Made by a program: the position numbers and the translations under genes
Shown: positions 1 through 64,000 of the stretch, in pieces
Layout of the letters: the number at the start of each line of letters is the position of its first letter
How positions within the stretch are numbered: position 1 is the first letter of the stretch
NCBI RefSeq assembly: GCF_965641715.1
Contig: NZ_OZ282453.1
Direction: 5' to 3' (one strand)
Length of the DNA: 64,000 nt
Source of the DNA: Escherichia coli
Lineage (GTDB): Bacteria > Pseudomonadota > Gammaproteobacteria > Enterobacterales > Enterobacteriaceae
The notes under the pieces: model-generated
What the model was told of the DNA's origin: nothing
Databases searched by the model: none
Seen by the model: only the letters and a program-made list of their open reading frames with translations

Positions 1-9284: not shown

Positions 9285-9505
9285 TCTTCATCCTCCAAGT
9301 CGGCAACGGCGTCCATCACATCAGAACCGCGAATAATCTCAAAAGCACGGCAGGCCATTTGAAATACCAGTTGCTCTTGCGGATGCGGTGATTCCCAATA
9401 TTTGAACCCAGGGCGATGCGCGTACCCCATCATGGTATAAAAATCGCCAGCAAGTTCAATCGCGGCATCAACAAGTTCGCGATTTGTCATCGTCTGTTCT
9501 GTCAT
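9281..9505 (-). CDS. hypothetical phage protein (74 aa)
   Basis: ORF in operon with 4-nt overlaps to neighbours. Confidence 0.45.
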   Translation of the reverse strand: MTEQTMTNRELVDAAIELAGDFYTMMGYAHRPGFKYWESPHPQEQLVFQMACRAFEIIRGSDVMDAVADLEDEE

Positions 9506-9777
9506 TTGGTTTTCTCCTGTCTGAACATCATGATCATCAGGTCGCCTTTTGCCGTTATCCTGACTGTTGTGCCTGGCTCTATGCTGCTAAGGTCAAATGC
9601 ATCATAGAATTCATTCAACGCTTTCTGGCGCCTCTCCTGTTTGCGTCGCTTTTCCCACTGCTTCAGATAAACAGAGATCGCCCAACTCCCCGCGCTGAAC
9701 ATGATGTAACACCAACCAAGCAGCGCCAGACCTGTGTTGAGGACCGTATCAATCGTTATTGTTGTATCGATATTCAC
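9502..9777 (-). CDS. hypothetical small membrane protein (91 aa)
   Basis: One hydrophobic helix (LALLGWCYIMFSAGSWAISVYL); overlapping stop/start with neighbours. Confidence 0.45.
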   Translation of the reverse strand: MNIDTTITIDTVLNTGLALLGWCYIMFSAGSWAISVYLKQWEKRRKQERRQKALNEFYDAFDLSSIEPGTTVRITAKGDLMIMMFRQEKTK

Positions 9778-10211
9778 TGCGCTGCCTCCTGAAAGTATCC
9801 TCGATAAAACGCCAGCACGCGCTGCATAACCTCACTATTCCGGCACTCGCGACAGATTATGTTCTGTCGTCTGTTGTAACGACGTATTTCTCCGTCTGGT
9901 AATGACCAGATAAGGTCAGGATCAACCACAACCGATTTCTTCACCTTTGCCCTTGATAGTTTTTTGCGGGCGTTTTGCCAGTCTTTACGCGCCTGCTCAG
10001 ACGGTAATAATCCGTAGCCTGAATTGTAAACATCACCACTGGCGACCAGTTCTCTGGCGAGAGTGCTTATGTAATACCTTGATGCACCGGTTTTAGCCTC
10101 CAGAGCCCGTAACGTCTCGCGACCGCTCAGACGTACAAGTTCAACAACCTGCCCTTTAATTTTTTCCCGCTCTTCTGGTGTAAATACTTTTGCCATAAGC
10201 GCCTCCGGCAA
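9774..10211 (-). CDS. hypothetical phage protein (145 aa)
   Basis: ORF in nin-region operon; no family recognised. Confidence 0.5.
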   Translation of the reverse strand: MPEALMAKVFTPEEREKIKGQVVELVRLSGRETLRALEAKTGASRYYISTLARELVASGDVYNSGYGLLPSEQARKDWQNARKKLSRAKVKKSVVVDPDLIWSLPDGEIRRYNRRQNIICRECRNSEVMQRVLAFYRGYFQEAAQ

Positions 10212-10973
10212 TCACTTTTCCGATACAACACGGCGGGAAGAATCAGTAATCTGTCGAACAATATCCCGGTGCTTGTTCAGCTCCCGCAGCGCGGCGCAGA
10301 CTCGCTCCCACTTCTGAACATGATTTTTCGCCCGACGCAATTCGCGGTTTGCCATATGCAGCGATGGTAAAACCAGGTCATCCGCTCGCGTTTCAGTAAA
10401 CGATGGCAGCGACTGCACAATGTCCGCCACAGTTTCTGTTTTAATATCTTCCTGTGTTGCAGCCTCCTGTACTGGTAACGCAACACCTGCGGGCTGAGGA
10501 AAGGCCTTACCATCAGTTTCCGCTACCGATGCTGCTTTCGGCTCTGCTGGTAAATTATCGCCCGGTATGCAGTAACGAAATTTACCGCCCTGATTTACGC
10601 GAATCAGACGACCTTTGCTGATTGCCATTGCCAGCATTGAAGCCACTTTGCGTGATGCGGTACCAAACAATGTAGCCAGCTCATCAGCCGTTTGTGGTCC
10701 GCGTTGTTCAATCGTCGCGGTTAAATCGCACTCTGATATTTTCGCTACTGTTGCTGTGGTGGTTTCTTCCGGCAGTTCTGCCTGCGCTGGCTGTTCCTGC
10801 TGAACGTTGTTATCAGCCACACGCCAGGTGTACGCACTTTTATCAACAAAACCAGCCTTTTTCAGCTCCCATAGTTCGTTCAGCACTTCTTCACGACTGA
10901 TATCAAGTCGCGCAGCAAGTTCTATGGATGTGGCTTTTCCCATTGCTTTCAGTGCGTCAAAAACAGTCTCCAT
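10212..10973 (-). CDS. phage protein with N-terminal winged-helix-like domain (253 aa)
   Basis: [45 protein letters not shown]; follows replication genes. Confidence 0.55.
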
Positions 10974-10994
10974 TAAATTTTCTCCCGGTAAAAA

Positions 10995-11741
10995 TTACTT
11001 CGCAATTCCTGGCTGGACGACATTCGGACGCCAGCTCTCCCAGTTAAAATTCACCCATCGCCCGCCGTTCATGGTCATGCGATCCATAATCCGCTCGCCG
11101 AGCAATGTTTTCATGGCCTCATAGTTCAGGTTTGTCAGCATTCCCACGCTACGCATCGACGCTGTCCGTCGATCAATAATCTGGTGCAGTACCACCTGCT
11201 CGTTTTTCGTCTCGCGCTGAATGCCAATTTCATCAAGAACCAGCAGATCCACTTCGCACAGTTCCCGCAAAAATTTTTCGCCTGACTGCCCGTCGTCATA
11301 GCTGGCGTGGAGGGCACTCATAACATCAGCCACGGTAACCACAATCACTGTCTGACCGTCTTTCAGCAGGCGATTCCCGATAGCTGCTGCTAAGTGGTTC
11401 TTCCCGGTACCAGGTTTTCCGCTAAACGCGAAATTTGTGCATCCGGTAACCAGTTCGTCAGCGATAGATTTCGCCAGACTCAACGCGTATCGCTGGCCGT
11501 CGTTCTGCACCTGGTAATTCGCAAACGAGCATTTACGGTGCAACGGCTGGATGCCTGAGCGATTCAGAATTTTTTCCACCCGCAACTGGCGATTCAGGCG
11601 GTTGATCTCCTCGCTACGTTTCTGGCCTTCAGCAAGTTGCCACTCGCGCCACTCCGCTACCGTTCTGAATGGGGCAGTTACATGTGGTGGGGTCAGTCTG
11701 CGGATACGCTCCAGAACGCCTCCTGTCGCAATATTTTTCAT
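10995..11741 (-). CDS. DnaC-like replicative helicase loader (YdaV-like, AAA+)
   Basis: Walker A GKPGTGKNHLAAAIG and Walker B LLVLDEIG; 248 aa; downstream of O-like gene. Confidence 0.85.
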   Translation of the reverse strand: MKNIATGGVLERIRRLTPPHVTAPFRTVAEWREWQLAEGQKRSEEINRLNRQLRVEKILNRSGIQPLHRKCSFANYQVQNDGQRYALSLAKSIADELVTGCTNFAFSGKPGTGKNHLAAAIGNRLLKDGQTVIVVTVADVMSALHASYDDGQSGEKFLRELCEVDLLVLDEIGIQRETKNEQVVLHQIIDRRTASMRSVGMLTNLNYEAMKTLLGERIMDRMTMNGGRWVNFNWESWRPNVVQPGIAK

Positions 11742-11747
11742 GGTCTG

Positions 11748-12536
11748 TTACCCCCTGAAGCCTGGCGGGATCGCACTATCCGGTAACGAAACGGTGTTAA
11801 CCTGTCGGAGTAACGTCTCAGGTCGAACACCTTTCGGCGCGAACAAGCCCTGGTATTCATTAGCAATGCTGTGTCGAATCACCTGCTCAGGTGAAAAACC
11901 CTGCTGGCGGAATTTTTCCAGCTCTCGTATCGCCCCGTTAGCGCCCTGCTCCGTTCGAATCGGTTTTCGCAATGCCTGCCTGAACTGAACCCACTCATGC
12001 CAGAGTGTTTCCGGCAACCAGTCAGGCAGCTCGATAGCCTCCGGCTCGAATTTTTTAGACGCTCGTTTTTGGCGAAGGGGATTTAGGGGGAGATCAGTAT
12101 TTATATCTTCCTCTTCCTCTTCCTCTGGTAACGCTTTTTGATCCGTTTGTGTAACGCTGCCAGCGTTACCTTTTCGTTTCAGTTCGCGTATTTTTGTAAC
12201 TCGCTCGTTTGTAACCGCCCGTTTTTTAGAGCTTTTTCCGTTATGACGTTCAAAGTTAGGTAGAGAAAGCCCACCGTCATTTTCGACCAGCCATCCAACC
12301 TGAATTAACGCATCAGCAAAACCAGCCATAAAAGTGATGCGATCTATTGCACTTTTTGTAACGCCGCGAGCGTTACAATCTGCATTACCGTCTATCATTT
12401 GTTGATCCGCCCATGCCCAGAAGCGAATAACCTTCCCTAATGCGGCATCTGGATCAATATTCAGAATCTCAGCAAGCCTGAATATTTCCGGCTTATCCGG
12501 CGTAATAACTTCGAGCTTTATCCAGTTTGAAGCCAT
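11748..12536 (-). CDS. phage replication initiation protein (O-like / YdaU-like)
   Basis: 262 aa; acidic linker EEEEEED; position between cII-like gene and DnaC-like loader; palindromic repeats inside and upstream. Confidence 0.7.
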   Translation of the reverse strand: MASNWIKLEVITPDKPEIFRLAEILNIDPDAALGKVIRFWAWADQQMIDGNADCNARGVTKSAIDRITFMAGFADALIQVGWLVENDGGLSLPNFERHNGKSSKKRAVTNERVTKIRELKRKGNAGSVTQTDQKALPEEEEEEDINTDLPLNPLRQKRASKKFEPEAIELPDWLPETLWHEWVQFRQALRKPIRTEQGANGAIRELEKFRQQGFSPEQVIRHSIANEYQGLFAPKGVRPETLLRQVNTVSLPDSAIPPGFRG

Positions 12537-12568
12537 TTGTTTTCACCTTGTAACGCTCGCAGCGTTAC
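12151..12568. repeat. three copies of a 19-bp palindrome GTAACGC-N5-GCGTTAC (12151..12169, 12358..12376, 12550..12568) plus half-sites; candidate origin iterons/operators
   Basis: Read directly from sequence; two copies inside the O-like gene, one in its upstream intergenic region. Confidence 0.6.
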
Positions 12569-12613
12569 ATTTAACTGATACCGAACAAAACAGTCCGGCA
12601 CGATTAATTTCAA

Positions 12614-13036
12614 TCAATGCACTACAACAGAATCGCCAGGCGACCCGCCGCCGCTGAAATGTGCTTTACGGTAAACGGCCTGGACTGCATCATCATGCGC
12701 ATCAATTGCCGTACTCAACGCTTCCTGCGCCGCCAGTAATGCACGGCGTTCCAGGGTATCGAAGATGCAGAGTCGGTGACGCAGCTCGCGCGGAAGAATT
12801 GCCAGAACCGCAGGGATCAGTGTCTGAATTTTTTCCCTTTGCGCTTTCGTTTCGCCTTTCAACCAGCGGTGATAGATGTTCTGCTGATTGTTCCAGTCCT
12901 TGCCTGGTACCAGCGGCAATTCGCCGCCCCCCTGGCGCAGATATTCTTCAGTAATTGCATTAGCTACCCACGCCTGCCCTTTTTCGGCTGCCAGGGCTAA
13001 CAACACTGATTCGATGTGCTCATGCCTGATTTTCAT
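12614..13036 (-). CDS. ydaT: YdaT-like protein (CII-like domain; toxic in Rac when derepressed)
   Basis: 140 aa; position immediately downstream of cro-like gene, overlapping its 3' end, as in Rac ydaS-ydaT. Confidence 0.5.
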   Translation of the reverse strand: MKIRHEHIESVLLALAAEKGQAWVANAITEEYLRQGGGELPLVPGKDWNNQQNIYHRWLKGETKAQREKIQTLIPAVLAILPRELRHRLCIFDTLERRALLAAQEALSTAIDAHDDAVQAVYRKAHFSGGGSPGDSVVVH

Positions 13037-13295
13037 GAATCAACTCCTGTGCATTTTGTGTGTTAGCCTTGCATCCAACAGGTAAACCGTCGGTTGGGTT
13101 CGGGTAGATATCAGGCCGGAGTTCATGAGGTGTAACCTCGAAATTCGTAGCCTCTGCGATACGCAATACCTTTTCAGGGCTTAACTGACTACGTCCAGTA
13201 GCAACGAGGCTAATCATTGATTGCGAACAACCAGCCAGCGCGGCCAAACAAGACTGTCGTACACGATTTTTTTTCAAATATTCATCTAATGTCAT
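13020..13295 (-). CDS. ydaS: Cro-like HTH protein (YdaS-like)
   Basis: 91 aa from MTLDEYLKKNRVRQSCLAALAGCSQSMISL (HTH); divergent from repressor gene. Confidence 0.65.
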   Translation of the reverse strand: MTLDEYLKKNRVRQSCLAALAGCSQSMISLVATGRSQLSPEKVLRIAEATNFEVTPHELRPDIYPNPTDGLPVGCKANTQNAQELIHENQA

Positions 13296-13399
13296 AAGGG
13301 TCACCTTAGTAATGCTTACCAAAATATTAACTATATTAATTTAAATGATCAACACCTATATCAGTTTGAGATTATGAGCTGTATTCATAAGATGGTGAT
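13296..13399. promoter_or_regulatory. divergent promoter/operator region between cro-like and repressor genes
   Basis: AT-rich 104-bp intergenic region between divergently transcribed HTH genes; no operator sequence confirmed. Confidence 0.4.
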
Positions 13400-13864
13400 A
13401 TGAGAAGAAAACGCGAAGAAATCGCATCGCCGGAAGCTACGCAACGTCTGCGCGCAATCTGGGATGCAAAAAAGAGAGAGCTCAAACTGACTCAGGAGCT
13501 TGCTGCCGAGCTAATGGGTTTTGAGGCGCAATCTGCGGTTAGCCATTATCTCAACGGAAAGGCTCCACTTAATACTGATGCGGCATTAAAATTCGCTGTA
13601 TTACTAAGAGTTAAGCCTGAAGAGTTGAGGCCTGATTTAGCTGATCTGATGAATTACGTCCGTTCCTCAGGAACTTATGACGAAAGTTTCGAAGGCGAAG
13701 GTTGGCGGATGGTTAACAAGCAACAGGCTGATTTACTGGACCTTTTTGATATCCTTCCCGAATCAGAAAAAGCAAAACTAATCGAAAGGCTTAAAGGCCA
13801 GAATGAACTCTACAAAGAAGCGTTTGAAAATATGCTGGCAGCTCAAAAACGCATGAAGAAATAG
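13400..13864 (+). CDS. prophage repressor, DicA/RacR-like XRE-family HTH
   Basis: 154 aa; N-terminal HTH; C-terminus LDLFDILPESEKAKLIERLK resembles DicA C-terminal region. Confidence 0.7.
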   Translation: MRRKREEIASPEATQRLRAIWDAKKRELKLTQELAAELMGFEAQSAVSHYLNGKAPLNTDAALKFAVLLRVKPEELRPDLADLMNYVRSSGTYDESFEGEGWRMVNKQQADLLDLFDILPESEKAKLIERLKGQNELYKEAFENMLAAQKRMKK

Positions 13865-13883
13865 CTCCCACCACCTCGTAACT

Positions 13884-13910
13884 AAACCGCCATTTTTGGC
13901 GGTTTTTTTG
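13884..13910 (+). terminator. intrinsic terminator after repressor gene
   Basis: AAACCGCC-ATTTT-GGCGG followed by TTTTTTT. Confidence 0.6.
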
Positions 13911-14128
13911 TCCCCTCCGCCCGTCCCCGCCTTACTTTTTATCAAAAAAACACTAAAAATTTCATTAGGATAGTACATTTTTATCAACAAAATGCATATT
14001 TGTGTTGATCATTAATATGAACATAACTAATATTATTACAGAAGCAGCACGGCGCTGTAGGTTTTAGTTCCGCCACCCGGCGTTAAAGGGAGAGATAAAA
14101 TGGTGCTTACGAAGTAGTTCAGTATTTG

Positions 14129-14233
14129 ATGGATTGTTGCGGTATCACTTACAGCCAAGCTGTACAGGCTTTACGCTGCAACGACTGGGATCTCTGGCAG
14201 GCAGAAGCCGCTATACGCAGCAACAAGATGTGA
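14129..14233 (+). CDS. small ORF (34 aa), possibly ydaG-like
   Basis: Manual translation MDCCGITYSQAVQALRCNDWDLWQAEAAIRSNKM; start uncertain. Confidence 0.25.
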   Translation: MDCCGITYSQAVQALRCNDWDLWQAEAAIRSNKM

Positions 14234-14243
14234 TATTCGAAAA

Positions 14244-14399
14244 ATGCAAAAAATCGACCTCGGCAACAACGAATCTCTGGTATGTGGCGTGTTTCCCAAT
14301 CAGGACGGCACATTCACAGCCATGACGTATACCAAAAGCAAAACGTTTAAAACCGAAGCTGGCGCACGTCGCTGGTTGGCAATACATTCAGGTGAATAA
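14244..14399 (+). CDS. small protein (51 aa), YdaF-like
   Basis: Manual translation MQKIDLGNNESLVCGVFPNQDGTFTAMTYTKSKTFKTEAGARRWLAIHSGE; similar in size and position to Rac ydaF. Confidence 0.4.
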   Translation: MQKIDLGNNESLVCGVFPNQDGTFTAMTYTKSKTFKTEAGARRWLAIHSGE

Positions 14400-14400
14400 A

Positions 14401-14763
14401 ATGAACGAAACAGAATTAAAACACGTTATCGCTCTGCTTCTGGAGGATGCAAAGCGCCTCCAGCAGCTGGCCCCAAATGCAGGCACTGAAGAGCGAATTA
14501 TTATGGCTAATAAAAGTCTACATTCTGCATATGATACAAATACAAAGCAAACAGATAAAAATATTATTGTTTATGGGCACAGCGTTAACAGAGAATTTGC
14601 TTACTTTGTTCTGGAAAAATATCAACCTACATTTTGCCGGATAATAGAAGAACTAACATTAAAAGGCAAAGATAAAGAGTTTATTGAAAATGCTGTGGCA
14701 ACGGCAAGCGCAGCAGCCGTTGCCAGTATCAAATCAATGATTGCTCTAGCGATTAACCAATAA
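14401..14763 (+). CDS. hypothetical soluble protein (120 aa), immunity-region moron
   Basis: AT-rich ORF downstream of repressor on the same strand, the position occupied by rex/sieB-type accessory genes in lambda. Confidence 0.5.
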   Translation: MNETELKHVIALLLEDAKRLQQLAPNAGTEERIIMANKSLHSAYDTNTKQTDKNIIVYGHSVNREFAYFVLEKYQPTFCRIIEELTLKGKDKEFIENAVATASAAAVASIKSMIALAINQ

Positions 14764-14920
14764 ACCCAGGGGGGATATCACGCTGAGGTGGGTTAAGAAG
14801 CTCGGTAAACACCGCTCTCAGGCGTTGAACTTCTGAAATAAAATCGGCTTCACTGCAATCCCAGCCTTTGGGGTGCTTAAGTCGCAAATATTCAAAAACT
14901 AACGAATCAATTTCATTCAT
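14753..14920 (-). CDS. small ORF (55 aa) ending in IPPGFIG, same C-terminal motif as the O-like replication protein
   Basis: Start MNEIDSLV with GGAGA RBS; convergent with the 120-aa gene; C-terminus ELLNPPQRDIPPGFIG versus O-like ...DSAIPPGFRG. Confidence 0.3.
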   Translation of the reverse strand: MNEIDSLVFEYLRLKHPKGWDCSEADFISEVQRLRAVFTELLNPPQRDIPPGFIG

Positions 14921-15338
14921 ATTGGATAGCACAATTATTCTCCTTACTAGTTGTGTGAGAACTCCAGTATACCACCGAGCCTGAAGTGGTAAAAAGACAG
15001 GCGCACAACACGAAGGCGCATTTCCGGTATCCATAAAGAGTCGGTCTTGTCTGTTAAATTTAAATGGTGGGAGTGCGCCTCCGGTTGTAAATAACAACAC
15101 TGCTGTGTGTAGTCTTGGCGGCATCAGTTTTTTCTTGAAGTTCGGCTGATGTCCGCCCTTTTTAAAGTGAATTTTGGGATGTGGTGAATGCGGCTAAGCG
15201 CACGTGGCACAGTTAAAAGTCATGTTAGTCCTTATTGGTTTGTGTGGGAAAACCGACAGTAATTGTTAACTGGTTGCAGTCACCTGGAGGCACCAGGCAC
15301 CGCATCCACAAATTTCATTTGTAAAAATGGAGATAATT

Positions 15339-15560
15339 ATGATTGCACATCACTTCGGAACTGATGAAATACCACGTCAGTGTGTGACTCCTGGCGATTA
15401 TGTTCTTCATGAAGGCCGAACATATATTGCATCGGCAAACAATATTAAAAAGCGAAAACTTTATATTCGTAATCTGACCACAAAAACATGCATTACTGAC
15501 TGCATGATTAAAGTCTTCCTCGGTCGTGATGGTTTACCCGTAAAGGCGGAGTCATGGTGA
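15339..15560 (+). CDS. kilR: KilR-like cell-division inhibitor
   Basis: 73 aa [32 protein letters not shown]...; position upstream of ydaE/racC-like genes as in Rac. Confidence 0.6.
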
Positions 15561-15728
15561 TGACTAAGAAAATAAAATGTGCTTACCACCTTTGCAATAA
15601 AGAAATTGAAGAAAGCAAAAGTATTAAAAGACCACTTCATTTCATGCGTGGAGTTATCCCAACGACGGAAATGAAAAAATATTGTAGTAAAAGTTGTGCC
15701 GAAAAAGACCAGATGGCATACGAACTTT
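15561..15728 (+). CDS. ydaE: YdaE-like small Cys-rich protein (55 aa)
   Basis: Manual translation [56 protein letters not shown]; four Cys. Confidence 0.5.
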
Positions 15729-15803
15729 AATTAACTGACTATTCGAAACTGAATTTATGCCAGAAATGGCAGGGATTCACTCAACCGTAAAAAGGAAACA
15801 GCA

Positions 15804-16100
15804 ATGAACATTATTGAATGTGAAATTGAACTTGATGTCATTAACGATTCTCTCGCCGAATTTAAATGCGGGAATACATTACATGGTTTTATTCAGATTT
15901 CCCTGGAAGAAAAAGTTACGGTGATTATTGATGGCGGTTACGTTCTGGGAACATTTGATTGTTATGTATGTGCCGTTAAAGAAGTCGCATTACTCGCAGC
16001 TCGTATTGAAGAGGCCGACAAGAAATACGGTATCAGTTATCAACGACTGAAAGAACTCTCTTATATCGCATCATCAGTGCGTTTCTTTTATGCAATCTGA
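15804..16100 (+). CDS. racC: RacC-like protein (98 aa)
   Basis: Size and position immediately upstream of the recE-like gene. Confidence 0.45.
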   Translation: MNIIECEIELDVINDSLAEFKCGNTLHGFIQISLEEKVTVIIDGGYVLGTFDCYVCAVKEVALLAARIEEADKKYGISYQRLKELSYIASSVRFFYAI

Positions 16101-16123
16101 ATCTGCGTTGGGGTTAAAAAACA

Positions 16124-18109
16124 ATGAGCACAAAACCACTCTTCCTGTTACGGAAAGCGAAAAAATTATCCGGTGAACCTGACGTCGTCCTGTGGGCAAG
16201 CGACGATCTTGAATCGACCTGTGCCACTCTGGATTACCTGATCGTTAAGTCAGGTAAAAAACTGAGCAACTATTTTAAAGCTGTTGCTACTAATTTTCCT
16301 GTCGTTAACGACCTGCCCCCAGAAGGGGAGATCGATTTTACGTGGTGTGAACGCTATCAACTCGGCAAGGACTCAGTCACTTGGAAACTAAAACCGGGTG
16401 CAGCACCAGACAACGCTCACTATCAAGGCAATACCAACGTCAACGGCGAAGACATGACTGAGATTGAGGAGAATATGTTACTGCCGGTATCAGGTCAGAT
16501 TCTGCCTGTTCGATGGCTGGCACAGCATGGCAGCGAAAAACCGATCACACACGTTTCGCGGAGCGAACTGCGCGCATTACATAACGCACAGGATGAAAAA
16601 CTTCCCGCCGTTACCGCGCTGGCTATCTCAAATAAAGCAGCACAACTCGAACCGCTGGAAATTCGCGAGCTCCACAAACTGGTTCGTGACACTGACAAAG
16701 TTTTCCCTAATCCTAGTAATTCAGACCTGGGACTGATGACTGCTTTTTTCGAAGCATACCTGGGCGCTGACTACACCGATCGCGGTCTGCTTACAAAAGA
16801 GTGGATGAAGGGGAATCGTGTTTCACGCATCACCCGCACGGCTTCCGGTGCTAATGCTGGCGGCGGGAACCTCACCGATCGCGGCGAAGGTTTCGTCCAC
16901 GATCTGACGTCACTGGCGCGCGACGTAGCCACTGGCGTACTGGCCCGTTCAATGGATCTGGACATCTATAACCTTCATCCGGCACACGCTAAACGCATTG
17001 AGGAAATTATCGCTGAAAATAAACCGCCCTTTTCTGTTTTCCGCGACAAATTCATCACCATGCCTGGCGGGCTGGATTATTCCCGTGCCATCGTGGTTGC
17101 GTCCGTGAAAGAAGCACCAATTGGGATCGATGTCATCCCCGCGCAAGTCACTGAATATCTGAACAAAGTACTGACTGAAACCGATCATGCCAACCCTGAT
17201 CCGGAAATCGTGGATATTGCCTGCGGTCGCTCCTCTGCCCCGATGCTGCAGCGTGTAACAGAAGAAGAAAAACAGGATGATGAAGAAAAACCGCAACCAT
17301 CTTGCGCAATGGCAGATGAACAGGCAATGGCTGAAACAGTGGAACCGGATGCAACTGAACATCATCAGGACACGCAGCCGCTGGATGCTCAGTCACAGGT
17401 AAATGCTGTTGATGCGAAATATCAGAAACTGCGGACAGAACTCCATGAAGCCCGGAAAAACATTCCGTCCAAAAATCCTGTCGATGCAGACAAATTACTG
17501 GCTGCCTCTCGCGGAGAATTTGTTGAAGGGATTAGCGACCCGAATGATCCGAAATGGGTTAAGGGGATCCAGACCCACGATTCTGTGTACCAGAATCAAC
17601 CAGAAACGGAACAGAACGACCGAAAATCGGAACAGAACAGCCCAAATACGCAACAAAACGAGCCAGAAACGAAACAGCCTGAGCCAGTAGTGCAACAACT
17701 GGAAACGGAGAAAGTTTGCACCGCCTGCGGTCAGGCTGGCGGCGGCAACTGTCCTGACTGCGGCGCGGTGATGGGCGACGCAACGTATCAGAAAACCTTT
17801 AATGAAGAAAATCAGAATGAATATCAGGAAAAAGGTCTGGAGGAAATGGAAGGTGCTGAACATCCGCACAAGGAGAACGCTGGCAGCGTTCCGCATCGCG
17901 ATTGCAGTGATGAAACTGGCGAAGCAGCAGCTTCATCATTAGAAAAACTCGACTGGAAAAGACAAGTGGTGATTGCAGCGGTTTACGGTTTATGTGCGAA
18001 TCCTGCGGGTATAGCCTCAGCGCCATTAATTCCGGGTATTGCAATGATGATTGCAAACAAACTTGAAAATTTTGGGGTGACGGATGATGAGTACATGCCC
18101 AATTTTTGA
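16124..18109 (+). CDS. RecE N-terminal-domain homologue lacking the C-terminal exonuclease domain (661 aa), with low-complexity linker and Cys4 motif
   Basis: First approx 540 aa align with the RecE N-terminal region as I recall it ([14 protein letters not shown]...[30 protein letters not shown]...); C-terminus diverges into [16 protein letters not shown] plus a hydrophobic tail. Confidence 0.75.
17570..17700 (+). repeat. imperfect tandem repeats (GAAACGGAACAGAAC-like units) encoding a Q/E/N/P-rich linker inside the recE-like gene
   Basis: Read directly: ...accagaaacggaacagaacgaccgaaaatcggaacagaacagcccaaatacgcaacaaaacgagccagaaacgaaacagcc... Confidence 0.6.
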
Positions 18110-18383
18110 TCGCATTGAAGAGCAGGCATGGTCACGCCACTACCAGCAAATCGTTCGCGAAGAAAAAGAAACGGCGCTGGCGGACGACCTGGAAAAAGGT
18201 CTGCCCCAGCACCTGTTTGAATCGCTCTGCATCGACCATTTGCAACGCCACGGTGCCAGCAAACAGGCAATCAGTCGCGCATTTGATGACGATGTTGAAT
18301 TTCAGGAACGCGTGGGGGAGCACATCCGGTACATGGTTGAAACCATTGCTCGTCACCAGGTTGATATTGATTCAGAGGTATAA
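18084..18383 (+). CDS. gam: lambda Gam-like RecBCD inhibitor
   Basis: 99 aa; ...[83 protein letters not shown] matches lambda Gam. Confidence 0.85.
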
Positions 18384-18388
18384 AACGA

Positions 18389-19174
18389 ATGAGTACAGCA
18401 CTTGCAACACTGGCCGGGAAGCTGGCTGAACGCGTCGGCATGGATTCTGTCGACCCGCAGGAACTGATCGCCACTCTTCGCCAGACGGCATTTAAAGGTA
18501 ATGCCAGCGATGCGCAATTCATCGCGCTGCTGATCGTCGCCAACCAGTACGGACTTAATCCGTGGACGAAAGAGATTTACGCCTTCCCTGATAAGCAGAA
18601 CGGCATTGTTCCGGTGGTGGGCGTTGATGGCTGGTCCCGCATCATAAATGAAAACCAGCAGTTTGATGGCATGGACTTTGAGCAGGACAATGAATCATGT
18701 ACATGCCGGATTTACCGCAAGGACCGTAATCATCCGATCTGCGTTACCGAGTGGATGGATGAGTGCCGTCGCGAACCATTCAAAACCCGAGAAGGCAAAG
18801 AAATCATCGGACCGTGGCAGTCGCATCCCAAACGGATGTTACGGCATAAAGCCATGATTCAGTGTGCCCGTCTGGCCTTCGGATTTGCTGGTATCTATGA
18901 CAAGGATGAAGCCGAGCGCATTGTCGAAAATACCGCATGCACTGCAGAACATCAGCCGGAACGCGACATCACTCCGGTTAACGATGAAACCATGCAGGAG
19001 ATTAACACTCTGCTGATTGCCCTGGATAAAACATGGGATGACGACTTATTGCCGCTCTGTTCCCAGATATTTCGCCGCGACATTCGTGCATTGTCAGAAC
19101 TGAAACAGGCCGAAGCAGTGAAAGCTCTTGGATTCCTGAAACAGAAAGCCGCAGAGCAGAAGGTGGCAATATGA
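18389..19174 (+). CDS. bet: lambda Bet-like single-strand annealing protein (Red beta)
   Basis: 261 aa [27 protein letters not shown]... matches lambda Bet in length and sequence. Confidence 0.9.
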
Positions 19175-19851
19175 CACCGGACATTATCCTGCAGCGTACC
19201 GGGATCGACGTGAGAGCTATCGTGCAGGGGGATGATGCGTGGCACAAATTACGGCTCGGCGTCATCACAGCTTCAGAAGTTCACAACGTGATAGCAAAAC
19301 CCCGCTCCGGAAAGAAATGGCCTGACATGAAAATGTCCTACTTCCACACCCTGCTTGCCGAGGTTTGCACCGGTGTGGCTCCGGAAATTAATGCTAAGGC
19401 GCTGGCCTGGGGAAAACAGTACGAGAACGACGCCAGAACCCTGTTTGAATTCACTTCCGGCGTGAATGTTACTGAATCCCCGATCATCTATCGCGACGAA
19501 AGTATGCGCACCGCCTGCTCTCCCGATGGTTTATGCAGTGACGGCAACGGCCTTGAGCTGAAATGCCCGTTTACCTCCCGGGATTTCATGAAGTTCCGGC
19601 TCGGTGGTTTCGAGGCCATAAAATCGGCTTACATGGCCCAGGTGCAGTACAGCATGTGGGTGACGCGAAAAGATGCCTGGTACTTTTCCAACTATGACCC
19701 GCGTATGAAGCGTGAAGGCCTGCACTATGTCGTGGTTGAGCGGGATGAAAAGTACATGGCGAGTTTTGACGAGATGGTGCCGGAGTTCATCGAAAAAATG
19801 GACGAGGCACTGGCTGAAATTGGTTTTGTATTTGGGGAGCAATGGAAATGA
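19171..19851 (+). CDS. exo: lambda exonuclease (Red alpha)
   Basis: 226 aa [65 protein letters not shown]... nearly identical to lambda Exo as recalled. Confidence 0.9.
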
Positions 19852-20078
19852 GCGCAGCCATAAAGCTCACAGGAGAAAAACCAGTGCTATACACAAAAGT
19901 CAAACCATGTCCGTTTTGTGGTTGTCCATCAGTAACGGTGAAAGCCATTTCAGGATATTACCGCGCAAAGTGTAACGGATGCGAATCCCGAACTGGCTAT
20001 AGTGGAAGTGAAAAAGAAGCACTCGAAAGATGGAATAAACGAACTACTGGAAATAATAATGGAGGTGTTCATGTATAA
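19842..20078 (+). CDS. ralR: Lar/RalR-like restriction-alleviation protein
   Basis: 78 aa with CPFCGC and CNGCES zinc-ribbon motifs; position between exo and ydaC as in Rac. Confidence 0.55.
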
Positions 20079-20259
20079 AATTACCGCCACTATTGAAAAG
20101 GAAGGTGGCACTCCTACTAAATGGACAAGATATTCAAAATCTAAACTAACGAAATCAGAATGCGAAAAAATGCGCTCAGGTAAAAAAGAAGCAGGCGTTT
20201 CCAGAGAGCAGAAAGTAAAACTGATAAATTTTAATTGCGAGAAACGTCAGTCCTCGTGA
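20059..20259 (+). CDS. ydaC: YdaC-like protein (DUF1187)
   Basis: [43 protein letters not shown]...; start uncertain. Confidence 0.5.
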   Translation: MEVFMYKITATIEKEGGTPTKWTRYSKSKLTKSECEKMRSGKKEAGVSREQKVKLINFNCEKRQSS

Positions 20260-20358
20260 ATTGCATTGTATTCAAATTAAAACTTCATAGCTGATTATTA
20301 ATAATCAACATCGGGCGTCAATTTCAGTCTAACATTGGCGCCTGCCAGAGGTGATGCG

Positions 20359-20574
20359 ATGGCACAAGTAATCTTTAATGAAGAGTGGATGGTTGAATAC
20401 GGCCTGATGCTTCGCACTGGTCTGGGGGCCAGACAAATTGAAGCATACCGCCAGAACTGTTGGGTGGAGGGCTTCCACTTCAAACGAGTATCTCCTTTAG
20501 GTAAGCCAGACAGCAAACGAGGGATTATCTGGTACAACTATCCAAAGATAAATCAGTTTATCAAAGATTCATGA
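20359..20574 (+). CDS. xisR: excisionase (XisR-like)
   Basis: 71 aa from [33 protein letters not shown]; immediately upstream of int. Confidence 0.7.
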
Positions 20575-20575
20575 T

Positions 20576-21811
20576 ATGTCTAAATTACCAACAGGTGTCG
20601 AGATTAGAGGTAGATACATTCGCATCTGGTTCATGTTTCGAGGAAAACGATGTCGGGAAACATTAAAAGGCTGGGAGATTACAAACAGTAATATTAAAAA
20701 GGCCGGAAATTTAAGAGCGCTGATAGTTCATGAAATAAACTCCGGTGAATTTGAGTATTTAAGACGTTTTCCCCAGTCCAGCACTGGGGCAAAAATGGTG
20801 ACAACGAGAGTCATAAAAACGTTCGGGGAGCTTTGTGATATCTGGACAAAAATTAAAGAGACAGAGTTAACAACAAACACAATGAAGAAAACGAAATCAC
20901 AATTAAAAACACTCAGAATAATAATTTGTGAAAGTACCCCGATATCACATATTCGTTATAGCGATATCTTAAACTACCGGAATGAACTGCTGCATGGAGA
21001 AACGCTTTACCTGGATAATCCAAGATCCAACAAAAAAGGAAGAACCGTGCGCACAGTTGATAACTATATCGCCCTGCTCTGTTCGCTGTTACGTTTTGCG
21101 TATCAGTCGGGATTTATATCAACCAAACCATTTGAAGGAGTAAAAAAATTACAGCGAAACAGAATAAAGCCTGATCCGTTATCTAAAACAGAATTCAATG
21201 CATTAATGGAAAGTGAAAAAGGACAGAGCCAAAACTTGTGGAAATTTGCCGTTTACTCAGGACTTCGTCACGGGGAACTGGCAGCTCTGGCGTGGGAGGA
21301 TGTGGATCTCGAAAAGGGAATAGTGAATGTCAGAAGAAACCTGACGATACTTGATATGTTCGGTCCCCCAAAAACAAATGCCGGGATCCGGACAGTAACA
21401 CTACTGCAGCCTGCTCTTGAAGCACTGAAGGAGCAATACAAACTGACCGGACATCATCGCAAAAGCGAAATCACCTTTTATCATAGGGAGTACGGCAGAA
21501 CCGAAAAGCAAAAACTGCATTTTGTTTTCATGCCCAGGATGTGTAACGGAAAACAGAAACCTTATTACTCGGTAAGCAGTTTGGGGGCAAGGTGGAATGC
21601 AACAGTAAAACGTGCTGGTATTCGCCGCCGTAATCCGTACCATACGCGGCATACTTTTGCCTGCTGGCTGTTGACGGCAGGAGCGAACCCGGCATTTATA
21701 GCCAGCCAGATGGGGCATGAAACTGCGCAGATGGTGTATGAAATTTACGGTATGTGGATTGATGACATGAACGACGAACAGGTAGCCATGTTGAATGCGC
21801 GGTTATCGTAG
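20576..21811 (+). CDS. intR: tyrosine integrase (IntR-like)
   Basis: 411 aa; C-terminal catalytic region with HTRHTFACWLLTAGANPAFIASQMGHE; adjacent to ttcA start. Confidence 0.9.
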   Translation: MSKLPTGVEIRGRYIRIWFMFRGKRCRETLKGWEITNSNIKKAGNLRALIVHEINSGEFEYLRRFPQSSTGAKMVTTRVIKTFGELCDIWTKIKETELTTNTMKKTKSQLKTLRIIICESTPISHIRYSDILNYRNELLHGETLYLDNPRSNKKGRTVRTVDNYIALLCSLLRFAYQSGFISTKPFEGVKKLQRNRIKPDPLSKTEFNALMESEKGQSQNLWKFAVYSGLRHGELAALAWEDVDLEKGIVNVRRNLTILDMFGPPKTNAGIRTVTLLQPALEALKEQYKLTGHHRKSEITFYHREYGRTEKQKLHFVFMPRMCNGKQKPYYSVSSLGARWNATVKRAGIRRRNPYHTRHTFACWLLTAGANPAFIASQMGHETAQMVYEIYGMWIDDMNDEQVAMLNARLS

Positions 21812-21862
21812 TTGCAAAGTTTGCCCCCAATTTGCCCCATTTAGTACCAGAGAACTGAAATA

Positions 21863-22798
21863 ATGCAAGAAAATCAAAAGAATACGAAGAAAGAACAATA
21901 CAATCTGAACAAATTACAAAAACGCCTGCGTCGTAACGTGGGCGAAGCCATTGCTGACTTCAATATGATTGAAGAAGGCGATCGCATCATGGTTTGCCTC
22001 TCCGGGGGTAAAGACAGCTATACCATGCTGGAGATTCTGCGCAATTTGCAGCAAAGCGCGCCAATCAATTTTTCGCTGGTGGCTGTTAACCTCGATCAAA
22101 AGCAACCGGGCTTCCCGGAACACGTTCTGCCCGAGTATCTTGAAAAGCTGGGCGTTGAGTACAAGATTGTTGAAGAGAACACTTACGGTATCGTGAAAGA
22201 GAAGATTCCAGAGGGCAAAACCACTTGCTCACTGTGTTCTCGCCTTCGTCGCGGTATTCTTTATCGTACCGCAACGGAACTGGGGGCGACGAAGATCGCG
22301 CTGGGTCACCATCGTGACGATATCCTGCAGACGCTGTTCTTAAATATGTTCTACGGCGGCAAGATGAAAGGTATGCCTCCGAAACTGATGAGCGATGATG
22401 GCAAACATATCGTTATTCGTCCGCTGGCCTACTGCCGCGAGAAAGATATTCAGCGATTTGCCGATGCAAAAGCGTTCCCGATTATTCCGTGCAACCTGTG
22501 CGGTTCACAGCCTAACCTGCAACGTCAGGTGATTGCTGACATGTTGCGTGACTGGGATAAACGTTATCCAGGGCGTATCGAGACGATGTTCAGCGCGATG
22601 CAGAATGTGGTGCCGTCGCATCTGTGCGATACCAACCTGTTCGATTTCAAAGGCATCACCCACGGTTCTGAAGTGGTTAACGGGGGTGATCTGGCGTTTG
22701 ATCGCGAAGAGATCCCACTACAACCGGCGGGCTGGCAGCCAGAAGAAGATGAAAATCAGTTGGATGAGTTACGGCTGAATGTGGTTGAAGTGAAATAA
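21863..22798 (+). CDS. ttcA: tRNA 2-thiocytidine(32) synthetase TtcA
   Basis: 311 aa with PP-loop SGGKDS and CxxC motifs; matches TtcA. Confidence 0.9.
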
Positions 22799-22845
22799 CC
22801 AGGATAGCGCCCGATGCGCAAGCGTATCGGGCTACTCTTATGGAG

Positions 22846-22879
22846 GCCGGATAAGACGCGGCCAGCGTCGCATCCGGCA
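22846..22879. repeat. REP (palindromic unit) element
   Basis: GCCGGATAAGACGCGGCCAGCGTCGCATCCGGCA between convergent ttcA and dbpA. Confidence 0.55.
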
Positions 22880-22926
22880 ATCCCGAATAAGATGTTTACT
22901 CTTGCACCCGGCAATTCAACATTTCA

Positions 22927-24300
22927 TTATTTTAATAACCGCACCCGGCACGTTTTTCCTTTAATCTTCCCGCCCTGTAACTGTTTCCATGCTTTATGAG
23001 CAACAGCCTGACGGACCGCGACATAGACATGCGCCGGATGCACGGCGATTTTGCCAATATCTGCGCCATCAAGCCCGATATCTCCTGTCAGTGCACCTAA
23101 TACATCACCCGGGCGCATTTTGGCTTTTTTCCCGCCATCGATACACAACGTTGCCATTTCTGCTTCCAGCGTCACAATGGAACTATTAGCTGGCGGCGTT
23201 TGCCAGTTAAGTTTTATCTGCAACATGTCAGAAATGATATTGGCCCGCTGTGCTTCTTCCGGAGCACAGAAACTGATCGCCAGACCGCTATTTCCTGCAC
23301 GAGCTGTACGACCGATGCGATGTACATGAACTTCAGGGTCCCACGCCAGCTCAAAGTTCACCACCAGCTCAAGCGATTTAATATCCAGACCACGCGCAGC
23401 AACATCAGTCGCGACCAGTACACGGGCGCTACCGTTAGCAAAACGTACCAGGGTCTGATCGCGATCGCGTTGCTCCAGATCGCCGTGTAATGACAATGCA
23501 CTTTGCCCTACTTCATTCAGCGCGTCGCAGACAGCCTGGCAATCTTTTTTGGTATTGCAAAACACCACGCAAGAGGATGGCTGATGCAAGCTTAATAACC
23601 GTTGCAACAGAGGAATTTTGCCTTTGCTGGATGTCTCATAAAATTGTTGTTCAATGGGTGGCAAAGCATCTGTTGAGTCAATTTCAATCGCCAAAGGATC
23701 GCGTTGCACTCGTCCGCTGATTGCAGCGATGGCTTCCGGCCAGGTTGCCGAAAACAGAAGCGTCTGTCGAGATGCAGGCGCAAAACGGATGACATCATCA
23801 ATGGCATCGCTAAATCCCATATCCAGCATGCGGTCGGCCTCATCCATCACCAAAGTATTCAGCGCATCCAGTGATACCGTGCCTTTTTGCAAGTGATCCA
23901 GCAAACGACCCGGCGTTGCCACGATAATATGCGGCGCATGTTGCAACGAATCACGCTGCATACCGAACGGTTGACCACCGCACAACGTCAAAATTTTGGT
24001 ATTTGGCAGAAAACGCGCCAGCCGACGCAATTCACCTGCCACCTGATCCGCCAGTTCACGCGTAGGACACAGCACTAAAGCCTGGGTTTGAAATAGCGAC
24101 GCATCAATTTGCTGTAACAAGCCGAGGCCAAAAGCCGCCGTTTTGCCGCTGCCGGTTTTCGCCTGCACGCGAACATCTTTTCCGGCAAGGATCGCCGGAA
24201 GCGCGGCGGCCTGCACCGGCGTCATGGTTAAATAACCCAACTCATTAAGGTTCGTGAGTTGGGCGGGAGGCAAAACATTCAGGGTAGAAAAAGCGGTCAC
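22927..24300 (-). CDS. dbpA: ATP-dependent RNA helicase DbpA (DEAD-box)
   Basis: 457 aa; GSGKT Walker A, DEAD box (VMDEADRML), C-terminal RNA-binding domain. Confidence 0.9.
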   Translation of the reverse strand: MTAFSTLNVLPPAQLTNLNELGYLTMTPVQAAALPAILAGKDVRVQAKTGSGKTAAFGLGLLQQIDASLFQTQALVLCPTRELADQVAGELRRLARFLPNTKILTLCGGQPFGMQRDSLQHAPHIIVATPGRLLDHLQKGTVSLDALNTLVMDEADRMLDMGFSDAIDDVIRFAPASRQTLLFSATWPEAIAAISGRVQRDPLAIEIDSTDALPPIEQQFYETSSKGKIPLLQRLLSLHQPSSCVVFCNTKKDCQAVCDALNEVGQSALSLHGDLEQRDRDQTLVRFANGSARVLVATDVAARGLDIKSLELVVNFELAWDPEVHVHRIGRTARAGNSGLAISFCAPEEAQRANIISDMLQIKLNWQTPPANSSIVTLEAEMATLCIDGGKKAKMRPGDVLGALTGDIGLDGADIGKIAVHPAHVYVAVRQAVAHKAWKQLQGGKIKGKTCRVRLLK

Positions 24301-24329
24301 AATCTATTCTCGTGGTCATCGACGCAAAG

Positions 24330-24503
24330 TTAGCAGGCGCGTATCCTCGCAGATCTACGCTCACGATGCGACAATTTAATCGGTTCTTCATCGGGTGGTG
24401 GGTCAGGCATGGGTTGCGGGCGAGGGATCGGATCGGGCACTGGAACAGGATCGCCAGGAATCGGTTCAGGGACAGGAATTTGCAAATAAATAAGTGTCGT
24501 CAT
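24330..24503 (-). CDS. small proline-rich protein (57 aa), hypothetical
   Basis: Manual translation MTTLIYLQIPVPEPIPGDPVPVPDPIPRPQPMPDPPPDEEPIKLSHRERRSARIRAC; strong GGAGGG RBS 4 nt upstream; below ORF-track cutoff. Confidence 0.45.
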   Translation of the reverse strand: MTTLIYLQIPVPEPIPGDPVPVPDPIPRPQPMPDPPPDEEPIKLSHRERRSARIRAC

Positions 24504-24559
24504 ATTTCCCTCCGGTCATTGGGTGGACTCTTAAAGGGTAGACGCTGATAAATAACAGG

Positions 24560-24590
24560 CAAAAAAAAGCCGACTCATCAAAGTCGGCGT
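24560..24590 (-). terminator. intrinsic terminator downstream of zntB
   Basis: Minus strand GCCGACTTTGATGAGTCGGC followed by TTTTTTTT. Confidence 0.5.
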
Positions 24591-24777
24591 CGTACGAATC
24601 AATTGTGCTATGCAGTAATTCAAAAAAGGAAGTAAGACAATATGGAGCGCAACGCCCATCGCTTGACGTTGCATTCACCTGCAAGAGAGATATTGCCCTG
24701 AATGGGTAGAGAGTTTATTGACTTCGCTCAAACTTTGCGGCGTTTTTGTATACAGACAGCCGGAAAAATTGCTTTTG

Positions 24778-25782
<1,005 letters not shown>

Positions 25783-26014
25783 TTATTTTGTAGTCTAGCC
25801 TTCTGGCCCTGTTACGCAACATCTCATCACCCCATTACCCTGAAATGATTAATAAAATTCTGTCTAAATTGAATACAAAAAGCAAAATGCTTTTCCGTAT
25901 ACAAACCGTGTGAAGTGTTAAATAGCGTCTATCATTATCAGAATTATCTGATCATATGACGTGCTTTTTTGCGATCGGATAGCAACAAAAATTGATAAAA
26001 ATAACGGGATCTCA

Positions 26015-27247
26015 ATGATTACGCACAACTTCAATACCCTGGACTTACTCACCAGTCCTGTCTGGATCGTTTCGCCCTTTGAGGAACAGTTAATTTATGC
26101 CAATAGCGCGGCGCGACTGTTGATGCAAGACCTCACGTTTAGTCAGCTACGAACCGGTCCCTATTCCGTCTCCTCACAAAAAGAACTGCCGAAATACCTC
26201 TCCGATCTGCAAAACCAACACGATATTATCGAAATCCTCACTGTTCAGCGTAAAGAAGAGGAAACAGCATTAAGCTGTCGGCTTGTTTTGCGAGAGCTGA
26301 CAGAAACAGAACCGGTGATTATTTTCGAAGGTATCGAAGCGCCGGCAACGCTGGGGTTAAAAGCCAGTCGCTCGGCAAATTATCAGCGCAAAAAACAAGG
26401 TTTTTATGCGCGCTTTTTTCTGACTAACTCTGCACCAATGTTGTTGATTGACCCGTCACGAGATGGACAAATCGTCGATGCTAACCTCGCCGCGCTCAAT
26501 TTCTATGGTTATAACCATGAAACGATGTGCCAAAAACATACCTGGGAAATAAATATGCTCGGGCGTCGCGTCATGCCTATCATGCATGAAATTTCGCATT
26601 TACCCGGCGGTCATAAACCTTTGAATTTTGTTCATAAACTGGCGGATGGATCTACTCGTCATGTGCAGACCTATGCCGGACCGATTGAAATTTATGGCGA
26701 CAAGCTCATGTTATGTATTGTGCATGATATTACTGAGCAAAAACGGCTGGAGGAGCAGCTGGAACATGCTGCTCACCATGACGCGATGACCGGATTACTG
26801 AATCGGCGACAGTTTTATCACATTACGGAACCAGGCCAAATGCAGCATCTCGCCATCGCTCAGGATTACAGCTTGTTGCTCATCGACACCGATCGTTTTA
26901 AACACATTAACGATCTCTATGGGCATTCTAAAGGTGATGAGGTGTTATGCGCCCTCGCCCGTACCCTCGAAAGTTGCGCTCGCAAAGGCGATTTGGTGTT
27001 TCGTTGGGGAGGCGAAGAGTTTGTCTTATTGCTACCAAGAACCCCACTGGATACCGCGCTTTCGCTGGCTGAAACTATCCGCGTAAGCGTGGCAAAAGTG
27101 AGTATTTCGGGCTTACCACGCTTTACCGTCAGCATTGGTGTGGCGCATCACGAAGGAAATGAAAGCATCGATGAACTGTTTAAACGCGTTGATGATGCTT
27201 TGTATCGGGCGAAAAATGATGGACGCAACCGCGTGCTGGCGGCATAA
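26015..27247 (+). CDS. dgcM: diguanylate cyclase DgcM (PAS-GGDEF)
   Basis: 410 aa from MITHNFNTLD; GGEEF motif (RWGGEEFVLLL). Confidence 0.85.
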   Translation: MITHNFNTLDLLTSPVWIVSPFEEQLIYANSAARLLMQDLTFSQLRTGPYSVSSQKELPKYLSDLQNQHDIIEILTVQRKEEETALSCRLVLRELTETEPVIIFEGIEAPATLGLKASRSANYQRKKQGFYARFFLTNSAPMLLIDPSRDGQIVDANLAALNFYGYNHETMCQKHTWEINMLGRRVMPIMHEISHLPGGHKPLNFVHKLADGSTRHVQTYAGPIEIYGDKLMLCIVHDITEQKRLEEQLEHAAHHDAMTGLLNRRQFYHITEPGQMQHLAIAQDYSLLLIDTDRFKHINDLYGHSKGDEVLCALARTLESCARKGDLVFRWGGEEFVLLLPRTPLDTALSLAETIRVSVAKVSISGLPRFTVSIGVAHHEGNESIDELFKRVDDALYRAKNDGRNRVLAA

Positions 27248-27267
27248 GCCGCGGATGCGTCTCGAGA

Positions 27268-27831
27268 TCAACGACTGCGCTTAGCGTGGCGCTCCCAGTT
27301 TTCTTGCTTCGCCTGCGCCGTTTTACGTAGTGCGACGTAACACGCCCCGCTGCCGCCATGATGCGGTAGCGCGGTGCAATATGCCTGAACATCATCAAAT
27401 TCGGTCAGCCAGCGCGCCACATAGCTGCGGACAATATTGGCATGCGATTTATCATCCCGCCCTTTACCATGAATAATCAGCACGTTACGCAAACCATCCG
27501 CCAGGGCTTGTTGAATAAAACTGAACACCATTTTGCGGCACTCTTCCACCGGCTGGCGCAAAAGATTCAGGCTCGCCTGTTGCGGATATTTACCACTGCG
27601 CAGCTTATCCAGCACCCCATGTTGCAACCCTTCCCGCCGAAACTCCAGCGGCTGACTTAGCGGGATAATGTCGAGAAATCCGGTGGTGAGGAAATTATCA
27701 AGCTGCAGCGTGTCGATACGCTGCGGCGCACGTTGGTTACGCGTTGGATGCCAGTGGACATCTGTAGCACGTTTCAGCGGCTGGACATCTTCCATGGCGT
27801 CAAGAAACAGCGATTTGTCGTCAAGGTTCAT
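27268..27831 (-). CDS. smrA: Smr-domain endonuclease SmrA (YdaL)
   Basis: 187 aa; C-terminal Smr domain (LIIHGKGRDD...). Confidence 0.85.
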   Translation of the reverse strand: MNLDDKSLFLDAMEDVQPLKRATDVHWHPTRNQRAPQRIDTLQLDNFLTTGFLDIIPLSQPLEFRREGLQHGVLDKLRSGKYPQQASLNLLRQPVEECRKMVFSFIQQALADGLRNVLIIHGKGRDDKSHANIVRSYVARWLTEFDDVQAYCTALPHHGGSGACYVALRKTAQAKQENWERHAKRSR

Positions 27832-28025
27832 GTAACCTCCTATGCACCTTCACACGTCGTGATTCAGACGGGTTAATTGTTCATACTTACTGCATCGTTC
27901 CCTTCACAGATTGAAACAATACTCTACTTCATACCTGTGAGTATCTGCGCAGGCGGGGCATTTTATACTAGCCTGTTAGCAGTATCGAACAGTTTAGCCC
28001 GAGTTTAATTCAGCACAGGCTCCGA

Positions 28026-29540
28026 TCAGGATGATTTATTCATAGCAGGAACCAACAAAAATGCGATAAATAACAGACCACTGATTAGCAGAAAGGTATC
28101 CGAAAATGCCATAGTTTGCGCCTCCCTCAGCATCAATTGACTCAATAATTTGGTTGAAGCCAGTATTTCCGATGTCTGGTCACTTCCACTGCGATTAAAA
28201 AATAAAGCACTTCTGGAAATGAAGTCATTCACCGTATGGGGAACAGAAACCATTTTTTCACCCATTCTCGAAAAATGAAAATTAGTTCGATTATTGAGAA
28301 TAGAGCCACACAGGGCAATACCAATCGCGCCCCCAAGATTACGTGTTAAATTAAATACACCAGAGGCTAACTTCAGCCGTTCTTTTGGAATTCCCCCCAG
28401 CGTTAATGTTACGATGGGGGCCATCGCAAACTGCTGCGAAATCCCTCTAATTGCCTGTGGAAACAGTAACTCCTGCCATCCCCATTCGTGGGTTATAGGG
28501 GTAAAAAGATACATTGAAAACACAAATCCGCCCAGCCCCGCCATCAACAGCCATCGCAGATTTATTTTTTTACTTAACCAGAAGTAAAAGGGAACAGAAA
28601 ATAACTGGAAAATACCTGTTGTGCAAACGGCAAAACCTATCTCTTCGGCATTTAATCCGCGAATCTGCCCCAAAAACACAGGTATTAAATATACAGTAGA
28701 GAATATCCCAACCCCTCCAGAAAAAGAAAAAAAACATCCCAGAGTGAAATTTTTATCCTTAAAAGCATGAAGATCCATTATCGGACTGGATATTGTAAGT
28801 GTACGCGCAGCAAATAAAATAAAACTCACCAATGCCAGAACTGATGTCAGCAAAATAGTATTATCATCCAGCCATCCCCAGCGCGCTCCTTCTTCAAGGG
28901 TATATTCCAGACATCCCAGTGTCATGGCCAACAGGATAATACTCGGATAATCAGCAACTTTCAGTAAAGAGAGGTCAGGTTTATCAAAATTAACCAGAAA
29001 AGGAATACTCAAAACTAAATATATGCCAGGTAATATATTGATATAAAATAGCCATCGCCAGTCGAGGTTATCAGTGATCCAGCCCCCCAGAGTTGGCCCT
29101 AGCGTCGGTGACAGTGAGGCCAGCGCACTGACTACCGCAGCAGCCAACCCCAACTCTTTACCCTGGTAATAAATAAACGCCGTCGTGAAAACTAAAGGGA
29201 TCATGGATGCGCCAGCAGCTCCCTGTAAAGCACGAAACAAAATCATGATCTGAATATTCCATGCAAGTCCACACGCGATACTCATTAAAGTAAATATTCC
29301 CGCGGATAGAGTAAAAAGCCAACGAGTGGAAAATACCCGTGACAGCCACCCAGAGAGCGGAATAACAATAATCTCAGCAATTAAATAGCTGGTCTGAAGC
29401 CAGGCCATTTCGTCTTTACCTGCGGACAGACCACCACCTATTTCATTTAGGGATGACGATACAATTTGAATATCAAGCTGAGCAATAAATAATCCCATAC
29501 ACATACTGGCGAAAGCAATATGTTTACGCATAGACATCAT
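28026..29540 (-). CDS. MFS drug efflux transporter, DHA2 (EmrB/QacA-like, 14 TM)
   Basis: 504 aa; multiple TM helices; translationally coupled to upstream HlyD-family gene (ATGA overlap). Confidence 0.85.
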   Translation of the reverse strand: MMSMRKHIAFASMCMGLFIAQLDIQIVSSSLNEIGGGLSAGKDEMAWLQTSYLIAEIIVIPLSGWLSRVFSTRWLFTLSAGIFTLMSIACGLAWNIQIMILFRALQGAAGASMIPLVFTTAFIYYQGKELGLAAAVVSALASLSPTLGPTLGGWITDNLDWRWLFYINILPGIYLVLSIPFLVNFDKPDLSLLKVADYPSIILLAMTLGCLEYTLEEGARWGWLDDNTILLTSVLALVSFILFAARTLTISSPIMDLHAFKDKNFTLGCFFSFSGGVGIFSTVYLIPVFLGQIRGLNAEEIGFAVCTTGIFQLFSVPFYFWLSKKINLRWLLMAGLGGFVFSMYLFTPITHEWGWQELLFPQAIRGISQQFAMAPIVTLTLGGIPKERLKLASGVFNLTRNLGGAIGIALCGSILNNRTNFHFSRMGEKMVSVPHTVNDFISRSALFFNRSGSDQTSEILASTKLLSQLMLREAQTMAFSDTFLLISGLLFIAFLLVPAMNKSS

Positions 29541-30568
29541 CTCTCATCAACACTGACGGTGACGGACAGTCCCGGGCGAAGAAGTTGCTTTAATTCCTTT
29601 GCGTCGTCAAATGCAATCCGTACCGGGACACGCTGAACAATTTTGGTGAAATTGCCAGTGGCATTTTCTATCGGAATCAAGCTGAAACTAGCTCCTGTCG
29701 CTGGGGAAAGGCTTTCAATGTGACCGTGAAACACTTCCCCTTTGAGAATATCAGCACGGATCTCAGCCTTCATTCCAGGCTTCATTCCCGCTATTTGGTT
29801 TTCTTTATAATTTGCATCAACCCACAACTCACTGACTGGTACTAGTGAAACTAACGATGTGCCGCCTTCCACCCAACTGCCTGTATGGGCGCTGCGGTTT
29901 GCGACAATGCCATCAATCGGCGCACGAACAAGGGTAAATTCCAGATCCAGTAGTGCCTGAGTCAAAGCGGCCTGAACTTCTTCGATACTCGCACGTACGT
30001 TTTCTTCCTGAGCAGATAAAACTGCCAGCCGTTGCTTCTCCACCAGGAAATCGTTCGCGGCTTTGCGCTCCTTTGCTGCGACCTGCTGGTAGTCAAACCT
30101 GGCGTTATCAATAATTTGTTGCGATATTGCCGCTGATTGTGCGAGTTTTTCATAACGTTCAGTATCTCGCAGGCGCTTTTGCTCCTCATGTTTTACTGCC
30201 TGCCATGTTTCACTTGCACTTTGAATTATCGACTGCTGCATCGCAATAGTGGCTTGAATGCTTTCGAGATTGGCTTTGCTACTTTTTATTTTTGCCTCAA
30301 GCCTGGCGACATTTGCACGATAATCCCGATCATCGAGACGCAGGATAATATCGCCTTTTTTTACGCTCTGATTATCGCGCACCTCTATAGCAGAAATATA
30401 ACCAGAAACTTTACTTGCCACCGTGGTGATATTACCACCAATGTAAGCATCATCCGTCGTCTGTATAAATCTTCCTTTGCTTACCCACCAGATAAAAAAG
30501 ACAACGCCAGTCAAAAGAATACCGATCGCTACCACCCCAATAAGCTGTTTTTTAGAAATTATCATCAC
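29537..30568 (-). CDS. HlyD-family membrane fusion protein (EmrA-like)
   Basis: 343 aa; N-terminal TM anchor, coiled-coil centre, barrel C-terminus typical of EmrA/HlyD. Confidence 0.85.
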   Translation of the reverse strand: MMIISKKQLIGVVAIGILLTGVVFFIWWVSKGRFIQTTDDAYIGGNITTVASKVSGYISAIEVRDNQSVKKGDIILRLDDRDYRANVARLEAKIKSSKANLESIQATIAMQQSIIQSASETWQAVKHEEQKRLRDTERYEKLAQSAAISQQIIDNARFDYQQVAAKERKAANDFLVEKQRLAVLSAQEENVRASIEEVQAALTQALLDLEFTLVRAPIDGIVANRSAHTGSWVEGGTSLVSLVPVSELWVDANYKENQIAGMKPGMKAEIRADILKGEVFHGHIESLSPATGASFSLIPIENATGNFTKIVQRVPVRIAFDDAKELKQLLRPGLSVTVSVDER

Positions 30569-30661
30569 TCTTTACACCGTATATATCCGGAAACTTGCAT
30601 ACGTCATATTTAAAATTTAACATGGCTTATTTGATGATTTCTGACAAAATACCTACTGTAA

Positions 30662-41876: not shown

Positions 41877-41914
41877 GAAAATGCAAACAACTTCCGGCAA
41901 AAAAGTGATACAAG
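41877..41914. repeat. 37-bp motif shared with the mppA upstream region (copy B, upstream of mpaA)
   Basis: GAAAATGCAAACAACTTCCGGCAAAAAAGTGATACAAG, about 90 nt upstream of the mpaA start. Confidence 0.6.
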
Positions 41915-42003
41915 ATCGATGACATAGCGTTGAAGAAAAGGATTTGATAATCCGCAAAATTTGCACAACACTGCCTGTAATACTTCCTGAACCAGAGACG
42001 ATC

Positions 42004-42732
42004 ATGACCGTAACCCGCCCACGCGCCGAACGCGGCGCATTTCCGCCCGGAACAGAACATTACGGACGTTCATTATTGGGCGCGCCGTTAATCTGGTTTC
42101 CGGCCCCTGCAGCCAGTCGCGAAAGTGGTTTGATTCTGGCTGGCACTCACGGTGATGAAAACTCTTCGGTCGTCACGCTCTCCTGTGCTCTGCGGACTTT
42201 GACACCTTCTTTGCGCCGCCATCATGTGGTGCTGTGTGTGAATCCTGACGGCTGCCAGCTGGGGTTACGGGCCAATGCTAATGGTGTGGATTTAAACAGA
42301 AACTTTCCGGCGGCGAACTGGAAGGAAGGTGAAACGGTTTATCGCTGGAACAGCGCCGCTGAAGAACGTGATGTCGTATTACTGACAGGTGACAAACCTG
42401 GCTCCGAACCTGAAACCCAGGCGCTGTGCCAGCTTATACACCGCATTCAACCTGCCTGGGTGGTCTCATTCCACGATCCACTGGCTTGTATTGAAGATCC
42501 CAGACACAGCGAATTAGGCGAATGGCTGGCCCAGGCGTTTGAATTGCCTCTGGTAACCAGCGTCGGTTATGAAACGCCTGGCTCTTTCGGCAGTTGGTGT
42601 GCAGATCTCAACTTGCATTGCATCACCGCAGAGTTTCCGCCCATCTCCTCCGACGAAGCCAGCGAAAAATATCTCTTTGCGATGGCAAACTTGCTGCGCT
42701 GGCATCCTAAAGATGCAATTCGCCCGTCGTGA
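42004..42732 (+). CDS. mpaA: murein peptide amidase A (gamma-D-Glu-Dap amidase)
   Basis: 242 aa from MTVTRPRAERGAFPPGTEHYG; zinc carboxypeptidase-like. Confidence 0.85.
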   Translation: MTVTRPRAERGAFPPGTEHYGRSLLGAPLIWFPAPAASRESGLILAGTHGDENSSVVTLSCALRTLTPSLRRHHVVLCVNPDGCQLGLRANANGVDLNRNFPAANWKEGETVYRWNSAAEERDVVLLTGDKPGSEPETQALCQLIHRIQPAWVVSFHDPLACIEDPRHSELGEWLAQAFELPLVTSVGYETPGSFGSWCADLNLHCITAEFPPISSDEASEKYLFAMANLLRWHPKDAIRPS

Positions 42733-43672
42733 ACTGAAGCGCCGGTTCCACATCTACCGCCAGCCAGGTCGGTCCGTCAAGATCGGCGAAACTGACCTGC
42801 GGCACCAGCGGTAAAGCGGCGCTAATGGCACGAGAGGTACACAACATGCAGCCCAGCATCAGACGAAAACCTTGTGCACGCGCTTCAGTTGCCAGCGCCA
42901 GCGCTTCCGTCAGACCACCGGTTTTATCGAGCTTAATATTAACCATCTCATAGCGCCCTTTCAGCGCCTTCAAATTGCTACGAGTATGACAACTTTCATC
43001 AGCACAAATCGGCAACGGATGAATAAAATTCTCCAGCGCCGCATCGTCCTGCGCAGGAAGCGGTTGTTCAAGCATCGCAACGCCTAAATCCGCCAATAGC
43101 TGGCAACGTGCCGCCAACCCTTCTGCACGCCAGGATTCATTTGCATCAACGATCAGCGTGGCATCGGGCACAGCTGTGCGAATTGCCACCATCCGCTCAC
43201 TGATAAGATGGTTATCCAGCTTCACTTTCAGTAATTTCGCGCCGGCCTGCCAGAGTGTTGATGCACTATTGGCCATCTGATCAGGCGTACCGATGACTAC
43301 CGTCTGTGCAGTGATAACTGTCTCGGGAAGCGTTATGCCGATCAAATCAGCCAGCGATTGCTGCTGTTTTCGCGCCGCCAGATCCCACAATGCACAATCC
43401 AGCGCATTACGTGCTGCGCCGGCAGGGAGAATTTTTTGCAACTCCTCCCGTGTCAGCCCTTTCTCTAATTGCGGCACGACGCTCATAATTTGCGCCATTA
43501 CCGCGGCATCACTTTCTCCATAACGCGGATACGGCGTGCATTCGCCGGTGCCTTTAATGCCTTCTTCTTCCAGTTCAACCACCACCACGCGCGCTTCACT
43601 GCGACTTCCCCGGGCAATCACAAACGGGGTATGTAAGGGCCAGGCTTCCTCAAATACCTTAACGGTTCTCAT
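42707..43672 (-). CDS. ycjG: L-Ala-D/L-Glu epimerase YcjG (enolase superfamily)
   Basis: 321 aa. Confidence 0.9.
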   Translation of the reverse strand: MRTVKVFEEAWPLHTPFVIARGSRSEARVVVVELEEEGIKGTGECTPYPRYGESDAAVMAQIMSVVPQLEKGLTREELQKILPAGAARNALDCALWDLAARKQQQSLADLIGITLPETVITAQTVVIGTPDQMANSASTLWQAGAKLLKVKLDNHLISERMVAIRTAVPDATLIVDANESWRAEGLAARCQLLADLGVAMLEQPLPAQDDAALENFIHPLPICADESCHTRSNLKALKGRYEMVNIKLDKTGGLTEALALATEARAQGFRLMLGCMLCTSRAISAALPLVPQVSFADLDGPTWLAVDVEPALQFTTGELHL

Positions 43673-43790
43673 CTTTACTCCTTGTTATCGCGGTGGTCTG
43701 CGGATTAAGCGCAAATAGCGTTTGCTGTGTTATTGACAGTTAGCATAAACTAGGTGTGACGTTAACTATATGTAAACAGGAAAGATAATC

Positions 43791-44297
43791 ATGTCACAAA
43801 CCGTTCATTTCCAGGGCAACCCGGTTACAGTCGCCAATTCCATCCCGCAGGCGGGTAGCAAAGCGCAGACTTTTACTCTCGTGGCAAAAGATCTGTCTGA
43901 CGTCACCCTCGGTCAGTTTGCGGGTAAACGCAAAGTGCTGAACATTTTCCCGAGTATTGATACCGGTGTTTGCGCCGCATCAGTACGTAAGTTTAACCAA
44001 CTGGCAACCGAGATCGACAACACCGTTGTGCTGTGTATCTCTGCCGATCTGCCGTTCGCCCAGTCTCGTTTCTGCGGCGCAGAAGGTCTGAACAACGTTA
44101 TCACCCTCTCCACTTTCCGTAACGCTGAATTCCTGCAAGCCTACGGTGTGGCAATTGCTGATGGCCCACTGAAAGGTCTGGCAGCGCGTGCCGTTGTGGT
44201 TATTGATGAAAATGACAATGTGATTTTCAGTCAGCTGGTGGATGAAATCACCACCGAGCCGGATTACGAAGCAGCTCTGGCTGTACTGAAAGCATAA
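43791..44297 (+). CDS. tpx: thiol peroxidase Tpx
   Basis: 168 aa; [26 protein letters not shown] matches Tpx. Confidence 0.95.
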
Positions 44298-44302
44298 GTT
44301 AA

Positions 44303-44335
44303 TATGCCTGATGGTGTTGCACCATCAGGCATATT
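44303..44335. terminator. bidirectional hairpin between convergent tpx and tyrR
   Basis: Perfect inverted repeat ATATGCCTGATGGTG-TTG-CACCATCAGGCATAT. Confidence 0.5.
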
Positions 44336-44340
44336 CGCGC

Positions 44341-45882
44341 TTACTCTTCGTTCTTCTTCTGACTCAGACCATATTCCCGCAACTTATTGGCAATCGCGGT
44401 ATGTGAAACGCCGAGACGTTTTGCCAGTTTGCGCGTGCTGGGATAATTGCGATAAAGCTGGGTTAATACCGAGCGTTCAAAACGGCTGGTGATTTCATCC
44501 AGCGAACCTTCCATCGCATCTTCGCCCACGGCTACCGTTGCGGCGTCATAATCCGGCAACAAAATATCCTGTGGACGCAGTTCATAACCGTCCAGTTGTG
44601 TCAGTGCGCGATAGATAGCGTTCTTTAACTGCCGCACATTTCCCGGCCACGCATAACGCGTAAGTACAGTATTCAGGTCAGCGGCCAGTTTCGGACGCGG
44701 CACGCCCTGCTCGTCGGCAAAGCGGGCGACGAACAGCTCAGTTAACGGCATGATGTCCTGCGGACAGTCACGTAGCGGCGGCAGATTGAGCGTCAACACG
44801 TTCAGACGATAATAGAGATCTTCACGGAACATGCCTTTTTGCACCAGTTCGACCAGATTCTTCTGCGTAGCGCAAATCACCCGCACATCGACATGCACCT
44901 CATGGTCTTCGCCAACCCGACGGAAAGTGCCATCATTAAGGAAACGCAGTAATTTCGCCTGCATCCGTGGTGACATCTCACCTATTTCATCCAACAGCAC
45001 CGAACCACCGTTCGCCTGCTCAAAGAATCCTTTCTTCCCTTCCGGAGCATGACCAAACAGCTCACTCTCGACCGCATCTTCCGGTATAGACGCACAGTTC
45101 AGCGCCAGGTAAGGTTTGCTCGCTCTTGGGCTTGCCTGATGGCAGGCGTAGGCAAAAAGATCTTTACCTGTACCTGTGTCACCCGTAATCAGCAGCGGCG
45201 CGCTTAGCATCGCCAGTTTCTGCGCCTGTTCGACAACATGCTTCATTTTCGGGCTGACAGCGACAATTTGACTGAAGGCGCTGACGTCCTGGGCGGCGAC
45301 ATTTTGCAACTGACGGCCCATACGAATCGTTGATCGCAACATCACCACCGCACCTGTCAGGACGTGTTGATCATTTTCATCCTGAAGATAAACAGGCGTA
45401 ATCTCCATCAGGAAGTTCTGTCCATTAATAACAACATGCTCGTTATGGGAATCTTGCGGTTCGCTTTCCAGCCAACGTAAAAAATTAAAGCCGTTAATCA
45501 ATTGTGCGGCGGTATGGTTGCGCAGGCGATCCAATTTTTGCCCAAAAAGCTGACAGCTCGCCGGGTTCGCCATATCCACTTTGCTTTTCATATCGACAGA
45601 GAGCACAGGTTCAGGCAACGCCTCCAGTAACGCGCTCAACGCCAGATGCTCACGTTCGGAAGGCATCCACGGGACAGTACGCACATCGGTAACACCTGCA
45701 ATACGGCGTATTTCGGCCATCAGACTGCTGAAACTCTCAAACTCCAGTTCAGCAAAATTGAGGTAGATTCGCCCAATGGGATCAATCTCAATACCGCGTA
45801 AATCAATGCCTCTTAGCACGAGTAGATCGAGTAATTCGCGGGTCAGACCGAGTCGGTCTTCACAAAAGACTTCCAGACGCAT
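44341..45882 (-). CDS. tyrR: transcriptional regulator TyrR (sigma-54-interaction-type AAA+ domain, HTH)
   Basis: 513 aa from MRLEVFCEDRLGLTRELLDLL. Confidence 0.9.
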   Translation of the reverse strand: MRLEVFCEDRLGLTRELLDLLVLRGIDLRGIEIDPIGRIYLNFAELEFESFSSLMAEIRRIAGVTDVRTVPWMPSEREHLALSALLEALPEPVLSVDMKSKVDMANPASCQLFGQKLDRLRNHTAAQLINGFNFLRWLESEPQDSHNEHVVINGQNFLMEITPVYLQDENDQHVLTGAVVMLRSTIRMGRQLQNVAAQDVSAFSQIVAVSPKMKHVVEQAQKLAMLSAPLLITGDTGTGKDLFAYACHQASPRASKPYLALNCASIPEDAVESELFGHAPEGKKGFFEQANGGSVLLDEIGEMSPRMQAKLLRFLNDGTFRRVGEDHEVHVDVRVICATQKNLVELVQKGMFREDLYYRLNVLTLNLPPLRDCPQDIMPLTELFVARFADEQGVPRPKLAADLNTVLTRYAWPGNVRQLKNAIYRALTQLDGYELRPQDILLPDYDAATVAVGEDAMEGSLDEITSRFERSVLTQLYRNYPSTRKLAKRLGVSHTAIANKLREYGLSQKKNEE

Positions 45883-45952
45883 GGGAACCTTCACCTGAAA
45901 AAAGAACAATTAATATGATGATATGACACTATTTGGATAGCAGGAAGGTTTC

Positions 45953-45970
45953 TGTCAACAATCATTGACA
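45953..45970. promoter_or_regulatory. candidate TyrR box (TGTCAACAATCATTGACA) in the tyrR promoter
   Basis: Palindrome TGTCAA-N6-TTGACA resembling TyrR-box consensus TGTAAA-N6-TTTACA, about 70 nt upstream of the tyrR start. Confidence 0.4.
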
Positions 45971-46029
45971 CAAAGACGGAAAAACGGGCACTTCGGCGTA
46001 AAGATATCCGGTCAGCACCCGATATTGCA

Positions 46030-47091
46030 TTATTTTTCGCTGGGCGTTTTGCCTTTTTGCAGCGTTTCTTTCACCTGACCGATAAGCTGACGACGGAAAT
46101 CCCCGAGGCGAGGTTTGTCATCGTCAATCCACGGCAGTGGGCGGCAAAGCTCCATAGCTTTAATCCCGAGTCGTGCCGTCAGAAGCCCAGCACCAATCCC
46201 CTGAGCTGCGCGGGTAGACAAACGAGCAGCGAGATCTTGCGACATCCAGTCCATCCCCACTTCGCGCACCAATTCGCTGGCTCCGGCGAAAGCGATATTC
46301 AGCAATACCAGCTTGAACAGGCGCAAACGGCTGTAATACCCCAGTTCAATGCCATACAGCGTGGCGATGCGATTAATCAAACGCAGATTGCGCCAGGCGA
46401 TAAATGCCATATCCACCAGCGCCAGCGGGCTGACCGCAATCATCAACGTTGATTCCGCTGCCGAACGGCTGATTTCGCGCCGCGCCTGGGCATCTAAAAC
46501 TGGCTGGACCAAATGCGCATACAAACTGACCACTTCACGGTCGTTTTGCGTTTCATGGATTGAGGCATACCAGCGTTGCAGCGCCGGATGTGACTGATCG
46601 ATGCCCGCCTGCTGCGCCAGTTTTTCGCAAAATGCGCGGCCTTTGCCCGTGCCGTGGCTATGCAATAAATCACGCGCTTCGTCGCGTTCATGGGCGCGCT
46701 GTCGCAAGCGCCATAAGCGCCGCCACTCTGTTACCACGGAACCTACGCCAGCGCCGATAATCAATGCCCCAGCGGCACATCCACCCAGCGCTACCCAGTC
46801 CTGGGTTTGCCAGGCATTCATTGTCCACTGTATACCCTGCCCGACAACGCTTGCGCCAAACAGAGCCAGCCCGCCCATCACCATTTTGCGCCACAGGCTG
46901 CGTTTCGGACGTAACGCTGCGTCCATTACCGCTTCGACTTGCCCCTCTTCTTCCTGCGCTTCGTCGAGCGTGGCCGGGGCAAAATTTTGCGCCTGATTTT
47001 CGTCAAAGGTCTGCTGCGCCCTGAATTTTGGATTCTGATCGACCTCCAGCGGACCGTCGAAATCAATACGTGGTTTTAACGGTTCGGTCAT
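46030..47091 (-). CDS. ycjF: inner-membrane protein YcjF (DUF697)
   Basis: 353 aa; overlaps ycjX stop (ATGA). Confidence 0.85.
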
Positions 47092-48485
47092 CGCAATTTA
47101 TCTCCTATTAAAAATTCCAGCGCAGCATCAAGACGAATATGCGGTAGTGGTTTGTCGACATCCATCACCTGCGGACGAAATGCCTCAAACTGGAAGCCTT
47201 GCTTATCCCAGAACGCCTGACCAGGCAAACGTGCGGGAACTTCGCCAGGATAAACAGTGAGCGGTGCGCCATCGCTAAGTCGATTACCGCGCAGCGCCGG
47301 GATTTTCTCACCGTTAACATCAATAATGCCACTGGTGGTCGCCTGAACTGACGCCAGCCCCAGGCAATCCATGCTGATCCCTTCGAACGCCGCATTTTGC
47401 CAGGCATCCTGAATTAGTTGTTGCAGCAATGAAACCATATTGGCGTGCTGATCGATGGTCACATGGTCCGCTTTAGTGGCAGCAAACAATAGCTTATCGA
47501 TAACCGGCGAAAACAAACGCCTGAACAGGGTACGCTGCCCATAGTGGAAACTTTGCATCAGCTGCGTCAGCGCCAGACGCATATCATTAAATGCCTGTGG
47601 CCCACTGTTGAGAGGTTGCAGGCAATCCACCAGCACAATCTGGCGGTCAAAGCGCAGAAAATGATTCTTATAGAACCCCTTCACCACTTTCTCGCAGTAA
47701 TAATTAAACCGCTCGCGCAGCATTCCGGCATTGGTGTGCTTATCGGCCTGCGCCAGTTTGGACTCGCCCCAGGCATCGACATCCGGCCACGGGAAGAATT
47801 GCAGCGCGGGCGCACCTGCCATATCCCCCGGCAAGACAAAGCGCCCAGGCTGAATAAAGTGCAGCCCCTGCTGTTTACAGTGGTGGAGATAATCGGTCCA
47901 CGCGGCGGCAATGTCTGCCAGCCGGTTTTCGTCGGCAGGCGCTAGCGGGTCCAGCCCTTCGCACATCATTCGCCATTTCGCCGACCATTCGCCGCGCTGA
48001 CCATTGAGTAAGCCCGTCATCTGGCGCGACCAGCTTAAATAGTCCTGCGCCAGCATCGGCAGGTCGAGCAACCATTCGCCAGGGTAATCCACAATCTCCA
48101 GATACAGCGTGGAGGTATCCTTAAAGTGGCGCAGCAGCGAATCGTTCGATTTATAGCGTAGCGCCAGGCGAATTTCGCTGACGCCGCGCGTTGGCGTCGG
48201 CCAGGCGGGTGGATCGCCATATAACTGCGCCAGCCCTTCATCATAGGTGAAGCGCGGAATGCCAAAGTCACGCTGGGGAATGCGTTTTACGCCCAGCAAG
48301 CGCTCTTCACGCACCGCGCTTAACAGCGGCAAACGTGCTCCGGCATGAATATTGAGCAACTGATTAACCATCGCGGTGATAAACGCTGTTTTGCCGCTGC
48401 GGCTAAGTCCGGTTACAGCGAGGCGCAGATGTCTGTCGACACCCCGATTCACCAGCGCATTGAGTTCATTTTTAAGTCGCTTCAT
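47088..48485 (-). CDS. ycjX: P-loop NTPase YcjX
   Basis: 465 aa from [12 protein letters not shown]; Walker A GLSRSGKT. Confidence 0.85.
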
Positions 48486-48639
48486 TGCTGTCCTGTGCTG
48501 CTCTGAAGACCAGAAAAAAATCGTTCGTAAGGATATGAATGTGGGGGCCAGGCCATTGATTATCAACTGCCCGTGTTGTCATCGACGGGCGAACTCCATA
48601 AGATGTGCAGCATTCACGTTCGGACGGAGTTCCTGACCT

Positions 48640-49638
48640 ATGTCCCCTACTATTTATGATATTGCCAGGGTTGCAGGCGTATCAAAATCCACCGTATCAC
48701 GCGTGCTGAATAAGCAAACCAATATCTCCCCGGAAGCGCGCGAAAAAGTGTTACGGGCCATTGAAGAATTACAGTATCAACCAAACAAGCTGGCCCGCGC
48801 GCTGACCTCTTCGGGTTTTGATGCCATTATGGTGATTTCTACCCGTTCGACCAAAACTACGGCGGGTAATCCGTTTTTCTCTGAAGTTTTGCATGCCATC
48901 ACCGCCAAAGCTGAAGAAGAAGGTTTCGACGTGATATTGCAGACGTCGCACAACCCGGCAGAAGATCTGCAAAAATGTGAAAGTAAAATTAAGCAGAAAA
49001 TGATTAAAGGCATTATTATGCTAAGCTCGCCTGCTGATGAATCGTTTTTTGCGCAACTTGATAAATACGATATTCCGGTGGTGGTGATTGGCAAAGTTGA
49101 AGGTCAATATGCCCATGTTTATTCTGTCGATACCGATAATTTTGGCGACAGCATTGCGTTGACCGATGCGTTAATTGAAAGTGGACATCAAAATATTGCC
49201 TGTCTGCATGCACCGCTTGATGTCCATGTTTCAGTGGATCGGGTAAATGGTTATAAGCAGAGTCTGGAAGATCATAATATTGCAGTGCGTGATGAATGGA
49301 TTGTTGATGGCGGTTATACCCATGAAACAGCACTGCAAGCAGCACGGCAATTATTAAGTCAGTCACCGTTGCCTGAGGCAGTGTTTGCCACTGACAGCCT
49401 GAAATTAATGAGCATTTATCGTGCGGCGGCAGAGAAAAACATTGCTATTCCGCAGCAGTTAGCGGTGGTGGGTTATAGCAATGAAACGCTGTCATTTATT
49501 TTAACGCCTGCACCGGGCGGCATCGATGTTCCGACGCAGGAGTTAGGTCAACAAAGCTGCGAGTTATTATTCCGCTTAATTTCTGGAAAACCGTCACCAC
49601 AGAATATTACCGTTGCCACGCATATGACGCTGAAATAA
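48640..49638 (+). CDS. ycjW: LacI-family transcriptional regulator YcjW
   Basis: 332 aa; N-terminal LacI HTH ([21 protein letters not shown]). Confidence 0.85.
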
Positions 49639-49652
49639 ATACCAGCTACCTT

Positions 49653-49737
49653 GCCTGAATGCCGGATGCGATGCTAGCGCATCTTATCCGGCCTACATTT
49701 ATAGATCGGATAAAGTACTCGCGCCGCATCCGGCAAT
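49653..49737. repeat. REP/BIME elements (two palindromic units)
   Basis: GCCGGATGCGATGCTAGCGCATCTTATCCGGCC ... GCGCCGCATCCGGCA between ycjW and ompG. Confidence 0.55.
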
Positions 49738-49748
49738 TTAGCCCATTA

Positions 49749-50654
49749 TCAGAACGAGTAATTTACGCCGACACCTGCATAATGGAATTTATCGCTGTCG
49801 CCTTCGTCGTGATCCTGCCACTCAAACGCGTATTCCAGCGAAACGGAAAGTCCGTTCTGGAAATCATAACCGTAAAATAAACCAACACGGTTAAAATCAT
49901 GGCCTTCACGTTCAATATCATCCTGCCAGTCCCAGTTACTCCAGCGATCCAGCCCAATGCGCGTATACGGCGTCACCGAGTGGTTGCCGAGCGTCAGCGG
50001 CAAATAGGCGCGAATTTCTTGCGTGGAAAACTCACCGTTATTGCGGCTGTCGTCCATATTGAAGCCGCGCTCGAGATAATAGTTCACTCGCAAAGCAACC
50101 GTTTCGTTGAAGGTATATTGCAGACCTGTTTCCGTTTCGACACGGGTATCAGCGTAACCGGTCGTGTTCAAATCGTTGGCAAATTTATACATCGACAACC
50201 AACCGTTGAAACGTAAATCGTCAGTCAGTTTCACATCCCAGTCTGGCGCGATTTTCCAGCGCTGCATATTCGCCGTGTCTTTACCCGGTTCATCAACGTA
50301 GTGATAACCATAATTACGGAAACCACCGGTCAAGCCGAAACTGAAATCATCGCTTTCGAGGAACTGATAATGCACCTCCAGCTCCGGGCGATCAAACCAC
50401 GTTCCACGTTTACCCGCGCTATAATCTACCGGCCCTTCCTGATAATAGGCCAGAGAAATTCTCCACGGCCCGTTGGCGGCATTAAAATAGACAGAAGGCT
50501 CCGCCAGCCCATCCATATCTTCGCCATAACCCTCGACGTTTTCTATTTCGTACATCGCGCCGATATTAAAGTGCCAGTCGTTCTTTTCCTCGGCCTGTGC
50601 GCAGGCCATTCCCGCACACATCACCAGTGCGGTACAGGGTAATAACTTTTTCAT
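49749..50654 (-). CDS. ompG: outer-membrane porin OmpG
   Basis: 301 aa; signal peptide MKKLLPCTALVMCAGMACA; C-terminal ...GVNYSF beta-barrel signature. Confidence 0.9.
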   Translation of the reverse strand: MKKLLPCTALVMCAGMACAQAEEKNDWHFNIGAMYEIENVEGYGEDMDGLAEPSVYFNAANGPWRISLAYYQEGPVDYSAGKRGTWFDRPELEVHYQFLESDDFSFGLTGGFRNYGYHYVDEPGKDTANMQRWKIAPDWDVKLTDDLRFNGWLSMYKFANDLNTTGYADTRVETETGLQYTFNETVALRVNYYLERGFNMDDSRNNGEFSTQEIRAYLPLTLGNHSVTPYTRIGLDRWSNWDWQDDIEREGHDFNRVGLFYGYDFQNGLSVSLEYAFEWQDHDEGDSDKFHYAGVGVNYSF

Positions 50655-50698
50655 TATTGTTCCTTGTATTATCCTGGGGGAATGCCTTCCCCCTGTAT

Positions 50699-51781
50699 TT
50701 AGCGAATTGCTATTTCCGTTTCTGCATCAAAGAAATGACATTTAGTCATATCAAAATGAATAGTGATATTTTCTCCTGCATGATAATCATTTAACGCACC
50801 AGCACGGACCACTAACTCGTGCCCCCCAACCGTGGTGTAGAGCATAAATTCCGCACCGGTTAATTCTGCCACGCTAATTTTGGCGGAAATGTTATTTTCC
50901 TCTTGCGCGTCCGGATGAATATCTTCCGGGCGTATTCCCATCACGATGGGCTTATGCAAACTTTCCTGTGTTTTCAGAACCGCTAATTTCTCTTCGGGAA
51001 TGGTTAATTTAAGCGTTTCCGTAACGAATTTATCGCCATCGATCGTGCCGCGAATAAAATTCATCGCTGGTGATCCAATAAATCCGGCAACAAACATATT
51101 CGCGGGTTGGTTATAAACGGTTTTCGGCGCACCCACTTGCTGAACAATCCCGTCTTTCATAATCACAATCCGCGTCGCCATGGTCATCGCTTCGGTCTGA
51201 TCGTGGGTCACGTAGATCATGGTGGTGTTCAGTTTCTGATGCAGCTTGCTGATCTCTGCGCGCATTTGTACGCGCAGCTTGGCATCAAGGTTAGAGAGCG
51301 GTTCATCCATTAAAAACACGCCCGCTTCGCGTACAATCGCCCGCCCGAGCGCCACTCGCTGACGTTGCCCGCCGGAAAGCGCGCCCGGCTTGCGTTTCAG
51401 GTACTCACGCAGGCCGAGAATTTGCGCCGCCCAGTTCACCCGCTCATCAATCACCTCTTTGGCGATTTTTTGCATCTTCAGGCCAAACGCCATGTTGTCG
51501 TAAACCGTCATATGCGGATACAACGCGTAGTTCTGGAACACCATCGCGATATTGCGTGCTTTGGCTGGAACGTCATTCATTCGTTTGCCGTCGATCAACA
51601 GATCGCCGCCGCTGATCTCCTCAAGCCCGGCAATCATGCGCAGGGTGGTCGATTTACCGCAGCCCGACGGGCCGACAAATACGATGAACTCTTTATCGGC
51701 AATTTCCAGGTTGAAGTCCTTCACCACATGCACCTGGTTATCGTAGATTTTTTGAATATGTTGTAACGAAAGCTGAGCCAT
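50699..51781 (-). CDS. ycjV: sugar ABC transporter ATP-binding protein YcjV (intact 360 aa)
   Basis: Walker A GPSGCGKST, ABC signature LSGGQRQR. Confidence 0.85.
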   Translation of the reverse strand: MAQLSLQHIQKIYDNQVHVVKDFNLEIADKEFIVFVGPSGCGKSTTLRMIAGLEEISGGDLLIDGKRMNDVPAKARNIAMVFQNYALYPHMTVYDNMAFGLKMQKIAKEVIDERVNWAAQILGLREYLKRKPGALSGGQRQRVALGRAIVREAGVFLMDEPLSNLDAKLRVQMRAEISKLHQKLNTTMIYVTHDQTEAMTMATRIVIMKDGIVQQVGAPKTVYNQPANMFVAGFIGSPAMNFIRGTIDGDKFVTETLKLTIPEEKLAVLKTQESLHKPIVMGIRPEDIHPDAQEENNISAKISVAELTGAEFMLYTTVGGHELVVRAGALNDYHAGENITIHFDMTKCHFFDAETEIAIR

Positions 51782-51794
51782 GTTGATTCCTTTG

Positions 51795-52454
51795 CTATAC
51801 GTTTTGCCAGAAGGCCGATAACCGCGACCAGGTCAGGGAGTCCGTTGAAGGCAACAGTAATTGCGCCCCGGTTAAGCCCGCGCCGATCCCCACCGAGCGC
51901 ATACCGCTGGCGTTAATGGCGTCAATGCCCGCCTGCGCATCTTCAATGCCGATACATGCTTGCGGCGGCACGCCCAGCCCGGCACAGGCAGCGAGAAAGA
52001 TTTCCGGATCCGGTTTCGAGTTTTTAAGTTGGGAAGCATCCGCGCAGAAGGTGAAAAACTCGCGCAGCTCCAGCGCCGCTAAAATCGTCGGCGCATTCAG
52101 GGAGACGGAAGCCAGCCCTACCGGGATCTGCTGTGCGCGGAGATCTGCCAGCAAAGGCCGGATCCCCGGCAGAACGGCATTAACCGTCAGTTCGCGCAGT
52201 GAGTGGACGTAGAGCAGATTTTTGCGATACGCCAGTTGCGCCCGCTCCTGCGAGTTAAAGTCGCCCTCTTTGCCCCCGTATTGCAGAATGCGCCGCAGAG
52301 ACTCATCGCGGCTGATCCCTTTTAGGGATTCGTTAAACTGCGCATCAATGCTGATGCCAATTTCAGCGGCAATCTGCTGCCACGCCTGGAAATGCAGATG
52401 CGCGGTATCGGTGATTACACCATCCAGATCGAAAATTACCCCTTGCAGTTTCAT
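51795..52454 (-). CDS. ycjU: beta-phosphoglucomutase YcjU
   Basis: 219 aa; HAD motif [10 protein letters not shown]. Confidence 0.9.

Positions 52455-64000: not shown

What the first reader, a model, noticed from the sequence alone, without database searches (positions are those of the whole stretch)
12151..12568. Three copies of a 19-bp palindrome GTAACGC-N5-GCGTTAC at the phage replication initiator gene
Seen in sequence at 12151..12169, 12358..12376 and 12550..12568, with extra half-sites (GGTAACGC at 12128, TGTAAC at 12195 and 12209). Two copies lie inside the O-like gene and one in its 5' intergenic region. In lambda the origin iterons lie inside the O gene, so these are candidate origin iterons or binding sites for the O-like or cII-like protein.
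Basis: seen in the sequence. Interest (0 to 1): 0.55.

Follow-up and report, generated by a model that had tools for sequence, protein, structure and literature searches.

The report
Candidate replication origin inside phage initiator gene
The three 19-bp palindromes are real and are conserved as DNA rather than as protein code across phages of many bacterial genera. They are most likely the sites where this Rac-type prophage's replication initiator binds its own gene to start DNA copying, a lambda-like arrangement in an initiator family where I found no origin described.

Summary
**Observation.** Confirmed. GTAACGC-N5-GCGTTAC occurs perfectly at 12151, 12358 and 12550 and nowhere else in the 64 kb. 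Seven of the window's 22 half-site 7-mers lie within 500 bp.

**Setting.** The sites lie in and just upstream of the initiator gene of a Rac-type E. coli prophage, in the order ydaS/ydaT/ydaU/ydaV-like. The initiator (11748..12536, minus strand) has a predicted winged-helix N-domain with no Pfam family. Its C-domain is DnaT-like.

**Comparative evidence.**
- The same palindrome sits at the same two gene positions in phages of Enterobacter, Klebsiella, Xanthomonas, Pseudomonas, Ralstonia and Pusillimonas.
- It is kept in either permitted reading frame and forces rare codons in GC-rich phages.
- More distant homologues carry a different palindrome (GTCACGC, GTAGACG or GTCCGC), again twice per gene.
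- Of 158 diverse loci, 123 have such a matched pair. Controls gave 0-3 of 158 flanks and 0 of 790 codon shuffles.
- Flanking genes, including the cII-like YdaT, do not travel with the sites.

**Verdict.** The sites are most likely initiator-binding sites forming a lambda-like origin inside the initiator gene. Binding and origin activity are inferred, not shown. The cII-like reading is rejected. I rate it a new member of a known kind, of moderate interest.

The parts
12550..12568 (.). Upstream palindrome GTAACGC-TCGCA-GCGTTAC (gene nt -31..-13), between the ydaT-like stop codon and the initiator's Shine-Dalgarno sequence. Specific to the Rac-like lineage.
   Evidence: An upstream copy was found only in Rac-like loci. 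Half-sites are invariant and the spacer variable among 48 close relatives.
12358..12376 (.). In-gene palindrome, site 1 (gene nt 161-179; codons C-N-A-R-G-V-T inside the N-domain).
   Evidence: The homologous site at nt 149-167 is conserved in Enterobacter, Klebsiella, Xanthomonas, Pseudomonas and Ralstonia phages. Rare GGT and GTT codons are fixed in 20 of 20 high-GC genes.
12382..12388 (.). Degenerate half-site GCATTAC (coding strand GTAATGC, gene nt 149-155). This is the ancestral left arm of site 1, displaced by a 12-nt insertion, giving a -> -> <- arrangement with a 12-bp period.
   Evidence: Close relatives Rac442 and 666R9 still have a perfect GGTAACGC here.
12151..12169 (.). In-gene palindrome, site 2 (gene nt 368-386), in the region coding the linker between the N- and C-domains. 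This is the position conserved in all lineages.
   Evidence: It is kept in reading frame 1 in 32 distinct genes and in frame 2 in 46.
12128..12134 (.). Extra perfect half-site GTAACGC (coding strand GCGTTAC, gene nt 403-409; codons A-L-P), 23 nt (start to start) beyond the right arm of site 2.
   Evidence: It is conserved as GCG TTA CCx in the GTAAC-type lineages and replaced by GCGGAC(C) in the GTCCGC-type lineages epsilon15 and phiPSA1.
12196..12202 (.). One-mismatch half-site GTAACTC (gene nt 335-341).
   Evidence: Weak on its own; in relatives this region holds the outer arms of the -> -> <- <- array.
12093..12127 (.). Low-GC tract that is purine-rich on the coding strand (GAGGAAGAG...GATATAAATACTGATC), immediately beyond site 2 and its extra half-site. 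Candidate unwinding region (inference only).
   Evidence: GC 0.375-0.40 and AT skew down to -0.68 in 40-nt windows. An equivalent GA-rich tract coding 'REEKRRED' follows site 2 in all lineages.
11748..12536 (-). Initiator gene (YdaU-like / O-like, 262 aa). N-domain is aa 1-118 (12183..12536); DnaT-like C-domain is aa 170-262 (11751..12029).
   Evidence: PHROG 2509 'replication initiation protein', E = 4e-88. No Pfam hit. The C-domain matches PDB 2ru8 DnaT at E = 1.5e-4. The N-domain model has pLDDT 81.7 and its fold matches winged-helix and replisome-organizer N-domains. Only the C-terminal 124 aa are shared with K-12 YdaU, at 81% identity.
10995..11741 (-). DnaC-like helicase loader (YdaV-like), the presumed partner of the initiator.
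   Evidence: PHROG 50, E = 7e-83. RefSeq calls the homologue ydaV.

Best explanation
The palindromes are cis-acting DNA sites recognised by dimers of the N-terminal winged-helix domain of the protein in whose gene they lie, the YdaU-like/O-like initiator. Together with extra half-sites they form the prophage's origin of replication, placed inside and just upstream of the initiator gene as in phage lambda (ori in O) and SPP1 (oriL in gene 38).

Proposed mechanism:
1. After derepression, transcription from the ydaS-side promoter produces the initiator.
2. Its N-domain binds site 2 plus the flanking half-sites in the linker-coding region, and also site 1 and the upstream site.
3. The bound sites, about 200 bp apart, may be bridged.
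4. The adjacent low-GC purine-rich tract opens.
5. The DnaT-like C-domain, with the DnaC-like YdaV protein, brings in host DnaB helicase.

Shown here: the sites exist; they are selected at the DNA level; they co-vary with the initiator's N-domain and with nothing else; they are unique in the phage genomes checked; and the domain architecture is as described.

Inferred: that the N-domain is the binder, that the region fires as an origin, the looping, the unwinding site and the helicase recruitment.
For: 1. Enrichment.
2. Deep conservation: the same 19-mer sits at gene nt ~149-161 and ~356-368 in phages of E. coli, Enterobacter, Klebsiella, Xanthomonas/Xylella, Pseudomonas, Ralstonia and Pusillimonas, at 45-70% aa identity.
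3. Selection is on DNA, not peptide. Site 2 is read in frame 1 (V-T-x-x-A-L) in 32 distinct genes and in frame 2 (G-N-A-x-S-V-T) in 46; the third frame would create a TAA stop. In 20 high-GC genes chosen on the peptide alone, Gly is GGT in 20/20 (background 23%) and Val is GTT in 20/20 (background 25%).
4. Within the Rac-like lineage, 1 of 42 half-site positions varies, against 7 of 15 spacer positions (p = 1.7e-4) and 68 of 483 elsewhere.
5. Concerted covariation. Distant homologues carry other palindromes, each at least twice per gene: GTCACGC-N5, GTAGACG-N6 and GTCCGC-N7. Of 158 diverse loci, 123 have a matched perfect pair, against 3/158 and 0/158 flanking controls and 0/790 codon shuffles.
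6. The motif type follows the N-domain clade, not the host. Ralstonia phages YL1 and Raharianne differ, as do Pseudomonas phages PAN70 and phiPSA1, and enteric phages TL-2011b and epsilon15.
7. Flanking genes are not shared: YdaT-like in 4, YdaS-like in 1, RacR-like in 0 and YdaV-like in 13 of 171 loci.
8. Array architecture resembling binding-site arrays of known origins. In the linker-coding region most lineages have -> -> <- <- half-sites with an 11-12 bp period.
9. In the complete genomes of TL-2011b and epsilon15, the lineage's dyad occurs only in the initiator gene.
10. Modularity like lambda O. K-12 YdaU shares only the C-terminal half, lacks these palindromes, and has its own repeats at equivalent positions.
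11. The N-domain is predicted to be a winged helix and resembles phage replisome-organizer N-domains. The C-domain resembles DnaT.
12. Precedent: SPP1 gp38 binds the oriL repeats inside gene 38 (PMC6316719). Lambda O and ori-lambda are established knowledge, cited from memory.
Confidence: 0.6

Rival explanations
1. The initiator binds the sites, but they act mainly in regulation: autorepression or a transcriptional roadblock of its own gene, or origin 'handcuffing' for copy control. The true unwinding origin would lie elsewhere.
For: All three sites are inverted repeats, the form that plasmid Rep dimers use as operators (established knowledge). The upstream copy abuts the Shine-Dalgarno sequence. 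There is no clear AT-rich unwinding element.
Against: Most lineages have no upstream copy. Sites 150 and 360 nt inside the coding region are odd operators. The linker-region arrays with an 11-12 bp period resemble origin binding-site arrays. No other repeat cluster was seen in the phage genomes checked for this motif. This rival is not exclusive of the best explanation.
Confidence: 0.17
2. The palindromes act as hairpins in nucleic acid rather than as duplex protein sites. They could be mRNA stem-loops affecting stability, processing or translation of the initiator message, or single-stranded DNA hairpins used for priming or primosome assembly.
For: Each forms a stable 8-10-bp RNA hairpin, -10.9 to -15.4 kcal/mol with z about -3.2 to -3.5. 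Arms conserved with variable loops also fit a hairpin. The C-domain resembles the ssDNA-binding protein DnaT.
Against: A structure-only element does not need separate copies to share one sequence or to change in concert between lineages. Within the large GTAAC clade, stem sequence is held without compensatory variation across 45-70% aa identity. Additional unpaired half-sites in direct orientation at an 11-12 bp period cannot form hairpins. The upstream hairpin leaves the Shine-Dalgarno sequence free.
Confidence: 0.08
3. The sites are operators for the neighbouring cII-like (YdaT), Cro-like (YdaS) or RacR-like regulators.
For: They lie close to the immunity region, and one copy sits in the ydaT-ydaU gap.
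Against: Homologous loci keep the palindromes without these genes: YdaT-like in 4/171, YdaS-like in 1/171 and RacR-like in 0/171. Published YdaT sites are TTGATT-N6-AATCAA in the racR-ydaS region and at the ydaT start (PMC9986795; PMC11879457). Near-matches to that motif occur elsewhere in the window, at 12600, 13026 and 13217.
Confidence: 0.02
4. The sites are a by-product of coding constraints or chance, or a site for a host factor.
For: Both in-gene copies encode a similar peptide in this window (N-A-x-x-V-T).
Against: Both frames are used and rare codons are fixed. One copy is non-coding. Shuffles give 0 of 790 matched pairs. The motif type differs between phages of the same host species and is shared across distant hosts.
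Confidence: 0.02

Closest known systems
Phage lambda ori within gene O (O protein / iterons), and the equivalent arrangements in other lambdoid phages such as P22 gene 18 (established knowledge, from memory)
   Same: The initiator gene contains its own origin. The binding sites are about 19 bp with dyad symmetry and lie in DNA coding the inter-domain linker. The initiator is modular: a type-specific N-domain swaps together with its sites, and a conserved C-domain works with the helicase loader. The gene sits in an early operon after cro/cII analogues and is followed by a P/DnaC-like loader gene.
   Different: The N-domain has no Pfam match, including the lambda O family. The C-domain is DnaT-like. 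There is no block of four tandem iterons: here there are two in-gene sites about 207 bp apart plus an upstream site, and relatives have a -> -> <- <- half-site array. No marked AT-rich region is present. One site lies inside the coding sequence of the DNA-binding domain itself.
Bacillus phage SPP1 replisome organizer gp38 and oriL inside gene 38 (PMC6316719)
   Same: The origin-binding protein binds repeats located within its own gene. The N-domain model resembles phage 'replisome organizer' N-domains in BFVD (E = 4.5e-4 and 7.5e-3). A loader and/or helicase gene lies downstream.
   Different: SPP1 uses direct repeats plus a clear AT-rich unwinding element and has a second origin, oriR. No sequence-level homology was detected. 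The hosts are Gram-positive.
E. coli K-12 Rac prophage YdaU/YdaV and its origin oriJ (an active origin according to PMC3945230; Potrykus et al. 2000 not readable here)
   Same: Same prophage type and gene order. The C-terminal 124 aa are 81% identical, and the DnaC-like YdaV is shared.
   Different: The K-12 N-domain (DUF1376 type) is unrelated in sequence and has none of these palindromes. It carries its own TGTTCAAAC / GATGTTCAA repeats at analogous positions. The published oriJ therefore cannot simply be transferred to this element.
Iteron plasmids (Rep proteins of pPS10, F, R6K; established knowledge)
   Same: Winged-helix initiators. Inverted repeats are bound by dimers. Sites are spaced by about one helical turn.
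   Different: Plasmid origins use tandem direct iterons bound by monomers, outside the rep gene, usually with DnaA boxes. Here the sites are inverted, lie within the gene, and no DnaA box is nearby.

Membership tests
Lambda-type origin embedded in the initiator gene | Modular initiator: a type-specific N-terminal DNA-binding domain and a C-terminal domain coupled to the helicase loader | tested here: met
   Only the C-terminal 124 aa are shared with K-12 YdaU, at 81% identity. The N-domain is predicted to be a winged helix. The C-domain is DnaT-like. A DnaC-like gene lies downstream.
Lambda-type origin embedded in the initiator gene | Repeated, dyad-symmetric sites inside the initiator's own coding sequence, specific to the initiator type | tested here: met
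   at least two copies per gene, with five lineage-specific types.
Lambda-type origin embedded in the initiator gene | Tandem cluster of about four sites in the linker-coding region | tested here: inconclusive
   Relatives have four to six half-sites at an 11-12 bp period there. The window has one palindrome plus a perfect and a one-mismatch half-site.
Lambda-type origin embedded in the initiator gene | Adjacent AT-rich DNA-unwinding element | tested here: inconclusive
   There is only a modest low-GC (0.375-0.40), strongly strand-skewed purine tract at 12093-12127.
Lambda-type origin embedded in the initiator gene | Initiator binds the sites, and the fragment supports replication when initiator and loader are supplied | not testable with these tools
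   Needs EMSA or footprinting and an ori-plasmid assay.
Lambda O protein family (sequence homology) | Match to the lambda O N-terminal family | tested here: not met
   No Pfam family matches even at E <= 10. Only a PHROG 678 'O-like' match covers aa 77-236.
K-12 Rac YdaU (DUF1376) / oriJ | DUF1376-type N-domain | tested here: not met
   BLASTP shows no N-terminal similarity. hhalign probability is 0.2%. BFVD shows only a weak fold-level resemblance (E 0.05-0.5).
PHROG 2509/9474 'replication initiation protein' | Profile match over the whole N-domain | tested here: met
   E = 8.6e-65 for aa 1-118. Epsilon15 and Raharianne homologues match the same PHROGs.
Iteron-plasmid origin | Tandem direct repeats outside the rep gene, plus DnaA boxes | tested here: not met
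   Repeats are inverted and intragenic. There is no DnaA box between 10848 and 13981.
Intrinsic terminator | GC-rich hairpin followed by a U-run on the transcribed strand | tested here: not met
   The scan flags 12151-12169 only on the antisense (+) strand. The count of 3 is close to the 2.0 expected. No U-run follows on the sense strand.
YdaT (CII-like) operator | TTGATT-N6-AATCAA inverted repeat (PMC9986795) | tested here: not met
   The palindrome sequence is unrelated to this motif. Near-matches to the motif lie elsewhere in the window. YdaT is absent from 167 of 171 homologous loci.

The most novel reading that the evidence does not exclude
The family may be 'self-referential'. Site 1 is written into the codons of the initiator's own DNA-binding domain (G-N-A-x-x-V-T). 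A specificity switch such as GTAAC to GTCAC is then necessarily coupled to an N-to-H change in the protein, and both distant copies must change together. The GN(A/G/D)x peptide repeats of the linker would be a by-product of growth of the 12-nt half-site array. If the encoded residues also contact DNA, this would be a natural system in which a protein's recognition code and its target are the same piece of DNA. It would also be an origin built from two clusters about 200 bp apart that must be bridged.
Probability: 0.2. Interest if true: 0.6.

Novelty: new member of a known kind. Interest (0 to 1): 0.42.

Why it matters
This gives a concrete, testable origin and recognition sequence for a widespread phage and prophage initiator family (PHROG 2509) that has no Pfam model and, as far as I could find, no described origin. 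Members occur in E. coli Rac-like prophages, epsilon15-like and TL-2011b-like podoviruses, and Xanthomonas, Pseudomonas, Ralstonia and Vibrio phages.

It shows that the K-12 Rac origin (oriJ) cannot be assumed for Rac-like prophages carrying this other N-domain.

The natural set of at least four initiator/site specificities (GTAACGC, GTCACGC, GTAGACG, GTCCGC) is a ready-made system for studying initiator-origin co-evolution and incompatibility. It could also supply orthogonal replicons.

Tried and rejected
- **Pfam:** scans of the whole protein and of 14 N-domains found nothing.
- **NCBIfam:** only a sub-threshold DnaT match.
- **Literature:** no paper describes an origin for this family. The oriJ plasmid paper (Potrykus 2000) is not held. 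A whole-word 'oriJ' search returned only an author name.
- **First IMG/VR scan:** it returned only near-identical Rac-like loci. These served the polymorphism test but added no diversity. Re-querying with distant members placed first solved this.
- **Homology to K-12 YdaU N-domain:** hhalign found none.
- **Solved structures:** the profile search found nothing for the N-domain, and Foldseek against PDB was not significant.
- **Promoter/terminator scan:** at chance level.
- **DnaA boxes:** none nearby.
- **AT-rich unwinding element:** no convincing one.
- **Specificity residues:** residue 109 is T, A, K or D according to motif type, but this is confounded by phylogeny, so I do not use it as evidence.
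- **Helical phasing:** centre-to-centre distances range from 192 to 312 bp with no common phase, so I make no looping-phase claim.

Full report
**1. Observation**

The window holds three perfect copies of GTAACGC-N5-GCGTTAC, at 12151-12169, 12358-12376 and 12550-12568. Allowing two mismatches, there is only one further hit in 64 kb, at 46911. Shuffles predict 0.18 hits. Seven of the window's 22 perfect half-site 7-mers fall within 12100-12600 (p = 2.8e-10).

All local genes are on the minus strand:
- a DnaC-like loader (10995-11741);
- the O-like initiator (11748-12536, 262 aa);
- a cII-like YdaT homologue (12614-13036);
- a Cro-like YdaS homologue.

A divergent RacR-like repressor gene lies on the plus strand (13400-13864).

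Two palindromes lie inside the initiator gene, at gene nt 161-179 and 368-386. The third lies in the 77-bp gap upstream and ends next to the AAGGTG ribosome-binding site.

**2. What the element is**

The region is 99.8% identical to a prophage in E. coli PEC41, with RefSeq names ydaT and ydaV. It is 92-96% identical to 'phage Rac' from strain 442/2 and to vB_EcoS-666R9. It is therefore a Rac-type lambdoid replication and immunity module.

Compared with K-12 Rac YdaU, the initiator shares only its C-terminal 124 residues, at 81% identity. The N-terminal ~138 residues are unrelated. This is the modular pattern known for lambda O, in which a type-specific N-domain travels with its own origin.

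- The N-domain has no Pfam family but belongs to PHROGs 2509/9474, 'replication initiation protein'.
- A model built on 48 diverse homologues (pLDDT 81.7) has a helix-helix ... helix-helix-beta-hairpin layout.
- Among predicted viral structures, the 48-homologue model matches 'replisome organizer' N-domains (E = 4.5e-4 and 7.5e-3) and, weakly, DUF1376 proteins.
- Residues 170-262 match the C-terminal domain of primosomal protein DnaT (PDB 2ru8, E = 1.5e-4).

**3. The palindromes are selected as DNA**

A tblastn search with the N-domain found homologues in 60 phage records. IMG/VR scans added 160 diverse loci.

*Conservation across hosts.* With each locus aligned on its start codon, the identical 19-mer sits at gene nt ~149-161 and ~356-368 in phages of Enterobacter, E. 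coli (TL-2011b), Klebsiella, Xanthomonas/Xylella, Pseudomonas and Ralstonia. It also sits there in a Pusillimonas 'plasmid'. These homologues are only 45-70% identical in amino-acid sequence.

*Reading frame.* Among 81 distinct GTAAC-type genes, site 2 is read as GTA ACG ... GCG TTA C (V-T-x-x-A-L) in 32 and as xGT AAC GCx ... GTT ACx (G-N-A-x-S-V-T) in 46. The third frame would create a TAA stop codon.

*Codon choice.* In 20 high-GC genes chosen only for the peptide GNAxxV[TS], Gly is GGT in 20/20 (background 23%). Val is GTT in 20/20 (background 25%). Asn is AAC in 20/20, and the fifth codon is always NGC.

*Polymorphism.* Within the Rac-like lineage (48 distinct sequences, at least 95% identical), 1 of 42 half-site positions varies. 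By comparison, 7 of 15 spacer positions vary (p = 1.7e-4), as do 68 of 483 other positions.

**4. Concerted covariation**

More distant homologues lack GTAACGC but carry another palindrome of the same general form, each at least twice per gene:

| Palindrome | Where found | Gene positions |
|---|---|---|
| GTCACGC-N5-GCGTGAC | 12 loci; Vibrio phage 1.211 has a GTCAC variant | ~158 and 348-402 |
| GTAGACG-N6-CGTCTAC | Ralstonia phage Raharianne and relatives | 154 and 370 |
| GTCCGC-N7-GCGGAC | epsilon15, 66FD, phiPSA1 and ~60 metagenomic loci | ~66 and 345-387 |
| GTTGCGC-N5-GCGCAAC | one locus | site 2 only |

In an unsupervised test, 123 of 158 diverse loci had two identical perfect 6+6 dyads at least 40 nt apart within gene nt -100 to +550. 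Equal-sized flanks gave 3/158 and 0/158, and codon-shuffled genes gave 0/790. Most of the 35 failures are the same motifs with one or two mismatches.

The motif type follows the N-domain clade, not the host. Ralstonia phages YL1 and Raharianne differ, as do Pseudomonas phages PAN70 and phiPSA1, and the enteric phages TL-2011b and epsilon15.

Flanking genes are not shared. In 171 loci, YdaT-like genes occur in 4, YdaS-like in 1, RacR-like in 0 and YdaV-like in 13.

In the complete genomes of TL-2011b and epsilon15, the lineage's dyad occurs only twice, both times in the initiator gene. The richly annotated epsilon15 record has no origin feature there.

**5. Architecture**

Mapping half-sites with up to one mismatch shows that site 2 is usually the core of a -> -> <- <- array with an 11-12 bp period:
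- TL-2011b: 346> 358> 370< 382<
- epsilon15: 334> 345> 357< 368<
- L101: 346> 358> 369> 381> 393< 404<

The array lies in the linker-coding region and is followed by a conserved GA-rich 'REEKRRED' tract.

It changes to GCGGAC(C) in GTCCGC-type phages.

In this window the map is -31> -19< | 149>' 161> 173< | 335<' 368> 380< 403<. A 12-nt insertion at site 1 created a new perfect palindrome beside the old left arm. Arrays appear to grow in 12-nt (4-codon) steps, which would explain the GN(A/G/D)x peptide repeats in the linkers of relatives.

**6. Mechanism**

The most economical reading is that dimers of the initiator's own N-domain bind these sites, and that the site cluster is the origin. This is the arrangement of lambda O with ori-lambda (established knowledge) and of SPP1 gp38 with oriL (PMC6316719). 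The DnaT-like C-domain and the DnaC-like YdaV would then load host DnaB. Because the sites lie within the early operon, early transcription would pass through them. In lambda, transcription through the origin helps activate it (established knowledge).

What is shown: existence of the sites, DNA-level selection, concerted covariation, exclusivity to the initiator gene, and the domain architecture.

What is inferred: the identity of the binder, origin firing, bridging of sites 192 and 207 bp apart, and unwinding at the low-GC purine tract at 12093-12127. That tract has GC of 0.375-0.40 and is not a strong unwinding element. No DnaA boxes are nearby.

**7. Rivals**

- *Regulatory operator or roadblock.* This is compatible with initiator binding and is not excluded. 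However, most lineages lack any upstream copy.
- *RNA or ssDNA hairpins.* The hairpins are stable (-11 to -15 kcal/mol, z about -3.3). This does not explain why separate copies share one sequence and change together, nor the direct-orientation half-sites.
- *YdaT (cII-like) binding.* Rejected, by the published YdaT motif TTGATT-N6-AATCAA (PMC9986795) and by the published YdaT footprints (PMC11879457).
- *Coding constraint, chance or a host factor.* Rejected and by the host/type mismatch.

**8. Comparison and novelty**

Functionally this behaves like a lambda- or SPP1-type origin embedded in the initiator gene. It is not a sequence member of the lambda O family or of the K-12 YdaU (DUF1376) family. 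It also fails the defining features of iteron-plasmid origins.

K-12 YdaU has its own TGTTCAAAC / GATGTTCAA repeats at equivalent positions (gene nt 147, 391-460). That parallel supports the general model, and it means oriJ data cannot be transferred to this element.

I found no publication describing this origin, but the searchable library is limited.

I rate it a new member of a known kind. The interest is moderate: the principle is expected, while the breadth, the frame-independence evidence and the set of natural specificities are useful.

Noticed in passing
L003 (E. coli K-12 NC_000913.3) 3266-3274 and 3510-3580, i.e. ydaU gene nt 147 and 391-460: K-12 YdaU has an unrelated DUF1376-type N-domain and none of the GTAACGC palindromes. 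It carries its own repeats, GATGTTCAA at nt 147 and 391 and TGTTCAAAC at 393>, 426> and 450<, at positions equivalent to sites 1 and 2. These may be the iterons of the experimentally known Rac origin oriJ.
   Followed up: partly
window 12600-12617, 13026-13043, 13217-13234: Three of the window's nine near-matches (1-2 mismatches) to the published YdaT motif TTGATT-N6-AATCAA cluster in the ydaT/ydaS region: one at the ydaT 3' end, one at the ydaS/ydaT junction and one inside ydaS. Window-wide enrichment is not significant (9 found, 5.5 expected).
   Followed up: partly
window 12377-12388 (gene nt 149-160): The Rac-like lineage has a 12-nt (4-codon) insertion, GGT AAT GCA GAT, before site 1. It leaves the ancestral left half-site (degenerate in the window, perfect in Rac442 and 666R9) next to a new perfect palindrome. 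Half-site arrays seem to grow by 12-nt duplications that keep the reading frame.
   Followed up: partly
L008, L010, L012, L260 gene nt ~330-400 (linker): Linker peptides such as KGNDAGNDAGVS and ANANGNGDGNAQGVS in Xanthomonas, Ralstonia and Pusillimonas homologues are translations of tandem GGTAACGNNNNN half-site units. This protein low-complexity repeat appears to be driven by a DNA-level array.
   Followed up: partly
L259 (CP088505.1, E. coli pE16EC1016-8, 52 kb) and L260 (NC_015459.1, Pusillimonas sp. T7-7, 41 kb): Two circular records filed as non-mobilizable plasmids carry this initiator with the same site map (149> 161< | 346> 358> 370< 382<). Their phage-like neighbours include CII, NinB and Rha. 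They may be phage-plasmids or circular phage genomes replicating from this module.
   Followed up: partly
alignment of 124 distinct N-domains, window residue 109: Residue 109, in the basic helix after the invariant F-x-R-H-N-G-x-S-A-K-x-R motif, is T in GTAAC-type proteins, mostly A in GTCAC-type, K in GTAGA-type and D/E in GTCCG-type. It is a candidate specificity determinant, but the correlation is confounded by phylogeny.
   Followed up: partly
L014/L258 (epsilon15) and L006 (Klebsiella phi3.2): Some members of the family have no DnaC-like loader or helicase gene next to the initiator; in epsilon15 the next gene is a RuvC-like resolvase. The DnaT-like C-domain may therefore recruit the host loading machinery on its own in those phages.
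   Followed up: no
window 12581-12600: A second hairpin, GCCGGAC-N6-GUUCGGU in RNA, lies in the ydaT-ydaU gap just upstream of the palindrome. It is not followed by a U-run. In 666R9 the stem is perfect (CCGAAC-N6-GTTCGG).
   Followed up: no
window 12151-12178, plus strand: The terminator scan flags site 2 plus CTTTTCGTTT as terminator-like on the strand antisense to the initiator gene. The overall count is at chance level (3 found, 2.0 expected).
   Followed up: partly
L007, L014, L015 (Vibrio 1.211, epsilon15, 66FD): In several lineages a C-5 cytosine methyltransferase gene lies immediately upstream of the initiator gene and overlaps its start.
   Followed up: no

What the first reader, a model, noticed from the sequence alone, without database searches (positions are those of the whole stretch)
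12614..13864. RacR-YdaS-YdaT-type immunity module
A DicA/RacR-like repressor is divergent from a YdaS-like HTH gene that overlaps a YdaT-like gene by 17 nt. In K-12 Rac, loss of RacR is lethal through ydaS/ydaT expression, so this module probably behaves as a toxin-antitoxin-like addiction switch here too. The repressor C-terminus resembles DicA.
Basis: partly seen in the sequence, partly recalled or inferred. Interest (0 to 1): 0.35.

Follow-up and report, generated by a model that had tools for sequence, protein, structure and literature searches.

The report
Rac-type prophage lysis–lysogeny switch
This is the ordinary on/off control region of a Rac-family virus resting in the E. coli chromosome (a repressor facing a Cro-like and a CII-like regulator), with a swapped-in repressor type, and not a toxin–antitoxin system.

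Summary
They are ydaT-like 12614-13036(-), a YdaS-family Cro-like gene 13020-13295(-) and a divergent repressor 13400-13864(+). The 17-nt overlap is real.

YdaT is 94% identical to K-12 YdaT. The Cro-like protein is only a distant YdaS relative. The repressor shows no detectable similarity to RacR. It has a lambda-CI-type N-terminal DNA-binding domain joined to a DicA-like C-terminal helical tail, and it lacks a LexA-type self-cleavage domain.

Window 13043-14063 has no DNA homology to K-12 Rac. It looks like an exchanged immunity cassette in a Rac-family prophage integrated at ttcA. A significant 39-nt inverted repeat flanks the repressor gene and carries two outward promoter-like sites, resembling lambda PR and PL. 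The published YdaT box sits on the ydaT start codon.

Surrounding genes (replication, kilR, recombination, xis-int, lysis) and published work on Rac and CP-933P fit a CI/Cro/CII-type lysogeny switch. Losing the repressor would probably harm the cell, but through prophage derepression, not through a dedicated addiction module.

This is a new member of a known kind and of low interest. Two further exact YdaT-box cores, one upstream of xis-int and one inside the ydaW-like gene, are a small untested lead.

The parts
12614..13036 (-). ydaT-like gene (140 aa), a CII-analogue transcription factor
   Evidence: 94% identical to K-12 YdaT. PF06254. PHROG 163 'CII-like transcriptional activator', E 3e-36. 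Matches PDB 8bt1 and 3c4r. H56, R57, L107 and A110 are conserved.
13026..13043 (-). YdaT box TTGATT-CATGAA-AATCAG spanning the ydaT start codon
   Evidence: Read from the sequence. One mismatch to the CP-933P consensus TTGATT-N6-AATCAA. Occupies the same position as the footprinted K-12 box ATGATTCATGAAAATCAA (PMC11879457). Conserved in relatives L004, L009 and L010.
13020..13295 (-). Cro-like gene of the YdaS family (91 aa), overlapping ydaT by 17 nt
   Evidence: PF15943, 40.4 bits. PHROG 35. PDB 'Cro' 8c7k/8co2, E 4e-7. 42% identity over 50 aa to K-12 YdaS. 66% identical to the Rac-SA53 'dicC' product.
13324..13352 (-). PR-like promoter: -35 TTGATC (13352-13347), 17-nt spacer, -10 TAATAT (13329-13324)
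   Evidence: Relaxed hexamer scan, 8/12. Both hexamers are invariant across six related loci. Activity not measured.
13323..13361 (.). Left arm of the 39-nt inverted repeat (OR-like region)
   Evidence: 31/39 complementary to 13996-14034. 0 of 300 Markov simulations reached 31; mean 23.0, maximum 27.
13366..13393 (+). PRM-like promoter TTGAGA-16-TAAGAT. It would start transcription at or near the repressor ATG (leaderless)
   Evidence: Promoter scan, 9/12. The -10 region and its 6-nt distance to the ATG are conserved in relatives. Leaderless translation was shown for paaR2 and cI (PMC8630535). Inferred here.
13400..13864 (+). Prophage repressor (154 aa): lambda-CI-type N-terminal domain, linker, DicA-like C-terminal helical hairpin; no peptidase S24 domain
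   Evidence: PDB lambda CI N-terminal domain, E 6e-8. Foldseek to 1lmb/3kz3, TM-score (target-normalised) 0.74-0.82. DicA C-terminus. AlphaFold model, pLDDT 80.7. No match to RacR.
13884..13905 (+). Intrinsic terminator after the repressor gene, making it a monocistronic unit
   Evidence: Terminator scan: 9-bp stem plus T-run. The stem is kept through changes on both sides in relatives.
13996..14034 (+). Right arm of the inverted repeat, carrying the PL-like promoter: -35 TTGATC 14005-14010, -10 TAATAT 14028-14033
   Evidence: The -10 hexamer is invariant and the -35 is conserved in relatives.
13043..14063 (.). Immunity cassette with no DNA homology to K-12 Rac, bounded by Rac-homologous DNA
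   Evidence: blastn against K-12 Rac: homology at 12616-13042 (92.7%) and 14064-14379 (91.8%), nothing between. 74% identical to Rac-SA53 across the cassette.
14041..14097 (+). Conserved leader element just downstream of the PL-like promoter (two predicted hairpins); function unknown
   Evidence: Identical to Rac-SA53 except one position, and almost unchanged in Salmonella relatives, while the flanks diverge. Fold prediction. No Rfam family.
11748..12536 (-). Replication initiation (O-like) gene downstream of ydaT
   Evidence: PHROG 2509, E 4e-88.
10995..11741 (-). DnaC-like helicase loader (ydaV-like)
   Evidence: NF009043, 505.8 bits; IstB/DnaC families.
20291..20308 (.). Second exact YdaT-box core (TGATT-N6-AATCA), 51 nt upstream of the xis ATG (20359)
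   Evidence: Also present in K-12 Rac and Rac-SA53. Binding not tested.
10590..10607 (.). Third exact YdaT-box core, inside the DUF1627 (ydaW-like) gene
   Evidence: Also present in K-12 Rac and in the near-identical PEC41 prophage (L001) but not in Rac-SA53. Binding not tested.

Best explanation
This is the lysis-lysogeny (immunity) switch of a Rac-family lambdoid prophage integrated at ttcA. It has the same architecture as lambda cI/cro/cII.

Proposed mechanism, with each step marked as shown or inferred:
1. The 154-aa repressor is made from a PRM-like promoter, probably on a leaderless mRNA (inferred). It ends at its own terminator.
2. It binds through a lambda-CI-type N-terminal domain and oligomerises through a DicA-like C-terminal helical hairpin (inferred from sequence and model).
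3. It occupies related operator regions on both sides of its gene, the two arms of the 39-nt inverted repeat (inferred). This shuts off a PR-like promoter and a PL-like promoter.
4. The PR-like promoter would drive the Cro-like gene, ydaT, the O-like and DnaC-like replication genes, the Q-like gene and lysis genes. The PL-like promoter would drive ydaF, kilR, the recombination genes and xis-int (gene order shown; transcription units inferred).
5. The Cro-like YdaS-family protein counteracts the repressor (inferred from homologues).
6. YdaT is a tetrameric CII analogue. It binds the box on its own start codon and boosts repressor synthesis from a reverse promoter (shown for K-12 Rac and CP-933P; inferred here).
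7. The repressor has no S24 self-cleavage domain, so induction is probably not by direct RecA-stimulated cleavage (inferred).

The cassette 13043-14063 gives this prophage an immunity specificity different from K-12 Rac.
For: - Gene identities.
- Mosaic boundaries against K-12 Rac.
- Lambdoid context on both sides. Left: O-like, DnaC-like, DUF1133/Q-like, holin, GH108 endolysin. Right: YdaF, kilR, Exonuc_VIII, RecT, YqaJ, Lar, xis, int, then ttcA.
- Inverted repeat flanking the repressor: 31/39 matches, 0 of 300 simulations as good. Each arm carries TTGATC-17-TAATAT pointing outward. The hexamers are conserved in Salmonella, Hafnia, metagenomic and Rac-SA53 relatives.
- The predicted PR and PRM starts lie about 83 bp apart. 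From memory, the lambda value is about 82 bp.
- The YdaT box sits on the ydaT ATG, as in K-12 (PMC11879457).
- The repressor / YdaS-family / YdaT trio recurs in Hafnia and metagenomic relatives of this repressor. Rac-SA53 has the same layout, and its Cro-like protein is also a YdaS-family member.
- More distant relatives carry the same N-terminal domain fused to Peptidase_S24.
- Experimental work on homologues: PMC8630535, PMC9986795, PMC11014345, PMC11879457, and the argument in PMC5917428.
Against: - Nothing here was measured. Promoters are weak-to-moderate consensus matches (8-9 of 12).
- Individual operator sites could not be resolved.
- No consensus-like reverse (PRE-type) promoter was found inside the Cro-like gene.
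- The prophage runs off the left edge of the window, so it cannot be said whether it is complete and inducible.
- The repressor's DNA specificity and oligomeric state are inferred from homology and a model with a low-confidence linker.
Confidence: 0.85

Rival explanations
1. Toxin-antitoxin-like addiction module. The repressor exists mainly to hold down toxic YdaS/YdaT, so cells that lose it die, which stabilises the locus.
For: - In K-12, racR is essential because it represses ydaS/ydaT (PMC5700373, PMC5700377).
- YdaT overexpression causes filamentation and death through rcsA (PMC11014345, PMC11879457).
- The window's YdaT is 94% identical with H56/R57 intact.
- Pfam still names the families 'toxin'.
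Against: - Both supposed toxins are HTH DNA-binding regulators with Cro and CII homologues of solved structure.
- The repressor is transcribed divergently on its own and ends at its own terminator. No toxin gene is co-transcribed with it, unlike paaR2-paaA2-parE2.
- The layout and neighbours are those of a lambdoid switch.
- CP-933P YdaT is not toxic, and YdaS/YdaT were shown not to be a toxin-antitoxin pair (PMC8630535).
- In K-12, YdaS is not toxic when retested, and repressor shortage also causes prophage excision, which relieves the toxicity (PMC11014345).
Confidence: 0.1
2. Decayed regulatory remnant. The genes are fossils of a dead prophage and no longer regulate anything.
For: K-12 Rac is defective. 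The window does not show the structural half of this prophage. The ydaG-equivalent reading frame appears disrupted.
Against: - All three ORFs are intact and full length relative to homologues.
- Promoter hexamers, the terminator and the YdaT box are conserved across genera.
- Even K-12 Rac's switch is functional (PMC5917428, PMC11014345).
- The 99.6%-identical locus in strain PEC41 lies in a prophage with terminase, portal and lysis genes.
Confidence: 0.05

Closest known systems
K-12 Rac immunity region (racR / ydaS-ydaT)
   Same: Same prophage family and attachment site (ttcA). YdaT is 94% identical, and the YdaT box sits on the ydaT start codon. The downstream replication genes (ydaU C-terminal part, ydaV, ydaW) and upstream ydaF/kilR are 92-95% identical in DNA.
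   Different: The repressor is unrelated in sequence and HTH family. The Cro-like protein is only 42% identical over 50 aa. The 1,021-bp cassette 13043-14063 has no DNA homology. cro and ydaT overlap by 17 nt here, whereas a 22-nt gap separates them in K-12.
Immunity region of Escherichia phage Rac-SA53 (KU052037; genes annotated dicA, dicC, ydaT)
   Same: Closest annotated relative. The repressor is 69.5% identical over its full length and the Cro-like protein 66%. It has the same layout, the same PL leader block and the same YdaT box.
   Different: The recognition-helix regions differ in both the repressor (AQSAVSHYLN here, SQGTVSQYLN there) and the Cro-like protein. The operator regions diverge. 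The two are therefore probably heteroimmune. There is no cro/ydaT overlap in Rac-SA53.
Lambda cI / cro / cII switch
   Same: - The repressor N-terminal domain is homologous to that of lambda CI (38-42% identity).
- Divergent back-to-back promoters, with related control regions on both sides of the repressor gene.
- A CII-type activator lies between cro and the replication genes.
   Different: - A 50-aa helical tail replaces the lambda CI C-terminal oligomerisation/self-cleavage domain.
- YdaS and YdaT are not sequence homologues of lambda Cro and CII (PMC9986795).
- No rex-like genes follow the repressor.
Qin prophage dicA / dicC-ydfX
   Same: The C-terminal 50 residues of the repressor resemble DicA. 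dicC and ydfX also overlap by 17 nt. ydfX has a weak YdaT-like segment.
   Different: DicA's N-terminal domain is P22 C2-like, not lambda-CI-like. DicC is a P22_Cro family protein with no similarity to the window's Cro-like protein. The full-length DicA model is not matched: 35.6 bits against a cutoff of 101.
CP-933P paaR2 / ydaS-ydaT immunity region (E. coli O157:H7)
   Same: An experimentally dissected CI/Cro/CII-analogue switch with a YdaS-family Cro, a tetrameric YdaT, the TTGATT-N6-AATCAA box, a leaderless repressor mRNA and a PL-type second operator region (PMC8630535, PMC9986795). The window's Cro-like protein and YdaT match PDB entries 8c7k/8co2 and 8bt1, which by their names probably come from that work.
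   Different: In CP-933P the repressor is co-transcribed with a genuine toxin-antitoxin pair (paaA2-parE2). Here the repressor gene stands alone before a terminator. YdaT there is only about 30% identical to Rac YdaT and is not toxic (PMC11879457, PMC8630535).

Membership tests
Lambdoid prophage immunity region (CI/Cro/CII-type switch) | Repressor gene divergent from a cro-like gene across a short control region with back-to-back promoters | tested here: met
   104-nt intergenic region 13296-13399. It holds a PR-like promoter (minus strand) and a PRM-like promoter (plus strand), conserved in relatives.
Lambdoid prophage immunity region (CI/Cro/CII-type switch) | Related operator/promoter regions on both sides of the repressor gene (OR and OL) | tested here: met
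   39-nt inverted repeat 13323-13361 / 13996-14034, 31/39 matches, 0 of 300 simulations as good. Individual operator sites were not resolved.
Lambdoid prophage immunity region (CI/Cro/CII-type switch) | CII-type activator and replication genes downstream of cro; kil, recombination and xis-int genes on the other arm | tested here: met
   annotation of the 99.6%-identical locus.
Lambdoid prophage immunity region (CI/Cro/CII-type switch) | Repressor binds the operators and silences the lytic promoters | not testable with these tools
   Needs EMSA or footprinting and reporter fusions.
RacR (K-12 Rac repressor) family | Sequence homology to RacR | tested here: not met
   BLASTP finds only a 7-residue chance match, E 4.5. 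RacR has only a weak HTH_17 hit, whereas the window's repressor is HTH_3 / lambda-CI type.
DicA family (NCBIfam NF007257) | Full-length match above the curated cutoff | tested here: not met
   35.6 bits against a cutoff of 101. Only profile positions 85-134 match. DicA's N-terminal domain is P22-C2-like, whereas this one is lambda-CI-like.
YdaS family (Pfam PF15943, Cro-like HTH) | Score above the Pfam gathering threshold | tested here: met
   40.4 bits against 30. It is not a close orthologue of K-12 YdaS: 42% identity over 50 aa.
YdaT family (Pfam PF06254; CII functional analogue) | Family match, the DNA-contact residues H56/R57, and a cognate inverted-repeat box at the ydaS/ydaT junction | tested here: met
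   42.5 bits against 21. 94% identical to K-12 YdaT. H56, R57, L107 and A110 present. Box at 13026-13043.
Type II toxin-antitoxin system | Toxin and antitoxin co-transcribed in one operon that the antitoxin or the complex autoregulates | tested here: not met
   The supposed antidote (the repressor) is transcribed divergently on its own and ends at its own terminator. YdaS and YdaT are both HTH regulators.
Type II toxin-antitoxin system | Toxin neutralised by direct binding of a labile antitoxin protein | not testable with these tools
Homologues were shown not to form a toxin-antitoxin pair (PMC8630535).

The most novel reading that the evidence does not exclude
In Rac-family prophages YdaT may be a full CII analogue with three targets, not one. 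The exact box core TGATT-N6-AATCA occurs three times in the window, all inside the prophage part: on the ydaT start (the known PRE-type site), 51 nt upstream of xis-int (a PI-type site) and inside the ydaW-like gene (a PaQ-type antisense site, or a partner for DNA looping by the YdaT tetramer). The two extra sites are also present in K-12 Rac. The YdaT papers read here do not mention them.
Probability: 0.3. Interest if true: 0.4.

Novelty: new member of a known kind. Interest (0 to 1): 0.2.

Why it matters
Mostly this corrects a label. Pfam's 'toxin YdaS/YdaT' names, and the PGAP 'toxin YdaT family protein' name for ydaT, invite a toxin-antitoxin reading. The evidence here and in the recent literature points to an ordinary lambdoid lysogeny switch.

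The locus is a clear example of immunity-cassette exchange within one prophage family. The exchanged segment is 1,021 bp, and one of its junctions falls on the YdaT box.

It also shows repressor domain shuffling: a lambda-CI-type DNA-binding domain on a DicA-type tail. That predicts a switch not induced by direct RecA-stimulated repressor cleavage.

The full module is present in 74 of 5,426 complete E. coli genomes, while ydaT-homologous DNA is present in 1,875. The extra YdaT boxes give a cheap, testable hypothesis about how Rac-type phages couple the lysogeny decision to integration.

Tried and rejected
1. Resolving individual operator sites. Repeat searches and a pseudo-palindrome scan of the OR and OL regions gave only weak, AT-rich candidates. 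An ATCAA(C/T)A half-site is suggested by a perfect 18-bp palindrome, ATCAATATTAATATTGAT, at the PL -35 of relative L009. The window's own sites are too asymmetric to call.
2. Locating a PRE-type reverse promoter inside the Cro-like gene. No plus-strand match of 8/12 or better lies between 13044 and 13295. Either it depends on an activator and is poor, or it is absent.
3. TTG 13322 as the Cro-like start. Rejected because it lies upstream of the predicted PR transcription start and lacks a Shine-Dalgarno sequence. ATG 13295 has one and matches PGAP.
4. RacR homology. Rejected.
5. DicC homology of the Cro-like protein. Rejected.
6. Rfam search of 12000-16200 for the conserved PL leader. No family matched; the only notable hit was a sub-threshold DicF match elsewhere.
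7. PADLOC on nearby orphan ORFs. No hits.
8. The 11-mer ATGATCAACAC at 45364 and 56096. Both copies lie inside host coding regions with unrelated flanks. Treated as probable chance, although two extra exact copies are unexpected.
9. Conservation of the xis-upstream box as independent evidence. The whole region is about 99% identical across roughly 1,800 genomes, so its conservation says nothing on its own.
Full report
**Observation.** The ORF list and sequence show three genes at the coordinates given.
- A 140-aa gene at 12614-13036 on the minus strand.
- A gene ending at 13020 on the minus strand.
- A divergent 154-aa gene at 13400-13864 on the plus strand.

The stop codon of the middle gene is 13022-13020 and the ATG of the 140-aa gene is 13036-13034, so the overlap is 17 nt. 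The middle gene most likely starts at ATG 13295 (91 aa). That start has an AAGGTGA ribosome-binding site and matches the PGAP call in the 99.6%-identical locus of E. coli PEC41. The TTG at 13322 lies upstream of the predicted transcription start.

**What the three proteins are.**
- *The 140-aa protein is a YdaT orthologue.* It is 94% identical to K-12 YdaT and matches Pfam PF06254. It also matches PHROG 163, 'CII-like transcriptional activator', and the solved YdaT structures 8bt1 and 3c4r. The DNA-contact residues H56/R57 and the helix residues L107/A110 studied in PMC11879457 are present.
- *The 91-aa protein is a Cro-like YdaS-family member.* It passes the PF15943 threshold and matches solved 'Cro' proteins 8c7k/8co2. 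It is only 42% identical to K-12 YdaS over 50 residues and unrelated to DicC.
- *The 154-aa repressor has no similarity to K-12 RacR*, which is not even an HTH_3 protein. Residues 12-82 match the lambda CI N-terminal domain by sequence (E 6e-8). An AlphaFold model (pLDDT 80.7) matches it by fold: TM-score to 1lmb/3kz3 of 0.74-0.82 at 38-42% identity. The same region is 53% identical to CI of Stx2 phages.
- *The repressor's C-terminus is DicA-like.* Residues 105-154 resemble the last 50 residues of DicA (30% identity, E 9e-7; NF007257 positions 85-134 only). They are predicted to form a helix-turn-long-helix hairpin.
- *The repressor has no Peptidase_S24 domain.* More distant relatives carry the same N-terminal domain fused to S24 (P0034, P0035). 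The protein therefore looks like a domain-shuffled CI.

**Context.** In the best-matching genome the module lies in a prophage inserted at ttcA, the Rac attachment site. In the window, int is at 20576-21811 and an ORF at 21863-22798 sits where ttcA lies in the PEC41 locus.
- Downstream of ydaT come an O-like initiator, a DnaC-like loader and DUF1627 (ydaW-like). Further on are DUF977, Ead/Ea22, DUF1367, a DUF1133/Q-like protein, an AraC-family gene, a holin and a GH108 endolysin.
- On the other side of the repressor come YdaF (DUF1391), kilR, ydaE, an Exonuc_VIII N-terminal protein, RecT and a YqaJ nuclease. Lar, DUF1187, xis and int follow.
- This is a complete lambdoid early-region layout. 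The prophage runs off the left edge of the window.

**Mosaic structure.** blastn against K-12 Rac gives 92-95% identity for 10524-12109, 12616-13042, 14064-14379 and 14971-15790. Nothing matches between 13043 and 14063.
- This 1,021-bp segment holds the Cro-like gene, the control region, the repressor, its terminator and the second control region. It is an exchanged immunity cassette.
- Its left junction falls on the YdaT box.
- The same segment is 74% identical to phage Rac-SA53, whose repressor (annotated dicA) is 69.5% identical. The recognition helices of both the repressor and the Cro-like protein differ from those of Rac-SA53.
- The full module occurs in 74 of 5,426 complete E. coli genomes, whereas the ydaT part occurs in 1,875.

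**Control elements.**
- *Inverted repeat.* A 39-nt inverted repeat flanks the repressor gene (13323-13361 and 13996-14034), with 31 of 39 positions complementary. In 300 first-order Markov simulations of the region the best value averaged 23.0, peaked at 27, and never reached 31.
- *Outward promoters.* Each arm contains TTGATC-17-TAATAT pointing away from the repressor. The arms share a 12-nt identical core, GTGTTGATCATT, over the -35 hexamer. This matches the lambda arrangement of PR and PL around cI.
- *Repressor promoter.* A plus-strand TTGAGA-16-TAAGAT promoter-like site ends 6 nt before the repressor ATG. It would give a leaderless mRNA, as shown for cI and paaR2 (PMC8630535).
- *Conservation.* The PR and PL hexamers, the PRM -10 and its distance to the ATG are conserved in related loci from Salmonella, Hafnia, a metagenome and Rac-SA53, while surrounding bases vary.
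- *Terminator.* A terminator at 13884-13905 follows the repressor. Its stem is kept through changes on both sides in relatives. The repressor is therefore monocistronic, with no toxin-antitoxin pair attached as in CP-933P.
- *YdaT box.* TTGATTCATGAAAATCAG (13043 to 13026, minus strand) spans the ydaT ATG. It sits in the same place as the footprinted K-12 box ATGATTCATGAAAATCAA (PMC11879457) and has one mismatch to the CP-933P consensus (PMC9986795).
- *Unresolved.* I could not resolve individual operator sites. I found no consensus-like reverse promoter in the Cro-like gene.

**Mechanism.** The best-supported reading is a CI/Cro/CII-type bistable switch.
- The repressor silences the PR-like and PL-like promoters and probably regulates its own promoter.
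- The Cro-like protein opposes it.
- YdaT, made from the PR transcript, binds its box and stimulates repressor synthesis. This was shown for K-12 Rac (29-fold activation of the reverse promoter, PMC11879457) and for CP-933P (PMC8630535).
- All steps are inferred here from homology, layout and conservation; none was measured.
- Because the repressor lacks a self-cleavage domain, direct RecA-mediated induction is unlikely (inference).

**The addiction interpretation.** K-12 racR is essential because it represses ydaS/ydaT (PMC5700373, PMC5700377). YdaT is toxic through rcsA activation (PMC11014345, PMC11879457). With a 94%-identical YdaT and an intact kilR, loss of the repressor would probably be harmful here too. 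Several lines of evidence nevertheless favour a phage switch whose derepression happens to be harmful.
- The case from genetic context (PMC5917428).
- The demonstration that YdaS/YdaT are not a toxin-antitoxin pair (PMC8630535).
- The finding that YdaS is not toxic, and that repressor shortage also triggers Rac excision, which relieves the toxicity (PMC11014345).
- The structural identification of YdaT as a DNA-binding tetramer (PMC9986795).

The gene organisation here fails the operon criterion for type II toxin-antitoxin systems.

**Side lead.** The box core TGATT-N6-AATCA occurs exactly three times in the 64-kb window, against 0.10 expected; 0 of 100 shuffles reached three. All three copies are in the prophage part.
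- One lies on the ydaT start.
- One lies 51 nt upstream of the xis ATG, at 20292-20307.
- One lies inside the ydaW-like gene, at 10591-10606.

The last two are also in K-12 Rac, and the xis one is in Rac-SA53. That region is about 99% conserved in all Rac carriers, so conservation adds nothing. Lambda CII activates PRE, PI and PaQ (as summarised in PMC9986795). The YdaT tetramer can hold two operators, yet CP-933P has only one strong site (PMC9986795). 'xisR' and 'ydaW' do not occur in the text of PMC11879457, and 'integrase' does not occur in PMC9986795. This is a hypothesis, not a finding.

**Verdict.** This is a new member, with a different immunity type, of a well-known kind of system. Interest is low.

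Noticed in passing
window 20291-20308 and 10590-10607: Two further exact copies of the YdaT-box core TGATT-N6-AATCA. One lies 51 nt upstream of xis-int, the other inside the DUF1627 (ydaW-like) gene. There are three exact copies in the window against 0.10 expected, all in the prophage. Both extra copies are also in K-12 Rac. They may be PI-type and PaQ-type targets or looping partners for the YdaT tetramer.
   Followed up: partly
window 14041-14097 (+): A block of about 57 nt just after the PL-like promoter differs at only one position from Rac-SA53 and is nearly unchanged in Salmonella relatives, although the flanks diverge. It is predicted to form two small hairpins (GCAGC/GCUGU, and a second stem in CGCC-ACCC-GGCG). 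It may be a nut-like or other leader RNA element. It has no Rfam match.
   Followed up: partly
window 15104-15158 (+): DicF-like small RNA match (RF00039, 41.1 bits, E 1e-6, below the gathering score of 48) upstream of kilR, in the PL operon.
   Followed up: no
window 16124-19851 (+): The recombination module differs from K-12 Rac. A 661-aa protein carries only the Exonuc_VIII N-terminal domain and is followed by RecT (18389-19174) and a separate YqaJ-type exonuclease (19171-19851), instead of one long RecE.
   Followed up: no
window 6755-8238 (+): Two overlapping ORFs (310 and 184 aa) are oriented against the surrounding PR operon. They match only PHROGs of unknown function (15676, 15250), with no Pfam or PADLOC hit. 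They may be an independently transcribed accessory ('moron') cassette.
   Followed up: partly
window 45364-45374 and 56096-56106 (-): The 11-mer ATGATCAACAC, the shared core over the PR and PL -35 hexamers, also occurs exactly twice inside host coding regions. About 0.03 copies would be expected for a random 11-mer. The flanks are unrelated, so this is probably chance, but it is unexplained.
   Followed up: partly
window 14098-14234 (+): The position homologous to K-12 ydaG has no intact equivalent reading frame. An ATG at 14098 stops after five codons, and PGAP annotates no gene there in the near-identical PEC41 locus.
   Followed up: no
window 12110-12615 (-): The N-terminal half of the O-like replication initiator (11748-12536) and the ydaT-O intergenic region have no DNA homology to K-12 ydaU, while the C-terminal half does. 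This suggests a second mosaic exchange, probably changing origin specificity.
   Followed up: no
L003 4621-4637 (K-12 Qin): dicC and ydfX in Qin overlap by 17 nt, the same length as the cro-like/ydaT overlap in the window. ydfX has a weak YdaT-like segment.
   Followed up: no

What the first reader, a model, noticed from the sequence alone, without database searches (positions are those of the whole stretch)
14129..14763. Accessory genes downstream of the repressor in the immunity region
After the repressor terminator there are two small ORFs (34 aa and 51 aa, ydaG/ydaF-like) and an AT-rich 120-aa soluble protein with no recognised family. In lambdoid phages this slot carries lysogen-expressed exclusion or fitness genes (rexAB, sieB).
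Basis: inference. Interest (0 to 1): 0.4.

Follow-up and report, generated by a model that had tools for sequence, protein, structure and literature searches.

The report
Early-left operon genes, not lysogen genes

Summary
The ORFs exist at the stated coordinates in a Rac-like lambdoid prophage of E. coli.

- **ydaG:** the "34-aa" ORF is a 44-aa ydaG with a 1-bp deletion in codon 3.
- **ydaF:** the 51-aa ORF is a DUF1391 protein, 86% identical to Qin YdfA.
- **orf120:** it is under purifying selection. It fuses a conserved 45-aa module, found near the repressor in many enterobacterial temperate phages, to a 70-aa phage domain that also occurs alone.

The "lysogen-expressed" reading is not supported for these three genes. 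A 39-nt inverted copy of the operator/promoter region lies between the repressor terminator and ydaG. The same layout occurs in K-12 Rac and two other heteroimmune prophages. Published K-12 data show ydaF and ydaG rising about 40-fold when RacR falls. The layout matches the DicA-repressed dicB operon, including a DicF/KilS-like RNA before kilR.

Here the slot holds a convergent 59-aa YdiH-like gene (14932→14753). Its promoter and leader are conserved and drive different genes in other prophages. This gene always accompanies the C-domain of orf120.

The biochemical function of all these genes is unknown. Interest is moderate to low.

The parts
13323..13361 (.). OR-type operator/promoter region between the cro-like ydaS homologue and the repressor gene. 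On the - strand it reads TTGATC (13352-13347), 17 nt, TAATAT (13329-13324), pointing at ydaS.
   Evidence: Read from the sequence. It is one arm of the 39-nt inverted repeat I1. The 12-mer GTGTTGATCATT is exact here and at 14002.
13400..13864 (+). Immunity repressor, 154 aa. It has an HTH_3 domain and a C-terminus like that of DicA. It has no detectable similarity to K-12 RacR, so this phage is heteroimmune to K-12 Rac.
   Evidence: Pfam HTH_3 4e-08. NCBIfam DicA C-terminal match, below the cut-off. No BLASTP similarity to RacR.
13884..13905 (+). Intrinsic terminator of the repressor transcript.
   Evidence: 9-bp stem with 5 GC pairs, 4-nt loop, then TTTTTGT.
13983..14034 (+). OL/PL-type region. 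It contains the palindrome ATCAACA-N13-TGTTGAT (13983-14009), a -35 TTGATC (14005-14010), a 17-nt spacer and a -10 TAATAT (14028-14033), pointing at ydaG.
   Evidence: Inverted copy of 13323-13361: 39 nt, 79% complementary (I1 and I11). The hexamers and spacing match those of the PR-side promoter (read). The same flanking arrangement occurs in K-12 Rac, L009 and L010.
14067..14086 (+). Conserved leader element GTTCCGCCACCCGGCGTTAA, a 4-bp GC hairpin just before the Shine-Dalgarno sequence of the first gene. It marks the mosaic joint between the immunity region and the early-left operon.
   Evidence: Unique in the window. 31 of 32 copies in the fetched loci are on the operon strand, a few tens of nt or less before the start codon of whichever gene comes first. 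Homology with K-12 Rac begins here.
14100..14233 (+). ydaG, frameshifted by a 1-bp deletion in codon 3.
   Evidence: Alignment with five relatives. K-12 YdaG translation. phrog_14709 positions 11-44.
14244..14399 (+). ydaF, a 51-aa DUF1391 protein.
   Evidence: Pfam PF07151 E 1.8e-28, 98 bits against a cut-off of 27. 86% identical to Qin YdfA.
14401..14535 (+). orf120, N-terminal module of about 45 aa (ELKHVIALLLEDAKRLQQxxPNAGTExRI). It is a predicted helical hairpin. Its ATG lies 1 nt after the ydaF stop codon.
   Evidence: More than 170 proteins share it, with unrelated C-termini. About 100 clusters at 50% identity carry it. It matches PHROGs 30817, 12693, 2982 and 32391. AF2 predicts helices 3-23 and 27-44. 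pS exceeds pN.
14548..14763 (+). orf120, C-terminal domain of about 70 aa: a beta-hairpin followed by two long helices. Its standalone relatives match phrog_23495.
   Evidence: AF2 pLDDT 85-94 over residues 70-100. About 19 standalone clusters exist, and they hit phrog_23495. pS 0.62-0.84 against pN 0.15-0.23. GC falls to 0.30 at the joint.
14753..14932 (-). ORF59, a convergent 59-aa YdiH-like gene with a GTG start behind an AAGGAG Shine-Dalgarno sequence. It overlaps the orf120 stop by 11 nt. It occupies the position and orientation that sieB has in K-12 Rac.
   Evidence: PGAP calls it in relatives (WP_122986998, WP_001502430). It is 46% identical (E 4e-11) to a PF15930 member and shares the invariant EYLR motif. 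pS 0.72 against pN 0.29 versus the Salmonella homologue.
14934..14995 (-). Promoter and leader of ORF59: -35 TTTACC (14993-14988), TG-extended -10 TATACT (14971-14966), the palindrome CCAC..GTGG in the spacer, and the leader GGAGTTCTCACACAAC.AGTAAGGA.
   Evidence: Promoter scan. The region is conserved across five lineages whose coding regions are saturated at synonymous sites. 51 copies in the fetched loci all lie on the strand opposite the early operon, upstream of different genes.
15104..15158 (+). DicF-like small RNA with its own terminator hairpin. It is homologous to the KilS RNA of K-12 Rac and lies upstream of kilR.
   Evidence: Rfam RF00039, 41.1 bits (gathering score 48), E 9.5e-07. 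Alignments to K-12 Rac and to Qin DicF. KilS annotation and northern verification (PMC8175672).
15339..15560 (+). kilR, the next protein gene of the same operon. It is followed by ydaE, racC and recE.
   Evidence: PGAP annotation of near-identical genomes. ORF list.

Best explanation
**Operon assignment.** ydaG, ydaF and orf120 are the promoter-proximal genes of the early-left (PL-type) operon of a Rac-like lambdoid prophage.
- Transcription starts at a promoter (TTGATC-17-TAATAT, 14005-14033) that sits inside an inverted copy of the OR operator region, just after the repressor's terminator.
- The transcript runs through ydaG, ydaF, orf120, a DicF/KilS-like RNA, kilR, ydaE, racC and recE.
- The immunity repressor should therefore silence these genes in the lysogen. 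They should switch on at induction or infection.

**What orf120 is.** It is a mosaic protein.
- The first part is a 45-aa helical-hairpin module. In many enterobacterial temperate phages this module is encoded just downstream of the repressor. It is often translationally coupled to ydaF.
- The second part is a 70-aa phage domain that also exists as a stand-alone protein.

**The partner gene.** The 70-aa domain always travels with a convergent, separately promoted YdiH-like gene (ORF59). ORF59 occupies the sieB position and is the likely lysogen-expressed gene of the slot.

**Inferred mechanism (weakly supported).** The two genes form a functional pair in which the early-expressed C-domain protein modulates or escapes the action of the lysogen-expressed ORF59. 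Head-on transcription from PL would shut ORF59 off on induction.

**Shown versus inferred.** The anatomy, the homologies, the purifying selection and the co-occurrence are shown. The expression timing is inferred from the architecture and from K-12 and Qin data. The biochemical activity is unknown.

**What the confidence covers.** It applies to the operon assignment and to the mosaic nature of orf120. I put the functional-pair idea alone at about 0.2-0.25.
For: **Operator and promoter architecture.**
- The OL/OR inverted copy is 39 nt at 79% complementarity, with identical promoter hexamers on both sides.
- The same architecture flanks unrelated repressors in K-12 Rac (35 nt), L009 (31 nt) and L010.
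- The K-12 copy contains TTAGGC-ATA-GCCTAT. This matches the footprinted RacR operator consensus (PMC9638921).
- A strong terminator follows the repressor gene, and no other + strand promoter-like site lies before orf120.

**Expression data from relatives.**
- In K-12, ydaF and ydaG rise about 40-fold, together with kilR, ydaE and racC, when racR expression falls (PMC6765115, PMC11014345).
- The promoter upstream of ydfA is repressed by DicA (PMC5069750). The window's YdaF is 86% identical to YdfA.
- A DicF-like RNA precedes kilR.

**Position of the module gene.** It lies between the repressor and kil in inducible phages (Stx phage 75/02, phiES15) and in Salmonella and Enterobacter prophages.

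**Coding status and domain structure.**
- Both parts of orf120 and ORF59 show purifying selection.
- The C-domain also stands alone.

**Pairing with ORF59.**
- A YdiH-like convergent partner is present in all five independent C-domain lineages examined. It is absent from the 69 module loci that lack the C-domain.
- ORF59's promoter and leader are conserved, always antisense to the operon, and shared with sieB and other genes.
Against: - There are no expression data for this prophage.
- The PL hexamers match the consensus at only 8 of 12 positions, so the promoter scan did not list them.
- The K-12 evidence comes from a phage with an unrelated repressor, and the derepression there could be partly indirect.
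- KilS may have its own promoter in K-12 (PMC8175672), so operon continuity past ORF59 is not proven.
- An AF2 model of the C-domain linked to ORF59 gave pLDDT 62 and pTM 0.40. This gives no support for a direct complex.
- The two genes overlap physically, so their co-occurrence could reflect linkage alone.
- No sequence or fold match hints at an activity.
Confidence: 0.72

Rival explanations
1. The three ORFs are accessory (moron) genes expressed in the lysogen. They would be transcribed either by read-through from the repressor transcript or from a constitutive promoter, and would provide exclusion or fitness functions like rexAB or sieB.
For: The slot does carry sieB in K-12 Rac and STEC309. 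Part of orf120 is AT-rich, like acquired DNA. The cassette is rare, in 8 of 5426 complete E. coli genomes.
Against: A strong terminator follows the repressor gene. An OL/PL copy lies directly upstream. The ORFs share a strand with kilR and recE. K-12 ydaF and ydaG are derepressed when RacR falls (PMC6765115). There is no similarity to Rex, SieB or PADLOC models. sieB itself lies on the opposite strand.
Confidence: 0.08
2. orf120 is a non-functional chimeric ORF. On this view it is a remnant of a short module gene that reads through into inserted AT-rich DNA, as NCBI's annotation implies by calling only codons 1-40 a partial pseudogene.
For: PGAP marks it 'incomplete, missing C-terminus' in every genome inspected. 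Many module proteins have short, unrelated tails of 42-70 aa in total. GC drops sharply at the joint.
Against: Full-length homologues occur in three genera at 45-66% identity. In the C-domain, pS is 0.62-0.84 against pN 0.15-0.23. The C-domain is a family of its own with stand-alone members. It folds with pLDDT 85-94.
Confidence: 0.08
3. The conserved N-terminal module is a regulator of the early programme itself. It could be a lambda CIII-like protease inhibitor or a factor that acts on the conserved PL leader. The C-terminal additions would be incidental.
For: The module gene is always the first or second gene after the repressor. The module alone is a complete protein in many phages. A conserved leader hairpin precedes the operon.
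Against: There is no similarity to N, CIII or any regulator family. The module is acidic and lacks an arginine-rich motif. No second copy of the leader element occurs on the PR side of the window. K-12 Rac lacks the module yet keeps the leader.
Confidence: 0.12

Closest known systems
dicB (dicBF) operon of the E. coli K-12 Qin prophage (ydfA-ydfB-ydfC-dicF-dicB-ydfD)
   Same: In both, a repressor gene is followed on the same strand by a repressor-controlled promoter. Next come small genes of unknown function that begin with a DUF1391 protein (86% identical here). A DicF-type RNA with its own terminator follows, and then a cell-division inhibitor gene (PMC5069750).
   Different: The window has ydaG before the DUF1391 gene. 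Neither YdfB nor YdfC resembles orf120. The division inhibitor is KilR, not DicB. Qin has no convergent gene between the small ORFs and dicF.
Early-left region of the E. coli K-12 Rac prophage (racR-ydaG-ydaF-sieB-kilS-kilR-ydaE-racC-recE)
   Same: Gene order and strands are the same. The sequence from 14060 to 14400 and from about 15003 onward is nearly identical.
   Different: The repressor and operators are unrelated, so the phages are heteroimmune. K-12 carries sieB in the variable slot, where the window carries orf120 plus ORF59. ydaG is intact in K-12.
sieB, the superinfection exclusion gene of Rac, lambda and P22
   Same: ORF59 has the same position, the same orientation against the early operon, and a related upstream promoter region as Rac sieB.
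   Different: There is no sequence similarity. ORF59 has 59 aa, against 162 aa for K-12 SieB. Nothing is known about whether ORF59 excludes phages.
YdiH family (Pfam PF15930), small proteins of unknown function with an EYL motif
   Same: ORF59 shares the EYLR motif. It is 46% identical to a family member found in the same genomic position.
   Different: ORF59 itself does not reach the Pfam model, even at E = 1. K-12 ydiH is not annotated inside Rac or Qin. The family has no known function.

Membership tests
DUF1391 / YdaF-YdfA (PF07151), for the 51-aa ORF | Match to the Pfam model above the gathering score | tested here: met
   98.4 bits against a cut-off of 27.3, E 1.8e-28. 86% identical to K-12 YdfA.
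YdaG (phrog_14709), for the 34-aa ORF | Full-length 44-aa protein that starts at the Shine-Dalgarno-preceded ATG | tested here: not met
   Residues 11-44 match (E 3e-24). A 1-bp deletion in codon 3 cuts off the annotated start. The deletion is unique to the window among six sequences.
Lambdoid early-left (PL/OL) operon | Operator copies on both sides of the repressor gene, with the distal set overlapping an outward-facing promoter | tested here: met
   39-nt inverted copy of OR at 13996-14034, carrying the same TTGATC-17-TAATAT. The arrangement recurs in K-12 Rac, L009 and L010.
Lambdoid early-left (PL/OL) operon | Downstream genes on the same strand include kil and the recombination genes | tested here: met
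   kilR, ydaE, racC and recE follow on the + strand.
Lambdoid early-left (PL/OL) operon | Transcription repressed in the lysogen and derepressed when the repressor is lost | not testable with these tools
   Only indirect evidence exists. K-12 ydaF and ydaG rise about 40-fold when racR falls (PMC6765115). The ydfA promoter is repressed by DicA (PMC5069750).
Lysogen-expressed exclusion genes (rexAB, sieB), for the three + strand ORFs | Sequence or profile similarity to RexA, RexB, SieB or any catalogued defence protein | tested here: not met
   No Pfam, PHROG-function, NCBIfam or PADLOC match. No BLASTP hit of K-12 SieB in the window segment.
Lysogen-expressed exclusion genes (rexAB, sieB), for the three + strand ORFs | A promoter of their own that the immunity repressor does not control | tested here: not met
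   The only promoter-like sequence upstream on the + strand is the one inside the OL copy.
Moron in the sieB slot, for ORF59 on the - strand | Own promoter and ribosome-binding site, transcribed against the early operon | tested here: met
   TG-extended -10 promoter at 14993-14966. AAGGAG Shine-Dalgarno sequence 7 nt before the GTG start. The promoter/leader is conserved in 51 loci, always antisense. Activity was not measured.
YdiH (PF15930), for ORF59 | Match to the Pfam model | tested here: inconclusive
   ORF59 has no hit at E up to 1. Two of six aligned relatives hit the model (best E 1.3e-06). ORF59 is 46% identical (E 4e-11) to one of them.
DicF RNA (RF00039), for 15104-15158 | Score at or above Rfam's gathering threshold | tested here: not met
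   41.1 bits against 48, E 9.5e-07, full model length. The sequence is clearly homologous to K-12 KilS.
phrog_23495, for the C-domain of orf120 | Match to the PHROG profile | tested here: inconclusive
   orf120 itself has no hit. Seven of ten stand-alone relatives found with the orf120 profile do hit it (E 7e-08 to 6e-03).

The most novel reading that the evidence does not exclude
The C-domain of orf120 and the convergent YdiH-like ORF59 form a previously undescribed two-gene cassette that is swapped as a unit into the sieB slot. ORF59, made in the lysogen from a portable antisense promoter, would act against superinfecting phage or on the host. The C-domain protein, made early from PL and tethered to a conserved docking module, would be its cognate antidote or escape factor. 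This would resemble an effector-immunity pair split between the lysogenic and lytic programmes.
Probability: 0.12. Interest if true: 0.6.

Novelty: new variant of a known kind. Interest (0 to 1): 0.33.

Why it matters
**Annotation.** These genes should be listed as early-operon genes, not as lysogenic-conversion genes. Three annotation errors follow from this work.
- NCBI's pipeline calls a conserved 120-aa gene a partial pseudogene.
- The gene caller missed the YdiH-like gene in at least one genome.
- ydaG is broken in this window.

**Leads for experiment.** Three recurrent but undescribed features of Rac-like and other enterobacterial prophages came out of the comparison.
- A 45-aa module encoded next to the repressor, with many different C-termini.
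- A portable antisense promoter/leader that drives sieB and several unrelated small genes.
- A conserved convergent pairing of the orf120 C-domain with a YdiH-like gene.

If the antisense promoter is active in lysogens, it marks a set of candidate exclusion or fitness genes that could be listed by sequence alone.

Tried and rejected
- **Structure of orf120.** The AF2 model had pLDDT 74. Foldseek against the PDB and BFVD gave nothing below E 0.25, only generic helical hairpins.
- **Profile search of solved structures.** Nothing below E 0.37.
- **PADLOC and NCBIfam.** No matches for the ORFs of the finding or for ORF59.
- **YdfB and YdfC of Qin as counterparts of orf120.** Rejected after translation showed they are unrelated.
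- **N-module conserved as an RNA element rather than a protein.** Rejected because synonymous sites are heavily diverged (pS 0.46-0.67) while the protein is conserved.
- **A nut-like second copy of the PL leader on the PR side.** Not found.
- **Direct C-domain/ORF59 complex.** AF2 on a linker fusion with five paired rows gave pTM 0.40, which is not supportive. There was no negative control and the alignment was shallow.
- **Third exact copy of the operator 12-mer at 45364.** It lies inside a 522-aa ORF with no operator context and was judged a coincidence.
- **The 112-aa convergent gene of other cassettes.** No Pfam match.
- **Literature on YdiH.** No functional information.
Full report
**1. 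Context**

The window from about 11.0 to 18.1 kb is the immunity and early-left region of a Rac-like lambdoid prophage of E. coli.
- On the - strand lie homologues of ydaV, ydaU, ydaT (PF06254) and a cro-like ydaS (PF15943).
- On the + strand lie a 154-aa HTH repressor (13400-13864), the ORFs of the finding, then kilR, ydaE, racC and recE.
- Two complete E. coli genomes match 13300-15400 over its whole length, at 99.3% and 97.1% identity. Their annotation agrees with this gene order.
- The repressor has no detectable similarity to K-12 RacR. Homology with K-12 Rac begins only at about 14060. The phage is therefore heteroimmune to K-12 Rac but shares its early-left operon.

**2. The observation**

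The three ORFs are present exactly where stated.

*34-aa ORF.*
- K-12 YdaG has 44 aa.
- In the window the annotated start is ATG 14100, behind GGGAGAG. It is followed by GTGC-TTAC. K-12, PEC41, strain 155, an O121 strain and STEC309 all read GTGCATTAC at this point.
- The missing base puts a stop after five codons. Only the ORF from Met-11 is left.
- A viral contig whose orf120 is 100% identical has an intact ydaG. The deletion is therefore private to this sequence, or it is a sequencing error.

*51-aa ORF.* It is DUF1391 (E 1.8e-28) and is 86% identical to Qin YdfA.

*120-aa ORF.*
- It has no Pfam, NCBIfam or PADLOC match.
- GC falls to 0.30 at 14500-14649, against 0.45-0.49 on either side.

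**3. orf120 is real and is a fusion of two parts**

A search of 5.8 billion proteins found 177 relatives.
- Thirteen align over the full length at 45-66% identity. They come from Salmonella, Enterobacter and metagenomes.
- The rest share only the first ~45 residues (ELKHVIALLLEDAKRLQQxEPNAGTExRI). After that they carry many unrelated tails, giving total lengths of 42 to 140 aa.

An exhaustive profile search gave 122 clusters at 50% identity.
- About 100 clusters carry the N-terminal module.
- Four clusters match over both parts, or over most of them.
- About 19 are stand-alone proteins of 72-143 aa that match only profile positions ~50-130.
- Seven of ten of these stand-alone proteins hit phrog_23495, whose function is unknown.

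The window's N-terminal module hits four PHROGs of unknown function.

Codon comparisons with the Salmonella and Enterobacter genes give these values:

| Part | pS | pN |
|---|---|---|
| N-terminal module | 0.46-0.67 | 0.08-0.28 |
| C-domain | 0.62-0.84 | 0.15-0.23 |

Both parts are therefore protein-coding and under purifying selection. The conservation of the module is not a nucleotide-level signal.

AlphaFold2 (pLDDT 74) predicts a helical hairpin, a disordered linker, a beta-hairpin and two long helices. The C-domain reaches pLDDT 85-94. No fold or sequence match to anything of known function was found.

NCBI's pipeline annotates only codons 1-40 as a "partial" pseudogene in every genome inspected. 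The evidence above contradicts that annotation.

**4. Where the module gene sits**

In every context examined, the module gene lies on the strand of the early-left operon, between the repressor and kil.
- It is the first gene after the repressor in Salmonella and Enterobacter prophages with three unrelated repressors.
- It is the second gene in Stx phage 75/02 and the first in the UV-induced Cronobacter phage phiES15.
- Among 76 loci analysed, a DUF1391 gene ends 1 nt before the module ATG, or overlaps it as ATGA, in about 40. This points to translational coupling.

**5. Expression: an OL/PL arrangement**

In the window:
- The repressor gene ends in a strong intrinsic terminator at 13884-13905.
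- Ninety bases further on, 13996-14034 is a 39-nt inverted copy (79% complementary) of 13323-13361, the region between the repressor and the cro-like gene.
- Both copies contain GTGTTGATCATT exactly.
- Both read TTGATC, 17 nt, TAATAT. One faces ydaS and the other faces ydaG.
- A palindrome, ATCAACA-N13-TGTTGAT, overlaps the -35 of the ydaG-facing copy (I11).

In relatives:
- The same flanking arrangement is present around unrelated repressors in K-12 Rac (35-nt arms), L009 (31-nt arms) and L010 (18-nt operators on both sides).
- The K-12 copy downstream of racR reads TTAGGCATAGCCTA-TTGACA-ATCAA-TTAGGCATTACCTA-TAGT. It matches the footprinted RacR operator consensus (T/A)TAGGC-n3-GCCTA(T/A) of PMC9638921.

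Published expression data agree.
- When racR expression is reduced in K-12, ydaF, ydaG, ydaE and racC rise about 40-fold, and kilR rises more than 70-fold (PMC6765115, PMC11014345).
- In Qin, the promoter in front of ydfA is repressed by DicA (PMC5069750).

The parallel with the dicB operon extends further.
- A DicF-like RNA with its own terminator lies at 15104-15158 (Rfam 41 bits, E 9.5e-07, below the gathering score).
- It is homologous to the northern-verified KilS RNA of K-12 Rac (PMC8175672).

I conclude that ydaG, ydaF and orf120 are early genes silenced by the repressor. This rests on architecture and on relatives, not on measurements in this phage.

**6.

The interval from the end of ydaF (about 14400) to about 15003 is variable among Rac-like prophages.
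- K-12 and STEC309 carry sieB there, on the opposite strand.
- O121 strains carry nothing there.
- The window carries orf120 plus a convergent ORF.

That ORF (14932→14753, GTG start, AAGGAG Shine-Dalgarno sequence) encodes 59 aa.
- PGAP calls it in relatives.
- Its stop overlaps the orf120 stop by 11 nt.
- The longer 123-aa reading of the same frame runs into the DicF-like RNA and is probably spurious.
- It has homologues at the same place in Salmonella (L007), Enterobacter (L009, not called by the gene finder) and two metagenomic contigs (L015, L019).
- It is under purifying selection (pS 0.72, pN 0.29).
- It is 46% identical to a member of Pfam YdiH and shares an invariant EYLR motif.
- YdiH has no known function.

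**7. A portable antisense promoter**

Upstream of ORF59, the sequence TTTACC-N16-(TG)TATACT was picked up by the promoter scan.
- With its leader GGAGTTCTCACACAAC.AGTAAGGA, it is better conserved across the five lineages than the coding sequence is.
- A pattern search found 51 copies in the fetched loci. All lie on the strand opposite the module gene or early operon.
- These copies sit upstream of different genes: the YdiH-like gene, a 112-aa gene of another family, and a further gene in L084.
- In a more diverged form, the element sits upstream of sieB in K-12 and STEC309.
- This is the strongest indication that ORF59, rather than the + strand ORFs, is the lysogen-side gene of this slot. Its activity has not been measured.

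**8. The pairing**

- A YdiH-like convergent gene accompanies the C-domain in all five independent lineages. This holds whether the C-domain is fused to the module (window, L007, L009) or stands alone (L015, L019).
- It is absent from the 69 module loci that lack the C-domain.
- The two genes overlap, so linkage alone could explain the pairing.
- An AF2 model of a linker fusion with five paired rows gave pTM 0.40, which does not support a direct complex.
- I keep a functional pair as the preferred but weak mechanistic guess: an early-made partner of a lysogen-made protein, with head-on transcription acting as a switch.

**9. Rarity**

- The C-domain/ORF59 cassette is present in 8 of 5426 complete E. 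coli genomes.
- N-module DNA is detectable in about 270 of them.

**10. Verdict**

- These genes are mostly ordinary for a lambdoid prophage, and their function is unknown.
- Modest novelty lies in the modular N-terminal domain, the portable antisense promoter and the conserved convergent pair.

Noticed in passing
window 14100-14117: A 1-bp deletion in codon 3 of ydaG (GTGC-TTAC against GTGCATTAC in five relatives) leaves a 5-codon ORF and the 34-aa remnant. It is private to this sequence, or it is a sequencing error.
   Followed up: yes
window 15104-15158 (+): A DicF-like small RNA with its own terminator hairpin lies upstream of kilR. It scores 41.1 bits in Rfam against a gathering score of 48, and it is homologous to the KilS RNA of K-12 Rac.
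   Followed up: partly
window 14067-14086 (+): The conserved leader GTTCCGCCACCCGGCGTTAA forms a 4-bp GC hairpin just before the first gene's Shine-Dalgarno sequence. In the other fetched loci it precedes whichever gene is first in the early-left operon, and 31 of 32 copies are on that strand. Its role is unknown. It also marks the recombination joint between the immunity region and the operon.
   Followed up: partly
window 14934-14995 (-): A promoter and leader with a CCAC..GTGG palindrome in the spacer is conserved in 51 fetched loci, always antisense to the early operon. It drives unrelated small genes, including sieB in a diverged form. The palindrome could be a binding site for a regulator.
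   Followed up: partly
window 14697-14724: A GC-rich hairpin (GGCAACGGC/GCCGTTGCC) lies inside orf120 codons 99-108, 30-60 nt beyond the ORF59 stop on the - strand. It is kept in five lineages, with two-sided changes in 8 of 18 predicted pairs. The covariation energy is about zero and there is no adjacent U-tract. It may be a weak terminator for ORF59, or a by-product of the TTAxAVV protein motif.
   Followed up: partly
window 45364-45375: A third exact copy of the operator-like 12-mer GTGTTGATCATT lies inside a 522-aa ORF on the - strand, well away from the immunity region. It has no operator context and is probably a coincidence.
   Followed up: partly
window 14129-14233: YdaG gives a weak match to UBA-like domains (PF14555, E 0.01, below the cut-off) over ITYSQAVQALRCNDWDLWQAEAAI.
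   Followed up: no
L009 4344-4673 (-); L001, L004 and L014 at the orf120 position: Two annotation gaps in public records. The YdiH-like gene is not called in the Enterobacter contig. NCBI's pipeline calls the conserved 120-aa gene a 40-codon partial pseudogene.
   Followed up: yes
window 16124-18109: The recE-like ORF has 661 aa, whereas the recE genes annotated in related genomes are much longer. It may be truncated or frameshifted here.
   Followed up: no
window 15179-15305 (+): A weak match to the sRNA family STnc100 (25.8 bits against a gathering score of 47, E 0.009) lies between the DicF-like RNA and kilR.
   Followed up: no

What the first reader, a model, noticed from the sequence alone, without database searches (positions are those of the whole stretch)
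14753..14920. Small convergent ORF whose C-terminus (IPPGFIG) copies the C-terminus of the O-like replication protein (IPPGFRG)
Both C-termini were verified by codon-level reading. Short C-terminal tails of replication initiators often mediate partner recruitment. A 55-aa protein carrying the same tail could compete for that partner (replication interference or exclusion), or it could be a remnant of a second replication gene.
Basis: partly seen in the sequence, partly recalled or inferred. Interest (0 to 1): 0.45.

Follow-up and report, generated by a model that had tools for sequence, protein, structure and literature searches.

The report
Orphan small prophage gene, DnaT-like tail
The small ORF is a real but rare prophage gene of unknown function whose last seven residues resemble the conserved DnaT-type tail of the phage replication initiator, but the resemblance is strong only in this allele and is probably coincidental rather than a copy or a gene remnant.

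Summary
The ORF at 14753..14920(-) ends IPPGFIG and the initiator at 11748..12536(-) ends IPPGFRG, a 6/7 match with both at the C-terminus.

The initiator tail is the tail of host DnaT. The same peptide ends Rac YdaU and at least 7 different phage initiator C-terminal architectures, and it is conserved as protein despite synonymous change at every codon.

The small ORF is a real gene:
- It is probably 59 aa, starting at GTG 14932 with an AAGGAG Shine-Dalgarno.
- It has its own promoter-like site.
- It sits in the slot that sieB occupies in Rac, convergent with the early-left operon.
- Relatives at about 55% identity occupy the same slot and show purifying selection.
- The predicted fold is a two-helix hairpin with a flexible tail.

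It is neither a copy nor a remnant. The two tails differ at every third codon position, and nothing outside the tail aligns.

In diverged relatives the tail reads VPDGFVSTL, VPSGFVSTPKPSES or VPEGWITSLEE. It is not terminal there and does not track the local initiator tail. Codon-shuffled windows yield a 6/7 pair 20% of the time, and an unrelated small protein family ends EIPAGF.

Tail mimicry is possible (about 0.2) but unsupported. The gene is rare, found in 8 of 5426 complete E. coli genomes.

The parts
14753..14932 (-). Predicted as a two-helix hairpin (residues 3-19 and 28-46) with a flexible tail (residues 47-59).
   Evidence: PGAP calls the 59-aa version; AF2 mean pLDDT 83, tail about 60; purifying selection against L125 and L128.
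14756..14776 (-). Codons for the IPPGFIG tail. They contain a C6/G3 tract (CCCCCCTGGG) in which a frameshifted variant (P0002) was seen.
14940..14945 (-). Shine-Dalgarno AAGGAG, 7 nt before GTG 14932.
   Evidence: Read from the sequence; the same element is present in L125, L132-L136.
14966..14993 (-). Promoter-like site TTTACC-16-TGgTATACT (extended -10) that would drive the small ORF. The GGTGGTAT(A/G/C)CT core is conserved in diverged relatives.
   Evidence: consensus match only, not shown to be active.
14492..14940 (.). Mosaic cassette swapped relative to related prophages. It carries the C-terminal two-thirds of the + strand partner gene and the whole small ORF. In K-12 Rac the equivalent slot holds sieB.
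   Evidence: blastn boundaries against L123 and against K-12 Rac (window 14380-14970 replaced).
14401..14763 (+). Convergent partner gene, 120 aa from ATG 14401 (123 aa from GTG 14392). Its 3' end overlaps the small ORF by 11 nt. It is co-conserved with the small ORF in L125 and L128.
   Evidence: dN/dS 0.13-0.18; PGAP annotates only a 40-codon fragment.
11748..12536 (-). Replication initiator, 262 aa. Residues 170-262 match the DnaT C-terminal domain, and the C-terminal 124 aa are 81% identical to Rac YdaU.
11751..11771 (-). Codons for the IPPGFRG tail. The last two codons (AGG GGG, 11751-11756) double as the Shine-Dalgarno for the DnaC-like gene.
   Evidence: the same overlap is documented for E. 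coli dnaT/dnaC in bioRxiv 10.1101/069385.
10995..11741 (-). DnaC-like helicase loader (YdaV type), with its start 6 nt after the initiator stop.
15104..15158 (+). DicF-like sRNA, equivalent to KilS of Rac, on the strand opposite the small ORF's upstream region and upstream of kilR.
   Evidence: Rfam RF00039, 41.1 bits (gathering score 48), E 4e-7; K-12 annotation of kilS at the homologous place.

Best explanation
The small ORF is a genuine orphan accessory gene ('moron') of Rac-type prophages. It is neither a fragment nor a copy of the replication gene.

**Location and expression.** It sits in the slot that holds the superinfection-exclusion gene sieB in K-12 Rac. It would be transcribed from that slot's own promoter, against the early-left operon (ydaF, partner gene, KilS/DicF-like sRNA, kilR). 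I infer that it is made in the lysogen, and that early-left transcription after induction opposes it.

**Protein.** The product is a soluble two-helix hairpin carrying a flexible C-terminal peptide. The family-conserved core of that peptide is [IV]-P-x-G-[FW].

**The initiator tail.** It is a different thing: the invariant terminal peptide [IV]P[PAG]GF[RV]G-COOH of host DnaT and of many phage initiators.

**The resemblance.** The 6/7 identity is peculiar to the E. coli/E. albertii allele. It arose by point changes and a new stop codon on an already similar four-residue core, and is most likely coincidence.

**Shown versus inferred.** Shown: gene reality, slot, cassette structure, identification of the DnaT tail, and absence of homology outside the tail. 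Inferred: lysogenic expression and an exclusion or host-modulating role through an unknown partner.
For: - **Real gene.** Relatives at 53-58% identity occupy the same slot. pS is 0.63-0.84 against pN of about 0.3, and indels fall in multiples of three.
- **Expression signals.** AAGGAG plus GTG, an extended -10 promoter-like site, and conservation of both.
- **Slot identity.** The slot matches sieB of Rac, and homology to Rac breaks at the -10 box.
- **Cassette.** It spans 14492-14940.
- **Fold.** Helices at 3-19 and 28-46, with tail pLDDT about 60.
- **The initiator tail is the DnaT tail.** PDB 2ru8 and 9zbt_D match at E 1.5e-4 and NCBIfam DnaT at E 0.0035.
- **No copy.** All third codon positions differ. 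BLASTP finds no alignment. hhalign aligns 9 tail columns only, at 5% probability.
- **Relatives' tails diverge.** They are not terminal and do not track the local initiator tails.
- **The terminal stop is derived.** DNA homology runs through it: window ATT GGT TAA TCG CTA GAG against L128 ATT ACT TCG TTG GAA GAA.
- **Chance level.** 20% of shuffled windows give a 6/7 pair. An unrelated signal-peptide-like family ends EIPAGF or EIPAGY.
Against: - The core [IV]PxG[FW] is conserved in all five family tails. It follows a linker of variable length on a predicted flexible tail. That is what a functional docking peptide looks like, and it is the same core as in the initiator tail.
- Every carrier examined also encodes an initiator with a DnaT-type tail.
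- All four differences of the E. coli allele from its relatives move it towards IPPGFRG-COOH: V to I, x to P, S/T to G, and a new stop.
- The slot is one used for exclusion genes.
- No function was demonstrated for the small protein. No family, structure or defence-system match was found.
Confidence: 0.6

Rival explanations
1. Tail mimic. The small protein presents a DnaT/initiator-like C-terminal peptide and competes for that peptide's partner, most plausibly a host replication protein. This would interfere with replication of superinfecting phages that use such initiators. Convergent early-left transcription would shut the gene off when the resident prophage is induced.
For: - 6/7 identity with a terminal position.
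- Conserved [IV]PxG[FW] core on a flexible tail in all relatives.
- sieB-slot position and convergent orientation.
- All carriers have DnaT-tailed initiators.
- The initiator tail is under strong peptide-level selection, and about half of its carriers lack their own DnaC-like loader, which points to a conserved host partner that could be competed for.
- DnaT's last roughly 20 residues are flexible and implicated in oligomerisation (PMC5778457, PMC5314882).
Against: - Initiator tails always end [RV]G-COOH. Relatives of the small protein carry 2-8 extra residues and D, S or E at the x position.
- There is no co-variation with the local initiator tail.
- The upstream [VI]SxPD element of initiator tails is absent.
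- The match is not significant post hoc, and similar tails occur in an unrelated family.
- Host DnaT carries the same tail, so an effective mimic made in lysogens should harm replication restart.
- The gene is rare (8 of 5426 genomes), and inactivated copies exist: an internal stop in L135 and the frameshifted P0002.
Confidence: 0.2
2. Remnant of a second replication gene. The ORF is the decayed 3' end of an initiator gene left behind by recombination.
For: Only the shared tail, and a faint 'W....ADFI' resemblance to the start of the DnaT C-terminal domain that I noted by eye.
Against: - Third codon positions all differ.
- BLASTP finds nothing, and hhalign aligns only the tail.
- No dnaC-like sequence lies downstream.
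- The gene has its own Shine-Dalgarno and promoter-like site and is under purifying selection as an independent 59-66 aa gene in diverged lineages.
- The eye-noted resemblance is not conserved in relatives, which read EF or KF at a different spacing.
Confidence: 0.02
3. The conserved element is the antisense promoter, not the protein. Transcription from the slot promoter against the early-left operon damps read-through into KilS/DicF-like RNA and kilR in the lysogen. The small ORF would then be interchangeable cargo with little function of its own.
For: - The promoter region is shared with prophages that carry sieB (K-12), an unrelated 97-aa ORF (L123) or the small ORF.
- The cargo is rare and sometimes inactivated.
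- The 3' ends of the convergent genes overlap.
Against: The small ORF shows purifying selection at the protein level across saturated synonymous divergence, so the protein itself matters. This reading is compatible with the best explanation rather than exclusive of it.
Confidence: 0.1

Closest known systems
C-terminal tail of E. coli primosomal protein DnaT (…NTVSEPDSQIPPGFRG) and of Rac YdaU-type phage initiators
   Same: The window's initiator carries this tail, and its residues 170-262 align with DnaT 92-179. K-12 YdaU ends identically. The small ORF's last 7 residues match 6/7 and are likewise terminal, on a predicted flexible tail behind a helical domain. DnaT has a three-helix bundle followed by a flexible 20-residue tail (PMC5778457).
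   Different: The small protein has no detectable homology to the DnaT C-terminal domain. It lacks the [VI]SxPD element and has I where initiators have R or V. Its relatives do not keep the terminal [RV]G. It is not in the replication module.
sieB of Rac, lambda and P22 (superinfection exclusion gene in the same slot)
   Same: It occupies the same genomic slot and orientation, between kilR/KilS and ydaF. It is convergent with the early-left operon and overlaps it at the 3' end. The upstream region is shared up to the -10 box.
   Different: There is no sequence similarity. SieB is 162 aa with hydrophobic segments, whereas this protein is 59 aa and has no long hydrophobic stretch. No exclusion phenotype is known for it.
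Small phage proteins that imitate a docking peptide of a host or phage protein to compete for its partner (general principle; recalled, not tested)
   Same: A folded mini-domain plus a flexible peptide resembling a conserved terminal motif.
   Different: No partner is known, even for the DnaT tail itself, and no binding or phenotype data exist.

Membership tests
DnaT-type tail carriers (DnaT, YdaU and other phage initiators) | Extreme C-terminus reads [IV]P[PAG]GF[RV]G-COOH | tested here: inconclusive
   The window allele IPPGFIG is terminal, with I in place of R or V. Relatives end VPDGFVSTL, VPSGFVSTPKPSES, VPEGWITSLEE or VPEGWNTSMEE and fail this feature.
DnaT-type tail carriers (DnaT, YdaU and other phage initiators) | Upstream [VI]-[SP]-x-P-D-x-x element directly before the tail | tested here: not met
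   Initiators read V(S/P)xPDxxIPPGFRG. The small ORF reads LNPPQRDIPPGFIG, where only the P at -4 coincides.
DnaT-type tail carriers (DnaT, YdaU and other phage initiators) | DnaT-like helical C-terminal domain, or another initiator domain, ahead of the tail | tested here: not met
   BLASTP finds no alignment. hhalign of A1 against A2 aligns only 9 tail columns at 5% probability. Foldseek against PDB finds no DnaT hit.
DnaT-type tail carriers (DnaT, YdaU and other phage initiators) | Gene lies in the replication module (after ydaS/ydaT, often before a dnaC-like gene) | tested here: not met
   The small ORF lies on the other side of the repressor, in the sieB slot. No DnaC-like sequence lies downstream.
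SieB superinfection exclusion proteins | Slot between kil and ydaF, antisense to the early-left operon | tested here: met
   Comparison with K-12 Rac.
SieB superinfection exclusion proteins | Sequence homology to SieB | tested here: not met
   BLASTP finds no alignment. Pfam, PHROG, NCBIfam and PADLOC give no hit.
SieB superinfection exclusion proteins | Aborts or excludes superinfecting phage | not testable with these tools
   Needs plating assays.
   No Pfam family at E<=0.01. The best PHROG is 2509, 'replication initiation protein' (E 4e-88). The match to phrog_678, 'O-like', is weaker (E 2e-25) and covers only residues 77-236. The C-terminal half is DnaT/YdaU-like. It is better called a YdaU-type initiator with a DnaT-like C-terminal domain.

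The most novel reading that the evidence does not exclude
The IPPGFRG peptide shared by host DnaT and many unrelated phage initiators is a docking motif for one conserved host replication protein, which the literature I could read has not identified. On this reading the small sieB-slot protein is a prophage-encoded decoy of that motif. It would block replication of incoming phages with such initiators, or modulate DnaT-dependent restart, and would be switched off by convergent early transcription on induction.
Probability: 0.15. Interest if true: 0.75.

Novelty: new member of a known kind. Interest (0 to 1): 0.33.

Why it matters
As found, it adds one more uncharacterised small gene to the exchangeable sieB slot of Rac-type prophages, and it corrects two annotations: the start codon of the small ORF, and the partner gene that PGAP calls a fragment.

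The more useful by-product concerns the initiator tail. It is the DnaT tail, kept unchanged on many otherwise unrelated phage initiators, about half of which have no loader gene of their own. That points to an unidentified host partner for a peptide whose role in DnaT is still unclear. No paper in the searchable library contains the string IPPGFRG.

If the small protein did bind that partner, it would be both a natural probe for it and a new kind of replication-directed exclusion. The present evidence does not favour that.

Tried and rejected
- **Family and structure searches on the small ORF.** Pfam, PHROGs, NCBIfam and PADLOC gave no hit. PDB searches by sequence and by profile gave nothing meaningful. 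Foldseek of the AF2 model against PDB gave no hit at E<=0.001.
- **Partner and small protein as a complex.** I fused them with a GS linker and used a 3-row paired alignment. The model was poor (pLDDT 50, pTM 0.29) and is uninformative.
- **Wider searches for relatives.**
  - tblastn against 50,697 GenBank phage records found no match.
  - A scan of 100,044 species-representative genomes found no relative.
  - The word-indexed protein search found only 1-5 clusters.
- **'W....ADFI' resemblance to the start of the DnaT C-terminal domain.** Rejected, because it is not conserved in relatives and hhalign does not find it.
- **Gene conversion from the initiator 3' end.** Rejected on codon usage.
- **Shine-Dalgarno overlap as the sole reason for tail conservation.** Rejected. 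Initiators with CGC GGT and no adjacent downstream start keep the peptide.
- **Literature on the DnaT tail.** The two Szymanski et al. 2013 papers are not held. The 2026 preprimosome paper does not discuss residues 154-179 in its text.
- **First statistics script.** It timed out and was rerun with numpy.

Full report
**1. The observation**

The region is the immunity and replication part of a Rac-type lambdoid prophage of E. coli. The best public match is strain PEC41 at 99.3%. Translation of 14753..14920(-) gives a 55-aa product ending RDIPPGFIG*. The 262-aa initiator 11748..12536(-) ends DSAIPPGFRG*.

The gene is probably 4 codons longer. GTG at 14932 is preceded at 7 nt by AAGGAG (14940-14945), and PGAP calls this 59-aa form in other genomes, as WP_122986998.1 and WP_001502430.1. 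The 123-aa extension to ATG 15124 has no support.

At the DNA level the two tails differ at every third codon position, so neither is a recent copy of the other.

As a post-hoc, all-against-all find, the match is not significant. Of 1195 stop-to-stop ORFs it is the only pair at 6/7 or better, but codon-shuffled windows average 0.27 such pairs, and 20% of them contain at least one.

**2. What the initiator tail is**

The tail is not a lambda-O feature. NCBIfam's only hit for the initiator is the last 19 residues of DnaT. Against the PDB, residues 170-262 align with the DnaT C-terminal domain (2ru8 and 9zbt_D, E 1.5e-4 to 5e-4). DnaT itself ends NTVSEPDSQIPPGFRG.

The C-terminal 124 residues are 81% identical to K-12 Rac YdaU, which ends identically, while the N-terminal halves are unrelated. 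The gene order, initiator then DnaC-like loader, mirrors dnaT-dnaC. The AGG GGG codons of the final Arg-Gly are the loader's Shine-Dalgarno, as documented for dnaT/dnaC (bioRxiv 10.1101/069385).

I scanned viral contigs for ATHCCNCCNGGNTTYNNNGGNTAA.
- Apart from the small-ORF copies among them (L053, L066), every locus carries IPPGFRG* at the end of an initiator.
- These initiators fall into at least 7 different C-terminal architectures.
- Synonymous variation occurs at every codon, and Arg is encoded AGG, AGA, CGC or CGA. The peptide, not merely the Shine-Dalgarno, is under selection.
- Further variants seen later are VPPGFRG, IPAGFRG and IPGGFVG, always at the very end.
- About half of these initiators have no DnaC-like gene downstream. 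The conserved partner is therefore more likely a host protein than the phage loader.

In the literature I could read:
- DnaT's last roughly 20 residues are flexible.
- Removing the last 18 residues changes the trimer to a dimer.
- No DnaT-DnaC contact has been documented.
- The 2026 preprimosome structures do not discuss the tail.

Sources: PMC5778457, PMC5314882, PMC4132743 and PMC13377028. The string IPPGFRG occurs in no paper of the library.

**3. What the small ORF is**

It has no match in Pfam, PHROGs, NCBIfam, PADLOC or the PDB.

It is rare:
- 8 of 5426 complete E. coli genomes, all at least 98% identical;
- one E. albertii cluster;
- no GenBank phage record;
- no species-representative genome.

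An exhaustive HMMER search and follow-ups found diverged relatives at 53-58% identity. Every one lies in the same place, between kil/ydaE and the repressor. Each is convergent with, and overlaps the 3' end of, a homologue of the + strand gene 14401..14763.

Between lineages, synonymous sites are saturated (pS 0.63-0.84) while pN is about 0.3. The partner gene gives dN/dS of 0.13-0.18. Both are therefore real genes, although PGAP annotates the partner as a 40-codon fragment.

A promoter-like site with an extended -10 lies at 14993..14966 on the minus strand. It and the Shine-Dalgarno are conserved in the relatives.

Comparison with a related prophage shows that 14492-14940 is a swapped cassette. 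L123 carries an unrelated, unannotated 97-aa ORF there, behind the same promoter and Shine-Dalgarno. In K-12 Rac the same slot holds sieB, and homology breaks at the -10 box.

AlphaFold2 predicts helices at 3-19 and 28-46 with pLDDT above 90, followed by an irregular tail at 47-59 with pLDDT about 60.

**4. Is the tail a copy, a remnant or a mimic?**

*Remnant: rejected.* There is no DNA similarity. BLASTP finds nothing. Profile-profile comparison aligns only 9 tail columns at 5% probability. No loader-like sequence lies downstream. The gene is independently expressed and under selection.

*Copy: rejected.* The codons differ from every initiator allele seen.

*Family-level picture.* The small-protein tails read IPPGFIG*, VPDGFVSTL*, VPSGFVSTPKPSES*, VPEGWITSLEE* and VPEGWNTSMEE*. 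What the family conserves is [IV]PxG[FW], placed after a linker of variable length. This core does not sit at the terminus in the relatives.

The initiators in those same prophages end IPPGFRG, VPPGFRG, IPGGFVG and IPAGFRG. There is no co-variation with the small-protein tails.

The DNA alignment shows that homology continues through and beyond the window's stop codon (window ...ATT GGT TAA TCG CTA GAG; L128 ...ATT ACT TCG TTG GAA GAA). The terminal position of the motif in the E. coli allele is therefore a derived truncation.

*Base rate.* Among 5252 unique ORF products from 1.46 Mb of related prophage DNA, three unrelated tails carry [IV]PxG[FW] in the last 12 residues. The looser pattern [ILVM]PxG[FWY] adds a fourth. 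Two of the four belong to one real, signal-peptide-like small protein family that conserves EIPAGF*/EIPAGY*. A loose similarity of this kind is therefore not rare.

*What keeps mimicry alive.*
- The core is conserved, and it sits on a flexible tail.
- The slot is one used for exclusion genes.
- All carriers have DnaT-tailed initiators.
- All four changes specific to the E. coli allele move it towards IPPGFRG-COOH.

*What counts against mimicry.*
- Initiator tails are invariably terminal [RV]G.
- The host's own DnaT uses the same tail.
- The gene is rare and sometimes inactivated: L135 has an internal stop, and P0002 is frameshifted in the CCCCCCTGGG tract.

**5. Verdict**

The most likely reading (about 0.6) is as follows. 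The small ORF is an orphan moron in the sieB slot, expressed from the slot promoter against the early-left operon. It acts through an unknown partner by way of its hairpin and its conserved C-terminal peptide. Its resemblance to the DnaT-type tail is coincidental.

Tail mimicry and competition gets about 0.2. A reading in which the antisense promoter is what matters and the ORF is cargo gets about 0.1. The remnant reading gets about 0.02.

The kind of element, an exchangeable small prophage gene, is known, and this family is new and uncharacterised. The side finding that the DnaT tail is shared by many phage initiators is the more interesting lead.

Noticed in passing
window 11751-11771 (-); loci L003-L122, L125, L128, L136, L139; L140 5120-5977: The initiator tail IPPGFRG is the C-terminal tail of host DnaT and of Rac YdaU. 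It ends at least 7 otherwise different phage initiator C-terminal architectures, with synonymous variation at all codons. Variants are VPPGFRG, IPAGFRG and IPGGFVG. About half of these initiators have no DnaC-like loader gene downstream, which suggests a host partner. The string is absent from the searchable literature.
   Followed up: partly
window 15104-15158 (+): A DicF-like sRNA (Rfam RF00039, 41.1 bits, below the gathering score of 48, E 4e-7, full-length model). It lies at the position homologous to the annotated KilS sRNA of K-12 Rac, just upstream of kilR. The layout ydaF, ydfC-like gene, sRNA, division inhibitor parallels what I recall of the Qin dicB operon.
   Followed up: partly
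window 14401-14763 (+): PGAP annotates this ORF as a 40-codon 'incomplete' pseudogene fragment. It is conserved over its full length (119-132 aa) in L125 and L128 with dN/dS of 0.13-0.18. Its N-terminal roughly 33 codons belong to a widespread family (phrog_30817, 12693, 2982). Its C-terminal two-thirds are part of the swapped cassette, together with the small ORF.
   Followed up: partly
window 14761 (+ strand T): One base serves both overlapping genes. It is the T of the partner gene's TAA stop and the complement of the first base of the small ORF's Ile58 codon (ATT). Relatives with GTT (Val) at this codon have a partner gene that reads on for 13 or more codons. The V-to-I change that brings the tail closer to IPPGFRG therefore also truncates the partner protein.
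   Followed up: partly
L123 about 3282-3575 (-): In related E. coli prophages the same slot, promoter and Shine-Dalgarno carry an unannotated ORF of about 97 aa (MPTYLARVELYNAEPEDYEGLHKYM...). It has no Pfam or PADLOC match.
   Followed up: partly
L020, L098 (81-aa ORF); L128-L131 (63-aa ORF): A small, signal-peptide-like prophage protein family ends in a conserved EIPAGF* or EIPAGY*. I used it here only as a base-rate control for tail similarity.
   Followed up: no
window 11748-12536 (-) against L140 5120-5977: The initiator is modular. Only the C-terminal 124 aa (DnaT-like domain plus tail) are shared with K-12 YdaU, at 81% identity. The N-terminal halves are unrelated, consistent with swapped origin-binding domains.
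   Followed up: partly
L135 about 6001-6180; protein P0002: Inactivated copies of the small ORF exist. One IMG/VR prophage has an internal stop codon. One short Logan contig has a 2-nt frameshift in the CCCCCCTGGG tract that encodes the tail, which might be an assembly error.
   Followed up: no

Follow-up and report, generated by a model that had tools for sequence, protein, structure and literature searches.

The window analyzed here is a 64-kb stretch of Escherichia coli DNA in which a phage integrase gene, intR, lies directly upstream of ttcA and in the same orientation (Table 1). The 51 nt that the first-pass annotation had counted from the integrase stop to the start codon of ttcA were recovered. 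Pfam profiles assign the intR product an arm-binding domain (Arm-DNA-bind_2, PF12167, E = 4e-26) and a catalytic domain (Phage_integrase, PF00589, E = 1e-22), the xisR product a match to the putative excisionase family DUF1233 (E = 9e-21), and TtcA a PP-loop domain (PF01171, E = 1e-13). In an alignment to the integrase of Tn1549 (6EMY), R231, H356, R358, H381, and Y391 of IntR occupy conserved columns. On this predicted architecture, IntR is a tyrosine recombinase with an arm-binding domain, of the lambda Int type. Positions 20300–23000 (2.7 kb) were compared by megablast with 5426 complete E. coli genomes. Because 1840 of these genomes match at least 80% of the query, the insertion context of intR and ttcA is not a chance association. 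In DNA that is 99.1–99.6% identical, including that of K-12 MG1655, RefSeq names the genes xisR, intR, ttcA, and then dbpA. The Rac prophage of K-12 (Liu et al. 2015) has the same order of ralR, xisR, intR, ttcA, and dbpA. Its 71-residue XisR is identical to that of the window, and its IntR differs at 3 of 411 residues (322, 343, and 403), all of them non-catalytic, while the IntR of strain PEC41 is identical to that of the window. XisR (YdaQ) was demonstrated to be the Rac excisionase by Liu et al. 2015 (Sci Rep 5:16074, PMC4632033).

Table 1. Features at the intR–ttcA junction and in the adjoining prophage (window positions)
Feature	Position	Strand	Remarks
Prophage DNA: lysis, Q-like antiterminator, early/recombination genes, ralR/RalA, xisR, intR, arm	1-21886	.	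Continues past window start
Endolysin	1119-1673	-	PHROGs
Holins	1666-2587	-	PHROGs
tRNA-Gly	2782-2856	-	
Q-like antiterminator	4261-4923	-	PHROGs
NinB	5090-5701	-	PHROGs
xisR, excisionase, 71 aa from ATG	20359-20574	+	ORF 20335/20359-20574
intR, tyrosine integrase, 411 aa	20576-21811	+	N-terminal arm-binding domain; TAG stop 21809-21811
Spacer, integrase-side arm of the attachment site, 51 nt	21812-21862	+	Two tandem TTTGCCCC motifs
TTTGCCCC motifs, candidate arm-type integrase sites	21820-21827, 21831-21838	+	11 bp apart
ttcA ORF (tRNA 2-thiocytidine-32 synthetase), 311 aa	21863-22798	+	ATG start at 21863
Prophage-supplied surrogate ttcA 5′ end	21863-21886	+	ATG and codons 2-8, MQENQKNT, ATGCAAGAAAATCAAAAGAATACG
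26-bp attachment core AAGAAAGAACAATACAATCTGAACAA	21887-21912	+	ttcA codons 9-17
Host-derived ttcA remainder	21913-22798	+	Colinear with ttcA of prophage-free strains

We aligned the window with the empty uspF–ttcA site and with the near and far prophage junctions of K-12, PEC41, Rac-SA53, and QML220601. In genomes that lack the integrase, such as YSP8-1, uspF is found directly upstream of ttcA. In this comparison with a prophage-free ttcA allele, which the first-pass annotation had envisaged, homology to the window starts only at position 21870, within the ttcA ORF. An exact 26-bp sequence, AAGAAAGAACAATACAACCTGAACAA, is common to both K-12 junctions and to the empty site. The window carries it at the same position as K-12 Rac, behind the same 51-nt spacer and with 25 of 26 bases identical; the exception, which also separates the window from the PEC41 and empty-site cores, is a synonymous C-to-T change at 21904. 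In GenBank entry KU052037 (Rac-SA53), the att annotations at the two ends cover precisely these 26 bp, and Liu et al. 2015 (PMC4632033) placed attL of K-12 Rac within the ttcA coding region. Sequence left of the core is colinear with the integrase arm found in other Rac-type prophages; to the right, residues 9–311 of TtcA are identical to those of YSP8-1 TtcA. The locus is almost certainly the integrase-side junction, which work on K-12 calls attL, of a Rac-type lambdoid prophage that sits in the 5′ end of ttcA. The first-pass annotation had put this junction at the ttcA start codon. A prophage–chromosome junction is indeed present, but its core lies 24 nt inside the gene, and the prophage boundary is better annotated at 21887–21912 within ttcA than at the integrase stop.

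Given that the integrase stop and the ATG are merely 51 nt apart, and that intergenic integration is common among prophages, one could place the junction in the spacer instead, which would make the whole ttcA ORF host DNA with only its promoter displaced. We consider this highly improbable. Compared with the native allele, the ORF shows 9 nucleotide and 5 amino acid differences in its first 24 nt, which co-vary with prophage type, homology to integrase-less genomes begins inside the ORF, and relatives preserve an intact native 5′ end at their far junction. That native 5′ end, present at empty sites and far junctions alike, is ATGTCGCAAAATCAAGAAATTAGT and encodes MSQNQEIS; the window's MQENQKNT departs from it at five of eight residues (2, 3, 6, 7, and 8). 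Other prophages at the site carry further versions. The in-frame surrogate 5′ end of K-12 Rac encodes MQENQQIT, that of PEC41 encodes MKENQKNT, and the window shares its AAAAGAATACG variant (KNT type) with SA53, PEC41, strain 472, and QML220601. The earlier suspicion that the prophage might furnish the 5′ end of ttcA is thus borne out, with the ATG and codons 2–8 unlike the native ones and contiguous with the integrase arm. Its companion claim, that the ttcA promoter is prophage-borne, would follow from the geometry alone, because all DNA left of 21887 is prophage.

These features explain how the gene survives the insertion. Directly left of its core, the phage site carries its own, imperfectly matching version of the ttcA start (ribosome-binding region, ATG, and seven codons, in frame), and integration exchanges the first eight native codons, and presumably the native promoter, for those of the phage. 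Since the phage arm provides an in-frame surrogate start, ttcA is not inactivated and encodes a full-length TtcA of 311 residues with an altered N-terminus. The locus can serve as an example of a prophage in the 5′ end of a housekeeping gene that is kept alive by a surrogate start. In practical terms, the first eight TtcA codons should be annotated as phage-derived, and the N-terminal TtcA variant offers a marker of lysogeny at the ttcA site. For K-12, excision of Rac restores the ancestral TtcA′ with four amino acid changes, and carbenicillin reveals a fitness difference between the two TtcA variants (PMC4632033); PMC11014345 and PMC6379469 likewise report these points of Liu et al. 2015 on Rac excision and ttcA. 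Binding of IHF has been described near the ttcA start, beside attL (PMC8407004). The published IHF consensus of the K-12 site is AATCAACAAATTA; in the window, the N-terminus change turns it into AATCAAAAGAATA.

The prophage-type junction is widespread. Its 119-bp version (21812–21930) occurs in 2902 of the 5426 complete E. coli genomes (~53%). The closest junction in that collection is 98.3% identical over the 119 bp, so the exact lineage of the window is absent from it. With the junction present in more than half of the genomes, the arrangement of integrase and ttcA might be taken as ancestral, the MQEN-type N-terminus as original, and the empty uspF–ttcA site as a secondary deletion. This reading, too, has very little probability in our estimation. 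Lysogens duplicate the native 5′ end, together with the sequence upstream of it, at the far junction, a pattern that fits insertion and not deletion, and empty sites from other genera retain MSQNQ-type starts (metagenome locus L018). Furthermore, laboratory excision restores the sequence of the empty site (PMC4632033).

Natural polymorphism allowed the crossover region to be narrowed. In Rac-SA53 and QML220601, the near junction reads AAGAAAGAGAT or AAGAAAGAAAT, as opposed to the host-type AAGAAAGAACA at the far junction, and the two junctions of these elements are identical over ATACAACCTGAACAA only. The phage-specific bases lie in the left part of the core and are absent from the window. Because the left 11 bp of the SA53 and QML220601 cores carry phage-type bases, the crossover would be confined to the right 15 bp, most likely positions 21898–21912 of the window, provided that the clustered differences predate integration. 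Strand exchange would then most likely take place within ATACAA(C/T)CTGAACAA. The best-supported mechanism is a lambda-like site-specific recombination, its chemistry inferred, in which IntR, joined by XisR for excision, would recombine the phage site with the 26-bp stretch of ttcA that spans codons 9–17 (KKEQYNLNK) and is conserved across enterobacteria.

The T at 21904 is present in none of the 10 other near-junction or empty-site sequences that were aligned. Six metagenome loci were recovered in a scan for the core with this T. Two of them (L021 and L022) are empty uspF–ttcA sites of the E. coli type, and L022 has the CGC codon of the window at 21922–21924 as well. Another two (L018 and L020) look like ttcA of other genera by their divergent flanks, with L018 retaining a uspF-type upstream region. 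The remaining loci are a Rac-like integrase-side junction, apparently from another genus (L019), and a far junction that belongs to another element (L017); none of the six is a Rac-type far junction with the T-variant core. The T is probably a host polymorphism that occurs at unoccupied sites.

Within the spacer, two tandem TTTGCCCC motifs begin nine bases past the integrase stop. The tandem arrangement with 11-bp spacing recurs on the far arm of PEC41 and K-12, together with degenerate copies, approximately 100–150 nt from the core. In the related element at L017, whose far arm is otherwise unrelated, tandem TTTGCCCC lies ~90–150 nt from the core. The motifs are decayed in genomes that hold only an integrase remnant. 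Across the window as a whole, TTTGCCCC is not above chance (5 observed versus 3.0 expected). The clustering on both arms suggests, as a lead, that TTTGCCCC represents candidate arm-type sites for the PF12167 domain.

The first-pass annotation had found no direct repeat of the junction in the first 1.2 kb and had placed the second attachment site outside the window. The absence of a repeat now extends to the entire 64 kb. Even with up to 3 mismatches allowed, the 26-bp core is present just once in the window (0 copies expected by chance), and in an exact k-mer search down to 12 nt, no sequence of 14 nt or longer from 21780–21960 recurs. Two 12-mers shared with that region are chance matches, not a second junction. 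With a single core copy and a window that starts among prophage lysis genes, the second site does lie beyond its limits. Far junctions in K-12, PEC41, Rac-SA53, and QML220601 indicate the expected layout, with uspF followed by the native upstream region and 5′ end, the core, and phage DNA. The phage DNA after the far core starts with GTAAGGG or GTCAGAG and closes a 17-codon stub with a stop. In these relatives, the native promoter and 17 codons remain beside uspF as a ttcC′ stub with TAA at the junction. The two cores of the PEC41 prophage at the ttcA site, the closest ttcA-site relative, are 44.1 kb apart.

Beyond the junction, the prophage body resembles the ttcA-site prophages of K-12 and PEC41 in patches and is a mosaic different from either. 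K-12 Rac matches only parts of 10.5–17.9 kb, at 83–96%, and is deleted where the window has its lysis and Q modules. Similarity of the window prophage to the PEC41 ttcA-site prophage extends over only 65% of its 20.5 kb. Positions 1–1200 are 100% identical to EC416 and to a PEC41 prophage other than the one at ttcA; in EC416, genes for the small and large terminase, the portal, and the head lie to the left of this DNA. The left end of the window is therefore prophage interior, given the lysis cassette in 1–2600 and the terminase and head genes further left in identical DNA elsewhere.

Whether such an element is still mobile bears on how the junction should be read. Some E. coli strains hold just a 231-nt integrase remnant beside ttcA with decayed TTTGCCCC motifs, and K-12 Rac is itself defective. 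By analogy, the window could hold a fixed, immobile remnant and a fossil junction, the far att site, which lies beyond the window, being lost or mismatched, for example, at the T at 21904 that the 10 aligned sequences lack. We judge this unlikely, although it deserves more weight than the two alternatives discussed above. Both xisR and intR are intact and almost the same as their K-12 counterparts, which are proficient in excision, and the early, Q, and lysis region appears complete in the window. Moreover, some empty host sites have the T variant, such that both cores may carry it, and even the defective Rac of K-12 still excises (PMC4632033).

The integration site, the amino acid changes in TtcA, and their effect on fitness have already been described in K-12 (Liu et al. 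2015), and the phenomenon is both known and common. Rac-like prophages occupy the same site in O157 strains, Shigella, and Salmonella (PMC4632033, PMC11014345, and PMC6379469). Rac-SA53 (KU052037), CP-933R/Sp10 of O157:H7, and the PEC41 element share the integrase family and the site and have full-size lambdoid genomes; the Rac-SA53 record comprises 52.3 kb including short host flanks, and the PEC41 element 44.1 kb. To this picture, the present analysis makes small additions, namely, a crossover region that natural polymorphism narrows to 15 of the 26 bp, the candidate TTTGCCCC arm sites, and the junction frequency of ~53%. Phage 21 integrates in icd and brings a replacement gene end, on the same principle as e14. 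Both of these elements replace the 3′ end of their target gene, whereas here the 5′ end is replaced, which also exchanges the start codon, the region of translation initiation, and the promoter. For e14, PMC6379469 describes an att site inside the icd ORF, a phage arm that gives an in-frame substitute end, and a gene that stays functional despite a few altered amino acids.

Exchange of the promoter raises the matter of how ttcA is expressed in a lysogen. Scanning of 21400–22000 gave no sigma-70-like promoter and no terminator-like hairpin, and the folding z-score of +1.1 for 21790–21900 indicates no stable RNA structure there. An Rfam scan of 19000–23500 returned nothing at the junction, its hits being limited to RalA and a sub-threshold naRNA4 match. 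The native uspF–ttcA spacer has a terminator-like hairpin of uspF and one weak promoter-like site, the latter no more than shuffled versions of the spacer give. The main text of the RpoD promoter atlas mentions neither intR nor ydaO. Judged from these scans, ttcA may be transcribed by read-through from intR or from a non-consensus promoter in the intR 3′ end. The xisR–intR transcript is reportedly induced by RpoS in K-12. Because the stretch between the two genes has no promoter- or terminator-like signal and the native promoter stays at the far junction, ttcA in a lysogen might be mainly the tail of the xisR–intR transcript. This proposal is speculative, and we rate its chances as low, below those of an immobile remnant. 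If true, it would tie s2C32 thiolation of tRNA to the excision module of the prophage in lysogens, and the phage-encoded N-terminal octapeptide, which is polymorphic, could tune TtcA differently between lysogens.

The junctions of two Rac-type relatives delimit where integration would have occurred within ttcA. In both Rac-SA53 (KU052037) and QML220601, the near (integrase-side) and far (uspF-side) junctions diverge in the leftmost 11 of the 26 bp annotated as the core (alignments A2 and A3; loci L006, L009, L014, and L015), so the crossover, judged from these sequences, must be confined to the right 15 bp of the core, ATACAACCTGAACAA (window 21898-21912). Within this segment, position 21904 carries a synonymous C>T change. 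Of the ten other sequences in the alignment, all from near junctions or empty sites, none shares it; it is found at empty uspF–ttcA sites of metagenome contigs (L021 and L022), the latter of which also has the CGC codon of the window (21924) in common. The T at 21904 thus looks like a host-lineage polymorphism. Published accounts differ on the effects of excising K-12 Rac, given in one as four TtcA changes (PMC4632033) and in another as Q6E and T8S with three base changes (PMC11014345). The K-12 sequences compared here differ at four amino acids and seven bases; setting the deletion boundary after the shared AAAATCAA would yield the smaller count (Q6E and T8S, three bases).

Outside the core, both attachment-site arms of several Rac-type elements contain tandem TTTGCCCC motifs at 11-bp spacing; one of these elements has a far arm that is unrelated. 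These repeats are candidate arm-type IntR binding sites, and their positions are listed in the accompanying table. The IHF consensus reported at the K-12 site is AATCAACAAATTA, which matches WATCAANNNNTTA. At 21872-21884, the window allele instead reads AATCAAAAGAATA and has lost the TTA element, a variant also present in PEC41, SA53, strain 472, and QML220601.

Coordinates of candidate arm-type motifs and of RNA genes in the window prophage
Feature	Locus	Coordinates	Strand	Remarks
Tandem TTTGCCCC motifs	Window	21820-21827 and 21831-21838		Integrase-side arm
Tandem TTTGCCCC motifs	L005	17416-17434		
Tandem TTTGCCCC motifs	L004	about 7745-7800		
Tandem TTTGCCCC motifs	L017 (metagenome contig)	about 14410-14470		
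RalA antitoxin sRNA	Window	20077-20255	-	Rfam RF02694, 205.5 bits, above the gathering score
Prophage-borne tRNA-Gly, anticodon TCC	Window	2782-2856	-	Flanked by the Q-like antiterminator region and the holin genes

On metagenome contig L017 (14540-14603), the native ttcA 5' end and core are fused to a different element. The arm of that element, which contains TTGCCC-type repeats, starts 6 nt farther to the right, following ...CTGAACAAATTACA. This element appears to be a second phage type with the same ttcA site. In some E. coli genomes (WP5-S18 and CRE287), only a 231-nt integrase 3' remnant lies beside ttcA, the TtcA N-terminus is still of the prophage type, and the TTTGCCCC motifs have decayed. 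Such remnants represent fixed scars left by a former Rac-type prophage.

Comparison with relatives indicates that the window prophage is mosaic, with at least two of them represented in it. Nucleotides 1-1200 match, at 100% identity, a segment of another prophage that PEC41 and EC416 carry elsewhere; against the PEC41 prophage at ttcA, identity is only 86%, over 270 nt. The recombination module (15800-19900) is unlike that of either K-12 Rac or PEC41. Where these carry recE (866 or 1042 amino acids) and recT, the window has ORFs of 661, 261, and 226 amino acids, and 15797-16093 and 17925-19894 had no match to either prophage. RalA adjoins the position of ralR, the latter placed from PEC41 and K-12 annotation; the Rac type I toxin-antitoxin pair therefore looks conserved. 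The tRNA-Gly (TCC) is found at the same position in PEC41.

What the first reader, a model, noticed from the sequence alone, without database searches (positions are those of the whole stretch)
24330..24503. Unannotated proline-rich 57-aa ORF with a strong Shine-Dalgarno between dbpA and zntB
A GGAGGG RBS lies 4 nt upstream of an ATG opening MTTLIYLQIPVPEPIPGDPVPVPDPIPRPQPMPDPPPDEEPIKLSHRERRSARIRAC. It is below the ORF-track cutoff. Repeated Pro-containing di- and tripeptides could cause EF-P-dependent ribosome stalling, which would suit a regulatory peptide.
Basis: seen in the sequence. Interest (0 to 1): 0.4.

Follow-up and report, generated by a model that had tools for sequence, protein, structure and literature searches.

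The report
Known small protein gene ynaL
The 57-codon proline-rich reading frame is real and translated, but it is the already annotated E. coli gene ynaL (formerly the "C0343 RNA"), a conserved small protein of unknown function whose last codons double as the promoter of the neighbouring helicase gene dbpA.

Summary
The ORF is exactly where stated, on the minus strand at 24330..24503, with GGAGGG 4 nt before the ATG. It is not unannotated. It is ynaL (b4743), RefSeq "proline-rich small protein YnaL", Pfam PF23677, present in 5392 of 5426 complete E. coli genomes. It was first called the ncRNA C0343. RNAcode (2011) reclassified it as coding. Ribosome profiling showed occupancy, and a chromosomal SPA tag detected the protein (2018).

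New here:
- The family spans Enterobacteriaceae and Erwiniaceae and always sits just after the sRNA gene fnrS.
- The Pro-rich core is under peptide-level purifying selection: pN/pS 0.17 with saturated synonymous sites.
- A conserved promoter (TTGCCT-16-TACCCT) matches a published TSS at 24528.
- In Erwinia, Mixta, Phytobacter and Scandinavium, ynaL ends in its own terminator, with no dbpA directly behind it.
- The nucleotide-invariant 3' end of E. coli-type ynaL is the dbpA promoter (published TSS at 24334, two bases before the ynaL stop).

The DPPPD motif occurs in 150 of 164 family members, so synthesis probably depends on EF-P. The idea that ynaL is a stalling leader peptide for dbpA is poorly supported. 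The finding is already known and of low interest.

The parts
24330..24503 (-). ynaL coding sequence (57 codons plus TAA stop)
   Evidence: ORF listing. Its translation is identical to the ynaL ORF in the MG1655 locus (L001), annotated there as b4743. Pfam PF23677 YnaL scores 136.9 bits against a cut-off of 27.
24508..24513 (-). Shine-Dalgarno GGAGGG, 4 nt before the ATG
   Evidence: Sequence. GGAGG is conserved before the start in most genera, seen as the 'xEGxM' reading of the upstream frame and in the upstream alignment.
24535..24562 (-). ynaL promoter: -35 TTGCCT (24562..24557, overlapping the end of the FnrS terminator T-run), 16-nt spacer, -10 TACCCT (24540..24535)
   Evidence: It is the best promoter-like match at the same place in 22 of 27 loci, from Escherichia to Erwinia, 29-34 nt before the ATG in most of them. 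The scan tool calls it in Erwinia as TTGCCA-17-TATGCT. Mendoza-Vargas 2009 report the -10 box 'TCTACCCTTT' for a TSS at dbpA -228.
24528..24528 (-). Published transcription start of the ynaL mRNA (G, 25-nt 5' UTR)
   Evidence: PMC2760140, supplementary file 3: 'dbpA -228', 454 sequencing, a single entry. 24300 + 228 = 24528, six bases after the -10 hexamer.
24381..24476 (-). Proline-rich core, codons 10-41 (alternating P-x; acidic)
   Evidence: Codons 18-40 have pS 0.66, pN 0.11 and pN/pS 0.17. All four Pro codons are used at most Pro positions. AlphaFold2 predicts no secondary structure, with pLDDT about 91 for residues 21-40, which fits an extended chain.
24390..24404 (-). D34-P35-P36-P37-D38 polyproline motif (GAC CCA CCA CCC GAT)
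   Evidence: Sequence. PPP is present in 150 of 164 family sequences. PPP/PPD pause contexts are described in PMC4140641.
24365..24383 (-). Invariant block 1, CCGATTAAATTGTCGCATC. It corresponds to positions -49..-31 of the dbpA promoter (A/T-rich stretch plus -35-like GTCGCA at 24372..24367) and encodes YnaL P41-H46.
   Evidence: It is invariant in 19 species apart from one T/A and one A/G position. Synonymous divergence is 0.017 against 0.66 nearby. It lies within the -50..+1 promoter string of the dbpA TSS.
24336..24355 (-). Invariant block 2, GATCTGCGAGGATACGCGCC. It corresponds to positions -21..-2 of the dbpA promoter: TG at 24351-24350, -10-like GAGGAT at 24348..24343, and a GC-rich discriminator. 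It encodes YnaL R50-A56.
   Evidence: It remains conserved where it is non-coding (Kosakonia L044 and L041, where the ynaL stop lies between the blocks).
24334..24334 (-). Published dbpA transcription start (G, 34-nt 5' UTR), inside ynaL codon 57
   Evidence: PMC3415461, supplementary file 2: TSS 1407501 (NC_000913.2), 126 reads, from 5'-triphosphate-enriched RNA. The coordinate conversion uses the positions of ynaL and dbpA.
22927..24300 (-). dbpA (DEAD-box helicase) with an invariant GTG start. The weak SD-like CGAGA is at 24308..24312, and the ynaL stop lies 29 nt upstream.
24561..24682 (-). fnrS sRNA gene with its terminator (stem 24588..24569, T-run 24568..24561), always immediately upstream of ynaL
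   Evidence: Rfam RF01796, terminator scan, MG1655 annotation.

Best explanation
This is ynaL, a real, translated and conserved small-protein gene. It is not primarily a leader peptide.

**Shown**
- ynaL has a conserved promoter directly after the FnrS terminator, with a published start at 24528.
- It has a strong SD/ATG.
- Its roughly 30-residue acidic core of alternating Pro-x residues is kept by selection on the amino-acid sequence.
- In Erwiniaceae and several Enterobacteriaceae it is a self-contained unit: promoter, ORF, terminator.
- In the Escherichia-to-Klebsiella group the reading frame runs on into the dbpA promoter. The last 17 codons are therefore frozen at the nucleotide level by promoter function, not by the peptide.

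**Inferred**
- The selected product is the free peptide. It is probably an extended polyproline-II rod that acts in trans as a binding ligand or spacer for a partner not yet known.
- Its synthesis needs EF-P to pass D-P-P-P-D efficiently.
- Transcripts from the ynaL promoter can read on into dbpA, because no terminator separates the two genes in E. coli. dbpA nevertheless has its own promoter.
For: **Identity**
-.

**Translation and protein**
- SPA-tag immunoblot and tetracycline ribosome profiling (PMC6001520).
- RIBOseq coverage value (RCV) 2.49 in EHEC, and the RNAcode reclassification of C0343 (PMC5331693).

**Peptide-level selection**
- pN/pS is 0.17 at pS 0.66 for codons 18-40. dbpA gives 0.089 at pS 0.645.
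- Indels seen in natural variants of the core are in frame.

**Independent gene**
- The conserved -35/-10 sits at a nearly constant distance from the ATG in 22 of 27 loci. A published TSS lies at dbpA -228, with the -10 box TCTACCCTTT.
- In Erwinia sp. the scan finds promoter, ORF, intrinsic terminator, then a separate ttcA promoter.
- Phytobacter, Mixta and Scandinavium have ynaL followed by a hairpin and a convergent ttcA, with no dbpA.
- fnrS is upstream in all loci.

**Promoter overlap**
- The dbpA TSS has 126 reads, and its -50..+1 string equals blocks 1 and 2.
- pS in the blocks is 0.017.
- Block 2 is kept when non-coding.
- The blocks are absent where dbpA does not follow directly.

**No fold**
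- AlphaFold2 gives no secondary structure and pTM 0.23. There is no PDB relative.
Against: - No function, partner or phenotype is known. No paper found in the held library reports one.
- 'Acts in trans' is inferred only from peptide-level selection and from the stand-alone gene organisation.
- The published ynaL TSS is a single 454 read. The M9-glucose TSS data set shows no start between fnrS and the dbpA TSS.
- The dbpA promoter hexamers are poor: GTCGCA, an 18-nt spacer, then TGcGAGGAT. The whole 19- and 20-nt blocks are invariant, which is more than a core promoter needs. An unidentified regulator site or other function may therefore overlap.
- The N-terminal 15 residues and the C-terminus are not conserved across the family.
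Confidence: 0.7

Rival explanations
1. ynaL is a cis-acting regulatory upstream ORF. Ribosomes stall at the polyproline stretch when EF-P (or prolyl-tRNA) is limiting, and this changes transcription or translation of the downstream dbpA.
For: - D-P-P-P-D is kept in 150 of 164 family members. Erwinia, Mixta and Phytobacter versions carry a second DPPPH two codons before the stop.
- PPP and PPD are EF-P-dependent pause contexts.
- In the Escherichia-type loci the ynaL stop is 14-29 nt before an invariant GTG start with a weak SD.
- There is no terminator between ynaL and dbpA in E. coli.
- The Pro-rich segment is C-rich and G-poor (40-45% C, about 19% G), the kind of RNA that Rho prefers.
Against: - dbpA has its own 5'-triphosphate TSS at the last ynaL codon, with 126 reads.
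- ynaL is retained with its own terminator where dbpA is absent or two genes away.
- In Kosakonia the stop-to-start distance is over 60 nt.
- PPP is lost in E. albertii and the C. youngae group.
- Non-Pro residues are conserved.
- No conserved alternative structure was found: z = -0.16, and consensus pair probabilities stay below 0.5.
- The full-length tagged protein accumulates in wild type.
Confidence: 0.1
2. This is a dual-role model. YnaL is a protein, and in addition transcription and translation of ynaL across the embedded dbpA promoter modulates dbpA. The mechanism would be promoter occlusion, or supply of read-through ynaL-dbpA mRNA on which terminating ribosomes re-initiate at the GTG.
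For: - The tandem promoters are about 194 nt apart with no terminator between them in E. coli.
- The stop codon lies 29 nt before the dbpA GTG.
- The dbpA start region is less structured than shuffles, with mean z = +0.9.
- VanOrsdel et al. also suggest an operon.
Against: - There is no direct evidence for a ynaL-dbpA transcript.
- The geometry is not conserved. Kosakonia has a gap over 60 nt, and in K. michiganensis and K. grimontii ynaL overlaps the dbpA start.
- The dbpA TSS signal is strong on its own.
Confidence: 0.25
3. In this model ynaL encodes a ribosome arrest peptide of the SecM/TnaC/SpeFL kind. The last ~40 residues, sitting in the exit tunnel, would stall the ribosome near the stop codon.
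For: Within Enterobacteriaceae the last ~40 residues are conserved while the first ~15 are free. That length is roughly the capacity of the exit tunnel (established knowledge).
Against: - The invariant C-terminal part is explained by the dbpA promoter, and it stays invariant when untranslated.
- The C-terminus has three unrelated forms across the family.
- A C-terminal tag is translated.
- There is no downstream gene in several genera.
Confidence: 0.04
4. In this model the locus is a non-coding RNA (the old C0343 call), and the ORF is fortuitous.
For: It was historically listed as the sRNA C0343. By composition alone, an ORF of this size arises in 8% of shuffles.
Against: - The substitution pattern is that of a coding sequence.
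- Ribosome footprints and a tagged protein have been observed.
- Rfam gives no match even at E = 10.
- The family was removed from Rfam according to PMC5331693.
Confidence: 0.01

Closest known systems
YnaL family (E. coli b4743; Pfam PF23677; RefSeq 'proline-rich small protein YnaL'; formerly ncRNA C0343)
   Same: It is this gene. The protein sequence is identical to that encoded by MG1655 ynaL, the position is the same (between fnrS and dbpA), and the HMM match covers the full length.
   Different: Nothing differs. The analysis here adds the family's spread into Erwiniaceae, its three C-terminal forms, its own promoter, and the overlap with the dbpA promoter.
Proline-codon leader peptides MgtL and MgtP of the Salmonella mgtA and mgtCBR leaders
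   Same: These are short ORFs with proline codons upstream of another gene. Translation of MgtL has been linked to EF-P/EfpL (PMC11611912).
   Different: - YnaL is longer and its whole core sequence is under selection.
- It exists without a downstream gene.
- No alternative hairpins were found.
- The downstream gene has its own promoter.
EF-P-dependent polyproline proteins such as CadC
   Same: YnaL contains a PPP motif in a strong context (PPP followed by D), so its yield should depend on EF-P.
   Different: - CadC is a membrane-bound regulator in which PPP sets the copy number.
- YnaL is a 57-aa peptide with no other domain.
- EF-P dependence was not tested here.
Ribosome arrest peptides SecM, TnaC and SpeFL
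   Same: These are small ORFs next to another gene, with conservation concentrated toward the C-terminal part in Enterobacteriaceae.
   Different: C-terminal conservation in YnaL is a DNA-level (promoter) effect. It is absent in Erwiniaceae homologues, and there is no evidence of arrest.
TonB proline-rich (Glu-Pro/Lys-Pro) spacer, and other X-Pro repeat rods
   Same: YnaL has alternating X-Pro dipeptides, predicted as an extended chain without secondary structure. There are weak compositional hits to TonB models.
   Different: The scores are far below the cut-offs (20.8 against 315 bits, and 11 against 33). YnaL has no TonB C-terminal domain and no membrane anchor.
Proline-rich antimicrobial peptides (oncocin, Bac7, apidaecin)
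   Same: They are Pro-rich with a PRP element. This comparison is from my own knowledge and was not tested.
   Different: Those peptides are strongly cationic. The YnaL core is acidic, with 7 acidic and 1 basic residue in residues 1-42.

Membership tests
YnaL family (PF23677 / b4743) | Full-length match to the family HMM above the gathering score | tested here: met
   136.9 bits against a cut-off of 27, residues 1-57 of 57.
YnaL family (PF23677 / b4743) | Same sequence and position as the reference gene | tested here: met
   The translation is identical to the ynaL ORF read from the MG1655 locus. The reference gene is annotated at 1409308..1409481, between fnrS and dbpA. It is annotated as ynaL in the RefSeq rows shown.
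YnaL family (PF23677 / b4743) | Translated in vivo | not testable with these tools
   Taken from the literature: SPA-tag immunoblot and tetracycline ribosome profiling, and RIBOseq in EHEC.
Cis-acting leader peptide / attenuator (MgtL, MgtP, HisL type) | The leader ORF lies on the transcript of the regulated gene | tested here: not met
   The main published dbpA TSS (126 reads) is at 24334, inside the last ynaL codon. Read-through from 24528 is possible but has not been shown.
Cis-acting leader peptide / attenuator (MgtL, MgtP, HisL type) | Alternative terminator/antiterminator or RBS-sequestering structures | tested here: not met
   There is no terminator between ynaL and dbpA in the window. 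The fold gives z = -0.16. The consensus structure is weak. The junction is less structured than shuffles.
Cis-acting leader peptide / attenuator (MgtL, MgtP, HisL type) | Obligatory linkage to the regulated gene | tested here: not met
   In Phytobacter, Mixta and Scandinavium, ynaL is followed by a hairpin and a convergent ttcA. In Erwinia the order is ynaL, terminator, ttcA, dbpA.
Cis-acting leader peptide / attenuator (MgtL, MgtP, HisL type) | Only the regulatory codons are conserved | tested here: not met
   D, I, R, Q and M between the prolines are also near-invariant. pN/pS is 0.17.
EF-P-dependent polyproline proteins | PPP or a strong PPX motif | tested here: met
   D34-P-P-P-D38, present in 150 of 164 family members.
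EF-P-dependent polyproline proteins | Pause or reduced yield in a delta-efp strain | not testable with these tools
   The supplementary table of PMC11611912 was cut when stored and contained no ynaL entry.
Ribosome arrest peptides (SecM/TnaC/SpeFL) | Conserved arrest motif at the C-terminal end of the peptide | tested here: not met
   There are three unrelated C-terminal forms across the family. The conserved Escherichia-type tail is promoter DNA.
Non-coding RNA C0343 | RNA family match and a non-coding substitution pattern | tested here: not met
   There is no Rfam match at gathering score or at E = 10. Third-position variation is 29 of 39 codons, against 12 and 14 for positions 1 and 2.
TonB polyproline region (PF16031 / NF008084) | Score above the curated cut-off | tested here: not met
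   11 against 33 bits, and 20.8 against 315 bits. The resemblance is compositional only.

The most novel reading that the evidence does not exclude
YnaL synthesis depends on EF-P and is driven from a promoter fused to the FnrS terminator. In this reading it feeds back on the ribosome-assembly helicase DbpA by one of two routes. Either transcription and translation run across the dbpA promoter embedded in its last 17 codons, or the acidic polyproline rod binds DbpA or 50S precursors. Either route would link translation-elongation status to large-subunit assembly.
Probability: 0.1. Interest if true: 0.5.

Novelty: already known. Interest (0 to 1): 0.15.

Why it matters
The finding as stated adds nothing. 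The gene has been recognised as coding since 2011, was validated in 2018, and is named in RefSeq and Pfam. What remains open is the function of a strongly conserved, fold-less, acidic polyproline peptide that is present in essentially every E. coli.

The comparative picture built here narrows the options:
- The conserved unit is fnrS plus ynaL, not ynaL plus dbpA.
- The peptide core, not the tail, is what selection preserves.
- The striking nucleotide invariance of the 3' end is the dbpA promoter.

This gives practical guidance. Any ynaL knockout or C-terminal tag in E. coli disturbs the dbpA promoter, so phenotypes must be checked with start-codon mutants. Erwinia or Mixta, where the gene is monocistronic, are cleaner systems for study.

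Tried and rejected
1. **rRNA mimic for DbpA autoregulation.** Local alignment of the invariant element against 23S rRNA scored 17, against 18.6 +/- 2.1 for shuffles. Block 2 resembles 16S positions ~700-719 with p about 0.035, uncorrected over 12 tests, which is not significant.
2. **Conserved RNA structure in the ynaL 3' end and junction.** The minimum free energy gave z = -0.16. The RNAalifold covariation term was -0.45 kcal/mol, with 2 compensatory pairs. Mean pair probabilities stayed below 0.5. The junction was less structured than shuffles. There was no Rfam hit at E = 10.
3. **Rare-codon cluster (AGA, AGG, ATA) as a pausing device.** This was rejected because the same nucleotides stay invariant in Kosakonia and L041, where they are not translated.
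4. **FnrS pairing with the ynaL or dbpA start regions or with the blocks.** Duplex energies fell within the shuffle distribution, with fractions 0.28, 0.72 and 0.42.
5. **A repeated regulatory motif.** The 54-nt element occurs once per E. coli genome.
6. **By-eye comparison to other binding sites and promoters.** I compared the blocks with sigma-E, sigma-32, sigma-54 and sigma-28 promoters, and with CsrA, ArcA, FNR, H-NS and marbox sites. None was convincing, and none was tested computationally.
7. **Overlapping second ORF as the cause of the invariance.** The +1-frame ATG at 24391 is absent in genera with GAC-GAA at that position. The antisense 78-aa ORF (24312..24548, + strand) would not be conserved, because ynaL third-position changes alter its residues.
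8. **Literature on function or EF-P dependence.** No paper found in the held library gives a YnaL function. Several supplements were not held or were truncated. Some papers were not held at all.

Full report
**The observation**

The ORF exists exactly as described, on the minus strand at 24330..24503. It has an ATG start and encodes 57 aa, MTTLIYLQIPVPEPIPGDPVPVPDPIPRPQPMPDPPPDEEPIKLSHRERRSARIRAC. GGAGGG lies at 24513..24508, four bases (AAAT) before the ATG. Downstream is dbpA (22927..24300, GTG start) and upstream is zntB (24778..25761). The ORF therefore lies between fnrS and dbpA. An ATG-ORF of this length appears in 8% of shuffles of the 264-nt spacer, and one with an SD core in 0.4%.

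**Identity**

The ORF is not unannotated.
- The 551-nt region matches 5392 of 5426 complete E. coli genomes, and every listed row carries the feature "ynaL: proline-rich small protein YnaL" or "protein YnaL".
- In MG1655 it is ynaL, b4743, at 1409308..1409481, between fnrS and dbpA. The translation is identical.
- It matches Pfam PF23677 "YnaL" over its full length, at 136.9 bits against a cut-off of 27.
- VanOrsdel et al. 2018 detected the chromosomally SPA-tagged protein by immunoblot. They noted that it was also positive in tetracycline-inhibited ribosome profiling, and they pointed out its adjacency to dbpA (PMC6001520).
- Neuhaus et al. 2017 state that the former "ncRNA C0343" contains this 57-aa ORF and has a RIBOseq coverage value (RCV) of 2.49 in EHEC. 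They add that Washietl et al. 2011 (RNAcode) had shown it to be coding and that it was removed from Rfam (PMC5331693).
- I found no paper in the held library that assigns a function.

**Distribution and what is conserved**

A protein search gave 164 relatives, all short and all carrying PF23677. They come from Escherichia, Salmonella, Citrobacter, Enterobacter, Klebsiella, Raoultella, Leclercia, Lelliottia, Kosakonia and related genera. A scan of one genome per species returned 35 loci. A profile search of 1.84 billion cluster representatives found only 35 hits. These were short YnaL variants plus a few long proline-repeat proteins. The more distant members come from Erwinia, Mixta, Phytobacter, Scandinavium and Kosakonia cowanii.

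Alignment shows a variable N-terminus of about 15 residues and a nearly invariant core, DPVPxPDPIPRPQPMPDPPPDEEPIK. The codons divide into three regions:
- **Codons 18-40.** Third positions use all four Pro codons while the amino acids stay fixed. pS is 0.66, pN is 0.11 and pN/pS is 0.17. dbpA in the same genomes gives 0.089. This is selection on the peptide.
- **Codons 47-49.** These are neutral, with pN/pS 0.93.
- **Codons 41-46 and 50-56.** These are frozen even at synonymous sites, with pS 0.017.

AlphaFold2 gives no secondary structure and pTM 0.23, but pLDDT is about 91 for residues 21-40, which fits an extended chain. There is no PDB relative. The protein has 16 prolines. Residues 1-42 are acidic (7 acidic, 1 basic) and residues 43-57 are basic.

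**The frozen 3' end is the dbpA promoter**

The invariance consists of two blocks separated by exactly 9 free bases:
- block 1, CCGATTAAA(T/A)TGTCGCATC, at 24383..24365
- block 2, GATCTGCGAGGATACGCGCC, at 24355..24336

I first tested and rejected the following explanations:
- RNA structure
- an Rfam family
- an rRNA mimic for DbpA
- FnrS pairing
- a repeated motif

Two comparative facts then pointed to a DNA-level element tied to dbpA. In Kosakonia cowanii and one other locus (L041), ynaL stops between the blocks, yet block 2 and the spacing stay conserved as non-coding sequence. The blocks are absent wherever dbpA does not follow directly.

The published 5'-triphosphate TSS map of MG1655 settles the matter. 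A TSS with 126 reads lies at 1407501 (old coordinates), 34 nt before dbpA. Its listed -50..+1 string is ACCGATTAAATTGTCGCATCGTGAGCGTAGATCTGCGAGGATACGCGCCTG (PMC3415461). That start is G24334, inside ynaL codon 57. Block 1 is therefore -49..-31, the free 9 nt are the spacer, and block 2 is -21..-2.

My reading of the promoter, by inference, is:
- -35 GTCGCA
- an 18-nt spacer
- extended -10 TGcGAGGAT
- a GC-rich discriminator

The few natural variants fall at tolerant positions. One is the n of TGn in Kosakonia, and another is hexamer position 3 in K. michiganensis. The conserved "RSARIRAC" tail is therefore probably a by-product of promoter conservation. Why the whole blocks are invariant, and not only the hexamers, is still open.

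**ynaL is an independent gene**

Between the FnrS terminator and the ynaL start, the best promoter-like match falls at the same place in 22 of 27 loci, from Escherichia to Erwinia. It reads TTGCC(T/A), 16-17 nt, TA(C/T)NCT, and in most of these loci it lies 29-34 nt before the ATG, with a freely varying spacer. In the window the -35 is at 24562..24557 and the -10 at 24540..24535. Mendoza-Vargas et al. 2009 list a TSS at "dbpA -228" with the -10 box TCTACCCTTT (PMC2760140). This is G24528, six bases after that hexamer. It is a single 454 entry, and the M9 data set shows no start there, so expression from this promoter may be weak or condition-dependent.

In Erwinia sp. the scan tool finds, in order, the FnrS terminator, this promoter, the ORF, an intrinsic terminator, and then a separate promoter for ttcA. 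In Phytobacter, Mixta and Scandinavium, ynaL is followed by a hairpin and a convergent ttcA, with no dbpA. fnrS is upstream in every case. The conserved unit is thus fnrS plus ynaL, not ynaL plus dbpA.

**The EF-P / regulatory-peptide idea**

D-P-P-P-D is present in 150 of 164 family sequences. Erwiniaceae versions carry a second DPPPH just before the stop. Elgamal et al. found PPD only among pausing motifs. They also found that all PPP reporters dropped at least 4-fold without EF-P, while the levels of most PPP-containing proteins are unaffected by loss of EF-P (PMC4140641). EF-P-assisted synthesis of YnaL is therefore a fair inference.

A role as a stalling leader for dbpA is poorly supported, for these reasons:
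- dbpA has its own promoter.
- ynaL survives without dbpA.
- Non-proline residues are conserved.
- PPP is PSP in E. albertii and the C. youngae group.
- No attenuator structure exists.
- The C-terminally tagged protein accumulates.

Read-through from 24528 into dbpA remains possible in E. coli, since no terminator intervenes. A secondary coupling or promoter-occlusion effect therefore cannot be excluded.

**Verdict**

The best explanation is a stand-alone, translated small protein whose acidic polyproline core is the selected product. Its function is unknown. In E. coli its 3' end overlaps the dbpA promoter. Novelty: already known. Interest is low.

Noticed in passing
window 24336..24383 (- strand): Two nucleotide-invariant blocks sit inside the ynaL 3' end, with pS 0.017 against 0.66 nearby. 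They coincide with positions -49..-2 of a published dbpA TSS. The hexamers are poor (GTCGCA, 18 nt, TGcGAGGAT) and the whole blocks are frozen, so an extra regulator site or stringent-type control (GC-rich discriminator) may be present.
   Followed up: yes
window 24301 (- strand): Mendoza-Vargas 2009 also list a single-read 5' end at 'dbpA -1' with a predicted -35 box CGCCTGCTA. It could be a minor or leaderless start, or noise.
   Followed up: no
window 25775..25822 (- strand): A 15-codon [18 protein letters not shown], lies just upstream of zntB. It corresponds to the annotated MG1655 gene ynaN, b4773.
   Followed up: partly
L009 (E. coli E69) 2501..2641; protein P0053 (Salmonella enterica): Natural in-frame length variants occur in the Pro-rich core. 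E. coli E69 has an 11-codon deletion, and one Salmonella cluster has a 10-residue duplication (PDPRPHPQPM twice). Rare frameshifted E. coli alleles also exist (P0007, P0041, P0106, P0110, P0137).
   Followed up: partly
L030, L031 (Klebsiella michiganensis, K. grimontii): Here the ynaL frame has no stop at the usual place and runs on to 84-85 codons, overlapping the dbpA start by about 50-65 nt.
   Followed up: no
L033 2556..2568 (K. pneumoniae) and the equivalent position in Citrobacter, Silvania, Kosakonia: A short hairpin of varying sequence sits around the ynaL stop codon (GCAGA/TCTGC, GCTTAT/ATAAGC, CATCT/AGATG and others). In some genera it is followed by CCTTTT. It is called terminator-like in K. 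pneumoniae, is weak, and has no U-run in E. coli.
   Followed up: partly
H1, NZ_CP041425.1 (E. coli STEC388): An IS1A element interrupts the zntB-ynaL-dbpA region in this strain. The query matched in two pieces spanning 1328 bp.
   Followed up: no
window 20576..21811 (+): A phage-type integrase (Arm-DNA-bind_2 plus Phage_integrase domains) lies next to ttcA, so a prophage boundary sits about 2.5 kb from the finding.
   Followed up: no
window 24712..24731: An FNR-box-like sequence, TTGAG-N4-GTCAA, lies upstream of fnrS. It is listed as a predicted FNR site (AGTTTATTGACTTCGCTCAA) in Mendoza-Vargas 2009.
   Followed up: no
window 24312..24548 (+): A 78-aa antisense ORF mirrors ynaL. It stays open because the antisense of CCN codons is NGG. 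It is not conserved as a protein, since ynaL third-position changes alter it.
   Followed up: partly
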